DNA of 63,655 bases from Octopus bimaculoides. Taxonomy: Eukaryota. Location: positions 177,850,287 through 177,913,941 of the forward strand of contig NC_068981.1 in the NCBI RefSeq assembly GCF_001194135.2. Reading direction: 5' to 3'. Position 1 is the stretch's first letter. Each line of letters starts with the position of its first letter. The translations under genes and the position numbers were made by a program. Shown here one piece after another: positions 1 to 63,655 of this stretch. The notes under the pieces are model-generated. The model made no database searches. It was given only the letters and a program-made list of their open reading frames with translations, and had not been told where the DNA came from.

Positions 1-1643
1 TTTTTTTTTTTTTTTTTTGGTTATCTATCCGATATAGTTTTTCAGAAGGATTATAATGTGCATAGACTACAAAGAGACATTTAGTGTAACATAAAAGCAA
101 ATCACTTCCGTGTGCATAACTATACACGGCAGTCATTCAAACCAACATGGAGAAAGTCTGGGTTGAAATACAGTGAGTAGTCAGAATTTGATTGAAGTGT
201 ACATATGATGTTGATGCATGTAAGAATAAGGATTTTTAACACGGTCTTAGTAATAACTTGTTGGGAAAAGACAATCCAGTGAAGGAACAGGATGAAATGA
301 TTTTGACTGAAAATAGGTGTGGGACTAAAATTACATATAAGTTCTCCTTTCTTTAGTACATTCATGTTGGTGTCCAACCAGATAAAAGCAAAGTTGACTT
401 TGGCAAGGTTTGAACTCAAAGCCATCTTTTTCATTCTCTCTCCCTGATGCTTGAATATATAACACCAACTGCACATGCACCCTAAAAAATTACCTCATTC
501 TTTTGTAGCTTTCAGTCACTGGACTGGGTCATGCTAGAGCATTGCTTTCCCAGAGTTTTTAATCAATCACTTCGTTCCTTAGTACTTATCTCAGTCTGGT
601 ACTTGAGTAACTGGACAAGTTACCACATTTTATGAAAAAGGATTTAACTCAACACACTGTTTTACATTTACACACACACACATACAGCTTTCATATAGTT
701 TACATCTAGCAAGATTCACTTACAAGACATTTTTGACTGACTTGCAAACCATTCTGTTTAGATCTTGGTTAATTAGCTGCCTTATTATTTCTTACTACTT
801 TTATTTTTTCTAGGTCTGGTATTAAACAATATACACAATCCTTTCTCCTTAAAGTTGTATTATTATTCTACAGTTCTTTCTGGCTGAAATGCTTGTAGCA
901 ACTCATCAATACTTCAGATGGAATTCTACATGCAAAGTCTCAACAAACTTATCTACCAGTCATCACTTTTCTGTCTGAATCAAAAAATATAGGCAGATAT
1001 TGATTATTAAAGCAAAATAACTGCTTTCATCATATCTCTCAGTTTTTTATTTTAATAAAAGCAAAAAAAGAAAATGCAATGTTCCATTCTTTAACCATAA
1101 AACTCTGATCTTATGAAATTACTTACTTCCAATTAAGTAAAGAAACATTGCTTATGATGCAGCAGTAGCTTTTAGAGGAATGAATATTTGAGGACACTGG
1201 CTTGTTCTACTTCACAGGATTGAATACATAAAAAGAGTAAACAAGTGCTTGAATCAAGTTATTAACTATTGCTTTTTATAGATGTTCAGACGCTCCTCTT
1301 ATCTATTTTGCTAAGTTTTCTGAAACATGTAGAAAGCAACTGCATTCCTTTGGAGCAGACCATTCATAGCATATTAATTACAATTTAAGGAAGAGCATTT
1401 TTCTTCTTTTTTTTCTTTCTCTTTGTTTTGTCTAAACAGAAGACATTAATTACAATATATAAAATAAAAACTGCCAAGAAACCATCACAACACTTAACTC
1501 ACAGTCTCTTACTTTCATTGGTGTATCTGATAGTCCTTCTGTAAATCTTTGCTAGAAACAACCTATGACCAGGCTTTAGATAAGCAAAGGACATGATCCT
1601 ACACATATACATGCATTGTGCATGTGTAGACATGCATTAAGAG

Positions 1644-2119
1644 CAACACACATTTTGCAGCAGACCTGTTGTTGACTCCTTGGACCACTTACCTTTTGAC
1701 TGTGGTTGGTTGACCAATCCTCTTCCTTATGAAGGATCCATTTTGTCAAGGGCAGTGTTGAATGCAGCCTCTCTGCTACGTGATAAAACTCTTGAGATCC
1801 CCAAAAACCCCAAAAAAAAAATTTGCAGATCATATCTTGATACTGCTTCTGTGTTGTACCTCCAACCAAACTTTTAACGAACAAACAACCAAGTTTGTCT
1901 AACGGTAAGCAGATACAACAGGGCAGTATCATTCACTGCTGTTAACAGCAGCCCCACTTGAAGATTGATAAGAGTTTTATCACCTAGCAGAGAGGCTGCA
2001 TTCAACACTGTCCTTGACAAAATGAATCCTTCATAAGGAAGAGGATTGGTCAACCAACCACAGCAAAAAGGTAAGTTATCCAAGGAATCAACGGCAGGTA
2101 TGCTGCAAAATGTGTGTTG
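1644..2119. repeat. Long inverted repeat: 150-bp arms (1644-1793 and 1970-2119) with a 176-bp spacer
   Basis: Manual alignment of arm 1 with the reverse complement of arm 2 gave 11 mismatches in 150 nt and no indels. Weaker extra complementarity inside the loop (gatactgc/gcagtatc). Confidence 0.95.
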
Positions 2120-3813
2120 TATGGAAATCTGTGTTTTTGTTTGTAAAGAGTATATATATTATTTTCATTTTTTTTAAAGCTAACAAACATTGAACAGTCT
2201 TTTAAAGTCTGACTTTTATCACCCAGTCTTCTTTAAGAGCTGAATATATTACTTAATAGTAGTGCTGGCTATTTTTAGTTAAGTTGACCAAGACAAACAA
2301 TGTCATGTATCTTGTTTATATGCAAAGAAAATGAACTTGGGTTTGTAATCCAACATCTTAATCATTCAATTATTCTACACATATATTTGAATACAGTCTA
2401 TATGTTACTTTCTACAAGTCTATAAGAAGTCTGTACTAATTCTTAACTGCAGCATGATTTTCTTTTTTTAAACTTTACTTTTTAATAACATTTCTATCCC
2501 TGAGATTCTAAAGCAGAGAGATCATCTGTTCTTCTGAAGCAAAAACAAACTACAACGTCAATAAGAAACCTTACAGTATGTACAGCAATCATCAAAAGAC
2601 CAATAAAGTTTCATCTCAACATAGTATCAGATATTATGCAATGGAGCAAGTTAAAATCTATTACTTGGTAGATGGCACATATTGAGAAAATTAAATAGAA
2701 CCTCACCAGAATTGATTGATTAGAAACCATGGCATACAACGAAATAAGGTCATGTATTTCAAAAGAAAACAACATGGCTATTTTGACAGCTCTTCAAAGA
2801 TACTGACACTATCAAGATGAAATTATAGACAGTAATTTTCTTACGTGCAAAGTAAAGATTTGACAACTGTGGCAGCCATGAAAGTGGTGTGTTACATCAA
2901 AGTTTTTCTGTTACTCACAGCCATTACAGACTAAAGAGTTTAGTCTACCCGCAGCAAAATGGATGCAGTTGTAAAGCTAGATAATCAGTACAACAACCAA
3001 CTGTCCAGAAATACAGGTTTGATTCAGTTAAAATATTTAATTAAATTCTTTTTTCTTTTTTTTTTTAAACCAGCAGTTGTTAGTTAATAAAATGTCTATT
3101 AAACAATGAGAAAAAGAGATGTTTGTAGAGTAAGCATTGTTTGATGTCAAGAACATTTCTACTTGAAGGTGCTGGTGACAAACTCTTGATGCCGAAACCC
3201 AGATGAAAATCTCAGTAACAATATTGTTAACCAACATTGCAACTTCATAAACTGATACTTTATTTTTATTGCTCAAATATAATCAGCAGAGCCAACTGGC
3301 TTTATTAGAAGAATCCATCAATGGGTCATTAGAGATTATGTGTTTCTTTTGAAGAGTTCATGAGAGAATTTAAGGATTGCAGCAGTGAACCCTACTATTC
3401 TACCATTCTCTATTATTATTACTTAGTGGACTGGGCAACAGAAAGACAATTGTCTTTGTGGATTTTTGGCTGGTAAGGCCAGCATCCTAATGAAGCAACC
3501 ATTGGCGATTCTTAGAATGCAAACAACTTGATGAAAAAATATTCTCAAGATAAATTTTTAAATAAGAAGGGTGAGATGATTCATAAACTTGATGGAATAA
3601 AGTATATTTGGATGTGAACTTAGAAAAATCAGAATAAAATTTGAGAAAAACTAAGAGGATTTGTTTTGAAAATTAAAGAACAGAATAAAGATAGGGGAGA
3701 GAAATGGTACTTTTTCATAGCTAATTTTAACATAAAATATATAATCTTATGGTTAACAAGTGTAAGAATGGGGGTAAAAAATAGACATTTTATAAGAAAC
3801 AATGCAAAATTAC

Positions 3814-4080
3814 CTTGGGCGGTTGTAGTTTGCTGATTCCCTTCTATATGGCATAGTTTGTTGATTAAACGCTGCCTTTTGCATCTGACTGCCAGCAAAA
3901 CTTTGTGGTTGTTGGGTATAATTTGGGGTAGACATAGTTGTGTTAGTGTAGCCAGGTGTGCTGTGAGTAAAAGGTCCACTTTGAGTGGTTTGAGTAACAC
4001 CCCACACTGTAGTCACAACAGAGAGAGACTGAGGAGTTTGGCCACCTTGGTTCCCTGTGGGCCATGCTGCATTAGGATCA
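3814..4080 (-). CDS. ZMIZ1: Internal coding exon of a ZMIZ1/ZMIZ2 (tonalli) ortholog; 267 nt, phase 2-2
   Basis: Acceptor ctttactttttag|T GAT CCT (AG at 4082-4081) and donor CCAAG|gtaatt (GT at 3813-3812). It encodes [37 protein letters not shown]...[17 protein letters not shown] is the hallmark motif of vertebrate ZMIZ1/2 ([21 protein letters not shown], recalled). Confidence 0.93.
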
Positions 4081-6802
4081 CTAAAAAGTAAAGAAATCGA
4101 ATGCTTAAGAGTGTTCAAGAAAAAAAATATATATCAGAAAAATATTTAAGGGTGATGTGAGGCCTTTGAGATTTTATAGGCTCTTGGTTTTCCGTTGACA
4201 AATTTAAATTAAAGAAAAATAGAAACAGACGATTCCATTATAGATGGAATAAATAGTATAGTTTCTAGGTTACAATTAGAAGAAATAACAAAAGAAAATA
4301 AAAGACATTTTTTTTTTCCACTGACGGAAAAGAAGAAAACGAGAGCTTTGAAGAATTCTTGAGTTTAGAGTAAGTGGAATAATTTACAAAATTTAATCAA
4401 TTCCTAAGAATATTAATTCTGAAAAGAGATAATACCACCAGAAGAATCTTATATGCATTAGTGCATCCATGGAGAACAAAGAGAGAGAAGAGTGAAGAAA
4501 AGTAGGCATTATAAAGTCGCATAAATATCAAGAGGAAAAGCTTCAGCCAGAATAATGCAACAGAATTTAAGGATAAAATTAAAAAGTGATAAAAGCTAAA
4601 AATCAAGCAAATCTTCATTCAGTAATTAGAGGATGGTGATGGCTATAATGTTGTCATTTGGATGTGTAAGTCAATATTTTTATATTTGATATGTAGGAAG
4701 GTAAGAATCAGAGTGTAATTTTATTAAAAAGGCATCTATTTTCTTTAGATATAATGTTTATTTCCAAATTTGTTTTGATTACTTTTACCAATGAGAGTAT
4801 TGATTCACTTTAATAGTGTAAGTGGAAGAAATTAGTCACACAAGTTCCATGAATATATGGATGGTCCCAAGAAAGACAGGTAACTAGTTGTAACACCACA
4901 ATCAGTTCAATACAGGGAAGAATAAATTTTTTTAAATCCCATCAAATACACCCATTATTATGTGTGAAAGGTGATACAGAATCTATGACATTTGTGGTGG
5001 CATTTGCATGTTACAGGTATGTTATAAAAATGCAGAGATGTATCAAAGACAATATTTTTCCTATAGCTATGAAGATGATGAGAAGTAGAGAGTAAACCTA
5101 TTCTTTACTTACTGACAAGTGGATTATGTAACCCCTTGACTGATTCTGAAAATCAACACCATAACTATTTCTTGGGTTGAAGGATAGAAAAAAAGAAGTA
5201 TAAAGGCAATACTTTTTCACTTCTATAAATAAATGTTTGTAGATTACAGTTGGTGAGATTATACACACAAATTATGTTAGCCTTACATAAAATGTTTTGA
5301 GGGTTATTTGAGAATTTTGTGACAAGATTTAACTAAATGAGATATTAAATATTTTAAAGTTTTTCTGAACATGCCACTCATGTAGCCATGTAGATAATTC
5401 TTAATAATATCTATTACATAAGAAAAAATATCCATAATAAAATTTTCTCAAGATTTCATTTGCAACGGGAAAAATGGCAGATATTTAGTTGAGGAAATAG
5501 AAACAAAACTGTATTATTGAGTTATAGAGTGAATGCATATTTTTTCACATGTATCTACATATATACATACAAATGCTAAGTGTGAATAATCAAAATTCAC
5601 AAGAAAATATTTTCAATACTGATGTTAATGCTTGTTATGTTTTTTCCTATAATCAATTGAATGGAAGAAATTGAAAGCCAAACTGACAATAATAGAGTTA
5701 AGTTGCTCTTATGTACAAAAATAGATTTAAACATGCATATACTTCTTTTAACATGTTAGTGAAAGTTGAGGATTAAGCAGTATTTGAAGAGAAATTAAAC
5801 AAATGATTGACTGAATGTGTGTAAGATAGTGTTGTTAATAAAAGAAGGAAGCATGAATGGATATTGCATGTTAGTAGTAGTAGTAACAAGAACAGAGGTT
5901 CAAAATAGAAGACCTTAGAACAAAGCTATTATGGCTGCCTGTTAAAATTTGGGACAAAAAGCAAGAAAAAGGTACGAAAATAATAACATGCTTTGAATAA
6001 TGAATCACAAGTTGCTTGACCAAACAAGATCATTATTAGGGTTATCACTTTTAGCAGTTATATTTCTTTTTACTTTACTTGAACCATTAATTAAGTTGGA
6101 TTTGGCATTATAGATAAGTGACGTTTGATCACAAAATCTGTAGTGTTTATCAGACAACAATTGTAAGAAAAAGTTAGCCATTTTAATATTTGTGTGATCA
6201 AATGTCATACTTTACTTTTAGAATAGATTGCAAGACAGTGAGAAATAGAAAGAGTAACCAAAATAAAATACATTCACAGAGACAGACACAAACACATATC
6301 AGGTTAATGATTTAAATTTTCAGAGCTTCATTACCGGAGTTCCCATAACAAGCTAAGAGTTAACTATACACATATGCATATGTGTATATACAACAACTAG
6401 ATAGACAGCAACATAAATAACATCAGTTTCTTTATCTTCCTCATTTTCAAATGAAGAGTTAGAGCCTAAAACATGTCAGCTGAATTAATGAAGCATGTTT
6501 AAGAACTTTTCTATGAATTAATTGGCACCAAAAGAGACAATCATAAGTTTCTTCCCATTCAGGACATATATCCATTTCTCCATGCTAGCATGGGATGAAA
6601 ATGTATGGAGTAGAACTGAATGCCTTTCCAGTAGCTAACCCTTATTGGTTTTCAGCCCATCTTCAAAATTGCTGGGGCAAAGGAAAATTTTTGGACAGAG
6701 AATGCAATTATAATGTCGTTGTTCTTTTTCTGCTAAACATTTTCATGTGAGGGCATGGAATATAAACAACCACAGACATATACACAAGCATTCAAACATA
6801 CA

Positions 6803-6976
6803 CAGATATATGATGGGCTTCCATATTGTTTCTGTCAACCAATTCCATTTACAAAGTATTGGTTGACTCAAGGTTGCAGTAGAAGACACTTGCTCAAGGT
6901 GCCATGCAGTGTGAAAGAACTAGAGATTATGTGGTAATGAACTGAACTCCATATTCATACAAACATGCCTGCACCT
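6803..6976 (-). mobile_element. tRNA-headed, CORE-like SINE (family A, my label)
   Basis: Reverse complement of the GGCACCTTGGGCAAGTGTCTTCTACT...GGAAACTGAAAGAAGCCC consensus seen in the other copies. Confidence 0.75.
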
Positions 6977-7495
6977 AGATATATATCTATCTTACTCAAT
7001 CAATTATATTCCCTGTCTCCCTACTGCAGCTTTATCCATTATCCAGTCTAGTTATATCTGAAGAAATGACAACACATTGGGGAAACTCTAGACTGACAAC
7101 TTATTACACACATACATAAACACACAACAGGCTTCCATGCAGTTTCCACACTGATCAGCCTGGCGCTATAGTAGACAACTGCCCAAGGTGCTGTGCAATG
7201 GTACTCAACCAGAAGTACTAGGTTGTGAAAAGTAGTTCTTCACACAAAGATTATATAAACACACACACACACAAATAGAACCTCTATCAGTCAGGGTTGA
7301 CTATGTATCTGCACGTGTGTCAGCCTGGGCAAAATTTTTATTATAGAAGACTAACATCCAAGTCTCTCTTCTCCACATCTCCAGTGTTGTCCAAGGGAAA
7401 GGTTCTTATGGTGAGCTTGGCGGGGTTTGAAATCAGAGCAACAGAGCCAAAACAAATATACGAAGCATTCTATTCACTGTTCTGATAAACCTGCT

Positions 7496-7499
<4 letters not shown>

Positions 7500-7563
<64 letters not shown>
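7500..7563. repeat. Compound microsatellite (CT)n(CA)n; others include (TA)n 19898-19928, (TG)n/(TA)n 27874-27970, (CA)n(TA)n 31089-31142, (ATT)n 33080-33158, (TG)n 34328-34370, (TA)n 43129-43170, 52676-52712 and 57043-57071, (GTA)n 53408-53460
   Basis: Directly visible. Confidence 0.95.
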
Positions 7564-7565
<2 letters not shown>

Positions 7566-8572
7566 TGTTGTATTAAATGAGCAAAAGTGGCAAAAAGTTA
7601 GAATTATATTTCAGAAGTACTTGGGGCTGTTTAAAAAAAGGCTAAGTATGTGCTCACTTGCACTGCTAAAAATAGCAGCCAAATGTCTCTGTAATCACAT
7701 AGCCTTAAAAAAAAGACCATATTCACTAATGTAGTCCTAGGTATACTATAGCTGAAAAAGATTTTTTTAAAAATCATGATGGTCACAAGCTACAATGATC
7801 TCTCACACACACTAGTAAACACTGGAGCCAAGATAAAAGATAACCTCTTTTTTCTTTTTTAAACTTGAGGAGGTAAAACTGAGAAAAATGAAGTGGATGG
7901 GAAGGATCATTCACCAAGTTAGAGATGAGGAGTGAAAGAAATAGAGGGTGAGAACATTTGGTTAGAGTTCAAGAGGTCAATCTGATAGTGACACTGACAT
8001 AAACTACAGGAAACTAGGAGAACAATGACTGCCCTCAAAATCTTCATGAAAACTGGCTGGAAATATGTTAAAGGATTCATATCTTTTAAGAAGCAGGAAG
8101 GATAAAACAGGATAGATACATTAAATGTGTCAGAAAAATGATAAAATAACAATTCTATCATTCTATGTTAGTATTGTCAATAATGGATTTCTTTATGATA
8201 TTTAATTTTTGTTCCAAGTTCTTAGCTGTAGATAGGGTAAGAACTGACTCTTAAATTGAAATAAAAAGAGAAAATAACTGTCATTGTTAAAATTATCTCT
8301 CCATCAAACAATAATATTGGCTGGAGTTACTTAAATTATTTTCCCACTTGACTTGTTTTGGTCTTCCTATGAAGAATGTAATTTCTTATGCTGAGAAAAT
8401 GATCAGACAAAAGCAAAAAGAAATATGTATCTTCTACTACATTACAGAGATATATGTTTAGAATAAAACTGTGGTTTACACCCAGAGTATAACAATAAAC
8501 TTTGATTAGAGATTGCTGGAGCAATAAAGCCAGCAGGTGTACAGGATACCAGGCTCAGTTAAGAGTGTAGAC

Positions 8573-8751
8573 CAGTGCTCCACAACCTTTTTTCACTTGC
8601 AGTACACATATTTTTTTCAAAATTTGGCAGCACACCTGAACTAAAAACATAAAGTATTGGAGAAAAAATTATATTCAGGTTACACTGCGGCACACCTAGC
8701 ATCGTCTCATGGCACACCAGTGTGTCGTGGTATACCAGTTGTGGAGCACTG
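8573..8751. mobile_element. hAT (Charlie/MER5-like) MITE
   Basis: TIRs CAGTGCTCCACAAC...GTTGTGGAGCACTG and a perfect 8-bp TSD GTGTAGAC (8565-8572, 8752-8759). Confidence 0.9.
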
Positions 8752-9346
8752 GTGTAGACTGCAGCTCTGGAGAGTGAAACTGATTTCTGTCTGAAGACAT
8801 GCTGAGTCAATCTGACACTAGAAGCAGAAGGAATTGAACATGAATTCAATTCATATCCTTATTGCAAAAGGAGTAACGTTTCATCTGTCTAAATATGGGG
8901 ATTTATTGGCTACTTGAAGTGTAGCAAGATCAGCATCAGGTCCAGAGGAATATTCCACAATTCTGGAGCAGAAATTTACACTTTCAAAGTGTTAATTGCA
9001 ACCAAAATGTTAGTGTTAACAAGTTTAATGTAAAAACAAAATATTAAAAAACTTGTAATTATGTGGTAGTCAATGACTAATATTTTCATTATTCTGGCAA
9101 ACACAGGAGACAAAACTGGGTACAATTTGGTCTAATCATGACTTCATCACTAAAGCATAACCTTTATCAAATCCGCCAAGAAAGTATCTCCCAATAAATG
9201 TACAATATTGAGCATTATTTGCAGTAGGAAAATAGACTTGTTTGGAGAATAGACTAAATTAAAACAAATTGTTAGTGTTAACATATTTAGTGCATGCAGT
9301 ATTAAAAGGCTAATAGAAAAACATTGACATTAAGAAGGCATGAAAG

Positions 9347-9379
<33 letters not shown>

Positions 9380-12300
9380 GAGTCTTTGAAACAAGAAAAT
9401 TATAATTAAACAGTACTAATTATTTCATGGCTACCAGAACTATCTAAGTTGATGGTATCTACCTTATTAAAAAGCAAGTTGGTTTTCTTTTTTTCTTCTC
9501 ACAATTAGCTGGCATTTCTAAAATGTTTACAATAGTTTAGGTTTTCTCAATAAACAAGAGCATTAAGAGCATAAATTCACTTGTAATTCTCTTCCGGTGT
9601 ACGAAGATTCTGTCATTAAACATAGATAAGTTTGTCAGAAAATTCTATCACATGTAAATACACTTATATTATCAAGTCCAATATTATGAAGACAAAACCG
9701 CTGAACATGCAGTCATAAGACTATTGTTGTACAATCTCATCTTAATCAAACACTAAAAGTAGGAATAAATTTTAATTAAATAATGACTATTATCTCAGAA
9801 TTATTATAAAGTAAACTGCTGGCTCTCTTTTACACCTTAGTAGGTATGTTAAAAAAAAAGTCCTTGACAAAATAGTTATCACCTGTCCATCAATAAAATT
9901 TCACCCAATATTGAGAATATAATATTTTAAACAGAATATTTCACACTGTCAAACCAGTTGTACTCGCAAATATGCTTAATCAATATCACTAATCAATGAA
10001 ACCAAATAATTGAGAATAGCACTAAAACACTGATCATTATAATGAATAATATGAAAAAAAAAAACTATGGTAAAAATAATTCCTTTGAAGAGGATGGGGT
10101 GGGTAGACATCAAAGGTTGCAAAAAAGGACCAAAGTAAACACTATGTGATGTTAATAACCCGAGTCAACTTCATAAAAGACAAGATTTAAAATAAGTTTG
10201 TCTCATAATTATTATCAATCAGTATGACTATTATAAAGATAGAAAGAAAAAGAAAGAAAACAACTTTAAAATAGTTATTTGCAATGTAATTGTACTGGCT
10301 CACTTGCATATTTTCCATTTCTTTTCAAATTCTAATGATGGAATAATAGTTATGGGCTGAATATATGGCTAAGAATGTTATAGTTGGCTCTTCACATAAT
10401 AACACTGACAATAGAACAAGCACAGAAGACAGCAAGAACAAAGTGATAAAACAGCAAGAAAAGGAAATTGATCTTTGTTAAACAAAGCCTGCCACACTAG
10501 ACAGAAATATTTAGTAGTTTTCTGTCAGTAGCAACACAAACATATTTCTATTATGAACAGTGAGCAGTGGCTTTTGTGTATGTACTGCAACTAAAAGAAC
10601 AATGATAACTGTATCTGAAGTTAAAAAGAGAACATATCTAAACCAATATCAAAGCATTAAAAAAAAAAAAAATGTTTTTTTTTCTCCCCAGAGTCCTTCA
10701 GAGAAGGATGTATTAAATACAAAGACAATACACGACTGCGTTTCAAAACGAAGAAATCTATCACAAGCAATACAAGATATTGAGTTTTCCAACCATGACT
10801 ACTCCTTATTTCCAGTCCTCATATCATAGACTACATAAACCAATCTGTTCTTCCGTGTTTAAGATGACTAGGTGAAATTTGACTGCTTTTCCAGAAGGTC
10901 ATATGACCACATAGAGACTTCCTTGTTGGCTTGATTTAGGTTTGTTATTGTTGCTATTTAGGTTGTTATTGTTTAGTCTCCAGGTCTGCTTCAAATAATC
11001 AAACACTTGATCAAAAACACTCCAGCTGTGGCCATCCTATCTTTTTTCTTTTTCTATAACTACATCATTTGTGTTGTTTCATTTAAAGACAGTAAGTTGT
11101 AATTTGAAAGAGAATTGGCTGCTGTTTCTAGGAGATAAAGTGATTGCTTAACAGCCACATTGTTGGCCTCATTTAATTTTGATTAGCTGAGTGAAAAGGT
11201 TAACTTTTATAAACAAGGAACTGCTAAAACTTAACACAAACCATAATATAATAGTGCTTAGTCACATTACTAATCTATTGTTTGACTGTTACCTGAGTTG
11301 AATCACAGATTAAAAGGTGTTGCCAACCTGACATAAATATGCATACACACACATGTGATGTGTGCAAATAATCACACACAATGAATGAGAGAAAAAGTAT
11401 ATTAGCTAAGCTGGTTATTTTCAATGAAATTATTCATGCATACTGAGAAAGTTAAGCTCTGATAATTAACTAGAAAGAAAGAAGTGTGTCATCTTTCTGA
11501 GAATTAATTTGCTCCAGGTGAGCAGCAAGGTATCCAGAAGAACTTAAAATTCATAATTTTGTTTAGGGAGGACAGAGAGTGAAATGGTTTTTACAGGCCC
11601 CCTCAAACAGATGAGATTGATATAGCTGATGCTTAGCTTGAATGTCTGTTGGTGGGAGACCCACTGGGGTGGTGGGGGGATTATGACTGAAGAGTGAGTC
11701 AGAAGGTTACAGTTCTGGGTGGTAAGTCAGTGAGTTCAAACTGTTTGAAGATGCAGTTTTGACACACTGTCTCCACCCGCAAGCATACAACTGAGATAGT
11801 GTGGTTTGCAATCAACAATCCTCCAAATTGAATCTTTGGGTTTTGTGTCAAACTCTGAAGTTTTATCATTTTTGCTGGGATCTTGGTTTGGTAATCCATG
11901 GGATGAACTCAACTGATACAGTTGTACCAAAAACTACTACCAAAAGAGCATAAACAGCAAAGCGGACAGCTGAAAATATGAGATTGTTATTATAATTAGA
12001 TCTGATTTTGAATCAATATCGAGTTCTCACATATAAGGTGTCCATTGTTTGAACTGTGACCTCTGTGCTGAGGTTTGTAATTGCCAAGTGTAGTCGGCTT
12101 CTGTTGTGATGCTGTGAACTTACTGACTGAGCCAGCTCAACTCACCCCAGTAAACACTGACACAAGTACAAGTAAGTATTATGTTATAGTGAGAGCAATG
12201 GAAGGAAGGAAGAGGTGTGCAGGGTATGTGGGCCAGCTAGCAGACAGTATGTTAATTAGCTAACTCAAAAAAGACAAAATGGAAAGGCAATTGTAGTAGT

Positions 12301-13506
12301 GGAAGACAAAGCAATGAGAGAATACAGCACATCAATGATCCAATGATTGAAGTATTTTGGTGAATGAATAATTGTCAGTCAGTCAAATGGCCTTCTTTTG
12401 GAAGAAGTGTAAGACATTTGCGCATGTCACAGCAGTACTATCTCATAGACATGAGCAATACTCCAAAGTGGATGAACACATTTATGTTTCAGTATTTAAA
12501 TATTGAAGACAAACTGCATGATTGACGACATCTATATATGAAGAGTGTGATTTCTCAAGTAAGTGCCCATGTCCTATCCTCAAGAGATGTATGTATAATC
12601 TATATAACTTTCAGTAAGCCTACAAATCAGATACTGAGGCCATCTAGATAGGCAGTTTACAATAGAAGTTTGTTGTCATTCAGACATTATTTAGACCACT
12701 ATTCAGATACATAAACTCTGCAAAATATATATCAGGTCTTCATTGTTTTAATTACAGATGTTTTATACTATTTTTAGATCTCTTAAAATACACATACATA
12801 CACTCAAAAGTCCATGTGTTTTGTTTCGGTTTCAACATAACATTTTAAAACTTATTGGTTCAAATCTTGCCTCATAGTCACGGAAAAATACTTGAGGCTG
12901 AAGTAAAGTAGTTGCTAGGCTTGATCATTGTCATTAGAAACAAAACAAAATGGAACACATACTTCAAAGGTGAGCAAAGGAATAGAAAGAGCTCATGTTC
13001 TTCTAATAATTCATGTGAAAGTACATGAATTTCAAAACCCATCGAGTAATACATGCAGCATGGAAAATGGCAATCATAAAGGAATGCCACTGTTTGTGGC
13101 AACCATAAATTAATAAATTAATTAAGGATGTTAACATAAGGAATAGAACATACTCACTCATACAATATACAATAGGAGACTATTATGTTAAAATCAGATT
13201 TAAACAGCAGAAGATAGATTTTCAAAGTAGTTTTGATTTGAAAAATATGGCTTCAGAATGTGGTCGAAATGAGGTTGGCTAACAAGACCTGACCAGGGGC
13301 TGTCATTGTGACACTAGGTGAAGTAATGATCTAACAATAGTTGTTGTTGTTGTTATTGGTGGCAGGTGGATGGTCAATATTTAACTCCTATTTTTAAACC
13401 TTCTTATTCTAACTTTTCTGAATGTATTTGCCATCACCTCTGATGGTCAACTAGCTACATATGATAGCATAGCCCTTGACTGAAATTTTGCAATGACTCT
13501 CAAGTT

Positions 13507-13566
13507 GGGGTATTTCCACTAATCTGTTAACTGGTTAACTGGGGTATTTCCACTAATCTGTTAACT
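13507..13566. repeat. Exact 26-bp direct duplication with an 8-bp spacer
   Basis: GGGGTATTTCCACTAATCTGTTAACT - GGTTAACT - GGGGTATTTCCACTAATCTGTTAACT. Confidence 0.95.
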
Positions 13567-16527
13567 AGATTTAGGAATTTATAGTCTTTGATCTCATATG
13601 GGAAGATTCTACCAGTTGTTAAAAGAGTGTTGCTTTAAAAAACAAAAAAAAAAAACAATAGTCTATGAGATTTTATCTTGGTCAAGTATTCAATGTACAG
13701 TCTTAGTTCAAGGTTATGAATCATGGGAAAATGAAAGTACAACATACCACAGTTGGAACAACCTTTTTCTCAAATAAAAAGATAAAAAACCATATCACAA
13801 CAGAACTTAGCATACAAGAGATCCTGGAGCAGTAGCTATAGAATACTAGGTTTTTTTATCACCAAAAATAATTAATGGTTAAAGAGGGCTATACTGGTTA
13901 GCTGGCAGAAACTTTCTGACTAGCAATATCTTGTTATAGTCACAGCCTTCATGTAATTAATACAACTCCTTTTAATTATGAACATAAAAAAAAAAATCAT
14001 GAAAAGAAACTTAACTGTAGGACACAATTTGTTTCCTTCCTAGAACTTATGAATACACCACATATAATGTTATATCAATGATAATCAATGAATATCTGGT
14101 AGGAATTGAACTCGTGTTGCCTAACTGGTACAGTAATCAAAATTATAAACATGCAATAGGATTTAATTGTCATTATATTTTGCTTCATTTCTCACTTCTC
14201 TTACACAATGAAATGAATTTCAATTCAAAGAACAACTTTTCTTTATTTACTGATGTCCACTAAGAGATCAGCTCTGGGCAGCTCTGGTCGAGCAAATCTA
14301 TGATCAAAGGTGCCCCAGCCATGACCATCTTCATCTTTTTTTCTAAGCTAGTCTATCCAATCTATTGGTATGGTATCTGTGTGAGACTGTTGTCATGTCG
14401 AATTGTTTGTATTTACAAGAGTTTATGTTCTATAGGTTAAATAAGGATTTTCACTAAATAAGGAAATTTAACCACTCATCAATGATAACATATTTGCCAA
14501 GCAATTCCCTTTTCTACCTTACTGCCTATTCTCCCCAACCCCACTTTTGCAACACTAGGCAAACAGATAGGTGATCCCAATCTGACTTCATTTTATTTTT
14601 ATTTTTTATGATTATTATTTATTTTTCTCCTGAAATATTCTGGTAGAGTTAACACATTTGAAACACCACTAACATATATATATATTCAGGAGAATTCAAC
14701 TATAATTTAAATCCATTTCTATAGCTGGTGCTTGCTATGCAGCTAACAGATAGTAGTAGTAGGAGTAGTGTAGAAGTGTCTAATCTTTCTTTGCACTACT
14801 TTTCAGGAATCATCTTAAAAATAAATAAATATAGCCTGAAAGTGCTGTCCAACGATAGAAGATAAACATGGAAGAATATTAAATAATGAAATGCTGCTAG
14901 CTAACAACAAAATTTCTCCCAGCTGAAAAAAATATATTAAGACTTAGGTGAAGAAATTTCAGCATTCATTATTTTACATAGGAAGATATAAAGTTGATAG
15001 CAAGAACAGACTAATATCAAAGACAAACCCTGCTGGTGATAAATTTAAAGCAATAAGATTATAGGTTGGTAATGACAAATAAAATACAGATGCTACTAAG
15101 CTAGACTTATAAGATTTACTACACAAAATGGCAATCAAAATAAAGCAATGTTTTAAAGGCAAATTTTCTTGATATAATTGTTTTAATGGGTTATTGTAAT
15201 ATTGAATAAGCAGAAAAAAATACCGAGGTAGAAATCATATTCAAGACTGTGTACTACATATACACTCATCATATTCTGCAGGTGTAGGATATTTCTTTTT
15301 CTTATTTCCAGTCTCTGATTACTAGACAATATTTTTGCCTTCTTCTTTCTTTCTTCTATTATAATTATCACAAAACAATTCATCAGAGCTCTTCATGTGA
15401 AATCATCCTATTTTACGCCTTTCTATTCAATAAAGAATGTTATTGAAAAAGACAACTGTTGTTTAAACAGATTTAGGAACTGGAAAACAGTGTAACCTTT
15501 GTAGAGTTGGCTATCTGTGTCAGAAAATGTGTTTGAGAAAAGTTGATAGTGTGAAAAGTGAAAATGTAGGGCATTGCCTTTAAAGGTGTGTTTTAATAAA
15601 TTCAGCAGGATGTACTCATAATAGTTAACTTTATTTACAGCACAAAGTTAACATGTGTTCTACTTTAAGCTGATTCTAGCAGATAGAATAAAAATATTAC
15701 TACTTCTGAATCCACACACAAACTCCAACAAATAATCCATTATTATACTTTATTATACTAGAAGCAATATCTGGTATGACAAATAAGTGTTGAGTTCAAA
15801 TAAAAAGAAGTAGCGACTTTAAGAACCATTTGAAAAAAGTGAGAAACTAGTTGTTCATTATGATAGTATAAAGTAAGAAAATACAGAGTAAAAAAGACAA
15901 ATCAAAACAGCAAAATTCAGTCACTGTTCTGGCCAGTAATTTGAAAAATAAAAACAAAAATATAAATCTTATGAGAAAAGGCTGACAGAATTTATTGAGT
16001 GACAAACAGATATTTAATTAGCTATCTACTTAATGAAAACACTAACAAAAGCTAGTCAAGGAGTACCACAGGTAGGTAAAGTAAAATTTGCTCTTGTTTT
16101 AAACATTATTAAAGTGGCTGCTAACTCCAAACTTTATTGTATCATTGTACCAGGACATTTGTATGAGTGTAATTCATTTAGTTTTTAGTTTTTTTTTTTC
16201 GTAAGTGGATATAATCAGAATAGTTGCGAGCAGAAACATGTTTGGAAAAGCTTTCACTCTCTTAAAAACCAGGCTGAAGATTCTTTACACACACAAGTCT
16301 TATCTTGACTTTAGTGAAATGAATTTCTAGGAGAAAAAATAACTAACAACAGACAATGGAGTCTAGCTGTAGTGAACAATTATAGTAATGAATGTGAAGC
16401 TGATCTGCTTACTGGAGTCTTAGTTTGAATTTAATATACTCAAGATACAGCCTATTTCAAAGTTGCAACTTCTCTCATACTTTGTATGCTACTGAACCTA
16501 GATTGATTTGACTTTAAAACCCATATA

Positions 16528-17763
16528 TTGGGTTGGCAAGAAAGTAATTTCGTTTTTCGCAAATAGATAGAGTTACAATTTTTTTTAACGATTTTTGTCA
16601 ATGTTATGATTTTTTTCCTTTTGACATTTGATAGCCATTACTTTGAGCTTACTTTAGAAGCAAATTGCATGTCATTTTATTTGCAGCTGTTAGTTCAGTG
16701 TCAATTTTAACATGGAGTGCAAAAATGAACATTTTCACCATATTTTACTTTTTTTATTTCCATAAAGGCAAGAAAGCTGCTGAAGTTCACAAAGAGATAT
16801 GTGAAGTTTATGGTGTTGACTGCTTAATAGAATGCACATGTCAGAAATGGCTTAAAAAATTTCGTTCTGGAGATTTTTCACTCAAAGATGACCAATGTTC
16901 TGGTCGACCTACTGAAGTTGTTGATGACTGAATCAAAGCCATAATTGAATCTGATTGTCATATAAGTGAAAATCACTTAAAATGTCTAGGACTCATTAAG
17001 AAGCTCGATATTTGGGTCCCACATAAATTGAAAGATTCACTTAACACAATTAATCAATATTTGCGATATGCATCTCAAATCCAATGAAATCAACCTTTTT
17101 TTTAAACGAATTATCACTGGTAATGGAAAATGGATTGTCTACAATAACATCAATCAAAAATGATCATGGTCCAAATGTAATGAAGCAGCATAAGCCACTT
17201 CGAAAGCTGAATTGCATCAAAAAAAGGTCATGGTGTCAATTTGGTGGGATTACAAAGGTGTTGTGTATTTTGAGCTGTTTCCAAGGAACCAAACGATCAA
17301 TTCAGATGTTTACTGTCAACAACTAATGAAACTGGAGGAAGCAATCAAAGAAAAACAGCCAGAATTGGTAAATCATAAAGGAATCATGTTCTACCATGAC
17401 AACGATAGACCACACGTCTTTGCTAACTCGTGAAAAATTATTGGAGCTTGGTTGGAAAGTGATGTCACATCCACCATATAGCCCTGACCTTGCACCAATC
17501 AGATTACCATTTATTTCTAAGTTTGCAAAATTCTCTGATTGGTAAGACTTTCAATAATGATAATGACCTGAAATTGCACTTGCTTCAGTTTTTGGCTGAT
17601 AGGGACCAGAAGTTCTGTGAGTGCAGAATCATGAAGTTTCCAGAAAGGTCATCGAACAAAATGGAAAATATATAATTGATTAAAGTTCATTCTTTGTATG
17701 AAAAAATAAATAATGACTTTTATTTCATACTAAAAAACCAAAATTACTTTCTTGCCAACCCAA
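16528..17763 (+). mobile_element. Full-length, decayed mariner (mellifera-subfamily-like) with a frameshifted transposase pseudogene
   Basis: TIRs TTGGGTTGGCAAGAAAGTAATTT / AAATTACTTTCTTGCCAACCCAA with TA on both sides; 1236 bp. Peptides KFRSGDFSLKDDQCSGRP, WVP(H), HQKKVMVSIWWDYKGVVYFEL, HDNDRPH, HPPYSPDLAPxDY are split over several frames. Confidence 0.95.
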
Positions 17764-18779
17764 TAAATTTAGATTCCATTTGTACCAGATTCTGAATTAG
17801 TTTGAATGGCTACAAAAGAAGGGGTAGGGAACAATCGATTGGAAGACAGAAACATAGTGAACAACCAGATAAGTATCTTGGTATCACATTCTATGTATAT
17901 TATTAGAAAGACTTCTTAGGTGACAGACTTCAGGTAGTTTCCTTAAGAACCCAAATTTAAGAGCATCAAAGACCTCAGATCAGAAGATAAACAGCAAAAT
18001 CAGGAATAGCAGGATACATGCGAGTTAAAAACAGAAAATGTAAGTTACATCGAAATAAAACTTCCATTACAGACAAGAAAACAGTAGAGATAGTACTGAG
18101 TACTTGATCAGTAAGTCTAGCTTAAATTCAGATTCAATATAGCTTCAGATAATTATAGATATTATATAAATATTGATTAATATAACTTATAAATCCCACT
18201 TAAATGTTACAGCTAACTATTCTTAAGCCCAAACAGTATAACTTTGTTGTAGCCTTTAAATGAAACAATGAAAGCTTGAAAAATAAAGACATGTCTACAG
18301 TTTTAAACCAATTATTTAACATAACTGCTAACTCAACTAAAACATCCTCAAGATTTTCAAACAGCATATTTTGTTTCCCCAATATTTCCTTTCTAAGTCT
18401 TATATATTATGGCAGACACATATAATTCCAAACAATACTGAATAAAGAATAAAAGTTTCTAATATTTATTGTTTCCAATAACTTCAATAAGCTGAATCTG
18501 ATGACAGTTTCACTATCTTAAGAAAATTTCTTGTTATGCAAATTTTGGTAACAAAAATTTTTTTCGTTATGTTCTTTGGTGTGTTGAGTTAAATGCTAGC
18601 TGTACAACATAGTATTCCTGGCCTGAGAAAGAGTAGCTTGATAGTTTATTAATTTCCATTTGGTTATGTTCTCTTAGCATTCTCAATTCAAATTCCATCA
18701 GTTGCTTTCTATTTTCTTTTCCCGGAGTCAATAAATTAAATACAAGCAATATACTGGTGTCAACTTAATCAGCTATACT

Positions 18780-19030
18780 TGCTTTGACAAACAGGGGCAC
18801 TTACATGTGACTGCTTAAACCTAGTGAGAAATAGCAGCTAAATCCCCCTCAAATCATAAGCTAGAGCTTTTTTTTTTCTTTTTCAAGAACAACACATTGG
18901 ATATGATAGTCCTAAATATACTATGCCTGAAAAGAGGGGGGGGGAGAAAGGAACAAACCAGACTGGTCGTGGTTAAAATGCTTTCCATTATAGATCCACT
19001 TGCCATTAGAGAACTGAGGCTAAATAACAA
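18780..19030 (+). repeat. Dispersed short repeat family C ending in (AAC)n; other copies at about 7650-7830(+), 10930-11170(-), 14270-14400(-), 32210-32350(+), 39870-39990(-), 53470-53670(-), 56560-56620(+)
   Basis: Shared AGAAATAGCAGC(C/T)AAAT.....TCAAATCA and GATGGTCA(T/C)GG(C/T)TGGAATG segments across copies. Confidence 0.65.
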
Positions 19031-19616
19031 CGATGCTTCTTTCTCAACAAGTTTCTAGCATTATAGCATCGTTAAAAATCAATGAAAAGAAAACACTATC
19101 AGTCATGCTACATAACTTTTCAAGGAAATTTTCTTAAAAAGTTTTGAAAGTTTACTATCAACAGAAAATAAAAGTAAAATGCTTGGCTCACTGTAATTAA
19201 ATTGTATATAAGCCTGTTCTATTGTACAGGATTGGTAAAAAGTAAGTGTTGTATAAGAAGGAAATTCATTTGTGATATTCATATTGAGCAAAAAGGTGGC
19301 TGAGTTTTTCTGCTATATCAGTGCAAGTGATGTGATTAAACCTAAAGGGAATCTGCAAAGTGAGCAATGGTAGGTGATCTGGAATCTAGGCTGGGTTTGT
19401 GACAAACCTACTGACATTAACAAAAGGCAGCATAATGCATTTTGATGCTGGTTATATTTTGTGCAGAAGTTGGCAAGTGAAGAAAAATAATGCATATTGA
19501 TCAAGAATTGTAATAAGTAGACAACTGACTAATGAAAGAACATCGATAGTGAGAAATCAATACAAAAGCAGCAATAAAAACAATAAGCAACTAAGTAAAA
19601 GAGAAACTTGACTTAC

Positions 19617-19752
19617 TTTTGAGGTACAGCAGGCATATTCTTTTGCAACTGATGATGCATGCCTGGGCTTTTAGCCGAATCAGGCGTGCGTGTCTTCTGA
19701 TGTCTTAATAACAATAACCTTCCCAGCTCCTCACACCACATCGAGAGCATAG
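19617..19752 (-). CDS. ZMIZ1: Internal coding exon of the ZMIZ1 ortholog (end of the N-terminal helical domain); 136 nt, phase 1-2
   Basis: Acceptor tgtttcag|CT ATG (AG at 19754-19753) and donor CAAAA|gtaagt (GT at 19616-19615). It reads (A)[44 protein letters not shown], versus human [22 protein letters not shown] (recalled). The terminal AA joins the T of the 4080 exon to give AAT and stays in frame. Not in the supplied ORF track. Confidence 0.95.
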
Positions 19753-19892
19753 CTGAAACATAGACAAGTTACATCCTCAGAAATTTTTAAACATTTTGAG
19801 TGCATGCATACAACAACAATAACAAGAGGTATGTAAAAATGTTACAAGTGAATCTATCTGAACTATGTTCTCTGAAACTAAATACATTTTAC

Positions 19893-19931
<39 letters not shown>

Positions 19932-19954
19932 GTTGAAAATACACACACACACAC

Positions 19955-20120
19955 AGGTGTAAGCATGGCTATGTAGTTACAGAGATAGCTTTGCAATTGC
20001 AGGGTTTCAAGTACTCCCTCACTGCATGGTACCCTGAGTGTTTTCTACTATAAACCTGGGTCAACCAATGCTTTGTGAGTGAAATTAATAGACAGAAAAT
20101 TGTTTAGATGCCAATTTTCT
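19955..20120 (+). mobile_element. SINE family A
   Basis: Degenerate A/B-box head plus CTACTATA.CCTGGGTCAACCAATGCTTTGTGAGTG. Confidence 0.7.
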
Positions 20121-20942
20121 GAGTGTGAATGTGTGTGTGTGTGTGTGCGCGCGCGCACATGCACACATGCGTAGGTAAAATGATGTGTTTACATTTCCTG
20201 TTGATATGTCCCATTGCTTGACTTTTGAAGACTAGAGGAATAAAAAAAAATCCCTTGCTTGAAAAAGAGATAAGGATTCACGATAGGAAAGGCGTTTAGT
20301 CATAAAATGCTTCTTCATATAAGTATCCATCTAACCCATGCAAACTTGAAAGTAATGGCATAAAGCAGATAAAATACTGTCTAACTTAAAAAGTTAAGTA
20401 AGTGATTTCAACCAAATTACATAATTTCTGAAATAAAGAAATATTCTTATACTTTAAGTGTCCTCATTTTGGTTGTCACAGTCACAATATTTCAGCTATT
20501 ATATGCTCTAGCCATCTTCTAATGCTTGCCATGCTCAGCAATATGTTCATAATTTTGAACTAAACCCTTTATTCAAACACAGAGTAGATGACAGTCCACG
20601 TCCCATTGTCCGTGCCAGGAATATTTTCATATTAGCTACACTTAAACTGGTGATGTCACTTATATATTCTGCTTGAACCAGAGTATATATCGAATCACTA
20701 ACCTATGAATTGAACTCACATCCACCAGGTAAAACTAAAACACTTAACATCTGACACTTAATCAAAACTTGTATTCACTATGCCACTGTTCCATATATAA
20801 TAACTTCTATTATTTAACAAAAAATACTTTGTATCAGTGTTTTGTGGTTTCTTTTTCTTTTTTTTTTTTAATTCTGTTCTTCCTGTATAACTTTTGCTTA
20901 TTGTTTTTGAAATTTAAATAAAGTTTACCTCTTTTTAGGCAT

Positions 20943-21770
20943 ATGACAGAAGAGTGCCAAGTAAGAAAAAATTAACATTTTCAACACCAATTTCTCTTTG
21001 CTTTCAATCAAAGTTACAAAACTATGAAAGCCACTCTAGAAATTTGTGCTATGTGCAGAAAAAGCATTATTACTCAAAGAACTGCACAGAAATGATTTTT
21101 ATGCTTCAAGGAAGGGAAATTTGACCTCACAAGTTCTCCACGTTCTGGTTGACCTGTTCAGTTCAATGAGGATTGACTGTATGCAAACAAGTCCTCAGGG
21201 GAATTGATCCAGTGGATGGGATGCTCTCATGATACCGTCACCTGTCACTTTTACTTGATGGGTAAGGTCCAAAAACTTGGTGCATGGGTGCCACATGCTC
21301 TGGACAAAAGAAACAAACTCCAGCACTCCTCTATTGCTGCAAGTTTTCCACTCAATATAAGGTTACTCATGAACAGAAACAAGCATTTCTTCACTGCATT
21401 GTCACCAGCAATGTAAAATGGTATCTTAATGTCAATATGAAGCAAAGAAAAGAATGGTTCAACCACAAAAAGCAATCAACATCTTAACTCAAGCCAGAGT
21501 TATATCCATGCAAAACCAAGGTCTGTGTGTTTGGTGGGACTGAGAAGGACTAATCCACTACAAAATGTTTGAAAACTACAATCAATGCAGAGCTTTATGT
21601 TCTGAAAATGCACTTAGTTCAAATGATCCAGCCAGTAATATAGTATGCTTCTTCAATATGACAATGCTCACTCCCAACGTTGCTAGTTTAACCAAAATTC
21701 CTATTCAAGAGCTCAGATGGGAAGATCTACTACACTCTCCATGTTTACCTAATATAGTGCTTTCAGGTGA
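20943..21770 (+). mobile_element. Second, more degraded mariner transposase relic
   Basis: Remnants EGKFDLTSSPRSG, KVQKLGAWVPHAL, CIVTSNVKW, VCVWWD, LHSPCLPNIVLSG. No TIRs recognised. Confidence 0.8.
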
Positions 21771-22523
21771 TTTTTTTTTTTTTTTTTTTTTGTAGAAAAT
21801 ACGGCTAATTGAAGTCATCAAGTCAAGACCCGGTGATTACCATTAAGGCATTGACAAACCAGGGTAATGTTGAGAAGAAGCCGTGAACAATGAAAGAGAT
21901 ATATTATTGACTGATTTGTTAAAATTGTTGATGAAAAATAAGGATTAAAATAAATGGGGATGGGGAGGACCAAACAAATTTATCCAACAATCTAATACTT
22001 GTGATAAGTTCAATTTCTTATGATATTAACAACCTTAACTACAGAGCAAAACCAAAGGCTTAATCAGAATAACATACTGAAACCATGTTACGAAAATCTA
22101 TAAACGTTATGCATCAAAATGAAAATGAGAACATTTCTAAGACTTGGAATTTTCAGATCCTGCTAGTTTGAATAAATGACTGAGTGTAAATAATGAGATA
22201 AAAGAATCCAGTTTTCAAAAGTAAATGTATAACAGTCAGTTTCACCCATGAAATACAGTGTGTATTTAAAAATGAAAACATTATTGTTTCCAAAAACAGA
22301 AAAGTAGGTTTGAGTTTTGCATGGATAAATTACTTTAGTTTTTTGTTTCTCTCATGGGAATAATTGAAAAATTTAATAATTTAACATTCATTGTAGAGTC
22401 AATTTCTTCATTTTATGCTATTAAGTCAGCATACCAACTTAAGAATTTTCTTTTTTTATAGCATCAACAGTTCAATTCCTTTACAAGAACAAGCTAATTA
22501 ATTTTTAATTTCCGCTCAATGAA

Positions 22524-24325
22524 TTTATCATCATCATTGTTGTCGTTTAACGTCTGCTTTCCATGCTGGCATGGGTTGGGTGGTTTGACTGAGGGTTGGT
22601 GAGCCAGATGGCTGCACCAGGCTCCAATCTGATCTGGCAAAGTTTCTACAGCTGGATGCCCTTCCTAATGCTAACCACTCCAAGAGTGTAGTGGGTGCTT
22701 TTACGTGCCACCAGCATGAGGGCCAGTCAGGCGGTACGGGTATCGACCATGCTCAAATGGTGCTTTTTACATGCCACCTGCACAGGAGCCAGTCTGACAG
22801 CACTGGCAACGACCACCCTTGAATGGTGTTTTTTACGTGCCACCGACACAGGAGCCAGTCAGGTGGTGCTGGCAATGATCACACTCAAATGGTGCCTTTT
22901 ACGTGCCACCGGCACGGGCACCAGTCAGCGGCCCTGGCAACAATCATGCTCGAATGGTGCTTTTAACGTTCCACTGGCACAGGTGCCAATCAAGCAGTAC
23001 TGTCATCGGCCACGACAACAACTTCACTTGCCTCAACAGGTCTTCGCAAGCATAGTTTATTATTCAATGATTGAAGGGTACTCTTAAATGGGCTGGTTAT
23101 GCAGCACTGGCATAAGCTCACTTGGCTTGCTGGGTCTTCTCAATCACAGCATACCTCTAAAGGTCTCAGTCACTTGTCATTGCAACAGTGAGGCCCAATG
23201 TACGAAGGTCGTACTTCACCACCTCATCCCAGGTCTTCCTCGGTCTACCTCTTCCACAAGTTCCCTCAACTGCTAGGGTGCGACACATTTTCACATAGCT
23301 GTCCTCATCCACTCGCAACACATGACCGTACCAGTGCAGTCGTCTCTCTTGCACACCACATCTGATGCTTCTTATGTCCAACTTTTCTCTCAAGGCGCTT
23401 ACACTCTGTTGTGTATGCACACTGACATTACACATCCAGCAGAGCATACTGGCTTCATTCCTTGCAAGCTTACGCATGTCCTCAGCAGTCATCTGCCATG
23501 TAACATGGCTATTCGCACACATCCGTCATACAGTCTACCTTTCATCCTAAGTGAGAGGTCCTTTGTCACCAGCAGAAGTAGGAGCTCTCTGAACTTTGCC
23601 CAGGCTATTCTTATTCTAGCAGCTACACTTTCAGAGCATCCACTTCCATGAATGACTTAGTCACATAGGTAACAGAAGCTATCAACTACTTCTAATTTTC
23701 TCCTGAAATGTGACGGAAGCTGTTCTCTGCACATTTTCAGTGTTTATTGCTCCTGAGCATTTGCAACACACAAAAACTATCTTCCCAGTTAGCCTTACTT
23801 TGATATTGCTGCACCTCTTATGTGTCAATTGCTTACACTGGGTACATCTTATGGAGTTTCTACCTATACCTTTTCTACAGATCGAGCAGGGCAATCTACC
23901 TAAAGGGATTTGTGGTTTGTTTGCCTTCCTACTTATTAAGACTTTGGTTTTTGCTAGGTTGACTCTAAGGCCCTTTGATTCTAATCCTTGCTTCCACACC
24001 TGAAGCTTCTCTTCTAGTTCTGATAGTGACTCAGCTATTAGAGCAAGGTCATCTGCATAGAGAAGCTCCCAGGGGCATCCTGTCTTGAATTCTTCTGTTA
24101 TTGCCTGGAGGACTATGGTGGATAAGAGGGGGCTGAGGACTGATCCTTGGTGGACCTCTACCCCTACCTGGAATTTTTCACAGTTCTCATTGCCAACCCT
24201 CACCTTACTGACAGCATCCCTGTACGTGGCTTGTACAGCTCTCACTAACCATTCTTCTATCCCTAGTTTCCTCATTGACCACCAGATAAGGAATCGGGGA
24301 CCCTGTCAAAGGCTTTCTAAAATTC
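22524..24325 (-). mobile_element. 5'-truncated RTE-clade LINE (RT, PHD-like finger, C-terminus, 3'UTR)
   Basis: LEKAFDRVP near 24320; ORF 23682-24275 has VHQGSVLSPLL and LLYADDLAL; the C-terminus has RRLHWYGHVLR and GRGRPRKTW; the 3' end is CCAACCCATGCCAGCATGGAAAGCAGACGTTAAACG followed by a GAT-type tail. Confidence 0.95.
22692..23020. repeat. ~66-bp tandem array (5 units) in the RTE 3'UTR
   Basis: Units start near 22692, 22759, 22825, 22891 and 22956 with GGTGCTTTTTACGTGCCACC..GCAC.GG.GCCAGTC. Confidence 0.9.
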
Positions 24326-26123
24326 CCTCTTCAGTCCCTTCACAGGTCATATTGAAATATGTGCATGTGAATGTATCTTTAACCTTCTATTATCATCAAC
24401 ACTAAAAAAAAATATTTTATGAAACAGTGAAAGAATGTCAGTGGAATCAGTGGTCATGCTTGTTATAGAGGATAAATCTTTCAACAAAGTAGCAGTTTCT
24501 TTAGGATAGCGACTGCATATTTTGTCTTAAATCTTGAAATAGCAAGGCTGGAAGTTGATTCAACAATGAAATTCAGCCTAAACTGACATCCTGTCTCATT
24601 TCATTGTCTGTATTTGTCTGCTAAACAGAGTTGATCAAAGCCAATGAAACAATAAATTAGTTATGTAAAAGACAAATAAGAGAAATAATGATTTAAAAAT
24701 CAAAGCTAACATGAAAGTAGTATCTCGTATTCAATTAAAGCTGGTAACTCTGAGAAGGACAGTTGTTTTTTTAGGAAACAAATGAATTCTTAGTTGAATC
24801 TTATTATGAAACTAAGTGATCTCCAGGCTTCACAAAGAGAGAAAATAATCATCAGAATCCCCTTGAGAAGGAAACTGATTATCACTACTACTGTCAACAC
24901 TGCCATTTTATAAACTGATGTTATTAAATAGCTGCAATCAGATTTATTTGAGGCATGCTAGTTAATCAAACATTCAAAGAATAACAAACTCAACACAACC
25001 TCTTAAACCAATAGCTCAGCCTTCTACAAATGCTTATTTTACTGACAATAGAGGGATAGAAATGAAAAAAAAAAATCATCAAAACAAACCTCCAAAACAA
25101 AACCATAATCTTTGTAAATTATCCTAAAGTAATTCACTGCTCTTGGTATTCTTTCCTTTTTTTGTTATTGTTTACAACTCTTTCCTAATGCCGTTGGATA
25201 AGCAGATCAACTGATATGGACTAATATTAATAAAGCATAATTGATATCTCTCCAAATATTTTAAAGTGATTCCAAAATTTTTTTTATATAAACAAACCAA
25301 TTTTCAGGACATGAAAAGCATCATTTAACAGGTATCAACAAGATGTAGTGTTATATGATAACCAAACAAATATGTACACATTAACATCAACATTTCTTCA
25401 ACTGACTTAAAATGTCACTAAAAAATAGAGCACTGGTTTCTATCTCTGACTGCAACACTTATCTAGAAAATATGGATTATCCTTAATTTATTTATTTATT
25501 CTTTCTTTCTTCTTTGGGTGGAGTTTTAATATATCATGTTTTTCCCAGGGTTCCCTTTCTCAGTAATATCAGTAGACAGTATTTATCATATTCTTCAAAA
25601 TAGACTTGTTTATATGATAATTGAGGCTAGATAGATATGAAAATTTCTTTTTAACCAACAATATTATATATTTTTTTACTATCTTTTCCAAAAATAAATT
25701 TACTTTTCTTGCTCTGATTATCTTTCTCAAGAAAACATGAGTCATAGTTTCTAACCAGTTATATGTCGAGGAAAAACTTAACTCTTGTTTTCCTGGCACA
25801 TAAGAGCAAGTTTAGTTCTAACAGATGGGAGTGGAGGGGTGCATCTCATGCAATGCCAGACATTTTAATATGGGATTACAGCTTCAGGGCGGGTACTGCA
25901 ACATATTACTTTATCAATTAGTGTAAATGATAGACTTCTATCTCAAAGCATATCGAGACAGTTGCTCTATTTTCGTTTTCCTCTATATAGAACACAGTTT
26001 GGTAATCACTGCAGATGTTGTTCAGACATGCTCAAGCAGACCTATGAAACAAAAACCTTGAGCTTTGACCATCCTGTCTCTTTCTACAGACATAGTAAAC
26101 CTAGGATTACATTTTCTGAAGTA

Positions 26124-26346
26124 CAGCAATCCCTCGCCATATCGTGGTTCACCTATCACGGTTTACTATTTAAGCTTACGTCAATTCCTCTGTGGTGTTG
26201 CTTTGCATTTATAATGAAATAAATATATATAAATTATTTAAAAAATTTTAAATATACAGTACAGTACTGTTTCTACTTCGTGGATTTTCACCTATTGCAG
26301 GGGGTGGGGGTGGGACATAACACTCGCGATAGTCAAGGAATTACTG
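26124..26346. mobile_element. Tigger/pogo-like MITE
   Basis: TA-CAGCAATCCCTCG ... CAAGGAATTACTG-TA: imperfect TIRs with TA TSD. Confidence 0.7.
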
Positions 26347-27388
26347 TATCTGTTTTAAAGTAGTAAGAGTATGAATCAAGGTATAGCCAGCTGCTATTTC
26401 TACAAGGTTGAGTAGTAACTTTGTAGAGGTTCCTTCTTGGCTCATGATAATCACATGCTACAACATTGGACCAATTAATTATTCTGAGTCAAAGGGCTCA
26501 AAGGAATATAATCCTTTTCTACTTGATTTCTTTATTCTTATGAACAAACTGGTTGTTATTCCGACTCACCCCACTTCAGGTTTTATTTCTCATCTTATTG
26601 ATTGATTTGTTTTAAAATAGAAACCAACACTCCTAATTTTACTTCAACTATTTCAAATAAATTGCTAATCTGCTATTTCACATAATTGCTGAGGTCATAA
26701 AAAAAAAATGCAGTTTGAAGAGAAGAGAAAGAAGGGGAGAAAAGGGGAAAAAGCTAAGAGGAAACCTGTTCATTAGCAACTACTTTTAAATTGGCAAAGC
26801 TATAAGAATACAGTTAAAAGTATATCTAATAATAAATATGTATTGAAGATTATGCATACCACTTTATAAATGGAAAGCAAGCCTATTCTTGTTGTTATTG
26901 AACACAGGTAATAAAATGAAAAGTCATATGACAATATAGAAGAAAAACCCCAATTAGAAATTTGACATAGTAGAGTTGTTCAGTAATAAAATGAATTGTT
27001 TTTTCTCCTGAGGTAAAATTTCAAACTACTGTCACTGTCTTATCTTAGATGTTCAATGAACATTGGACATTTAACAACTGAAATAACTAAGTTCAGTACT
27101 TGTTTAACTAAAATTAATTCAATCAGTAATTATTGGAAAGTTGAAGTGTAGATGAAAAGCTACATTTAACACAATCCCAAAAAAAGAGCAATAGTAAAAA
27201 GTGTGCTATGCAGATCCTCCAGTTTTTTTCTCTCTTTTAGTTCTACTCTGCTTAACCACAAGAGAAACATACTGACTGTGCTCTGTCAAGGTTGTAAAAC
27301 AAATGTATTATATATTAATATTTTTGATTGGCTGAAAAATATAAACTTTTCTTACCCTCAAGATATATACTTTCACAGAGAAAACATC

Positions 27389-27425
<37 letters not shown>

Positions 27426-27871
27426 AAGAAAGAGAGAGAAAAGACAGCCGGCTAGAAAATAAAATTATTTACAGATAGGAAGCTAATTTAATTCCAGTGG
27501 GTAGTAATGTGACTCAGTTAATACCATATCAATAAAGTAATTGTAGGCTAACTATGCTTATTTCTGTGTTTTTTCTTCATTTTCCATCTGCTTTTTAATT
27601 TATTATTTTATTAAACACTTCCCAGTTAATGTTGTAGCACAGCCTGGCTTAAATAGCATGTAAAATTATCAGTCAATCAGTAATGTAACCTTCAAGGGAG
27701 ATAGATTGTTCTCACATCTTTTTTTCTTTCTTTCTTTCTTTCTTTCTTTTTGTTCTCTAGCCATCTCCTAGCTTGAAGTAAATAAGCAACTTGTTAATTA
27801 GTAGACTGAGAAAACATCTTGTTTTACACAATGACTACATATACAATCTACACTAAGATATAATGCCACAG

Positions 27872-27925
<54 letters not shown>

Positions 27926-27935
27926 TACACATGCT

Positions 27936-27970
<35 letters not shown>

Positions 27971-29721
27971 GATAGGCTCCATTTGTGTTGATGCTTCTTT
28001 ATTCTTTTTCCTAATGGAAAGACGGGTTCTTGTATAAACTCCTGTTGTTCAACAGTGTTTACAAGAATTGTTGATTTCTATGCAACCTAAAACAAAAGCA
28101 ATCATAATATAGATGTATGGCTTCAATACCACCAAAGCTTTCTCTACATCCTTATTCTAACCCTCTTCAAACTTCTGACCAATTAAGCAAGGGTGTATGA
28201 TGAGAAAGGTTAAACAGAACAGGAATAAATAAATGAGTCACCCTTTTTATTTTTACTGTTTTACTTCAATGAATAATACACTCAACTTAAATCTTTCACC
28301 CTTGATAAAACTGAATCTGTTTTAACAAGATGTGTGTTAAACACTTAAAACTACAACAATTTCCCAATAACTATTACCACTGGACATTACAATAATCAAC
28401 CGCTTCATCTAATACCTTTTCTTCTAAGTAACCATTGTTGCCATAAATCAGAAAACATCCTGACATAATAATAATAATAATAATAATATGGACTATAATA
28501 ACATTCTGTTCAATATTTTAACTAAATAGATAAATGTTATAAACCCATTTAAGCTAAACAAGGTCACTGCATGTAATAAATATTAATGCCACAGTGATAA
28601 TATTACCAACACCAATAACAAAGAGCAAATGGAAGAGGAGAGTGAATAGAACAGTTCAGATTTTGGTATGATGCTTTCTCTCAAGACTTCCCAAGCAAAA
28701 TATTCCCCTGAGTAAAATTTCTGTCTCTAACTTATCAGTACTATATCTTTAAGGCTAATTAATATCCTATAGCTATACCAAGATAAAGAAAGAACATAAT
28801 GTCAACATATATACTTCAGCTGAATGTAAACTGACTATAAAATGTTAGGATATGTTTAGGGCATCCAGATAGTACATTGTAGGTATTTGGTGAGGTGGTA
28901 AATTCAAGGAAAACTTGCAAAGCAATTATTGTTAGGTCGTATTAAAAGAGATAAAAACTAACAATTACTTCTCAGGTTGGTGTTGATAGGAAGAGAAGAG
29001 AACTATTGGGACATTTTGATGCTGGGCAGTTGCATTAACAACAACAACAACAAAAGCAGTAAATCATAGAAGCCTATTAATATCTTCAACTGATATTTAA
29101 TCAATGCAGTGCAAAATTAGTATGTACATGCTAGTAAATTTTCTTTCTTTTCATATACGGTATAGATTCTATGTAAACAGAATGTTAAAATGTGAAAACA
29201 CAAAGAGAAGAGGAATCTGCAGATATGTGTCACAGCAATAAGTAATGCGGAACAAAATATGTGTATATACCAGAGTATTCATTAACACAACACTCTAATA
29301 TACTTAAAAGTAGGGCTGTAGTCATTAACTCAGGAAAAACAATGATGAATATGTTAGAACATCCAATATTTTTCTATCTTTTTCTTTCTGAATTTTAATC
29401 CCAACTTTGTCTTTTTATCCTTCTGGGGTTGCAAGTATTGGGGCTGATGGTATCAGCTAACCCTACCTCCACAAAATTGTGCCAAAATGAAAAACAATTT
29501 ATCCATTTTTATTTCATTCTTACTAATTTTAGTTACTAGACTATAATAGCTATGCTGACCCATAGCTTCAAAGGTTTTCATTTACCATAACAACCCCAGG
29601 ACATATTTTGTTAACCTCTATTTTGCCCATGGTTAAGTTAGATTTTAACAATAAAGGAACACAGTACGAATATGGACATATGTAAACACACACACACCCT
29701 TGACAAAATATTATTTTATCA

Positions 29722-30032
29722 TAAATGCAGGAGTGGTTGTGTGGTAAGAAGTTTGCCAGGTTCAGTCCCGCTGCATGGTACTTTGGGCAAGTGTCTCCTA
29801 CTATAGATGGAAACTGAAAAAAAGCCTGTTATGTGTGAGTATGTGTTTGTCCCCCACCACTGCTTGACAACCATTGTTGGTGTGTTTACGTCGCTGTAAC
29901 CTAGCAGTTCAGCAAAAGGGAATAAGTAGCAGGCTGAAAAAAATAAATACTGGGGTTGATTCATTCAACTAAAATCCTTCAAGGCTGTAAACCCAGCATG
30001 GCTGCAGTCAAACAACCGAAGCAAGTAAAAGA
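29722..30032 (+). mobile_element. SINE family A, near full length
   Basis: Head TGGTTGTGTGGTAAG / GGTTCAGTCCC, CORE-like TTGGGCAAGTGTCT, tail CCAGCATGGCTGCAGTC. Confidence 0.85.
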
Positions 30033-31086
30033 TAAACCCAAAAGATAATATAATTGTATTTATTCTCCATACCATAAGTAATATACCATACTATCTTCCT
30101 TCAAGAGCTATGAACACTTCCTATCAGATAAACTATTAAAAACTATTAGTGATATATGGTTTCAGGGAGGAAAAAAAAATATATAGTAAGATTCATATTT
30201 TATATTGTAGTTTTAAAATGCTATCCTTTTATATAATTTTTGCTTTTTGTTTTGTTTTCTGGAAAGTATTCTTGAAAATTTAAATTAGCTTAACATAAAG
30301 TGAGAGGTGTAGGTTCGAATTTAATCAAATCCATAATATATTGTGAAATAATTTTTATCAGACTGAAGTGACATGACTGCAGATACAAATGAACCGTAAA
30401 CTATAATCCTAATTAACATTAACCTGAGAACATTTGGAAAAGTGATAAGAGGCTGTCTCAAAATATATTTAGTTTATATTCACTAAATCCAGTAGCAATG
30501 CAAAGATATAGTAGGCACCATCATGTGCATGCATGCATGCACACATACACACACTGACAAAAGAGGGGGTGGTGAAAACTTCAGCACCTCAAATTACTAT
30601 CTAGCCACTGTTAATAAATAAGACATTGCAGATATACGAAGACATCAATAAAGAAAAGTATAGCTTCATTTTCTAATTCATATTAATTGAAAATGATAAT
30701 TGAGATTTGGAATATAAGGAATGACTGAAAATATTTTGAAAACACTATTAAGAAAGAACTATTTAGCAACTGGGACGCGCGCGTGCACACACACACAGTG
30801 GTCATGACAGAACCACTCTTAGTAGTTTTCAGCCAGTTATAATTGACACATACTAACTTCAAATTTACTGATCCTTATCAAATGACTAAGTAACTTTTCC
30901 CACATATAGGGACGCATCCTTTGTCACTGGTCTATATATATGTAAGCATTGATATACACACAATAGGCTGTCACAGTTTCTATCCACCAAATTCAACTCA
31001 CAAGAAACTACAGCATGTTTCTATAACATGAAACTATGGCAGAAGATACTTGTGTAAGATACTAAACAACACCACTATGCCTTTGC

Positions 31087-31154
<68 letters not shown>

Positions 31155-31764
31155 TGATAAAACTTCATGCCACTCTAATTCATAACATGCAATTAATAAT
31201 AAAGATGCATTAAAACTTTATCTCAAGTATGAAAATATGTGATTCATACTAGTTCAATCTTAGCTCTTGACTTTCAGATTTTTTTTTACTTTTTATGATG
31301 AATCTTCATACAAAGAAAAAGTGATTTAGTTGTCACCATCAATTGTATTTTGTCAGACTCTAACCATCCGCCAGTAATGTCAAACAATGTTTTATCATCA
31401 TTTGTTCCACCAACAGTGTTCAGCCTTGCATGAGGTACAATTCAAGTAAGCCTGTGCATCCAAACTTTTTAAATTCCATTAAGTATTCTATGAATCTGCT
31501 TCAGTTATCTCTAGATAATGGAGTTACTACTTTTCCTACATGCTGAACAAGGTCATCTTAAATTATGTTGATTTGTCAAAATATTGATCATAGATAAAAA
31601 AAACTCCAACCTCCTTCATTGTTTTACTACTTTAGAAGTACAGTGAATCTTCAATTTAAGACTTACAGAGGGGTAGAAGATATGTCTGTTGCAAGTTCAT
31701 TAAACTGAAGTTAATGTAGGAGCCAATAAAAAATTTTGTTTTTTTAAACAGAAAATGATTAAAA

Positions 31765-31975
31765 GGAGGTGGGCTAGCAGAATTGTTAACATGCCAAGCA
31801 AAATGTTTAGCAGCATTTCATCTACCTTTACATTGAGTTCAGATTTGCATTTCATCTTTGCAGTGTTAACAAAATAAGTACTAGTTGAGCAGTGGGGTCA
31901 ATGTAATCGACTTACCCTCTCCCCACAAAAAAAAATTGCTGGCCTTGTGCCAAAATTTGAACCCGATATAAAAAA
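31765..31975 (+). mobile_element. tRNA-headed SINE with a Nin/Deu-like central domain (family B, my label)
   Basis: A-box-like CTAGCAGAATTGTTA, B-box-like GAGTTCAGAT, core AAAATAAGTACTAGTTGAGCAGTGGGGTCAATGTAATCGAC, tail GCTGGCCTTGTGCCAAAATTTGAA. Confidence 0.8.
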
Positions 31976-32376
31976 GGTTAAATATTTATTACTACGCAAT
32001 ATAAACTTGCTATATTAAAATGAAAAGTATATACACAATCTAACTGTAATATAGTTAGAAGCAGACTGAGACAAAAGTGAGTTTTGCCCAGTAACAATGC
32101 AATATGAAGTGTTCATGATCCCATGTGTACATACATACATACCCTGATATATACAAATACATAACCACAAATCTCCACCTTTCTTTTTTTAACTCCTCAA
32201 TCAGGGAGTCATTATGCAGTTGCTCACCATGCTACAAATAGCAGCTAAATCTTCAAATCAAAACCTACCAAATGAGAAAAATAAAGATAGGATAATCTAC
32301 CCCTAGATATCCCTGTAATACTAGCTAGCCATGGCTGGAATGTCTTTCCCTGTAAGTTTATTCAATCACATACCCG

Positions 32377-32753
32377 TCAGAGTGTAAGTATCTTGAGAGA
32401 AAAGCTGAACATTAGAAGCATCAGTTGTGGCGTGCAAGAGAGACGATTGCGCTGGTATGGACATGTGGTGAGAATGGAGGAGGATAGCTGCGTGAAAAAG
32501 TGCCACACCCTAACAGTTGAGGGAACCCGTGGAAGAGGTAGGCCCAGGAAGACCTGGGCTGAGGTGGTGAGGCAAGACCTTCGTACATTGGGCCTCACCG
32601 NNNNNNNNNNAGGAAGGGCATCCAGCTGTAGAAACTCTGCCAAATCAGACTGGAGCCTGGTGTTGCCATCCGGTTTCACCAGTTCTCAGTCAAATCGTCC
32701 AACCCATGCTAGCATGGAAAGCGGACGTTAAACGATGATGATGATGATGATGA
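32377..32753 (+). mobile_element. RTE LINE 3' fragment containing an assembly gap
   Basis: RRLRWYGHVVRMEEDSCVKKC...GRGRPRKTW and the family 3' end with (GAT)n. N10 at 32601-32610 sits where the 66-bp array lies in other copies. Confidence 0.92.
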
Positions 32754-32959
32754 TATATATAAAAATAAAATTTATTAAGCATTTTATTCTTATTGTTATG
32801 AGTTTTTCTTCTTTCAATTTTGTTTCCATTGCTCGCTAAGTGTCTTCCCAACATTCAGCAAGGAAGCAACTCACTGTTATACATTGATAGGCCATTAAAA
32901 TAAACAAGCAGAATAAAGTTATGTAGAAAAAAATTATTTACACATTTGGTAATTATTCT

Positions 32960-33095
32960 CACAGTAACAATGATCTTCTCAATACATGCGGCACACCAAT
33001 TAAAACAATCTTTTGCACTTCTTGCAGGGATGGTAGGCCAGGAATCAATCTCAAGCAATTTTCAGTTCCTTTTTTGATCATTATTATTATTGGTG
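32960..33095 (-). mobile_element. 3' end of an R4/Dong-like (RLE) non-LTR retrotransposon
   Basis: MIKKGTENCLRLIPGLPSLQEVQKIVLIGVPHVLRRSL resembles the terminal LQK..LLGTA.ILR..L motif of R4/Dong ORFs (recalled). Confidence 0.6.
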
Positions 33096-33124
33096 TGGCT
33101 GGTATTATTATTATTATCATTGTA

Positions 33125-33159
<35 letters not shown>

Positions 33160-34338
33160 CCAGTTTGTCAAATCCCAAATCTCCAAATTTGGAGTCCTTT
33201 AAACTAAAAGTTTACTGAATACATAAAACTGCTTTGGTAACAGAAAACCAAACAAGAACTGTTCCAATTGCTACAGGGATTAGAAAGTAACAGATACAAA
33301 ATTTCATCAAATCAACTATTGTCACTGGATAAATATTTTAAATTCACATACATTGGATGACTTGCCTTTAGAATTTATTCATCTACAACAATTGTATTGC
33401 TCACAGCATTACATTCTAGAAAAAATATTTGTATCAAGGACTTGCAGATTCTGTAAATAATTGCTTAAGATTGACAAAAACAAAAAGAAAAAAAAATAGT
33501 TTCTTGTTTTTATCAGGTGTTTCAGCTGTTTCTGATTTAGGAGGAGAGCTTTTATGCTTGCTCATCAATGAAGAAGCTAACTGTACATAATTTATCTTAA
33601 TTGCATCTTGTATTAACCTAGCATTATCCTTATCTATTCCTCATCTGCTCCATTAAGTTTATCACATGAGTTTTCATTTTTGTTTATAACACAAAATCAG
33701 GATACTTTGTGGATTAAATTTAAATGAACTCAGACTGTATCTTATCCATGTTGACAACTGTAATATCTCAATAATTACTTCAAGACCACTACATTGTACT
33801 ATTGTTTACCAAGAAGCTTTAGTTTATTTAGCAACTATGTAGCCTGGATTTGATGTTACTGCACAGTACTTGTTTGCAACTATCTTCAACAACAACTTCA
33901 GGTAAATCAATACTTTTGCAAAGGGAATTTGATACACCGAAATGATGCAGAAGTTTGTTGTTGTATTTTGTTGCTGATATACAATATCGAAAGATGTAAA
34001 TATTAGCAAGGAAACTTTAAAAGCAGGTGCTCTTTGCACCAAGTCTTTTACAGTATTTGTTCTGGACCATGCTGGAGACTTTTTTTTTTTGCCATCAGAA
34101 ATGCAGTGAAGCAGGAATGAACCATAAGAAAGCCATAACTCTATTCTAACTAATCAGTTTGCAAATGTAGAAGTAAGGATTCCAGCTGAACATACAGCTC
34201 CCTTTATTTCAACATTCATGCATTTTAGAATGTTTGTTCCGTTGTAACAATCATGGGGCATTTTCTACTTAGCATTTGTTTTCATTTTGAGAAGTTTTAT
34301 ATGTATGAATGTGTGTGTGATCACAATATACACACAAT

Positions 34339-34370
<32 letters not shown>

Positions 34371-37300
34371 ATAATCAGTGATTAGATAACAGAGTGATAG
34401 TGCTGCTAATTAGCTTCTTTGTTTAAAAAAAAAATTCAGAGGACATTTAATTCTAATTTCCATGCCACAATCACTGGCTCAAGTTACAGGATATATTATA
34501 TATATTTTTATCACGTTGTGAATGTTGTAGTGTCCAACCTAAATAAATTTTCTCTGATCATTTTTGTAAATACACCATTTTTATTTTATACTAAAAACAA
34601 CTATGATAAAAATTAAAAAATAAACATGTGTACATGATATAATTAAGATTTTAATGTCAGATGGTTTTACTGGTTTAAAAATATACCATGATCTTTATTT
34701 AGATAATAGAGAAAGGTGTAAAAAACAGATTTCAAGTAGTTTGTACATGCTGTAACAATGTAACAACATCTAAACATAGTATTTGAGTAAAATCCCATTA
34801 GCTTTTACCAATTATTAAATCAACTAAATATGAAAGATGGTGAGTCAAAGACTAACTTATGTAATACATTTTAGTTCACAGCCTTGAGCACAGTAGTATC
34901 TGTACTTGAGTTTCACATCAAGAACATAAAAATGTATATCTCACAAACAACAAGATTAAATCACATATCCATAATATTGGAGCTATGACCTCTTAATGCA
35001 GGGTTTAAAAAAACTGAAAATACTCAAAACATGTAAAATATTGAGATTTGTGAGTAGACATTTGCAAACAGTTAATTTTGTACTGATGACTTACATTTTA
35101 GATTGACTGATCTACTTTTAGTTTGACAAGATTTTAACATGGGGTTTGTCAGTTCCCGCTGTATCAGGTATTTGGCTGAGCATCAGATCTGAAATTCCCA
35201 GTAAAATGGAATTATAGCTTGAACAGATTAAACTTACCAGGTTAAGCCACACAACAAACCCTTAGAGTTTATAAGATTTACAAATTTCAAATAATACCTA
35301 AGTCATTCATAAACATTCCTTATCTCTATCAGACAACTTCACATACATTTGATCAATCAATTACACCTTGATTACATGGACATTTTCTAAAACAATAAAT
35401 ATTTCCTAGGTGGTGTAGATTGCAAGATTAACTAATTTGGTAGAGAAACATAATTCATACCTGCCAGAGACAAGACACTCATGGGTGTCTCAATTTGCTA
35501 ATATTACAACTACATATTTACAATTTAAAGTTTCAGGACTACAAAACTTAAACTATTAAAGCTTTAAACAACACACTCAACACAATTTTCTGATTAACTC
35601 CCCAATTCCATAGTTTACTGAAAAGAGAAGTCAATGTTTATGACACTTCACAGAGCTTCTGAGAGTGGTAGGAGGAAAGGGGGAAGATATCCTCCAACTA
35701 GAGACAAAGCCTAAACGTTTACAACAGAATGGACTCCACTAAAGATACACCAAAGTGCCAAGAAATAGTGTTAAACCAGTTGACAGATAAGTTGATCACA
35801 CACACATAGGCAACGGCATGATTTGAACTCAGAACACTAAGGAGCTGGAACAAATGCCATAAGGCATCCAGTCTACCAGTCCACCATCCTAGATCAGTAC
35901 AAGAAAGCAAAGTTAAGCTTGTTGAAACTTGAACTCAAGAGCCAGGGAATCAGAACTACCATGAGGCATTTTATTTGATATTCTAACATATGTCAATTCA
36001 AAGCTCAAGTGTAGAGGACTATGATAGACTAAACGGTTATTGTTGGTTATTCTGTTTTGAGTTTGAGACATGGTAATTTAACAATAGGCTCATACAGTAA
36101 CTATAACAGTGATAAATGTCAAAAACTAAAGTATATCTCAAATACTCAGTTTGTGATATTCTAAAATTGGTATAACTTTAGATAGGTTTCAGCTGTTAGT
36201 AGCTCAGACTACAGCCTAACTCAACAGCATGCAGAACAACTTGGTACATCTGAATTTTCTATAGGCTCCTTGTGTTTTGTAGAAGATTACTGAAGTGTAG
36301 TTAAATTGAATTATGACTTGAAATATTCAATCAAGAATTTATTAATTCTTAAGCATCACCATCTGTTTTTGGAAGGAAGCTGTGATTGTTGTAGTCTGAA
36401 CAAAATACCAGGTGTGGAAAAATCTATTCTTCATGACTCAACAATATAATATATACCTTTATAATATTTTCATTAATTGAACCAGGTTTTTCTTTTCATT
36501 TTAGTAAATGAATAGACCTTGTAATTTGCAGGTCTCTTTTACTAAATCTAGTAAGTTATGTCATAAGTTTCATAAATGGTAAGTTGTACTGAAAATGCCA
36601 ACTTGTTTCATAATTTCTTTATCAAAAACAAATTTTACAATTACAAGAGAAATTCAGAATGTTTCAATTCAAAAGCATTGAAGTTAGATGTAAGATTCAA
36701 GATTCTGATGTCTTTTGTTTGTTTGTTTTTTCCTGCTGTCTCATTCTTTTAATCCCACTCATCTATTTTGCTCATGAAAAAATAAGGGAAAGGAAACAAC
36801 TCATCAACAAAAAAGTTACAGTGAAAAGTATTTTTTTCTGAAAACCATGTACAGGATATGTATGAAAATGTCAAGTTAGCCATCTGTAAATGGAAGTAGC
36901 TAAAGTCTCAGTTTTCAGTGGTTTCTGCCAGGAGATGCAAGGGGGAACTACTAATACTAATTCTCTTAGCTTTAAATTGTAAGATGAAGTTAGGTGACAA
37001 ATCTGAAAATTTGTTTAGGAATGATCCAACTGACCAATCAAATAACAGTTTTGCAATTATTATTTCCCACTTAAAAATGTCAAGCATTCTATCTGAGCTT
37101 AAAAGTTTCAACACCTAATTTTAACAGACCCAATTTTTTTTTTGTTGTATGTGTCATTTTCGCAGTTGTAGATAACCTTTTAAATATCTCCCTTATTTCG
37201 GTGACAAAATTATTATCGAATGCATACAACAAAAAATTTTCAAATATTATTTCAAACAAAGCAGGCATAGTTAGAAGATTTCCTTTGCTGTTGTGAACTA

Positions 37301-38199
37301 AAGGTAAGCAGATATTAGTAATCCATACTTAAAGTAAAATGTGAAGAGCTTGAATGACTTACATGCTTGAACATAATAGTGTAATAACTACAGTTCCAGT
37401 TTGCCTCTGTCAACCTTAGCAGATGACAAATAAAACTCTCACTTCACAGTTGTTAATATGAGGAACACCACTTAGTTGTATGATAAGATATGAAGTCCAA
37501 TTTTAAGTTAAATTGACAAAATCATGTACAACATAAGTAAATTATTATATACAATTTAGTTTACTGTTTCTATAATTGTAGCAGTTACTCATAACCATCA
37601 TTATGAACAATTATCTGATTTAGACAAGCATGAAACATGTAAGCCTAAATAATGACATCAGCTTCCATACTTATGCCTAAACTGTTACTGAGATACTAAC
37701 CCTACATCAAATCAATGAATCAAACCTACTATGACCAAACAAATTTACATTGTTTGACAACACAACAAAAACTTTATAAAAACAAAAACAGACTAGATGT
37801 AAATTGGTCAAACTGTTCATTACTCTCCATCACAAACAACCAAATACAGTAACTTGGTTGTACAACACATTTTCTCAACACCAAACTAAAGCATAACATT
37901 TTGTGTTAGATCTGTAGATGAGTTTTAAGTCATTAGTTGAAGTTAGTTAATTTAACTGCAACTCTCAAAGTGGTTTTTAGGATTTTTACATACGATTTTC
38001 ATCTCACAATAATTATTATTTAGCAATATTGTTACTCTTCCTTTCATTAACTCTAAATAAAATATCTGTTAGTTATTATTGTAACAATAACATCAACTTC
38101 ATGATTACAAATGCTGTCATTGTTTAAAATTATAAAGGAGTAGCTCTTTTTTTTTTTTTATATGGGCTAAAGGACAAGACAAATTTCAGAACTGTAATA

Positions 38200-38683
38200 A
38201 AATATGATGGATGTGGGGTGGAATATAGTCATGAAAGAGACAATAATGCAGTAGAGGCAGAAAAGAGAGGATAAAGACAGGACACCCATCTTTTGTGACC
38301 AATTCTTCTATTGATATGTGCAGTGATTATGTCTTTTTGCTGTTGCAGGAGACAAGATTAGCTTGATCCCATTGGAGAATATTTTGCAGTTTCTGTTCAT
38401 AAAGTTATGGGCAGATTTAGCACAAGGTACCTGGGCTATGTTGCATATGGCTGGTACTTTGGTGCTAAAAGTTAAGGAGATATGAAGGAAAATATCATCA
38501 TAGGAATGGGTTTTGTCAGAGGTGGTAACAAGCAGGTTGCTGATGTATAGGAGAAAAAGAGTGAGGACAATGCCAAAGCTTGGGGTACGTCAAAAGTAAG
38601 AGTCAGTAAATGTCCCATCAGCACACACTCAACTAGTGCAATCTAACAGGAAGCCACTGTTCTGAAAGACAAGGGAAGGATGA

Positions 38684-38721
<38 letters not shown>

Positions 38722-38823
38722 NNNNNNNNNNNNNNNNNNNNNNNNNNNNNNNNNNNNNNNNNNNNNNNNNNNNNNNNNNNNNNNNNNNNNNNNNNNNNNN
38801 NNNNNNNNNNNNNNNNNNNNNNN

Positions 38824-38865
<42 letters not shown>

Positions 38866-39480
38866 ATACAGATGCTAGCTTAGGAATGCATTGTTTGAGG
38901 AAAATGGAAGGAACATTGTGTGATGGATGGTAACTTTGTTGACTTGATGTGACTGGAGCTACTTTTACACTTGGTGTGTATGTGTGCAAGGTGTATTTTG
39001 TACCTGGGACTCAGAAAGGGATAGTTTTGAAAAAAAATTTACTTGTATAACGTGGAGTCAGATGGAAAGCAAGCAGCAAATGTAGATGTTTTCCCAGTGG
39101 AGTACTATCCACAAACCACCATAGTAGTGAAGTGAAGGAAAGGAGAATTTTACAAAGTTGGTAGCTATCCTTTTGGCAAAGGACCAAAAGGATCAGTTGC
39201 AGTTTTAGAAGGTGTGAAAGTTTGTGTGTGGCTGTGTGGTGCACAGAGACATCACATTTCAGCTGATGGCAGGAGCTGTGGTATTAGCAAAAGTGGTCCA
39301 GTTTGTATGGGCAGGCAATTTTCTCCAAGCATTAAGACCATACTTGTTATCTGAATCCCTTTCACTTTGGGCTGTCAATTTTGGTTATATAGGATGCTGA
39401 GGGGCATGCTTAAGATAGTTTCAATCATCCACCGACTGTTCCTGATGGGCCAGAAGTGAAGCACATGGCTACCAGGGTTA
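38200..39480 (-). mobile_element. Degenerate L2/CR1/Jockey-type LINE RT relic interrupted by a microsatellite and gap
   Basis: Frameshifted remnants (D/G)VPQ...LTLFLLYISNLL.TTS.KTHSYDD and VPSIFLKQCIPKL (compare GPDGIP..FLK.C..EL). Confidence 0.6.
38685..38861. other. (TG)n - assembly gap N102 (38722-38823) - (GA)n; other gaps at 32601-32610, 59520-59574 and 63130-63184
   Basis: Runs of n, mostly at simple or tandem repeats. Confidence 0.98.
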
Positions 39481-40699
39481 AGTTGTATGATTATGAATAT
39501 AAAATCCACTTTCTACTAATTCTGATTTCTACACACCTGCACACACACACATACACAAAACTAAAACAAAAGTTTAGTATAATATTTAAATTAATTAGTT
39601 ACTGGAAAATTTAAACTTACATGGACAGAATTTGAACTCATAAATCTAGTAGGAGCCTTAAACCAATATAATTCACTATAACTATTGAGAATGTAGATAA
39701 ATCTTAATAATAACCAGAGCAAGAACTAGTTAAAATGTTAAAATACACAATAATAACAGTAAATAGAATGTTATATTATTCATTTACACATAAACCTATT
39801 TCTGACAGTTCCCTTTCTTACAGCTCAGCATTTTAAATACAACTTAATTGTAAACTTGTGAAGATTATTGCTATTGTTTAGCCTTAGATCAGACCTAGCT
39901 GATAAGATCAAAATAAGATCAAAAGTGTTCAAGCCATGACCTGCCTAACTTTTGTAATTCTAGCACTATACTATCCAATGTGTTAGCTATTTCTGGAAAG
40001 TCAACATAGATGATTTCAGATGACTTGTGATGATTTTAATGGAATGATTCAAAGTGTTGACATTATACAGAAAATTTCAAATAAACACACAGCTAATCCA
40101 ATCAGAATATGTGATAAGACCTACTAATTAAACAAAATACAATAAAAACACATTATCGCAGGCTGAAACTGATTTTGCTTATTAAAAGTAGTTACTTCAT
40201 TTTGCGTTTATATGAATTTGCTGGTGAGTCACAGGTGTTTATACTACAATGTTGAGCAAGGGACATTTTATTTCTACTCATTACTATCAACATAGCAAGA
40301 AATAGGTGGTACTCCAACTTCACACCTGAGTGGTGAGTAGTAGAAGAATGCAGTCATCTACAAAAATACTTGCTCTAACAAAATGTAAACATCCAAATTT
40401 ACAAGTGCATCTGCTCTTGATCAGCTTATAACACACGTTTACATGAACATTAAATATTCAAGTACACTGTGAAAATAAGTTAATTTTATAACTAAGAAAA
40501 ATGAACAGCAATTAATCTATGCTAGTTACAAAAGTAACTCACTTGAAGTTTACAATATTTATTTCTAATGTAAACTTTCATCACAGTTGTTATATCACTA
40601 TTCATTCGTATTCTGCTTACTCATATTTACAACTTTATACATTTATTACTTAAACATTTTTGCATCTGTTTTCCAAGGCTAAATTAATTTATTCAGAGA

Positions 40700-41900
40700 A
40701 TCCAAATAATGAATTATCTGCAAGATCTGTCAGAGCAAATGCTTTTAAAGTTAGATGTCTTTCTTCAAACCAACAACCCAAGCGTGAAGTGGCTGTGACA
40801 CCAATTTCCAGCTATGTTGACTGAGTGAAGAAGGTGAGTCTTTCAAGGGACACACTATAGCAACCATAAATTCAGTTTTTGGAAAAGTATCCCACATAAA
40901 TTATATTCCCCTCGCAATCAAAAGCGACAAAGGCAATTTCCTATAACTAGAAGATAACCTTGTGGGGTGAAGTGCAGGTACATAGAAATTTAACCTTTTA
41001 CAAGTCAAATTAAAACAATTTAACTTGCTTACTCATTAAGGATGACTCCCCCATCATCCTTCCAGGTGGATAAAATAAGATCATCATTATTCTAAAGAAA
41101 TACAAAGTAATGGCCAGAGCAAATATTAATTCAGATAAGTTAGTGGGCTTGCAACTTGGCATCTAGAGAGGCAAGTTTATGCTGTTTGACAGCATCATGG
41201 ACTGATGGACTGGTTAAATCACTTAAGTACTGGTTCAGAGAACATGGTTACATGTAAGGTGGCTGGTGTGATCCAGAAATAGCCCAAAATGCCTATATCA
41301 CATTCATCAATAGTTTGCTTTGGTCTAGTTTTCATTTGACAGTATTGGAGAAACTCTTCTGCATTTTGTGTAAGGGATGCATGCATTCCACTGACCAGAC
41401 TGACCACCTGTAACCAATATCCTCTGCAAGGAGGAGGCGGCTTCCATGCTGCAACTACTGCTGCACAGAGATATGTAGAAGTGGCAGTATTTATAGAGAT
41501 TCTTGAGTGATAAGCAGGTGTGGTTTCCAATCATAAGGCATACCATTTCCAGCTTATCTTTTCTGACGGAGCTATAACGCTAGGCTAAGCAAAAACCAAG
41601 ACTGGGTAGTAATTAAGCAAAGCAGTTGATAAAAGTTTCACACCAGTGATCTATAGAAGATTAGTTGTGGGAGAAGAGCGACAACATTCTTAGGGGAAAT
41701 CAGTGACAAGAATGAACTGGCTGGTCTATTCTTAAGAACTTTCCAAGTTGGGGACTATGTTTAACTTCCAGAAATCCTCTGCCCGGCAGTGCTACTGCTG
41801 AAAGATATTCCCAGTTTGAGATAAATGCCATCCCTCTGGCAAATAAAAATTGATACTGTTGTACTTAACATCAGCTTCTTACCTTTTAACTTCTCCAGAT
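40700..41900 (-). mobile_element. Highly degenerate L1/Tx1-like relic
   Basis: In order on the minus strand: DFWKLN (post-endonuclease WKLN motif), LSELIFALAI (compare LSPLLFALAI) and WFEERHLTLKAFAL (compare W..R.LSLKGR.L). Confidence 0.45.
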
Positions 41901-41985
41901 GATAAAAAAAAAGACAGGTATGATATACATTACTAATGAAGTAATGAAAATAAAAACCAGTCTATAAATTAAGCATTCTGGACAA

Positions 41986-42970
41986 TTTGACTGAGGTCTG
42001 AAGAGCCAGCGGTTGCACCGGGCTCCAATCTAATCTGGCAATGTTTCTACAGCTGGATGCCCTTCCTAACACCAACCACTCCAAGAGTGTAGCGGGTACT
42101 TTTTACGTGCCACCAGCACAGCAGCCAATCAGGCAGGCCTGGTATTGATCACATTTGGATAATACATTTTACATACCACCGGCACGGGGGCCAGTCAGGG
42201 GGCACTGGCCACAGCTACGATATCGGTTTTACTTGACTCAATAGGTCTTCTCAAGCATATCATATTACCCAACGCATCAGGGGTACTCTTAACTGGGTTG
42301 GACATGCATAGCTGTGATCTCAGTTCAGTTGCCGAGTCTTCTCAATCACAGCATATCACCAAAGGTCTCGGTCTCCTGTCACTGCCTCTGTGAGGCCCAA
42401 TGTTCTAAGGTCATGCTTCACCACCTCATCCCATGTCTTCCTGGGTCTACCTCTTCCACAGGTTCCTTTCACAGTTAGGGAGTGGCACTTCCTCACAAGC
42501 TGTCCTCATCCTAACGTAACACATGACCATACCAGTGCAGTCATCTCTCTTGCACACCACATTTGATGCTTCTTATGCCCAACTTTTCTCTCAGGGCGCT
42601 TACACTGTCGTGTTTGCACACTGACATTACACATGCAACAGATCATACTAGCATCATTTCTTTCAAGCCTACGCATGTCCTCAGCAGTCATGGCCCATAT
42701 TTCACTGCCATGTAGAATGGCAGTTCACACACATGCATCATACAGTCTAACTTTCATCCTGAGTGAGAGGCCTTTAGTTGCCAGCAGAGGTAGGAGCTCT
42801 CTGAATTTTGCCCAGGCTATTCTTATTCTAGCCACTACATTCCCAGAGCAACCACCCCGCAACACAGACCTGGTTGCCTAGATAGCGGAAGCTATCAACT
42901 ACTTCTAGTTTCTCTCCCTGGAATATGATGGAATCTGTTTTCTGTACATCTTCAGTGTTTATTGCCCCAG
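41986..42970 (-). mobile_element. RTE LINE 3' fragment
   Basis: Same family as 22524-24325; only 2 units of the 66-bp array. Confidence 0.92.
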
Positions 42971-43124
42971 GTACAAGGAATAAATATTTAAAAAAAAAAA
43001 AAAAAAAGGTTTAATCAAGAATCACCAAGAATCCAACTTGTGCTACAAAGTTAATTCACCAGGAATGTATCTCACATGATAACTAGTGTGTGTGTGTGTG
43101 AATCTATCTACCTATATATGTATG

Positions 43125-43172
<48 letters not shown>

Positions 43173-43674
43173 CCAGATTACAGTTTAAAGTTTAATCTAT
43201 GTATAATTCCCATGCATATGGCACATGCCAATGAAGTAAAATTAGACACAGGTGGAGTTACTATTACAACCACAACACAAGTTTATTATAATAATCATTT
43301 CACACGCTTGCCAATCATATGTTCTTCACAAAAGTATATGTTAGGAACTGGCTCTAAAAACTTATTAGCGGATAAACAATTAACTTCAAGTAAAGAAATT
43401 TCATTATTCCATCAATAATTAATTTTCTACTAAGTGTGTATTTGGAGAAATCCAAAGCAGTTTTTTACAACACACAATGAAACCAACAACTATAGACAAT
43501 GTTAATAATTCTCTAGTTATTTAACTTGTAAAAGAAACAAGGCTAGTTGGAATGTTTCATACATGAACTTCATATAATATATTGTTTTAAAAATAATGCA
43601 ACAAAATCAAATTTGATAAATATTATGCCAGCTTACCCCATTTCCTATTTATTTATAATAAATATAAATAATAA

Positions 43675-43830
43675 TTTCTAATTTAGGCACCAGGCTGGTA
43701 ATTTTGATAGGGGGAGATTAGTCAATTAAATCAACACCCATGCTTGACTGGTACTTTATTTTATCATCCTTGGAGGAATGAAAGGCAAAGTTGACCTCAG
43801 TAGGGTCAACTAGAAACCAAAACACATAGT
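43675..43830 (-). mobile_element. SINE family B
   Basis: Reverse-complement match to the family B tail and core. Confidence 0.75.
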
Positions 43831-43849
43831 GCAAGGCTTTGCTGAAATG

Positions 43850-44630
43850 GGAAGTATTTGTCTTTAGCTCTTTGTGGGGGCGATCCTCACAATAGAGTCA
43901 GCCGATAGCCAGGCTTTTCCTACATGTGATAGCAGGTGTTTGACATAACTCTATATAAGTCAGCAATGTGCTTAAGGACTGTACGAGTGCATGCCAGAGG
44001 GTTTCATCACTGTGTACATTTCAGGCAAGTATAGCTGATACCAAATTACTGTGTTTGTAGAGTTTATCCTACAAGCATGTAGAATCCAGAGTTTCCCTGA
44101 AGACACAGACACTCTTACACACCACTAATCCTCTACAGAACAGAATATCCATCAACCATATTGCCCAACTAGTAGAGGGCTGTGAGCACCTGTCAGTAGT
44201 ATTCTAGGTGCCCTACCTCAGTGTACGTTTGATCTAGGACTGCAACTCTATCAAGGAGACAAGTTGTAGAAAAGCATGTAGAAAAACAAACAGTGACAAC
44301 ACCTGCTCATCATCCAGAAAATACTGGAGATGTTACAGCCTCACTGAATCATGAACCATGGCATGGCCAGTCTTTCAGAGAGTGGACCACCTGACCAGTG
44401 GAATACAACCCACTCCACAGAAAGTGGAGGATCAAGTTCTCCATTCTGATCAGCCATGAAAGAAAGGCACAATAGTTAGTTAGGCAGTAATAGATGATGG
44501 ATGTGATATATGCATTCACTACCTCTGCCCTACTCTTCAGGCATAGTTTCCTCTTGGCCTATTTCTGGATGAGACTGGCTCTTCCCAGTTCTTGTCCACC
44601 TGGATGTCTAGACCAAACCAAATTCCATGT
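43850..44630 (-). mobile_element. L1/Tx1-like RT C-terminal relic
   Basis: GIWFGLDIQVDK...KRKLCLKSRAEVVNAYITSIIYYCLT...LILHFLWSG matches the Tx1-clade LSLKGRA.V motif. Confidence 0.7.
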
Positions 44631-44654
44631 AATTTAATCAGTAAGAATAATGAT

Positions 44655-45100
44655 AATGGTTTCAAATTTTAGCACAACACCAGCAATTTTAGGGGAGTAG
44701 GTGAGTCAATTACATTGACCTCACAGCTCAACTAGTATTTATTTTAACAATACTGAAGGGATAAAAAGCAGAGTAGATCTTAGCAGTATATAAGATCAGG
44801 ACATAAAGCCTGAAGAAAAGCTAGTATGCATTTTCTCTAGCAGACTAACAATTCTCTCAGCTCACTCCTTCATAATAATATTTAATAATTTGTTTCTTTC
44901 TACTTACTATAGGCACAAAGGCCTGAAATTTTGGGATCTACTTGATCATATCAATCTCAGTGCTCAACTGGTGCTTATTTTGATTGACTTCGAAAAAATG
45001 AAAGGCATAGCTGGCCTCAGTGGAATTTGAACTCAGAACATAAACCCAAAAGAAATGCTACTAAGCATATTGTCTGGTGTGCTAACAATTTTGCCACCCC
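44655..45100 (-). mobile_element. Two tandem SINE family B copies (about 44655-44870 and 44890-45100)
   Basis: Both contain CTCAACT(A/G)GT..TTATTTT and GAAAGGCA/GAATTTGAACTCAGAAC-type segments. Confidence 0.75.
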
Positions 45101-47669
45101 AATAATAACTATGACTGCAATTTATCCTCACCATTTCCTTCCAGATACTACCGTGATGTACTGAGAGCCAACTCACTGCATCACACTGTCATTTACTTTG
45201 TTTTCTTTCATTTCTTCCCTCTCTCCAAATAACTGACCTATAAAAAAGACCTTCTGGAATTTAGTCAATTAATTTGAAACTAAAAGCTCCCTTTAAATCC
45301 ATGAATGAAAATTCTTATAGGCCATGAATATCAGTTACTCTTAAACAACAGATTTAGGTTTTGCTGAGATTTCTATTTTATAAATCCAAACACTGCTCCA
45401 TTGCTTTTATTAGCAATTTCAAGAATAGCATTAGTGCTTACCTTGCTTATGAGATTTAATTTTAGTTACCTGATGCTACAAAAAGAACCATAGAGCTTAC
45501 ACTGATAAACACAATTTAGAACTGTTCTGATCCATACAATAACATAGATAACAATAACGTTAAAATTAAGATACTGTTCAAGCCACAATCTGATGATACA
45601 ATAATTGTTTTGTTACAATTTTATTCATTTTTGTAAATCATTTTATCTACAAAAGACCAAGAAAACAAACTACTGTTTATCTGTGTAACACATTCAGCTT
45701 GGAAGTGGGACCAGTGTAACTCTATTTGATACTATTTCAGTAAATTATTTTGCCATTCTGTTCTGCAGCAACAGAGCTGCATACACTAATATCAGAGTAA
45801 ATTCAATTAAATGTAAGCAGACTTCTTACAGACAAAAAAAAAAAAAAAAAATTGAGTCGCCTGGCTTGCATAAAATAAGTAAAAGAATAATATGATGCAA
45901 AGTAAGATAAATTAAAAATAGGAATTATCAATAGATGCTAGAAATTGAGATTCAATATTACAAACACAAATCTACCCACCAAGAAGGCCATTGGAAATAT
46001 TCATCAACCAGGTTTATTATTGATCAATATGATACATTAGTACAGTTTAATCAAAGCAAGTAACAATTAGTACTTAATTTATTGTATTGTTATACAAATG
46101 CATTTACTAAATTAGAATCACAAGATAATATAAATAGCTTTGAGAGAAATTGTTGCTGTATAAATATCATATAGCTGATGATATTTAAGTGAAAATTAAA
46201 TTAGTATTATAGTGTTTGATAAGAAGAATTAAAAGCATGAGGAATAGTTTGTAAAATGAGATGCTGTAATTGTATAGCAAAATAAAAAAAGATAAGAATA
46301 ATGATAAGAATAGGTCTTAAAAATTAAGCAAAATGACATCTTCCTGAGAAGAAAAGGTCTCTAAAAACTAGGTTAACTCTTTTCATACCAACCCATCTGT
46401 TAATGTTTTTAAAAATGTTGTGACCCATGTTGGTTTCACACAACTAAAGGGTTTAAAACAGATAATTTCAAAATTAAAAGAAAGTAGTTCTATAAAAGGA
46501 AACTCCAATAAAATCAGCTAATTAAAATATCTAAATAATGCAAGTAATACAAATGGGAGTGGGCTTGGTCTTCAAAGTCAACTGGTGAAAGCAATGGACA
46601 TGTTTTGATCTTATTAGAGCTCCTCAGTGAAGTATATTCTTAAGGCTAATAGTGATCTATTTATCTATCTATAGATATATATGAGAGGTACAGAAGAGTA
46701 GATTCTCACTTAGATACACAATATGGAGAGTTTGAAATCAGATTAAAATTGATTTTTAAAAAAAGCACTAAATATACAATATGGGTAATGTGCATAACAC
46801 AAGGGAAACAAATAAACCTCCAAGTCATATGTTTTGAATGTAAAGAAATAAAAATATATTTTCTGGGATGCATGCTTTAAGCACTTTGGTTTACATTTCA
46901 AGGAAAAGGAGTGATAGAAGTTAATTTGATGAAAAATGCTAATTACAAAAATATAATCAATGGCAGTCCTATAGCCTTTGTCAAGGACTATATTACTCAA
47001 TGTAGGCTTGTTTAAGGCAATGAGGCATGATTGGAGAAAAATTAGACTGCTACTTCTGATAGGTTAGATAAATTGCTCAGAGGGTCATTCACCTCATAAC
47101 ACTGAATATAGAAATAACTGTTTTATGGGTTAATAAATTAAATATATGTATCAGGTGTGAAAGTAAAAGCACACGCACAAACGTGTGTTGTCTAAATATA
47201 TCTATATGTTTATCTTCCTATCTACACACACACATAAAACATACATAAAGAAAAACATGTGTGTATATAAATATATATATATATTAATTTTGTACAGCTA
47301 AACATGATTTTTCTTTTCTTTTTTTCGTTTTGTTCATTCAGAAAAGTTTTTTTTTATGTTCATATCTTCTATTGTTGCAAGACATACAAATACTCAGCAT
47401 TCTGAGTCTAGGTGTAACATAAGGTTTAAATAACTAGTTTAAATTGAATAAAGCATGGTAATTTTTGTACTACAGTCAGTCCTCCATGGAAGAGCATATA
47501 ATTGAACTTTGTAAATTTTCATAAGAAATCAAAAAAGGAAACTGCAAGAAAAGAAAATTAAATACAACTGATGAGGATTTGACTTGAATGAAAGAAAAAT
47601 ATTTTCATATTATAAGAATTGACCAAATACAAAGAACTTCAGGTAAAAATGAAAGTTAGCAAATGAGTC

Positions 47670-47990
47670 AGCAGGAGTCCATCAGGGCTCAGTTTTTAGT
47701 CCTCTCATATTTATAATAGCCCTCCAACCATACTGTAAAAGTTTATAAAGACTTCTTATCCTTATGAACTTGTGTATACTGATGACCTGGCTCTTACAGC
47801 TGAATTAGTAGAGTTAGGGAAGAAATTCTAGACATGGAAGCAAAACTAAGAATTGAGAGACCACAAAGTAAACTAACCAAATACCAAAGTTTTATTAAGT
47901 AGGAAAGAAGACAGGACTTTACTTCTATCAAGCAATAGCCATGTTTGTTATGCGGCAAAGGAGTAGTTAGGAATGTAGCCTGGAGCTCCT
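47670..47990 (+). mobile_element. Old RTE RT fragment
   Basis: GVHQGSVFSPLIFIIAL and ELVYTDDLALTAE, followed by a decayed Cys-rich segment. Confidence 0.75.
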
Positions 47991-48784
47991 ACATTTGATG
48001 GTAACAAAGAGCTTTCCTCTCACAATGGAGGTCAGATTGCCTGATACTTGAATACAAAGTACAATGTTGCATAACAGTGAAACATGATCTTTCAATGCAG
48101 AGGATCAGTAAATGCAAGGAATAAATGAAACAAGCATGTTCCACTGGATATGAAACAGTAGCATACATGAATAAAGGCACAGGTATGGATGTGTGGTCAA
48201 GAAGATTGCTTCCGAACCATGTGGTTTCCGATTAAATTCTGAAACCATAGTTAGGAAGCAAACCAAACGGAACATGGTGTGTGTGCCTCCTCATTTAGGC
48301 AATGTGTGATAATCTGTCAATGTGTGTCACCACCATGCAAGCATTAGTCAAGGGAGTGGGAGAATATACCTTGTGTGGAAACAAGTGTTGATGACAGAAA
48401 GGGCATCCAACTACAGACAAACTACCTCAAAGAATTGTATTTGACATATGAAAAAGTGGGTGATAAAACGATCAAATAACTCAAGGAAAAATGGATATAA
48501 GATGGGTCAGATGTGGTGCGCAAGAGTGAAGGTAGCACAGTGTACAGACATGCAATGCTTATTGAAGATCACAGTTGCATAAAAAGGCTAGCTGAGCACT
48601 CCAAGTGGACAGAACCTATGGCTGAGAGAGATGTCGTTTCTCTGTAAAGTACTATTTCTCCTGATCTAACAAATAACTCACTAACAGGATATGCTTTAAG
48701 AGCAGATATAAACAAAGACATTGTTTATGAAGCATCAAGATGACCAGACATACTTTCACTTGGAATTAAACAATGACACAGTTT

Positions 48785-49059
48785 ACATGGTAGCACTGTA
48801 CACAGAATCATGGTTCTCCACAATAGTTAGGCAGTAATAGATGATGGATATGATATACGCATTCACTACCTCTGCCCTACCCTTCAGGCATAGTTTCCTC
48901 TTGGCCTATTTCTGGATGAGGCTGGCCACCCTACTCATCACCTCTTCCCTGTTCTTGTCCACCTGGATGTCTAGACCAAACCAAATTCCAACTATTGTGC
49001 CTTGCTTCATGGCTAATCAGAATGGAGAACTTCACATGGTAGCATGGTATACAGAATCA
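48785..49059. mobile_element. Rearranged L1/Tx1 fragment between 26-bp direct repeats
   Basis: 48822-48990 matches 44470-44630. 48991-49032 is the neighbouring element sequence in the opposite orientation. Flanks are ACATGGTAGCACTGTACACAGAATCA (48785-48810) and ACATGGTAGCATGGTATACAGAATCA (49034-49059). Confidence 0.75.
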
Positions 49060-49129
49060 AGGAAGTGAAAAACACACACACACGGACATGCATGTCCATA
49101 TATTTAGATGTATACAGGTTTCCAACAGT

Positions 49130-49275
49130 TTCCCCTCTACCAATTCCACTTACAAGATATTGGTCAGACTGAGGCTACAGTAGAAGTCACTTGCACACAA
49201 TGCTTGTGCAGGGGGAACAAATTCTGAACCACATGGGTGTAAACAAACCTCTTAACCAAACACCTATACCTGTAC
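49130..49275 (-). mobile_element. SINE family A (5' half)
   Basis: Reverse-complement match to the family A head and core. Confidence 0.7.
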
Positions 49276-49404
49276 TTATAGTTACTAAATATATTCTACA
49301 TATAACTTTATATTAAGGAGTCTGTACAGCTTGTCATGTTTGTTGTTAATCACAAAATTGTGTTCCTTATTCTATTACGTAAAGATTTAAAAAATTCTAG
49401 TGAG

Positions 49405-49577
49405 GTACAGGTATGGTTTTGTGGTAAGAAGCTTGCTTCCCCACCACATGGTTCCAGGTTTAGTATCACTGCGCAGCTCCTTGGACAAGTGTCTTCTACT
49501 ATAGCCTTGGGCAACTAAAGCCCTGTGAGCAGATTTCAGAGAGGGAAACTGAAAAAAAGCCCACCATATATGTGTGT
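49405..49577 (+). mobile_element. SINE family A (5' half), abutting the RTE tail
   Basis: TGTGGTAAGAAGCTTGCTTCCCCACCACATGGTTCCAGGTT...GGAAACTGAAAAAAGCCC. Confidence 0.85.
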
Positions 49578-50851
49578 CATCATCATCATCGTCCGTTGAG
49601 GTCTGGAGATCCAGCGGCTGTGCCAGGCTCCAATCTGATTTGGCAGAGTTTCCACAGCTGGATGCCCTTCCTAACACCAACTACTCCAAGAGTGTAGTGG
49701 GTGCTTTTTACATGCCACTAGCACAGGAGCCAGTCACACGGGCCTGGCATCGATCATGTTTGGGTAGTGCTTTTTACATGCCACAGGCACAGGGGCCAGT
49801 CAAGGAGTACTGGCATCAGCCACCTTCGGATTGTTCTGTTTACGTGCCACTAGCATGGGCACCAGTCAAGTGGACCTGGCATTGACCACGTTCAGATGGT
49901 GCTTTTATGTGCCACCAGCACGGGGGATAGTCAGGGGGCACAGCTACGATATTGGTTTTACTTGACGCAACATGTCTTCTCAAGCATATCACATTGCCAG
50001 ACACATCAGGAGTACTCTTAACTGGGCCGGACATGCATGACTGCGATCTCACTTTAGTTGCTAGGTCTTCTCAATCACAGCATATCTCCAAAGGTCTTGG
50101 TCACCTGTCATTGCCTCTGTGAGGCCCATTGTTCTAAGGTCACAGTTAGGGAGTGGCACTTCCTCACACAGCTGTCCTCATCCATACGTGACACATGACC
50201 AGTGCAGTCGTCTCTCTTGCACACCATGATGCTTCTTATGCCCAACTTTTCTCACAGAGCATTTACACTCTGTTGTGTATGCACACTGACATTACACGTC
50301 CAGCAGATCAGACTAGCATCATTCTTTCAAGCCTACACATGTCCTCAGCAGTCATGGCCCATGTTTCACTGCTGTGTAGCATGGCAGTTCACACACATGC
50401 ATCATACAATCTACCTCTCATCCTGAGTGAGAGGCCTTTAGTTGCTAGCAGAGGTAGGAGCTCCCTGAACTTTGCCCAGGCTATTCTTATTCTAGCTGCT
50501 ACACTCTCAGAGCAACCACCCCCACTACAGACTTGGTCACCTAGGTAGCAGAAGCTATCAACTACTGGTTTCTCCCCCTGCTTGTGATGGAATCTATTTT
50601 CTGTACATCTTCAGTGTTTATTGCCCCTGTGCATCTTCCATACACAAAAACTATTTTCCCGGTTAACCTTCCCTTGATATTGCTGCACCTTTTACGTGAC
50701 CATAGTTTACACCAGGTACATCGTATGGAGTTTCTACCCACGCCTTTTCTACAGATCGAGCAGGACCATCTACCTGAAGGGGGTTGTGATTTAACAGCCT
50801 CCCTACTTACTAAAACTTTGGTTTTTGCTAGGTTAATCCTAAGGCCCTTAA
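49578..50851 (-). mobile_element. RTE LINE 3' fragment with PHD-finger region
   Basis: Same family; 4 units of the 66-bp array; Cys/His finger region at about 50635-50770. Confidence 0.92.
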
Positions 50852-51289
50852 AGAATTAAATATTTCATTTTGTCCATGGGTGATATCTATTTCAAAATGC
50901 ATATATATTGATTTTTTTAAAGTACTGATGAAGCTGGTTTACATTACAGGTAATATATAATTGTGATAGGTAAATAAATATATTTTGGTATCCGAGGCCA
51001 TGGCATGAGAGCAAATCCTTGATTAAATGGATTGCTACAAATCATTCAATACATTTACAACTGTCGTTACCAAAGCAGTATTTGAATTCAGAATATGATG
51101 AGCAGGAAGATATAACAGAAAACATTTTGTCCCAAGCACTAACAATTTTGCTAACTTGTTACTTTAATAGAAAAAAAATAACAATCCTTTCAACTAGAGA
51201 GATACAAGGCCTGAAATTTGGTGAGAGAAGAGGGGTTGATTACATAGACCCCAGTACTCAACTAGTACTTATTTCATCCTTTAATAATA

Positions 51290-51865
51290 ATAATAAATGC
51301 CTTGATGCAGTACCAGGCAATGGCTCTCAATGCTCTGATGCAGTACTAGACAGCAGCTTTCAATGCCCTAATGTAGTACCAGGCAGTGGCTCTCATGGCT
51401 TCTGATCTTAACTGATTGGAAGTGTTATCATGTACATATTTTGTCTTGGTATAAAAGATAGGCTACAGAAAATATTCTGCTCAATACCACAGATTTGCTT
51501 GTCATTTGTTTGACCATAACCAATTGAGCATATGTTCCTTGGTGGCTGACAATATGTGCATCTCTGATCATGAGCAGAAGTAGTGGGGGAGCATCATAGC
51601 CATGTGTTGAGAGGAATTCTTTGAGATTTGAGTCAAACACTTCTGGAAATATGGGTGCTTCATTCATTATCTTTAAACAACATTTATTCAGGGACCTTTT
51701 GAGGGAGATGGGCTACTGGACCTAAAGAAAATTCTAATAAAGGACCCCAACCTGTGCTGTGGCCTCTATGTCACACACATTATGGTCGTAATGCATGTGC
51801 CTCATGTCCCCTTATCAGATGGGTATCATGAAGCATCACTTTGATGGCATGTGCTGCTCTCTCAC
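51290..51865 (-). repeat. Unclassified interspersed repeat with internal ~33-bp tandem units
   Basis: GC-richer block with GATGCAGTACCAGGCAGTGGCTCTC-type units three times at 51304-51393. Recognised from memory as a recurrent octopus repeat; single copy in this window. Confidence 0.4.
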
Positions 51866-52079
51866 TCAATAGCTGAATTAAATTAACTAGTGTTCTTATT
51901 AAATAGTTGTTACAAATTAATATTTTCAACATTTCTCTATAGACCCTAGATCAGTCATAGGTAAACTGCAGCCTGCAGGACTTTCCGAATGGCCTAATCC
52001 TAAAATCTGAAGGTCTTGAGCTGGACAGAGAGATCAATGGTATTTTTTTGAATATATCATGATACTGGAGTTACAACAC

Positions 52080-52345
52080 ACCAGAATGCCATGGGTTATA
52101 CAGGTAGTTCCTATATAACAGTATACTATGATTTTAACTGATGGTCCCTACATACTAGAATAACACAGGCTGTGCTCAGTGTTCATTTATACCAGTACAC
52201 CATGAACTATACTGATGGTGCCCATATACATACATACATACACGGATTGTACTGCACCAATGGACTGATGACCTGTACAAAAGGTTTACACATACCAGTA
52301 TACCATGGACTATAATGATGGTACCCACACACGAGTATAACGTAG
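52080..52345. repeat. Degenerate minisatellite
   Basis: Recurring CCAGTA(C/T)ACCATG(A/G)ACTATA(C/A)TGATGGT(G/A)CCCA. Confidence 0.7.
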
Positions 52346-52514
52346 ACCAGGAATGCACAACCTTCTACCAGAAGTGGGCTGCATGAGACATGGCCCATCA
52401 TCAGCTGGGCTACATTACTGAAAAAACATTCAAGGTAATTTTTCATTAAGCACACCATTCAGAAAGTCTTGTGAGTTGCCGGTTGCCCATCATTGAAATA
52501 GACTGTACTTAAAA

Positions 52515-52673
52515 GCACCCACTACACTCTCAGAGTAGTTGGTGTTAGGAAGGGCATCCAGCTGTAGAAACTCTGCCAAATCAGACTGGAGCCTGGTGTA
52601 GCCACCTGGTCCACCAGTCCTCAGTCAAATCATCCAACCTATGCCAGCATGGAAAGCGGACGTTAAACGATGA

Positions 52674-52676
<3 letters not shown>
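52515..52676 (+). mobile_element. RTE 3'-terminal fragment (SINE-like)
   Basis: AGGAAGGGCATCCAGCTGTAGAAACTCTGCC...GCGGACGTTAAACGATGATGAT, then (TA)n. Confidence 0.9.
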
Positions 52677-52716
<40 letters not shown>

Positions 52717-53406
52717 TAAACCTAAGACTAAACAAATGGATCCTACAACCTTAGTACTGTATTTTCTGGCATACAAACCAAATTTTAATCAGACCAAAAT
52801 TTACAACCAAAAAAGAGGTCAGTATATACACCAAAATGACTTCAGAGGACCAAAAACTCCATGTGAAATTCATAAGGAATTTGGAAAAATTACTCCGTTT
52901 TCATATTTACACTATACACTATGTTGACTTTGCATGGCAGGGAATATGGTATACAATTGACTCTATTTGTGGTTGCTACACTATATACCATGTACTGCAT
53001 TGTTGTTTCCCTCATACTACTATTTCATATGGCTTGTGTCCACTGTCAGGAATATTTACACTTCACACCAAATTTTCCACAGTTCTTCAAAACAGTATAC
53101 TTGCAGCTAACCTTGTTTTGTGTATTCTTTTATTAATTGCAACTGTTTAGAATATTTCTTCACCATGTTAAGTCTAGTTAGAAACTTACTACTACTCTCC
53201 TTTTGCCATTTCATATAATTTTTTTTTTCCTGCATTTATTTTTCTTTTTTTCTTTTGCATTGAAGTCGATGACAAAACACATGTAACATCAACATCAGAC
53301 AGCTGACATTTTATACACAGCTAGAAACAGCCATTCAGTATCAGTAATCAATGCAAATTTCATCTTATTTACTTTTGAAATAGAGATATCAATGTAGAAC
53401 AATGTT

Positions 53407-53460
<54 letters not shown>

Positions 53461-54699
53461 ACAACAACGTCAGCAGGCACAGCAGTTTAGCCCTTGATCA
53501 AGCAGATCTAAAATCAAAAACACTTCAGCTGTGACTATCTCAGTTTTCAGACACCAGTGTATTTCCATTTTCTAATGTGCCTTTCCATTTTTTTCCAACA
53601 GTGGGGGTGTAATTTGAGGGAGAGGAATCAGTTGTAATTTCTAGCAGATCAAGCAACAACAGACTGTTATTACCAGAATTCTCAGTAGTTTATTGCTAGC
53701 TAGATTAGTAATCCATGTATTTCTATTTGCTTTTTAAACTGTTCAAAATTTAGAAACATTTCCCAAACAATATTTTGAAGTGGAAAACCAGTGACAATAA
53801 TTCTCTGGCTCCTAATTAAGTACAAAATTACAAGTCTCCTACCAGACTAACTTGCAACGATAAAATTAAATTTTAAGAACTGTCTCATTTTATTCCACCC
53901 ACATAAGAAACCTCAAAATAAGTTCCTTTATCCTCTTTATAAACAATATATTTTATTACTCCTCCACAAAGTTTTATTTAATAGCTATAGGAAAGAAGAT
54001 TGATGATGTTAGCTAAAGGAGACTTTTAAACCTTTACGGGGATAACCTCTATGGCGCTGCAGCCTGATACAATGCACTCAGTTCATTCTTGTTGGAGACC
54101 TCCCTAGTGCTGGTTGTTACAATAAAAACGCACCCAGCTGTCTTTCTGTCTTTATTATCGCACCAATCATTCTTCAGTAGCTAATGAAAGGATGGGCATC
54201 CAGTATTAAAAAAAAAACTATACCAAAGAAAGAGAGAGAGAAAGAATGAACCGAAGATATGAACTTTGCAAAGTCCCACGTGCATTAAACCCAACTAAGG
54301 GAACAGTAATTTTGAATAAAAACACTGACACAGAGGAGACCAGAGAGGTCTCTATCTAGCACGACTGATATCCATTCTAATGTCAGTGGCACAATAAAAT
54401 GCAATGATAGGAAGGGCATCCAGCAGTAAATAAACAACAACATTACACAACAAAGACAGCTGGATGACAATTGATCGTGGCGAGGCGAGGCACCTTGAAG
54501 CTCCTCTAATCCTATGGCCAGTATGTAAAAACGGATGTAAAATAGTGGTGGTGTTGATTATAAGTTGGATTTGTCGGTTGTATTTAAATAAAATATGTAA
54601 AGAGTACAGGAAAAAAAACATTAATTTTTTTTTAAATATGAGTAAGAACAATCTCTAATGATAACGATACCGGTTTTGAATGTTCACCAAAAGACACCA

Positions 54700-54745
54700 C
54701 GTCAATAATACTCACCTGAAAGAAGAAGAAAAAAAAATTAAATAT
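54700..54745 (-). promoter_or_regulatory. Candidate recursive splice site (3'ss directly followed by 5'ss)
   Basis: Minus strand reads TAATTTTTTTTTCTTCTTCTTTCAG|GTGAGTATT: 20 uninterrupted pyrimidines, then AG (54717-54716), then a consensus donor GTGAGT (54715-54710). Confidence 0.55.
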
Positions 54746-55939
54746 ATTGATAAATACATTGAAACGAATAATAATTTCATCAGTTTTTAAAACATCTAAG
54801 AAATATTTTTCAAAGTCAAACATGTTAAAATATTTTTTTAAAAATATTTCACCAAGTCCCTTGGTTAATTTTGGAGAAAAGTTGAAGATTTATGAAAATT
54901 AAGGGAAATTAAACAAGTCTTTAAAAAATGTGTGCCTTAAATAAATAAATAAATAAATACATAAAAGCTGACATTTTAAAGTATGTCTGAATACAATGTT
55001 ACAAATATATCATTACTGAAGTAGAGCATTCACAGAATAAATGCAGTACTTCTACACATACGAGTATATAGTTTATACCCATCCACCCACACAAAACCTT
55101 GTAATAGGTTAATTTCGATTTTAAATCTCAGGTTAATCCACTCTTAAAACATTTTACTTCAATATCTTCGAAACGAAAAATAACCAAACACGATAACCTT
55201 TCTTCACCAGCCGAAATATATATATTTCTGTACTCTTCACACTTGTTTATTTATAACAAGATAGCCACATGAAGGAGAAAATCAAGTCGCAATCTCGGTC
55301 AAATCAACCCATGCTTGTTCCATACTCAATCAGACCTCCATGCAAAACAATTATCCTCTTCCACGCTACAAACTGGAGTAGTCAAAGACAATTAACAAAT
55401 TGGTTCTTTCCTCCGCTTCAAATGACTAGAAAGTTACAAAGCTAATCTGTAATGAAACAATGGAAGCAAAAATGCCTAATCTAACTCGAAGTACAATTTC
55501 TGTCACGGATCTTTCACTTTTCTATCTAATACTCGATTATTTTTTGCAACTCAAAACAGTCAACAAAATCTCTAAACACCTATAATATTTTTTAATTAAT
55601 TAATAATTTACACATGTATTTGCTGCAACTAGCAGATAAAACATCGTCTACCTCTGTGTTCATAGTTACCATGAATACAGTGAGTATGACAACATAATTC
55701 AACTTCAATGCTGTTAGTTGATCTGTATCTCGTCAGCTTTGTTGTCACTTCAGTGAAATAGCAGTTCAATAATAGATTGCATAGGAAAAGTAAATAAAAA
55801 AAAATCTCTAACACAGTAACCTGACTATTCTCTCTCTCTCACTGTTTAAGATGTGAATTGTCTCAAGCAGTAATAATGTGAAATATGTATTGAATTACGA
55901 TGCCAACATTGACTTAGCTATATGGTCGTACTATACACA

Positions 55940-56440
55940 CCAATAATATTGAGTTAGACAGGGAGACAAGACACACAAGTAGTACAGAGTTAGTAAGGCA
56001 GACACCAGTACTGTAGAGTTAGGAGACAGACACATACCAGAAATATAGTTAAACGGTAGACAGACATACGCATATGATACAGTATTAATCTAAGAGACAC
56101 ATACATCAATGATATAGTTAGATGGCAAACAGACATACACTAGGTGTGTATTAGACATTCCAGTGGTACGCAACTAGGTAATACTCAGATACACACCAGC
56201 ACCAGTGTTTTGAAATTAAAAAGCACTCAAACATACAACAGCAGTGTGTACCGCTAGACGGTACTCAGACACATTGGTAATGTATTGCTGGTTAGTACTC
56301 AGATAAACACTAATAGTTAACAAGACTGTTGGTACTCAGTTACTTAGCAGTGAGTACACGGTTGATACTCAGATGTACAGTAGTAGAAGTACAGCTAAGT
56401 GATACTCGATGATACAGCAGTGGTAGACAGCTACCGTGAC
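55940..56440. repeat. Highly diverged ~33-42-bp minisatellite (about 13-14 units)
   Basis: (G/A)TACTCAG-like cores near 56182, 56224, 56262, 56296, 56333, 56366 and 56402; AGACAGACAC-like cores near 55966, 55998, 56023, 56058, 56093 and 56126. Confidence 0.7.
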
Positions 56441-57036
56441 ATACATTACACTCGTAAATAGCACCGAGGGAATCTCTGTGGTCACTAAAGCTGCCAGAAA
56501 TAACAGTTACATATTCCCCCCATTCCCATGTCATAAAAAAGTTTGAATTGGATTAAGATACCCTTAAAAGACAAGATGGTCACGGTTAGAATGCCACTGA
56601 TTATATAGATCTGCTGGATTACAGTTTGCTTCTCAACAACAGAGAGATACACTCACGGTAAACAGCTACATGGAATCCAAAGCATTTATTTACCGTGTAC
56701 AACTAGATGGTACCCAAATACGTTCTGTGTACTGCGATAAGACAAAATCAGCAGTGATAGAGCGATAAACTTAAATGTTGAGGAAATGACCTGGTTGTCT
56801 TCACCGCTTTCACCATTCTAGACTTTCTCTATTTAGGAAATATCTTACATACTTGTCTCCCTTGAGAGATTACGAAAAATTATCCTTTGTATTATTTTTT
56901 TCCTACCGACATTTCCACAACCGCCTCACCTGACTCAAATATTCAGGGAGGAAGTGCCTGTGCATTCGATCGACCAGCTAGATATAACAGACAAATTTCT
57001 GTCGAATTACATTTCACAGTTTAGGAAAAAAGGGGA

Positions 57037-57083
<47 letters not shown>

Positions 57084-57150
57084 ATATATTTTGTTCTTTT
57101 ACGTATTTCAGTGTAAAGGCTATGGCCACGCTGATACACACATATATATA

Positions 57151-57488
57151 CAGGCGTGGCTGTGTGGGAAGAAGTTTGCTTCTCAACTACATAGTTCCGG
57201 GTTCAGTCTCATTGCGTGGTACCTTGAACAAGAATCTACAATGCTCTAGGGCCGACCAAAGCCTTGTGGGTAGATTTAGAAGACGGGAACTGAAAGGAAC
57301 CCGCCGCGTATGTATATGTGAGTGCTTGTTTGTCTTCCACCTACCCACTGCTTGACAACCGGTATTGGTTTGTTTAAGGCAAAAGAATAAGAATTCTTTT
57401 AAAGAGAAAAGTATTTGGTTCCGTTTGTTCGACTAAACTTTTCTGTGCTCAAACATGGCCGCATCCAATGAGTGAAACAAATAAAAGA
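57151..57488 (+). mobile_element. SINE family A
   Basis: CAGGCGTGGCTGTGTGG...GGTTCAGTCTC...GGGCCGACCAAAGCCTTGTG...CATGGCCGCA. Confidence 0.85.
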
Positions 57489-57625
57489 CACATATAACTA
57501 GACAGTTTGATAAGACCCGACTTTGGCTGGAATTAAACTATATTTGGGTATTTACTAATTTTTTTTTAAATAATTAAAAGTGCCTTTGAAAATCAAAATA
57601 TATTAACACATAAAACTGATTACCT

Positions 57626-57992
57626 CTTTTATTTTTTACTTGGTCCAATTATGCAGGGGTACTACCTTGAAAAGTTTAGTTGTACAAATCAATTCTAGTA
57701 CTAATTTTTTAAGGCCGGTACTTGTTCTCTTGGTCTCTTTTACTGAACTGCTAAGTTACGTGGATGTAATCAAACCAACATCGATTGCCAACCGTTGGAG
57801 GGGGGTGTCAAACACAAAGATACACACACATGTATATACAAGTTTCTTTCAGTTTTTTGTTTACCAAATCCACTCACAAGGCTTTAGTCAGCCTGGTGCT
57901 ATTAGTAGAAGACAACTGATCAGGGTGCTGTACAGTAGGATCGAACCCACGGTCACCTGGTTGGGAAGTAAGCTTCATAACCACATAACATG
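57626..57992 (-). mobile_element. SINE family A
   Basis: Reverse-complement copy, tail-to-tail with 57151-57488. Confidence 0.8.
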
Positions 57993-58113
57993 TTTAATCA
58001 AGAATCTATGAATAAAGTATTTCTTTGCGTGATTTTTAATAATGAAAGACAATCTGTAGGTTTCAAATAAGCTCAGATGTTTTCTAGTGAAACAGGTTTA
58101 CATTGACTGATAT

Positions 58114-58326
58114 TGGTTTCAAATTTCAGCACATGGCCAGCAATTTCGGGGGACAGGCTAAGTCAATTACATCAACCCCAGTGCTCAACTGGTAATTACT
58201 CTATCAACCTCAAAAGAATGAAAGGTAAAGTTGACCTTTGGAGGAATTGGAACTCAGAACGTAAGGAAGGACAGATGAAATGCCGCTAAGCATTTTGCCC
58301 AGCATGCCAACAATTCTGCCAGCTCA
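58114..58326 (-). mobile_element. SINE family B
   Basis: Clear reverse-complement copy. Confidence 0.85.
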
Positions 58327-58714
58327 TCACTGTATTGTGACTGACATTTAAAAAGAATTAAATTCAGTATGAATTAAAAAAAAAAAAATTTTTTTTTTGT
58401 TGTGCCTTTTTAACTAAAATATAGCTATAAAAAAAAATTGTCAGATTTGGGCAGGCAAAGCAGAGTTGCACCCTTCTGTTTGTATATAATGAATCAACAA
58501 GCTAGGAGTGGGACAAAGGTTAAAAACTGGCTCTGTCACAACATGAGTCAAATATCAGGTGTCTATAAGAATTTCTTTTTTCATTTTCCGTTTTGTTTAG
58601 CAGCAAAATGGCAACTACCAAAAATATAATAAAAAACAGATGGAATTTATAAAGAAGTATAAAGTGCCCCTTGCCCCACAAAATATTAACCTTGATTTTA
58701 TAGATTCGATTTTG

Positions 58715-58920
58715 GCAGCAAGCTAGCAGAAAAGTTAGCACACTGGACAAACTACTTAGTTGCATTTCATCCATCTTTACATTCTAAGTTCAACTTTGCC
58801 TTTCATCCTTTCAGGGTTTGATGAAGTAAGTACCAGTTGAACGTTGGAGTCAATGTAATTGACTAAGTCCCCTCCCATAAGATTTCAGGTAGCCTTGTTG
58901 TGTCTATAGTAGAAAGGATT
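58715..58920 (+). mobile_element. SINE family B
   Basis: CTTTGCCTTTCATCCTTTCAGGG...GTAAGTACCAGTTGAACGTTGGAGTCAATGTAAT. Confidence 0.8.
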
Positions 58921-60405
58921 TAATGTGCTGTTTCAGACAGAATTTTACAATCAGTTAAAGGTTTGAAATACAGTGCAGTAGAAAATTAGTTAGACAAAAA
59001 GACAAAACAACTTAATTGACACAAAATGGTATTCCAATGAGTCATAGACATGAATATATAACTAAGAAAATTTTTAATAAAAAAAAAAAGAACAAAACAA
59101 GAGTCCTCCATGTTAGTCCTTGACTAACCAGCAATCTTAATCTGATAATAGAAAAATATCTCAAACTGCAAATGGATATTTAATCATAGATCCATGGGGG
59201 GGGGGGATAGTTTTAAACTACTTAATGTGTCAAAAAGCATCTCTTATAAGTGTAAACAGTACCTCACATATATAAAGAAATTTAATATCAATTTGTTCAT
59301 TTAACATGCTTATTTAAAGTTCAAGTGCTCTATTAAAAAATACAATGAAAGAAATTAATGAATTTTTAACAACTTATCAATTAATTTTGCCTTTTGTTTT
59401 GTTTTAAGTTTCGTTTGAAATATTTGTTAATGAGATTAAAACCAAATCATTTAAAAGTTCAAAGAATAAAAAAATATGTTAGATGTCTTAAACAATAAAT
59501 TTAAACTGTGAAACATAATNNNNNNNNNNNNNNNNNNNNNNNNNNNNNNNNNNNNNNNNNNNNNNNNNNNNNNNAGCAGTGCAGTGAACCATTTACAAGA
59601 TGCAAAGCTACATCTGATTTCTACAAAATTATGAAAGTGATTTACAAAAGTAGAACTGGTGGAATTTATAACATTAATATAGACCAGGAGTCAGCGAACT
59701 GGGGTAAATTACCCCAAGTGAGGTAATAATTAAATTCTTGAGGGTAACGAGGGCTCATTAGACATAAGTAAAATTACGTTACAACCGAAATTTTTCTTCT
59801 GGCATGAGGAGGCAGTCAAAAAGTTGCTATCCTTGCAAACAAGGATTTTCTACACTAACACACACACACACACACACACAAAAAAAAGCAGAGTAATCGA
59901 TTGTATCCCAAAGACTATGCAAATTGCTCTGGCATCAAAATGTCCCAATTTTGATATAATTGTAACCAAAATGAAAAAACACCTGAAGTGAAAAAGTTTC
60001 CAGAAAAATCCTTTTGTTTCATAATGAGGATATTAATTTATTTTTATCGCATTTGTTTTATTCTCTATATATTTATGATTGCATTCTCCAGATAAATAGA
60101 TTCAATAAACCTTTCGAATTCTAAGAATCTATTATTTTCTTCCTTTCAAATCAAGGGGGTAATGTCAGTGTAATTAAATATATTTTGTGGTAATCGGTTA
60201 AAAAGTTCCCCAATTCCTGATATAGACTGTAAGTTTGCATATATTTTTTTTTTGTCATTAGACTGTGGGAATGAAGGGGCAATTCCATGAGGGGGAGGAG
60301 AGAGATGCTTGTCCAAAATGCCATGCAATGGGATCTTTTTCATGACAAAGTCTGCTCTAAACCACTACAAAAAACAAGTCAAACATTCTCAATCTTAATC
60401 CTTAA

Positions 60406-60626
60406 CCCTTTAGCATTTAAACCGGCCATATCTGGACAAAAGTATTCTGCCTGTTTTGTGTTCAAACTGGCCAGATCTGGTCTCTCACACCAACCCTACA
60501 ATATCGTTTTAAAAATTAACAGCTACCTCATCAAAATCTCATAGCTACAAGATAATGCATGATTAGTTCAAAACAATGTGGATGAAAAAGCATTAATTTT
60601 GGCAGAATAATGCGAACACTAAAGAG
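60406..60626. mobile_element. piggyBac-type MITE
   Basis: TTAA-CCCTTTAGCATT ... CACTAAAGAG-TTAA. Confidence 0.8.
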
Positions 60627-61302
60627 TTAATGAGGTTTTTTCATAAAGCATGCTTAACTTGCAGCACCTTTTTCAAGGAAGTTTTCACTGGATTCCAATT
60701 ATCCCCTAATTATTCTTATTACTTAGTCCCTCACCTCTCAAAAACAAGTTCTTAAAAATGTGATTCAGAGAATTTATCAACACACACATACTATATCTTT
60801 CAATTTATGCAAATGTGGATATGTTTATGTATACACACAAACATATATAGACATGGGTGTGTGTGGGTGTATGTGTGTGTCTGTAAGATTATAGAGCAAG
60901 CATAAATGAATAGGCATATACAGATAAATAGATAGGAAACAGGCTAACAGAATTTGTGAGGTAAAATATTTTGATGGTAGATAAACTAATATGTCTATCA
61001 CCAGCCATTATCACTACATTTTATTTTCTTAGCTTAAACTTTAAGCATTCAATACAGCTATTTCAGTTTCTCTTGACTCTATTTAATAGCTATGTTGGCT
61101 ACAAGCCTAATCATAAGCATCTGAAATAATTTTAAAATTCAACAGAAAAATATATTTTCTCATGATAGAATCTTTTTTTTTTTTTTACTTTTTCAAATAA
61201 CACACATGCTGTTTTAAGACTATAATAATTAATTAATAAGAAAGTTTTATAAAATGCTTGAAGATTCAATGGTTAAAATAAATAAACTAACAATAATAAT
61301 TG

Positions 61303-61452
61303 ATTTCAAATTTTAGCACCAGGCCAGTAATTTGGTGGGAGGGGCAAGTTGGTTATATTAATGCCAGTGCTCAACTGGTACTTATTTTGTCGATCCTGAA
61401 AAGACGGAGAGCAAAGATGACCTTGGCGGAATTTAAACTCAGAATGTAAAGA
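61303..61452 (-). mobile_element. SINE family B (further partial copies at about 51185-51275, 61560-61690 and 61990-62130)
   Basis: Reverse-complement matches to the core. Confidence 0.75.
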
Positions 61453-61701
61453 GACATGCAATAATAATAATAATAATAATTATTATTATTATCATTGTTA
61501 ATATAAATACAAGACCACAAACTTGTAGGAAGTATATAATCAATTAAGCACACCACAGAAGTTGACTGGTAAATTATTTTAATGATACTGGAGAGATGAA
61601 AGGTGAAGTTAACTTTGGTAGGAATTGAACAAAGAACATGACTAAATATAACAAGGTATTTTGTCCAGTGCCCAACTGATTCTGCAGCTCATTACCTTTA
61701 A

Positions 61702-61877
61702 CCAATTAGCATTCAAACTGGCCATATTCAGCCTCTCACACCTACCTTATAATATCATTCTAAAAATAAATAATTACATCATTGAAATCTCAAATCTACA
61801 AGATAAAACATGATTAACTCAAAAGAATGTGAATAAATAAGCATTACATTTGGGAGAGTATTCTGAATGCTAAAGGG
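61702..61877. mobile_element. piggyBac-type MITE, second copy with an internal deletion
   Basis: TTAA-CCAATTAGCATTC ... GAATGCTAAAGGG-TTAA; the body aligns to 60406-60626. Confidence 0.8.
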
Positions 61878-62359
61878 TTAATGCTTATTTTAGCACGATT
61901 CAGAATGTGAGATTACATGACTTTATACTCTAATGCATTTTAAGTACAATTTCTGCTTCTGACACTACTATTTGGGGTAAAAATAATTATTTCAAATTTT
62001 AGCACAAGGCCAGCAATTTTAAGGGGAAAGCTAAGTCAATTACATCAACCCCAGTGCTCCATTGGTACTTATTTTATTGACCCCAAAAGAACAAAAGGCA
62101 AAAGCCAAATTCAGTGAAATTTGAACCCACTCATGGTAGAAAAGAAAATAATTTCCTCGATGCATAAAAAAAAAAATCTGTGTAGATTTGGGAATAAATA
62201 TAGCCATTTCAAAAAATCCTCAGTTTACTGTTATGTGGATGCTGTTAACTTTGAAGAGAGGCAAAGCAATTCCAGCCTTTATTAAACATAAAGAAAACCT
62301 CCCATGGTGACCCCACTAAACATAATATAACATAAAAACCCTTCAAAACAATCAATTTA

Positions 62360-62702
62360 GGCACAGTAGTATGGTTGTGTGGTAAGGAGTTTACTCCCCA
62401 ACCACATGGTTCTGGGTTCAGTCCCATGCTTAACATCTTCGGCAAGTGTCTAAGTGTTTACCAGTCACAGATCAACTAAAGCCTTGTGAGTAGATCTGGT
62501 GGACAGAAACCAAAAAAGGAGAGTCATGTGTGTGCTGGTTTGTTTACATCTCCATAACTTAGTGGTTCAATAAAAAGACACTGATAGAATAAGTACCAGG
62601 CTTAGAAAATGTAAAATAAGTACTGGGTTGGTTTGTTAGACTAAAATGATTCAAGGTTGTGCCCCTGCATAGCCATAGTCTAATGACTGAAACAAATAAA
62701 AT
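62360..62702 (+). mobile_element. SINE family A
   Basis: Full head, core and tail match. Confidence 0.85.
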
Positions 62703-62904
62703 AATATGATTGCTCCCTACATAGATATATATATAACATTGCCAAAACCACATCATAAAAACCAAAATTTCACCATATTGGAATCCTGCTCACATATATG
62801 GGTCAATGTAGCTGCTATAAACACAAAGATGACCCAGACAACATCCAAAAGAAGTTCATTTAAACTGATTGGCAATGATTCAGTTACCAATACTCTTTAA
62901 TCAC

Positions 62905-63120
62905 TTTGTTCGGATAACTCCCTCTGTGTTCTCTATCACTACTACATAGCTTCTGCTCTCCCAAATTATCCACTCTGGCTCACTGATCTCTCCACCTTTG
63001 TCCCCATCCACACATTTCTGTAGGCACTGACCAACAGATGTTAAAGAAAACTGAACCTCAACTGCATCAATCTCACCAGTTTGAGAAGGCTTGCAAAGAT
63101 CATGAAGACTACTCCTCCCT
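62905..63120 (-). mobile_element. Very old RTE-like RT relic
   Basis: EISEPEWIIWESRSYV resembles RKLGxEEWLVRAVQAMY; weak. Confidence 0.35.
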
Positions 63121-63655
63121 TCTATATATNNNNNNNNNNNNNNNNNNNNNNNNNNNNNNNNNNNNNNNNNNNNNNNNNNNNNNNATATATATAAGTTAAA
63201 CTTAGAATAATAATGTACTGATTTCTTCACTATCCTTGTCGATTCTTACTAACCTAAAAATAAGTTTCTATCAGCACCAACATGACCACAACCATAGTTA
63301 TCCAAAACATGAAGCAGATCCATTTTCATTATTATTGTTAGGTGTGTATCATTTGATTTTGGTTCTAGTAATGCCAACTGTTATGTGGAGCATCATGTAT
63401 TAATATAACCAGTTCATACTACAAAGTGATCTTCACCAGTAGAGGCACCATCTGAAAGCATGTAGCAAGTAAAAAAAAAAAAAAAAAAAAAAAAACCCCA
63501 GAGAACTAAGTAGAAACTGTAAAACAAGCAGTAGTAAAAAGAGACAGGCAAGGAAAAGAAGCTAACGAGAAAGGGAGTATAATGGAAAACTGATCTTGAT
63601 TATGGAAGAACATAACATACAGATGAATTGAAAAGTTAGAGATCAATAAAAAGGA

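Follow-up and report, generated by a model that had tools for sequence, protein, structure and literature searches.

We analysed a window of 63,655 nt from the genome of Octopus bimaculoides, whose minus strand carries part of a gene of the ZMIZ family. Two coding exons of this gene lie at the low-coordinate end of the window (Table 1), and both match ZMIZ1-family proteins, in agreement with the assignment proposed in an earlier sequence-only reading of the same DNA. The identity of the gene is based on BLAST and HMMER matches; a Pfam scan did not recognise the short ZMIZ exon fragment. Searches by tblastn, for which human ZMIZ1 and the N-terminal ZMIZ protein P0021 of Lottia served as queries, located no N-terminal exon (residues 1-92) in 19753-63655. 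The intron that precedes the exon starting at 19752 must therefore leave the window and measures 43.9 kb or more. The candidate site described here falls within this intron, and no ZMIZ coding exon separates it from the acceptor at 19752, so the earlier placement in a giant intron stands. Its distance from that acceptor, previously given as about 35 kb, is 34,963 nt, a figure that is approximate because two of the four assembly gaps in the window (32601-32610 and 38722-38823) lie between the site and the exon. On the other side, the site is at least 8.9 kb from the 5' end of the host intron. It is thus located deep in a long intron and away from coding exons, in a region where non-coding exons are possible.

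The window also contains several families of repeats. LINE fragments recur in three intervals, with reverse-transcriptase and PHD-like finger sequences and a conserved C-terminal tail (...RLRWYGHV...GRGRPRKTW...), and have 1,966 relatives in the protein collection. For the reverse-transcriptase/PHD fragment at 23682-24275, the best named matches are from Octopus vulgaris (72%) and O. bimaculoides (68-70%). Copies of short interspersed repeats are found in both orientations and include a B-box-like GGTTCGATCC at about 57945, while ARAGORN reported no tRNA; that these copies represent a tRNA-derived SINE is only a guess. A motif containing GGAAGGGCATCCAGC occurs in three degenerate copies and is shared with LINE or SINE tails. 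These copies are old repeat relics, and they begin about 280 nt downstream of the candidate site in the sense of the gene.

Table 1. Features of the window, with coordinates counted from its first nucleotide
Feature	Coordinates	Strand	Details
Subsequent ZMIZ coding exon	3814-4080	-	DPNAAWPTGNQGG...SLSVVTTVWGV...
ZMIZ coding exon, next after the candidate site	19617-19752	-	phase-1 acceptor tgtttcag|C; donor AAA|GTAAGT
GTGAGT, intronic part of the 5' splice site to be regenerated	54710-54715	-	GT at 54715-54714
AG, candidate recursive 3' splice site	54716-54717	-	read from sequence
Polypyrimidine tract, T9CTTCTTCTTTC	54718-54737	-	20/20 Y (-22 to -3); TT at -5/-6
Branch-point-like TTAAT (yUnAy)	54737-54741	-	predicted branch A 54738, at -23 from the 3' splice site
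Candidate cryptic RS-exon, 45 nt	54671-54715	-	before weak donor CCG|GTATCG (GT at 54670)
CpG-retaining block	54030-57520		about 3.5 kb; observed/expected CpG about 0.6, against about 0.2 elsewhere
Second-best sense donor, CAG|GTGAGG	56924-56932	-	GT at 56929-56928; 13.5 bits
LINE fragments	22527-24405, 32369-32767, 49574-50849	both
Short interspersed-repeat copies	57150-57400, 57651-57989, 58108-58326, 58721-58890	both
GGAAGGGCATCCAGC-containing motif copies	52534-52570, 54176-54212, 54396-54432
Assembly gaps (runs of N)	32601-32610, 38722-38823, 59520-59574, 63130-63184

A fused acceptor and donor signal in the ZMIZ intron

On the minus strand, the strand of the gene, the sequence around the candidate site is ...TCAATATATTTAAT TTTTTTTT CTTCTTCTTTC AG|GTGAGT ATTATTGACG, and from 54715 onward it reads GTGAGTATTATTGACG. 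Its core, TTAAT-T8-CTTCTTCTTTC-AG|GTGAGT, is a near-perfect fusion of an acceptor signal with a donor signal. The elements reported in the sequence-only reading, namely TAAT-T8, a 20-nt pure pyrimidine tract and AG|GTGAGT, were all recovered exactly at their positions when this strand was read again. The predicted branch A at -23 fits both the consensus and the range observed in flies, a motif match that is weak evidence in DNA so rich in A and T. Treated as the start of an ordinary exon, the sequence after the junction gives VSIIDVVSFGEHSKPVSLSLEIVLTHI followed by a stop in frame 0, again as reported. The description of the surroundings as unique, non-repeat sequence holds within the window, where the 2.5 kb around the site is single-copy and has no protein-level homologue.

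We compared the strength of the motif with that of other sites in the window using a generic acceptor-plus-donor matrix, whose use is limited to ranking. On this matrix the candidate site scores 25.6 bits, ahead of 16.7 and 12.5 bits for the next-best site on each strand. It is also the sole AGGT in the window that combines at least 16 pyrimidines in 20 positions with GTRAG, which bears out the claim that it is the strongest AG|GT juxtaposition on either strand. Both halves contribute to the score. The acceptor half reaches 16.2 bits, compared to 4.9 and 8.0 bits for two real ZMIZ exon acceptors, and the 9-mer CAG|GTGAGT, at 13.7 bits, is the top donor of the window on the gene strand. A second matrix was built from 36 experimentally supported recursive sites of the fly (Pai et al. 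2018, S1 Table). With this matrix the candidate site scores 31.7 bits and the next-best AGGT of the window 8.9 bits. The octopus site outscores 34 of the 36 fly sites, whose leave-one-out scores range from 16.2 to 35.0 bits, and would rank in their top tenth. At a threshold of 16 bits on the fly matrix, this window contains one sense site and no antisense site.

A motif of this strength is rarely produced by chance in DNA of similar composition. A pattern search gave one match in the window and none in 100 shuffles. Scored with the generic matrix, 12 Mb of Markov sequence simulated at each of the orders 1, 3 and 5 yielded no site of 24 bits or more, and neither did composition-matched simulations of order 3 and order 5 (40 Mb each) with the fly matrix. 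Simulated sites of at least 16.2 bits on the fly matrix appeared at 0.13-0.28 per 100 kb, a density resembling the figure of about 0.1 per 100 kb that Shepard et al. 2009 described as antisense background. A semi-empirical estimate, obtained by multiplying the observed occurrence of equally strong acceptors by that of equally strong donors, put the coincidence to be expected in one window at about 5e-4, and overall the expectation for an equally good chance site is 1e-4 to 5e-4. The motif is statistically exceptional on these per-window figures, to which a look-elsewhere effect applies. Extrapolating the simulations to a genome of about 3 Gb suggests that about 5-25 equally good sites, a handful to a few dozen, would arise by chance.

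In flies and vertebrates, recursive sites are followed by a short cryptic RS-exon, usually out of frame, whose donor loses to the regenerated site. The candidate RS-exon in the octopus intron is 45 nt long, with alternative ends at +18, +28 and +222. The donors at +18, +28 and +45 score 3.6-4.4 bits and the donor at +222 scores 6.3 bits, all below the 13.7 bits of the donor that would be regenerated. In the phase of the gene (phase 1), the exon reads X-E-Y-Y-stop, with translation ending after the fourth codon. Including the cryptic exon would, as with typical RS-exons, be out of frame and meet this early stop. Donors just as good are found after 32% of random positions, so the RS-exon donors are uninformative, and we rejected them as support for recursion.

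The CpG-retaining block around the site

A block that has retained CpG dinucleotides contains the candidate site, close to its downstream edge in gene sense. Within the block the observed/expected ratio reaches 0.79, compared to a window median of 0.17, and G+C content is ordinary (0.30-0.39). Over 3.25 kb, 58 CpG were counted (a Poisson p of about 5e-13, with block boundaries set after the data had been viewed). In O. bimaculoides, gene bodies are methylated, and promoters and transposons are unmethylated. The depletion of CpG across the window fits the gene-body methylation described for octopus. One interpretation of the block is that it may be an internal promoter or regulatory island. Equally, it may be a younger, unmethylated insertion derived from repeats. 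It contains 36-37-nt tandem repeats and fragments of interspersed repeats; we found no terminal inverted or direct repeats bounding it, no Rfam family, and no tRNA-like gene in the repeats near the site.

The second-best sense donor of the window is also in the block, 2.2 kb upstream of the candidate site, and the AG context before it is weak. This donor, at 56929, could belong to an alternative first exon within the block. The sequence-only reading had raised the idea that the site serves as a switch point shared by different promoters. This idea is speculative, and the hint in its favour comes from the CpG-retaining block together with the second strong sense donor; a first-exon donor or a young unmethylated insertion would suit the block equally well. 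As a separate feature of the block, a degenerate tandem array with units of 29-37 nt (...CTGAGTA[CT]CAAC.../...GTCTGTCT...) occupies 55935-56450.

Relation to known recursive sites

Experiments have demonstrated recursive splicing in flies and in vertebrates, and an excess of motifs points to it in a few other invertebrates. Our literature searches found no description of recursive splicing in any mollusc and no link between ZMIZ1 and recursive splicing. The earlier statement that the process is uncharacterised in cephalopods agrees with this, as the literature searched pairs the two terms only in passing and leaves the question unaddressed.

Exact protein look-ups with the two ORFs that span or flank the site, and with two other ORFs of the window, gave no match, and five concatenated ORFs from within 400 nt of the site had no match at E<=10 among 5.8 billion proteins. 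An exact 26-mer across the site had 0 matches in metagenome contigs. The nearest relative found (P0001, in Logan runs ERR12374250 and others) was reached through exon 3, in which nucleotide identity is 81%; its contigs are at most 3.6 kb long and contain exon 3 only, with no alignable intron. Two invertebrate ZMIZ loci (L004 and L005), covered over exon 3 and 10 kb to either side, short of exon 2 and of the orthologous intron, contained no ratchet-like motif of 16 bits or more. We take tna (FBgn0026160) to be the fly orthologue of ZMIZ. Looked up under this identifier, tna is absent from the site table of Pai et al., so that the fly orthologue is not among the listed recursive genes, a point against the recursive reading.

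One close counterpart is formed by the ratchet points of Drosophila, zero-nucleotide recursive splice sites known from Ubx, kuz, luna and other genes (Hatton 1998, Burnette 2005, Duff 2015, Pai 2018, Joseph 2018). Duff et al. described these as AG|GT sites with an unusually prominent pyrimidine tract and with TT at -5/-6 in 99.5% of cases, with branch points at -36 to -21, in host introns of 11-133 kb that are divided into segments of 2.6-64 kb. The octopus site shares with them the sense-strand consensus (Y)n-NCAG|GTRAGT, the prominent tract and the TT at -5/-6. Its predicted branch A is within the fly range, about 20-35 nt upstream, and it is found in an intron longer than 11 kb, in the gene of a developmental regulator, with segments whose sizes are in the range of the fly. 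The two differ in that the octopus site is known from sequence alone, and in that its host is a mollusc with a large, repeat-rich, CpG-methylated genome.

With the recursive sites of vertebrates, the octopus site has in common the AGGT core, a strong tract, a GTRAGT complementary to U1 and a long intron. The vertebrate sites with RS-exons include those in CADM2, ROBO2, NTM and LSAMP (Sibley 2015; PMC8797253). As in vertebrates, a cryptic exon after the site would contain a premature stop, which fits the model of competition, also called the "binary switch" model. The resemblance is incomplete. Vertebrate sites are mostly found in brain-specific genes longer than 294 kb, in a first or second intron that exceeds 51 kb (PMC8797253), whereas the octopus intron follows N-terminal coding exons, and the octopus site has no convincing RS-exon donor. 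Other elements in which a 3' splice site directly abuts a 5' splice site within an intron are the zero-length exon of rat alpha-tropomyosin and the poison or decoy pseudo-exons. As with those pseudo-exons, inclusion of the sequence downstream of the octopus site would trigger nonsense-mediated decay. However, the alpha-tropomyosin and decoy elements control local alternative splicing and do not subdivide very long introns.

Shepard et al. 2009 found a 4- to 22-fold excess of the motif on the sense strand of long introns in every invertebrate tested, none of which was a mollusc, compared to a sense/antisense ratio of 1.0-1.5 in vertebrates, with a chance density of about 0.1 per 100 kb. Recursive splicing is rare in vertebrates, with 20 sites in mouse cortex (PMC8797253). 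The prior for recursion at the octopus site depends on whether cephalopods resemble other invertebrates or vertebrates in this respect, and cephalopod genomes are vertebrate-like in being large and repeat-rich, which counts against recursion.

Readings of the site

We propose that the motif is a recursive splice site, or ratchet point, on the minus strand of a ZMIZ intron of at least 44 kb, and we give this reading a probability of about 0.5. The features that can be read from the sequence all fit a ratchet point, and the strength of the motif lends partial support to the removal of the intron in steps. The upstream exon lies outside the window, and its 5' splice site would pair co-transcriptionally with the strong 3' splice site at 54716. 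That 3' site is made up of the AG, the pyrimidine tract of 20 nt and a predicted branch A near 54738. A first lariat would then carry off the 8.9 kb or more of intron upstream of the site. Ligation would set the upstream exon against GTGAGT (54715-54710), re-forming a strong 5' splice site that would pair with the acceptor at 19753/19752 and allow the remaining 34,963 nt to be removed. Under this scheme the mRNA would keep nothing of the recursive site and the reading phase would be unchanged. Judging from flies and vertebrates, the site would probably first be recognised via a short cryptic RS-exon, for which the 45-nt exon with its weak downstream donor is the candidate; if it were kept, the transcript would acquire the stop after four codons.

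Recursion accounts for the tract and the donor together, while each reading that assigns the motif a single function has to accept a coincidence. A second possibility, which the sequence-only reading had already named, is a conventional exon boundary. The site could be the donor of a first exon, unannotated and either non-coding or alternative, that is transcribed from an internal promoter in the CpG-retaining block, or it could be the acceptor of a cassette or poison exon and undergo no second splicing. We regard this as doubtful. As a donor only, the site would leave the uninterrupted 20-nt pyrimidine tract and its AG as a coincidence that, judging from run lengths, affects about 0.1% of positions, and as an acceptor only it would leave the perfect GTGAGT, at about 5e-4. 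Some observations do favour an exon boundary. The site is within a 3.5-kb block with threefold the CpG density of the remaining gene body, which could mark an internal transcription start given that O. bimaculoides promoters are unmethylated, and this block holds both of the top sense donors of the window, at 54715 and at 56929. There is also precedent in mouse, where 84 AGGT sites in introns had junction reads, and 46 of them were unannotated exons, compared to 19 recursive sites (PMC8797253). Against an exon boundary, the case for a promoter comes solely from CpG retention, and the would-be exon sequence is extremely rich in A and T, and in T above all. An exon starting at 54715 would run into the stop in the gene's phase, and the sole decent donor for it is 222 nt downstream. 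Separately, we rejected a normal internal exon ending at 54716, as no acceptor of 5 bits or more is present within 300 nt upstream.

Somewhat less doubtful, though still unlikely in our estimation, is an unselected motif that the spliceosome uses little or not at all, for example through repression or RNA structure. Such a motif could have arisen by chance beside a T-rich, (TTC)n-like tract, or it could have been carried in by a transposon or another young insertion. Long tracts of this kind are common in the window, with 34 pyrimidine runs of at least 16 nt, and the chance sites extrapolated to the whole genome, 5-25 in about 3 Gb, mean that sites of this quality are expected somewhere. The retention of CpG likewise resembles younger or unmethylated transposon sequence, cephalopod transposons having been reported as unmethylated, and the tandem repeats and interspersed-repeat fragments inside the block would fit such an origin. 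However, the expectation for this window is just 1e-4 to 5e-4, and the site is on the sense strand. The 2.5 kb around it has no second copy in the window, and the block lacks bounding terminal repeats. Translations from near the site match none of the 5.8 billion proteins, compared to the 1,966 relatives of the LINE fragment in the same window. In addition, splicing would probably not pass over a 3' splice site of 16.2 bits in an intron that is transcribed, when the real acceptors of the gene have 4.9 and 8.0. A transposon origin in particular was considered and set aside at the scope of the window, which contains no further copy, no bounding repeats, no Rfam family and no tRNA-like gene nearby.

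We can also imagine a more elaborate form of recursive splicing at this locus, which we consider improbable when all its parts are taken jointly. Cephalopods would rely on fly-type zero-nucleotide ratchet points to take out very long introns, and the one described here would be embedded in an island of the ZMIZ gene that is unmethylated in the germline. The island would act as a hub, where a single recursive site would receive transcripts from the distal promoter as well as transcripts beginning with an internal first exon, whose donor is the one at 56929. This site would either erase itself or commit the transcript to the stop-containing cryptic exon. If the CpG-retaining block is an internal promoter, the locus would become a test case for the "binary switch" model, in which promoter choice is coupled to inclusion of the RS-exon.

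Whether reliance on ratchet points follows ancestry or genome architecture is a question to which a single motif gives no answer. Coleoids combine vertebrate-sized, repeat-rich introns with an invertebrate lineage and thus bear on this question. The ZMIZ intron provides a concrete and cheap test case, and the scoring recipe used here can be run genome-wide. If the recursive reading is true, the site would be a recursive splice site in an unstudied phylum, a useful test locus and not a surprise.

One further splice signal of the gene deserves mention. The strongest acceptor of the window, CTTTCTCCCCCCCCCTCTTTTCAG|G (17.8 bits), is located 690 nt downstream of the exon at 19752-19617, within 18804-18950 on the minus strand, and is followed 122 nt later by a good donor, CAT|GTAAGT. 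An exon in this interval would shift the frame and introduce an in-frame stop, making it a candidate poison exon.
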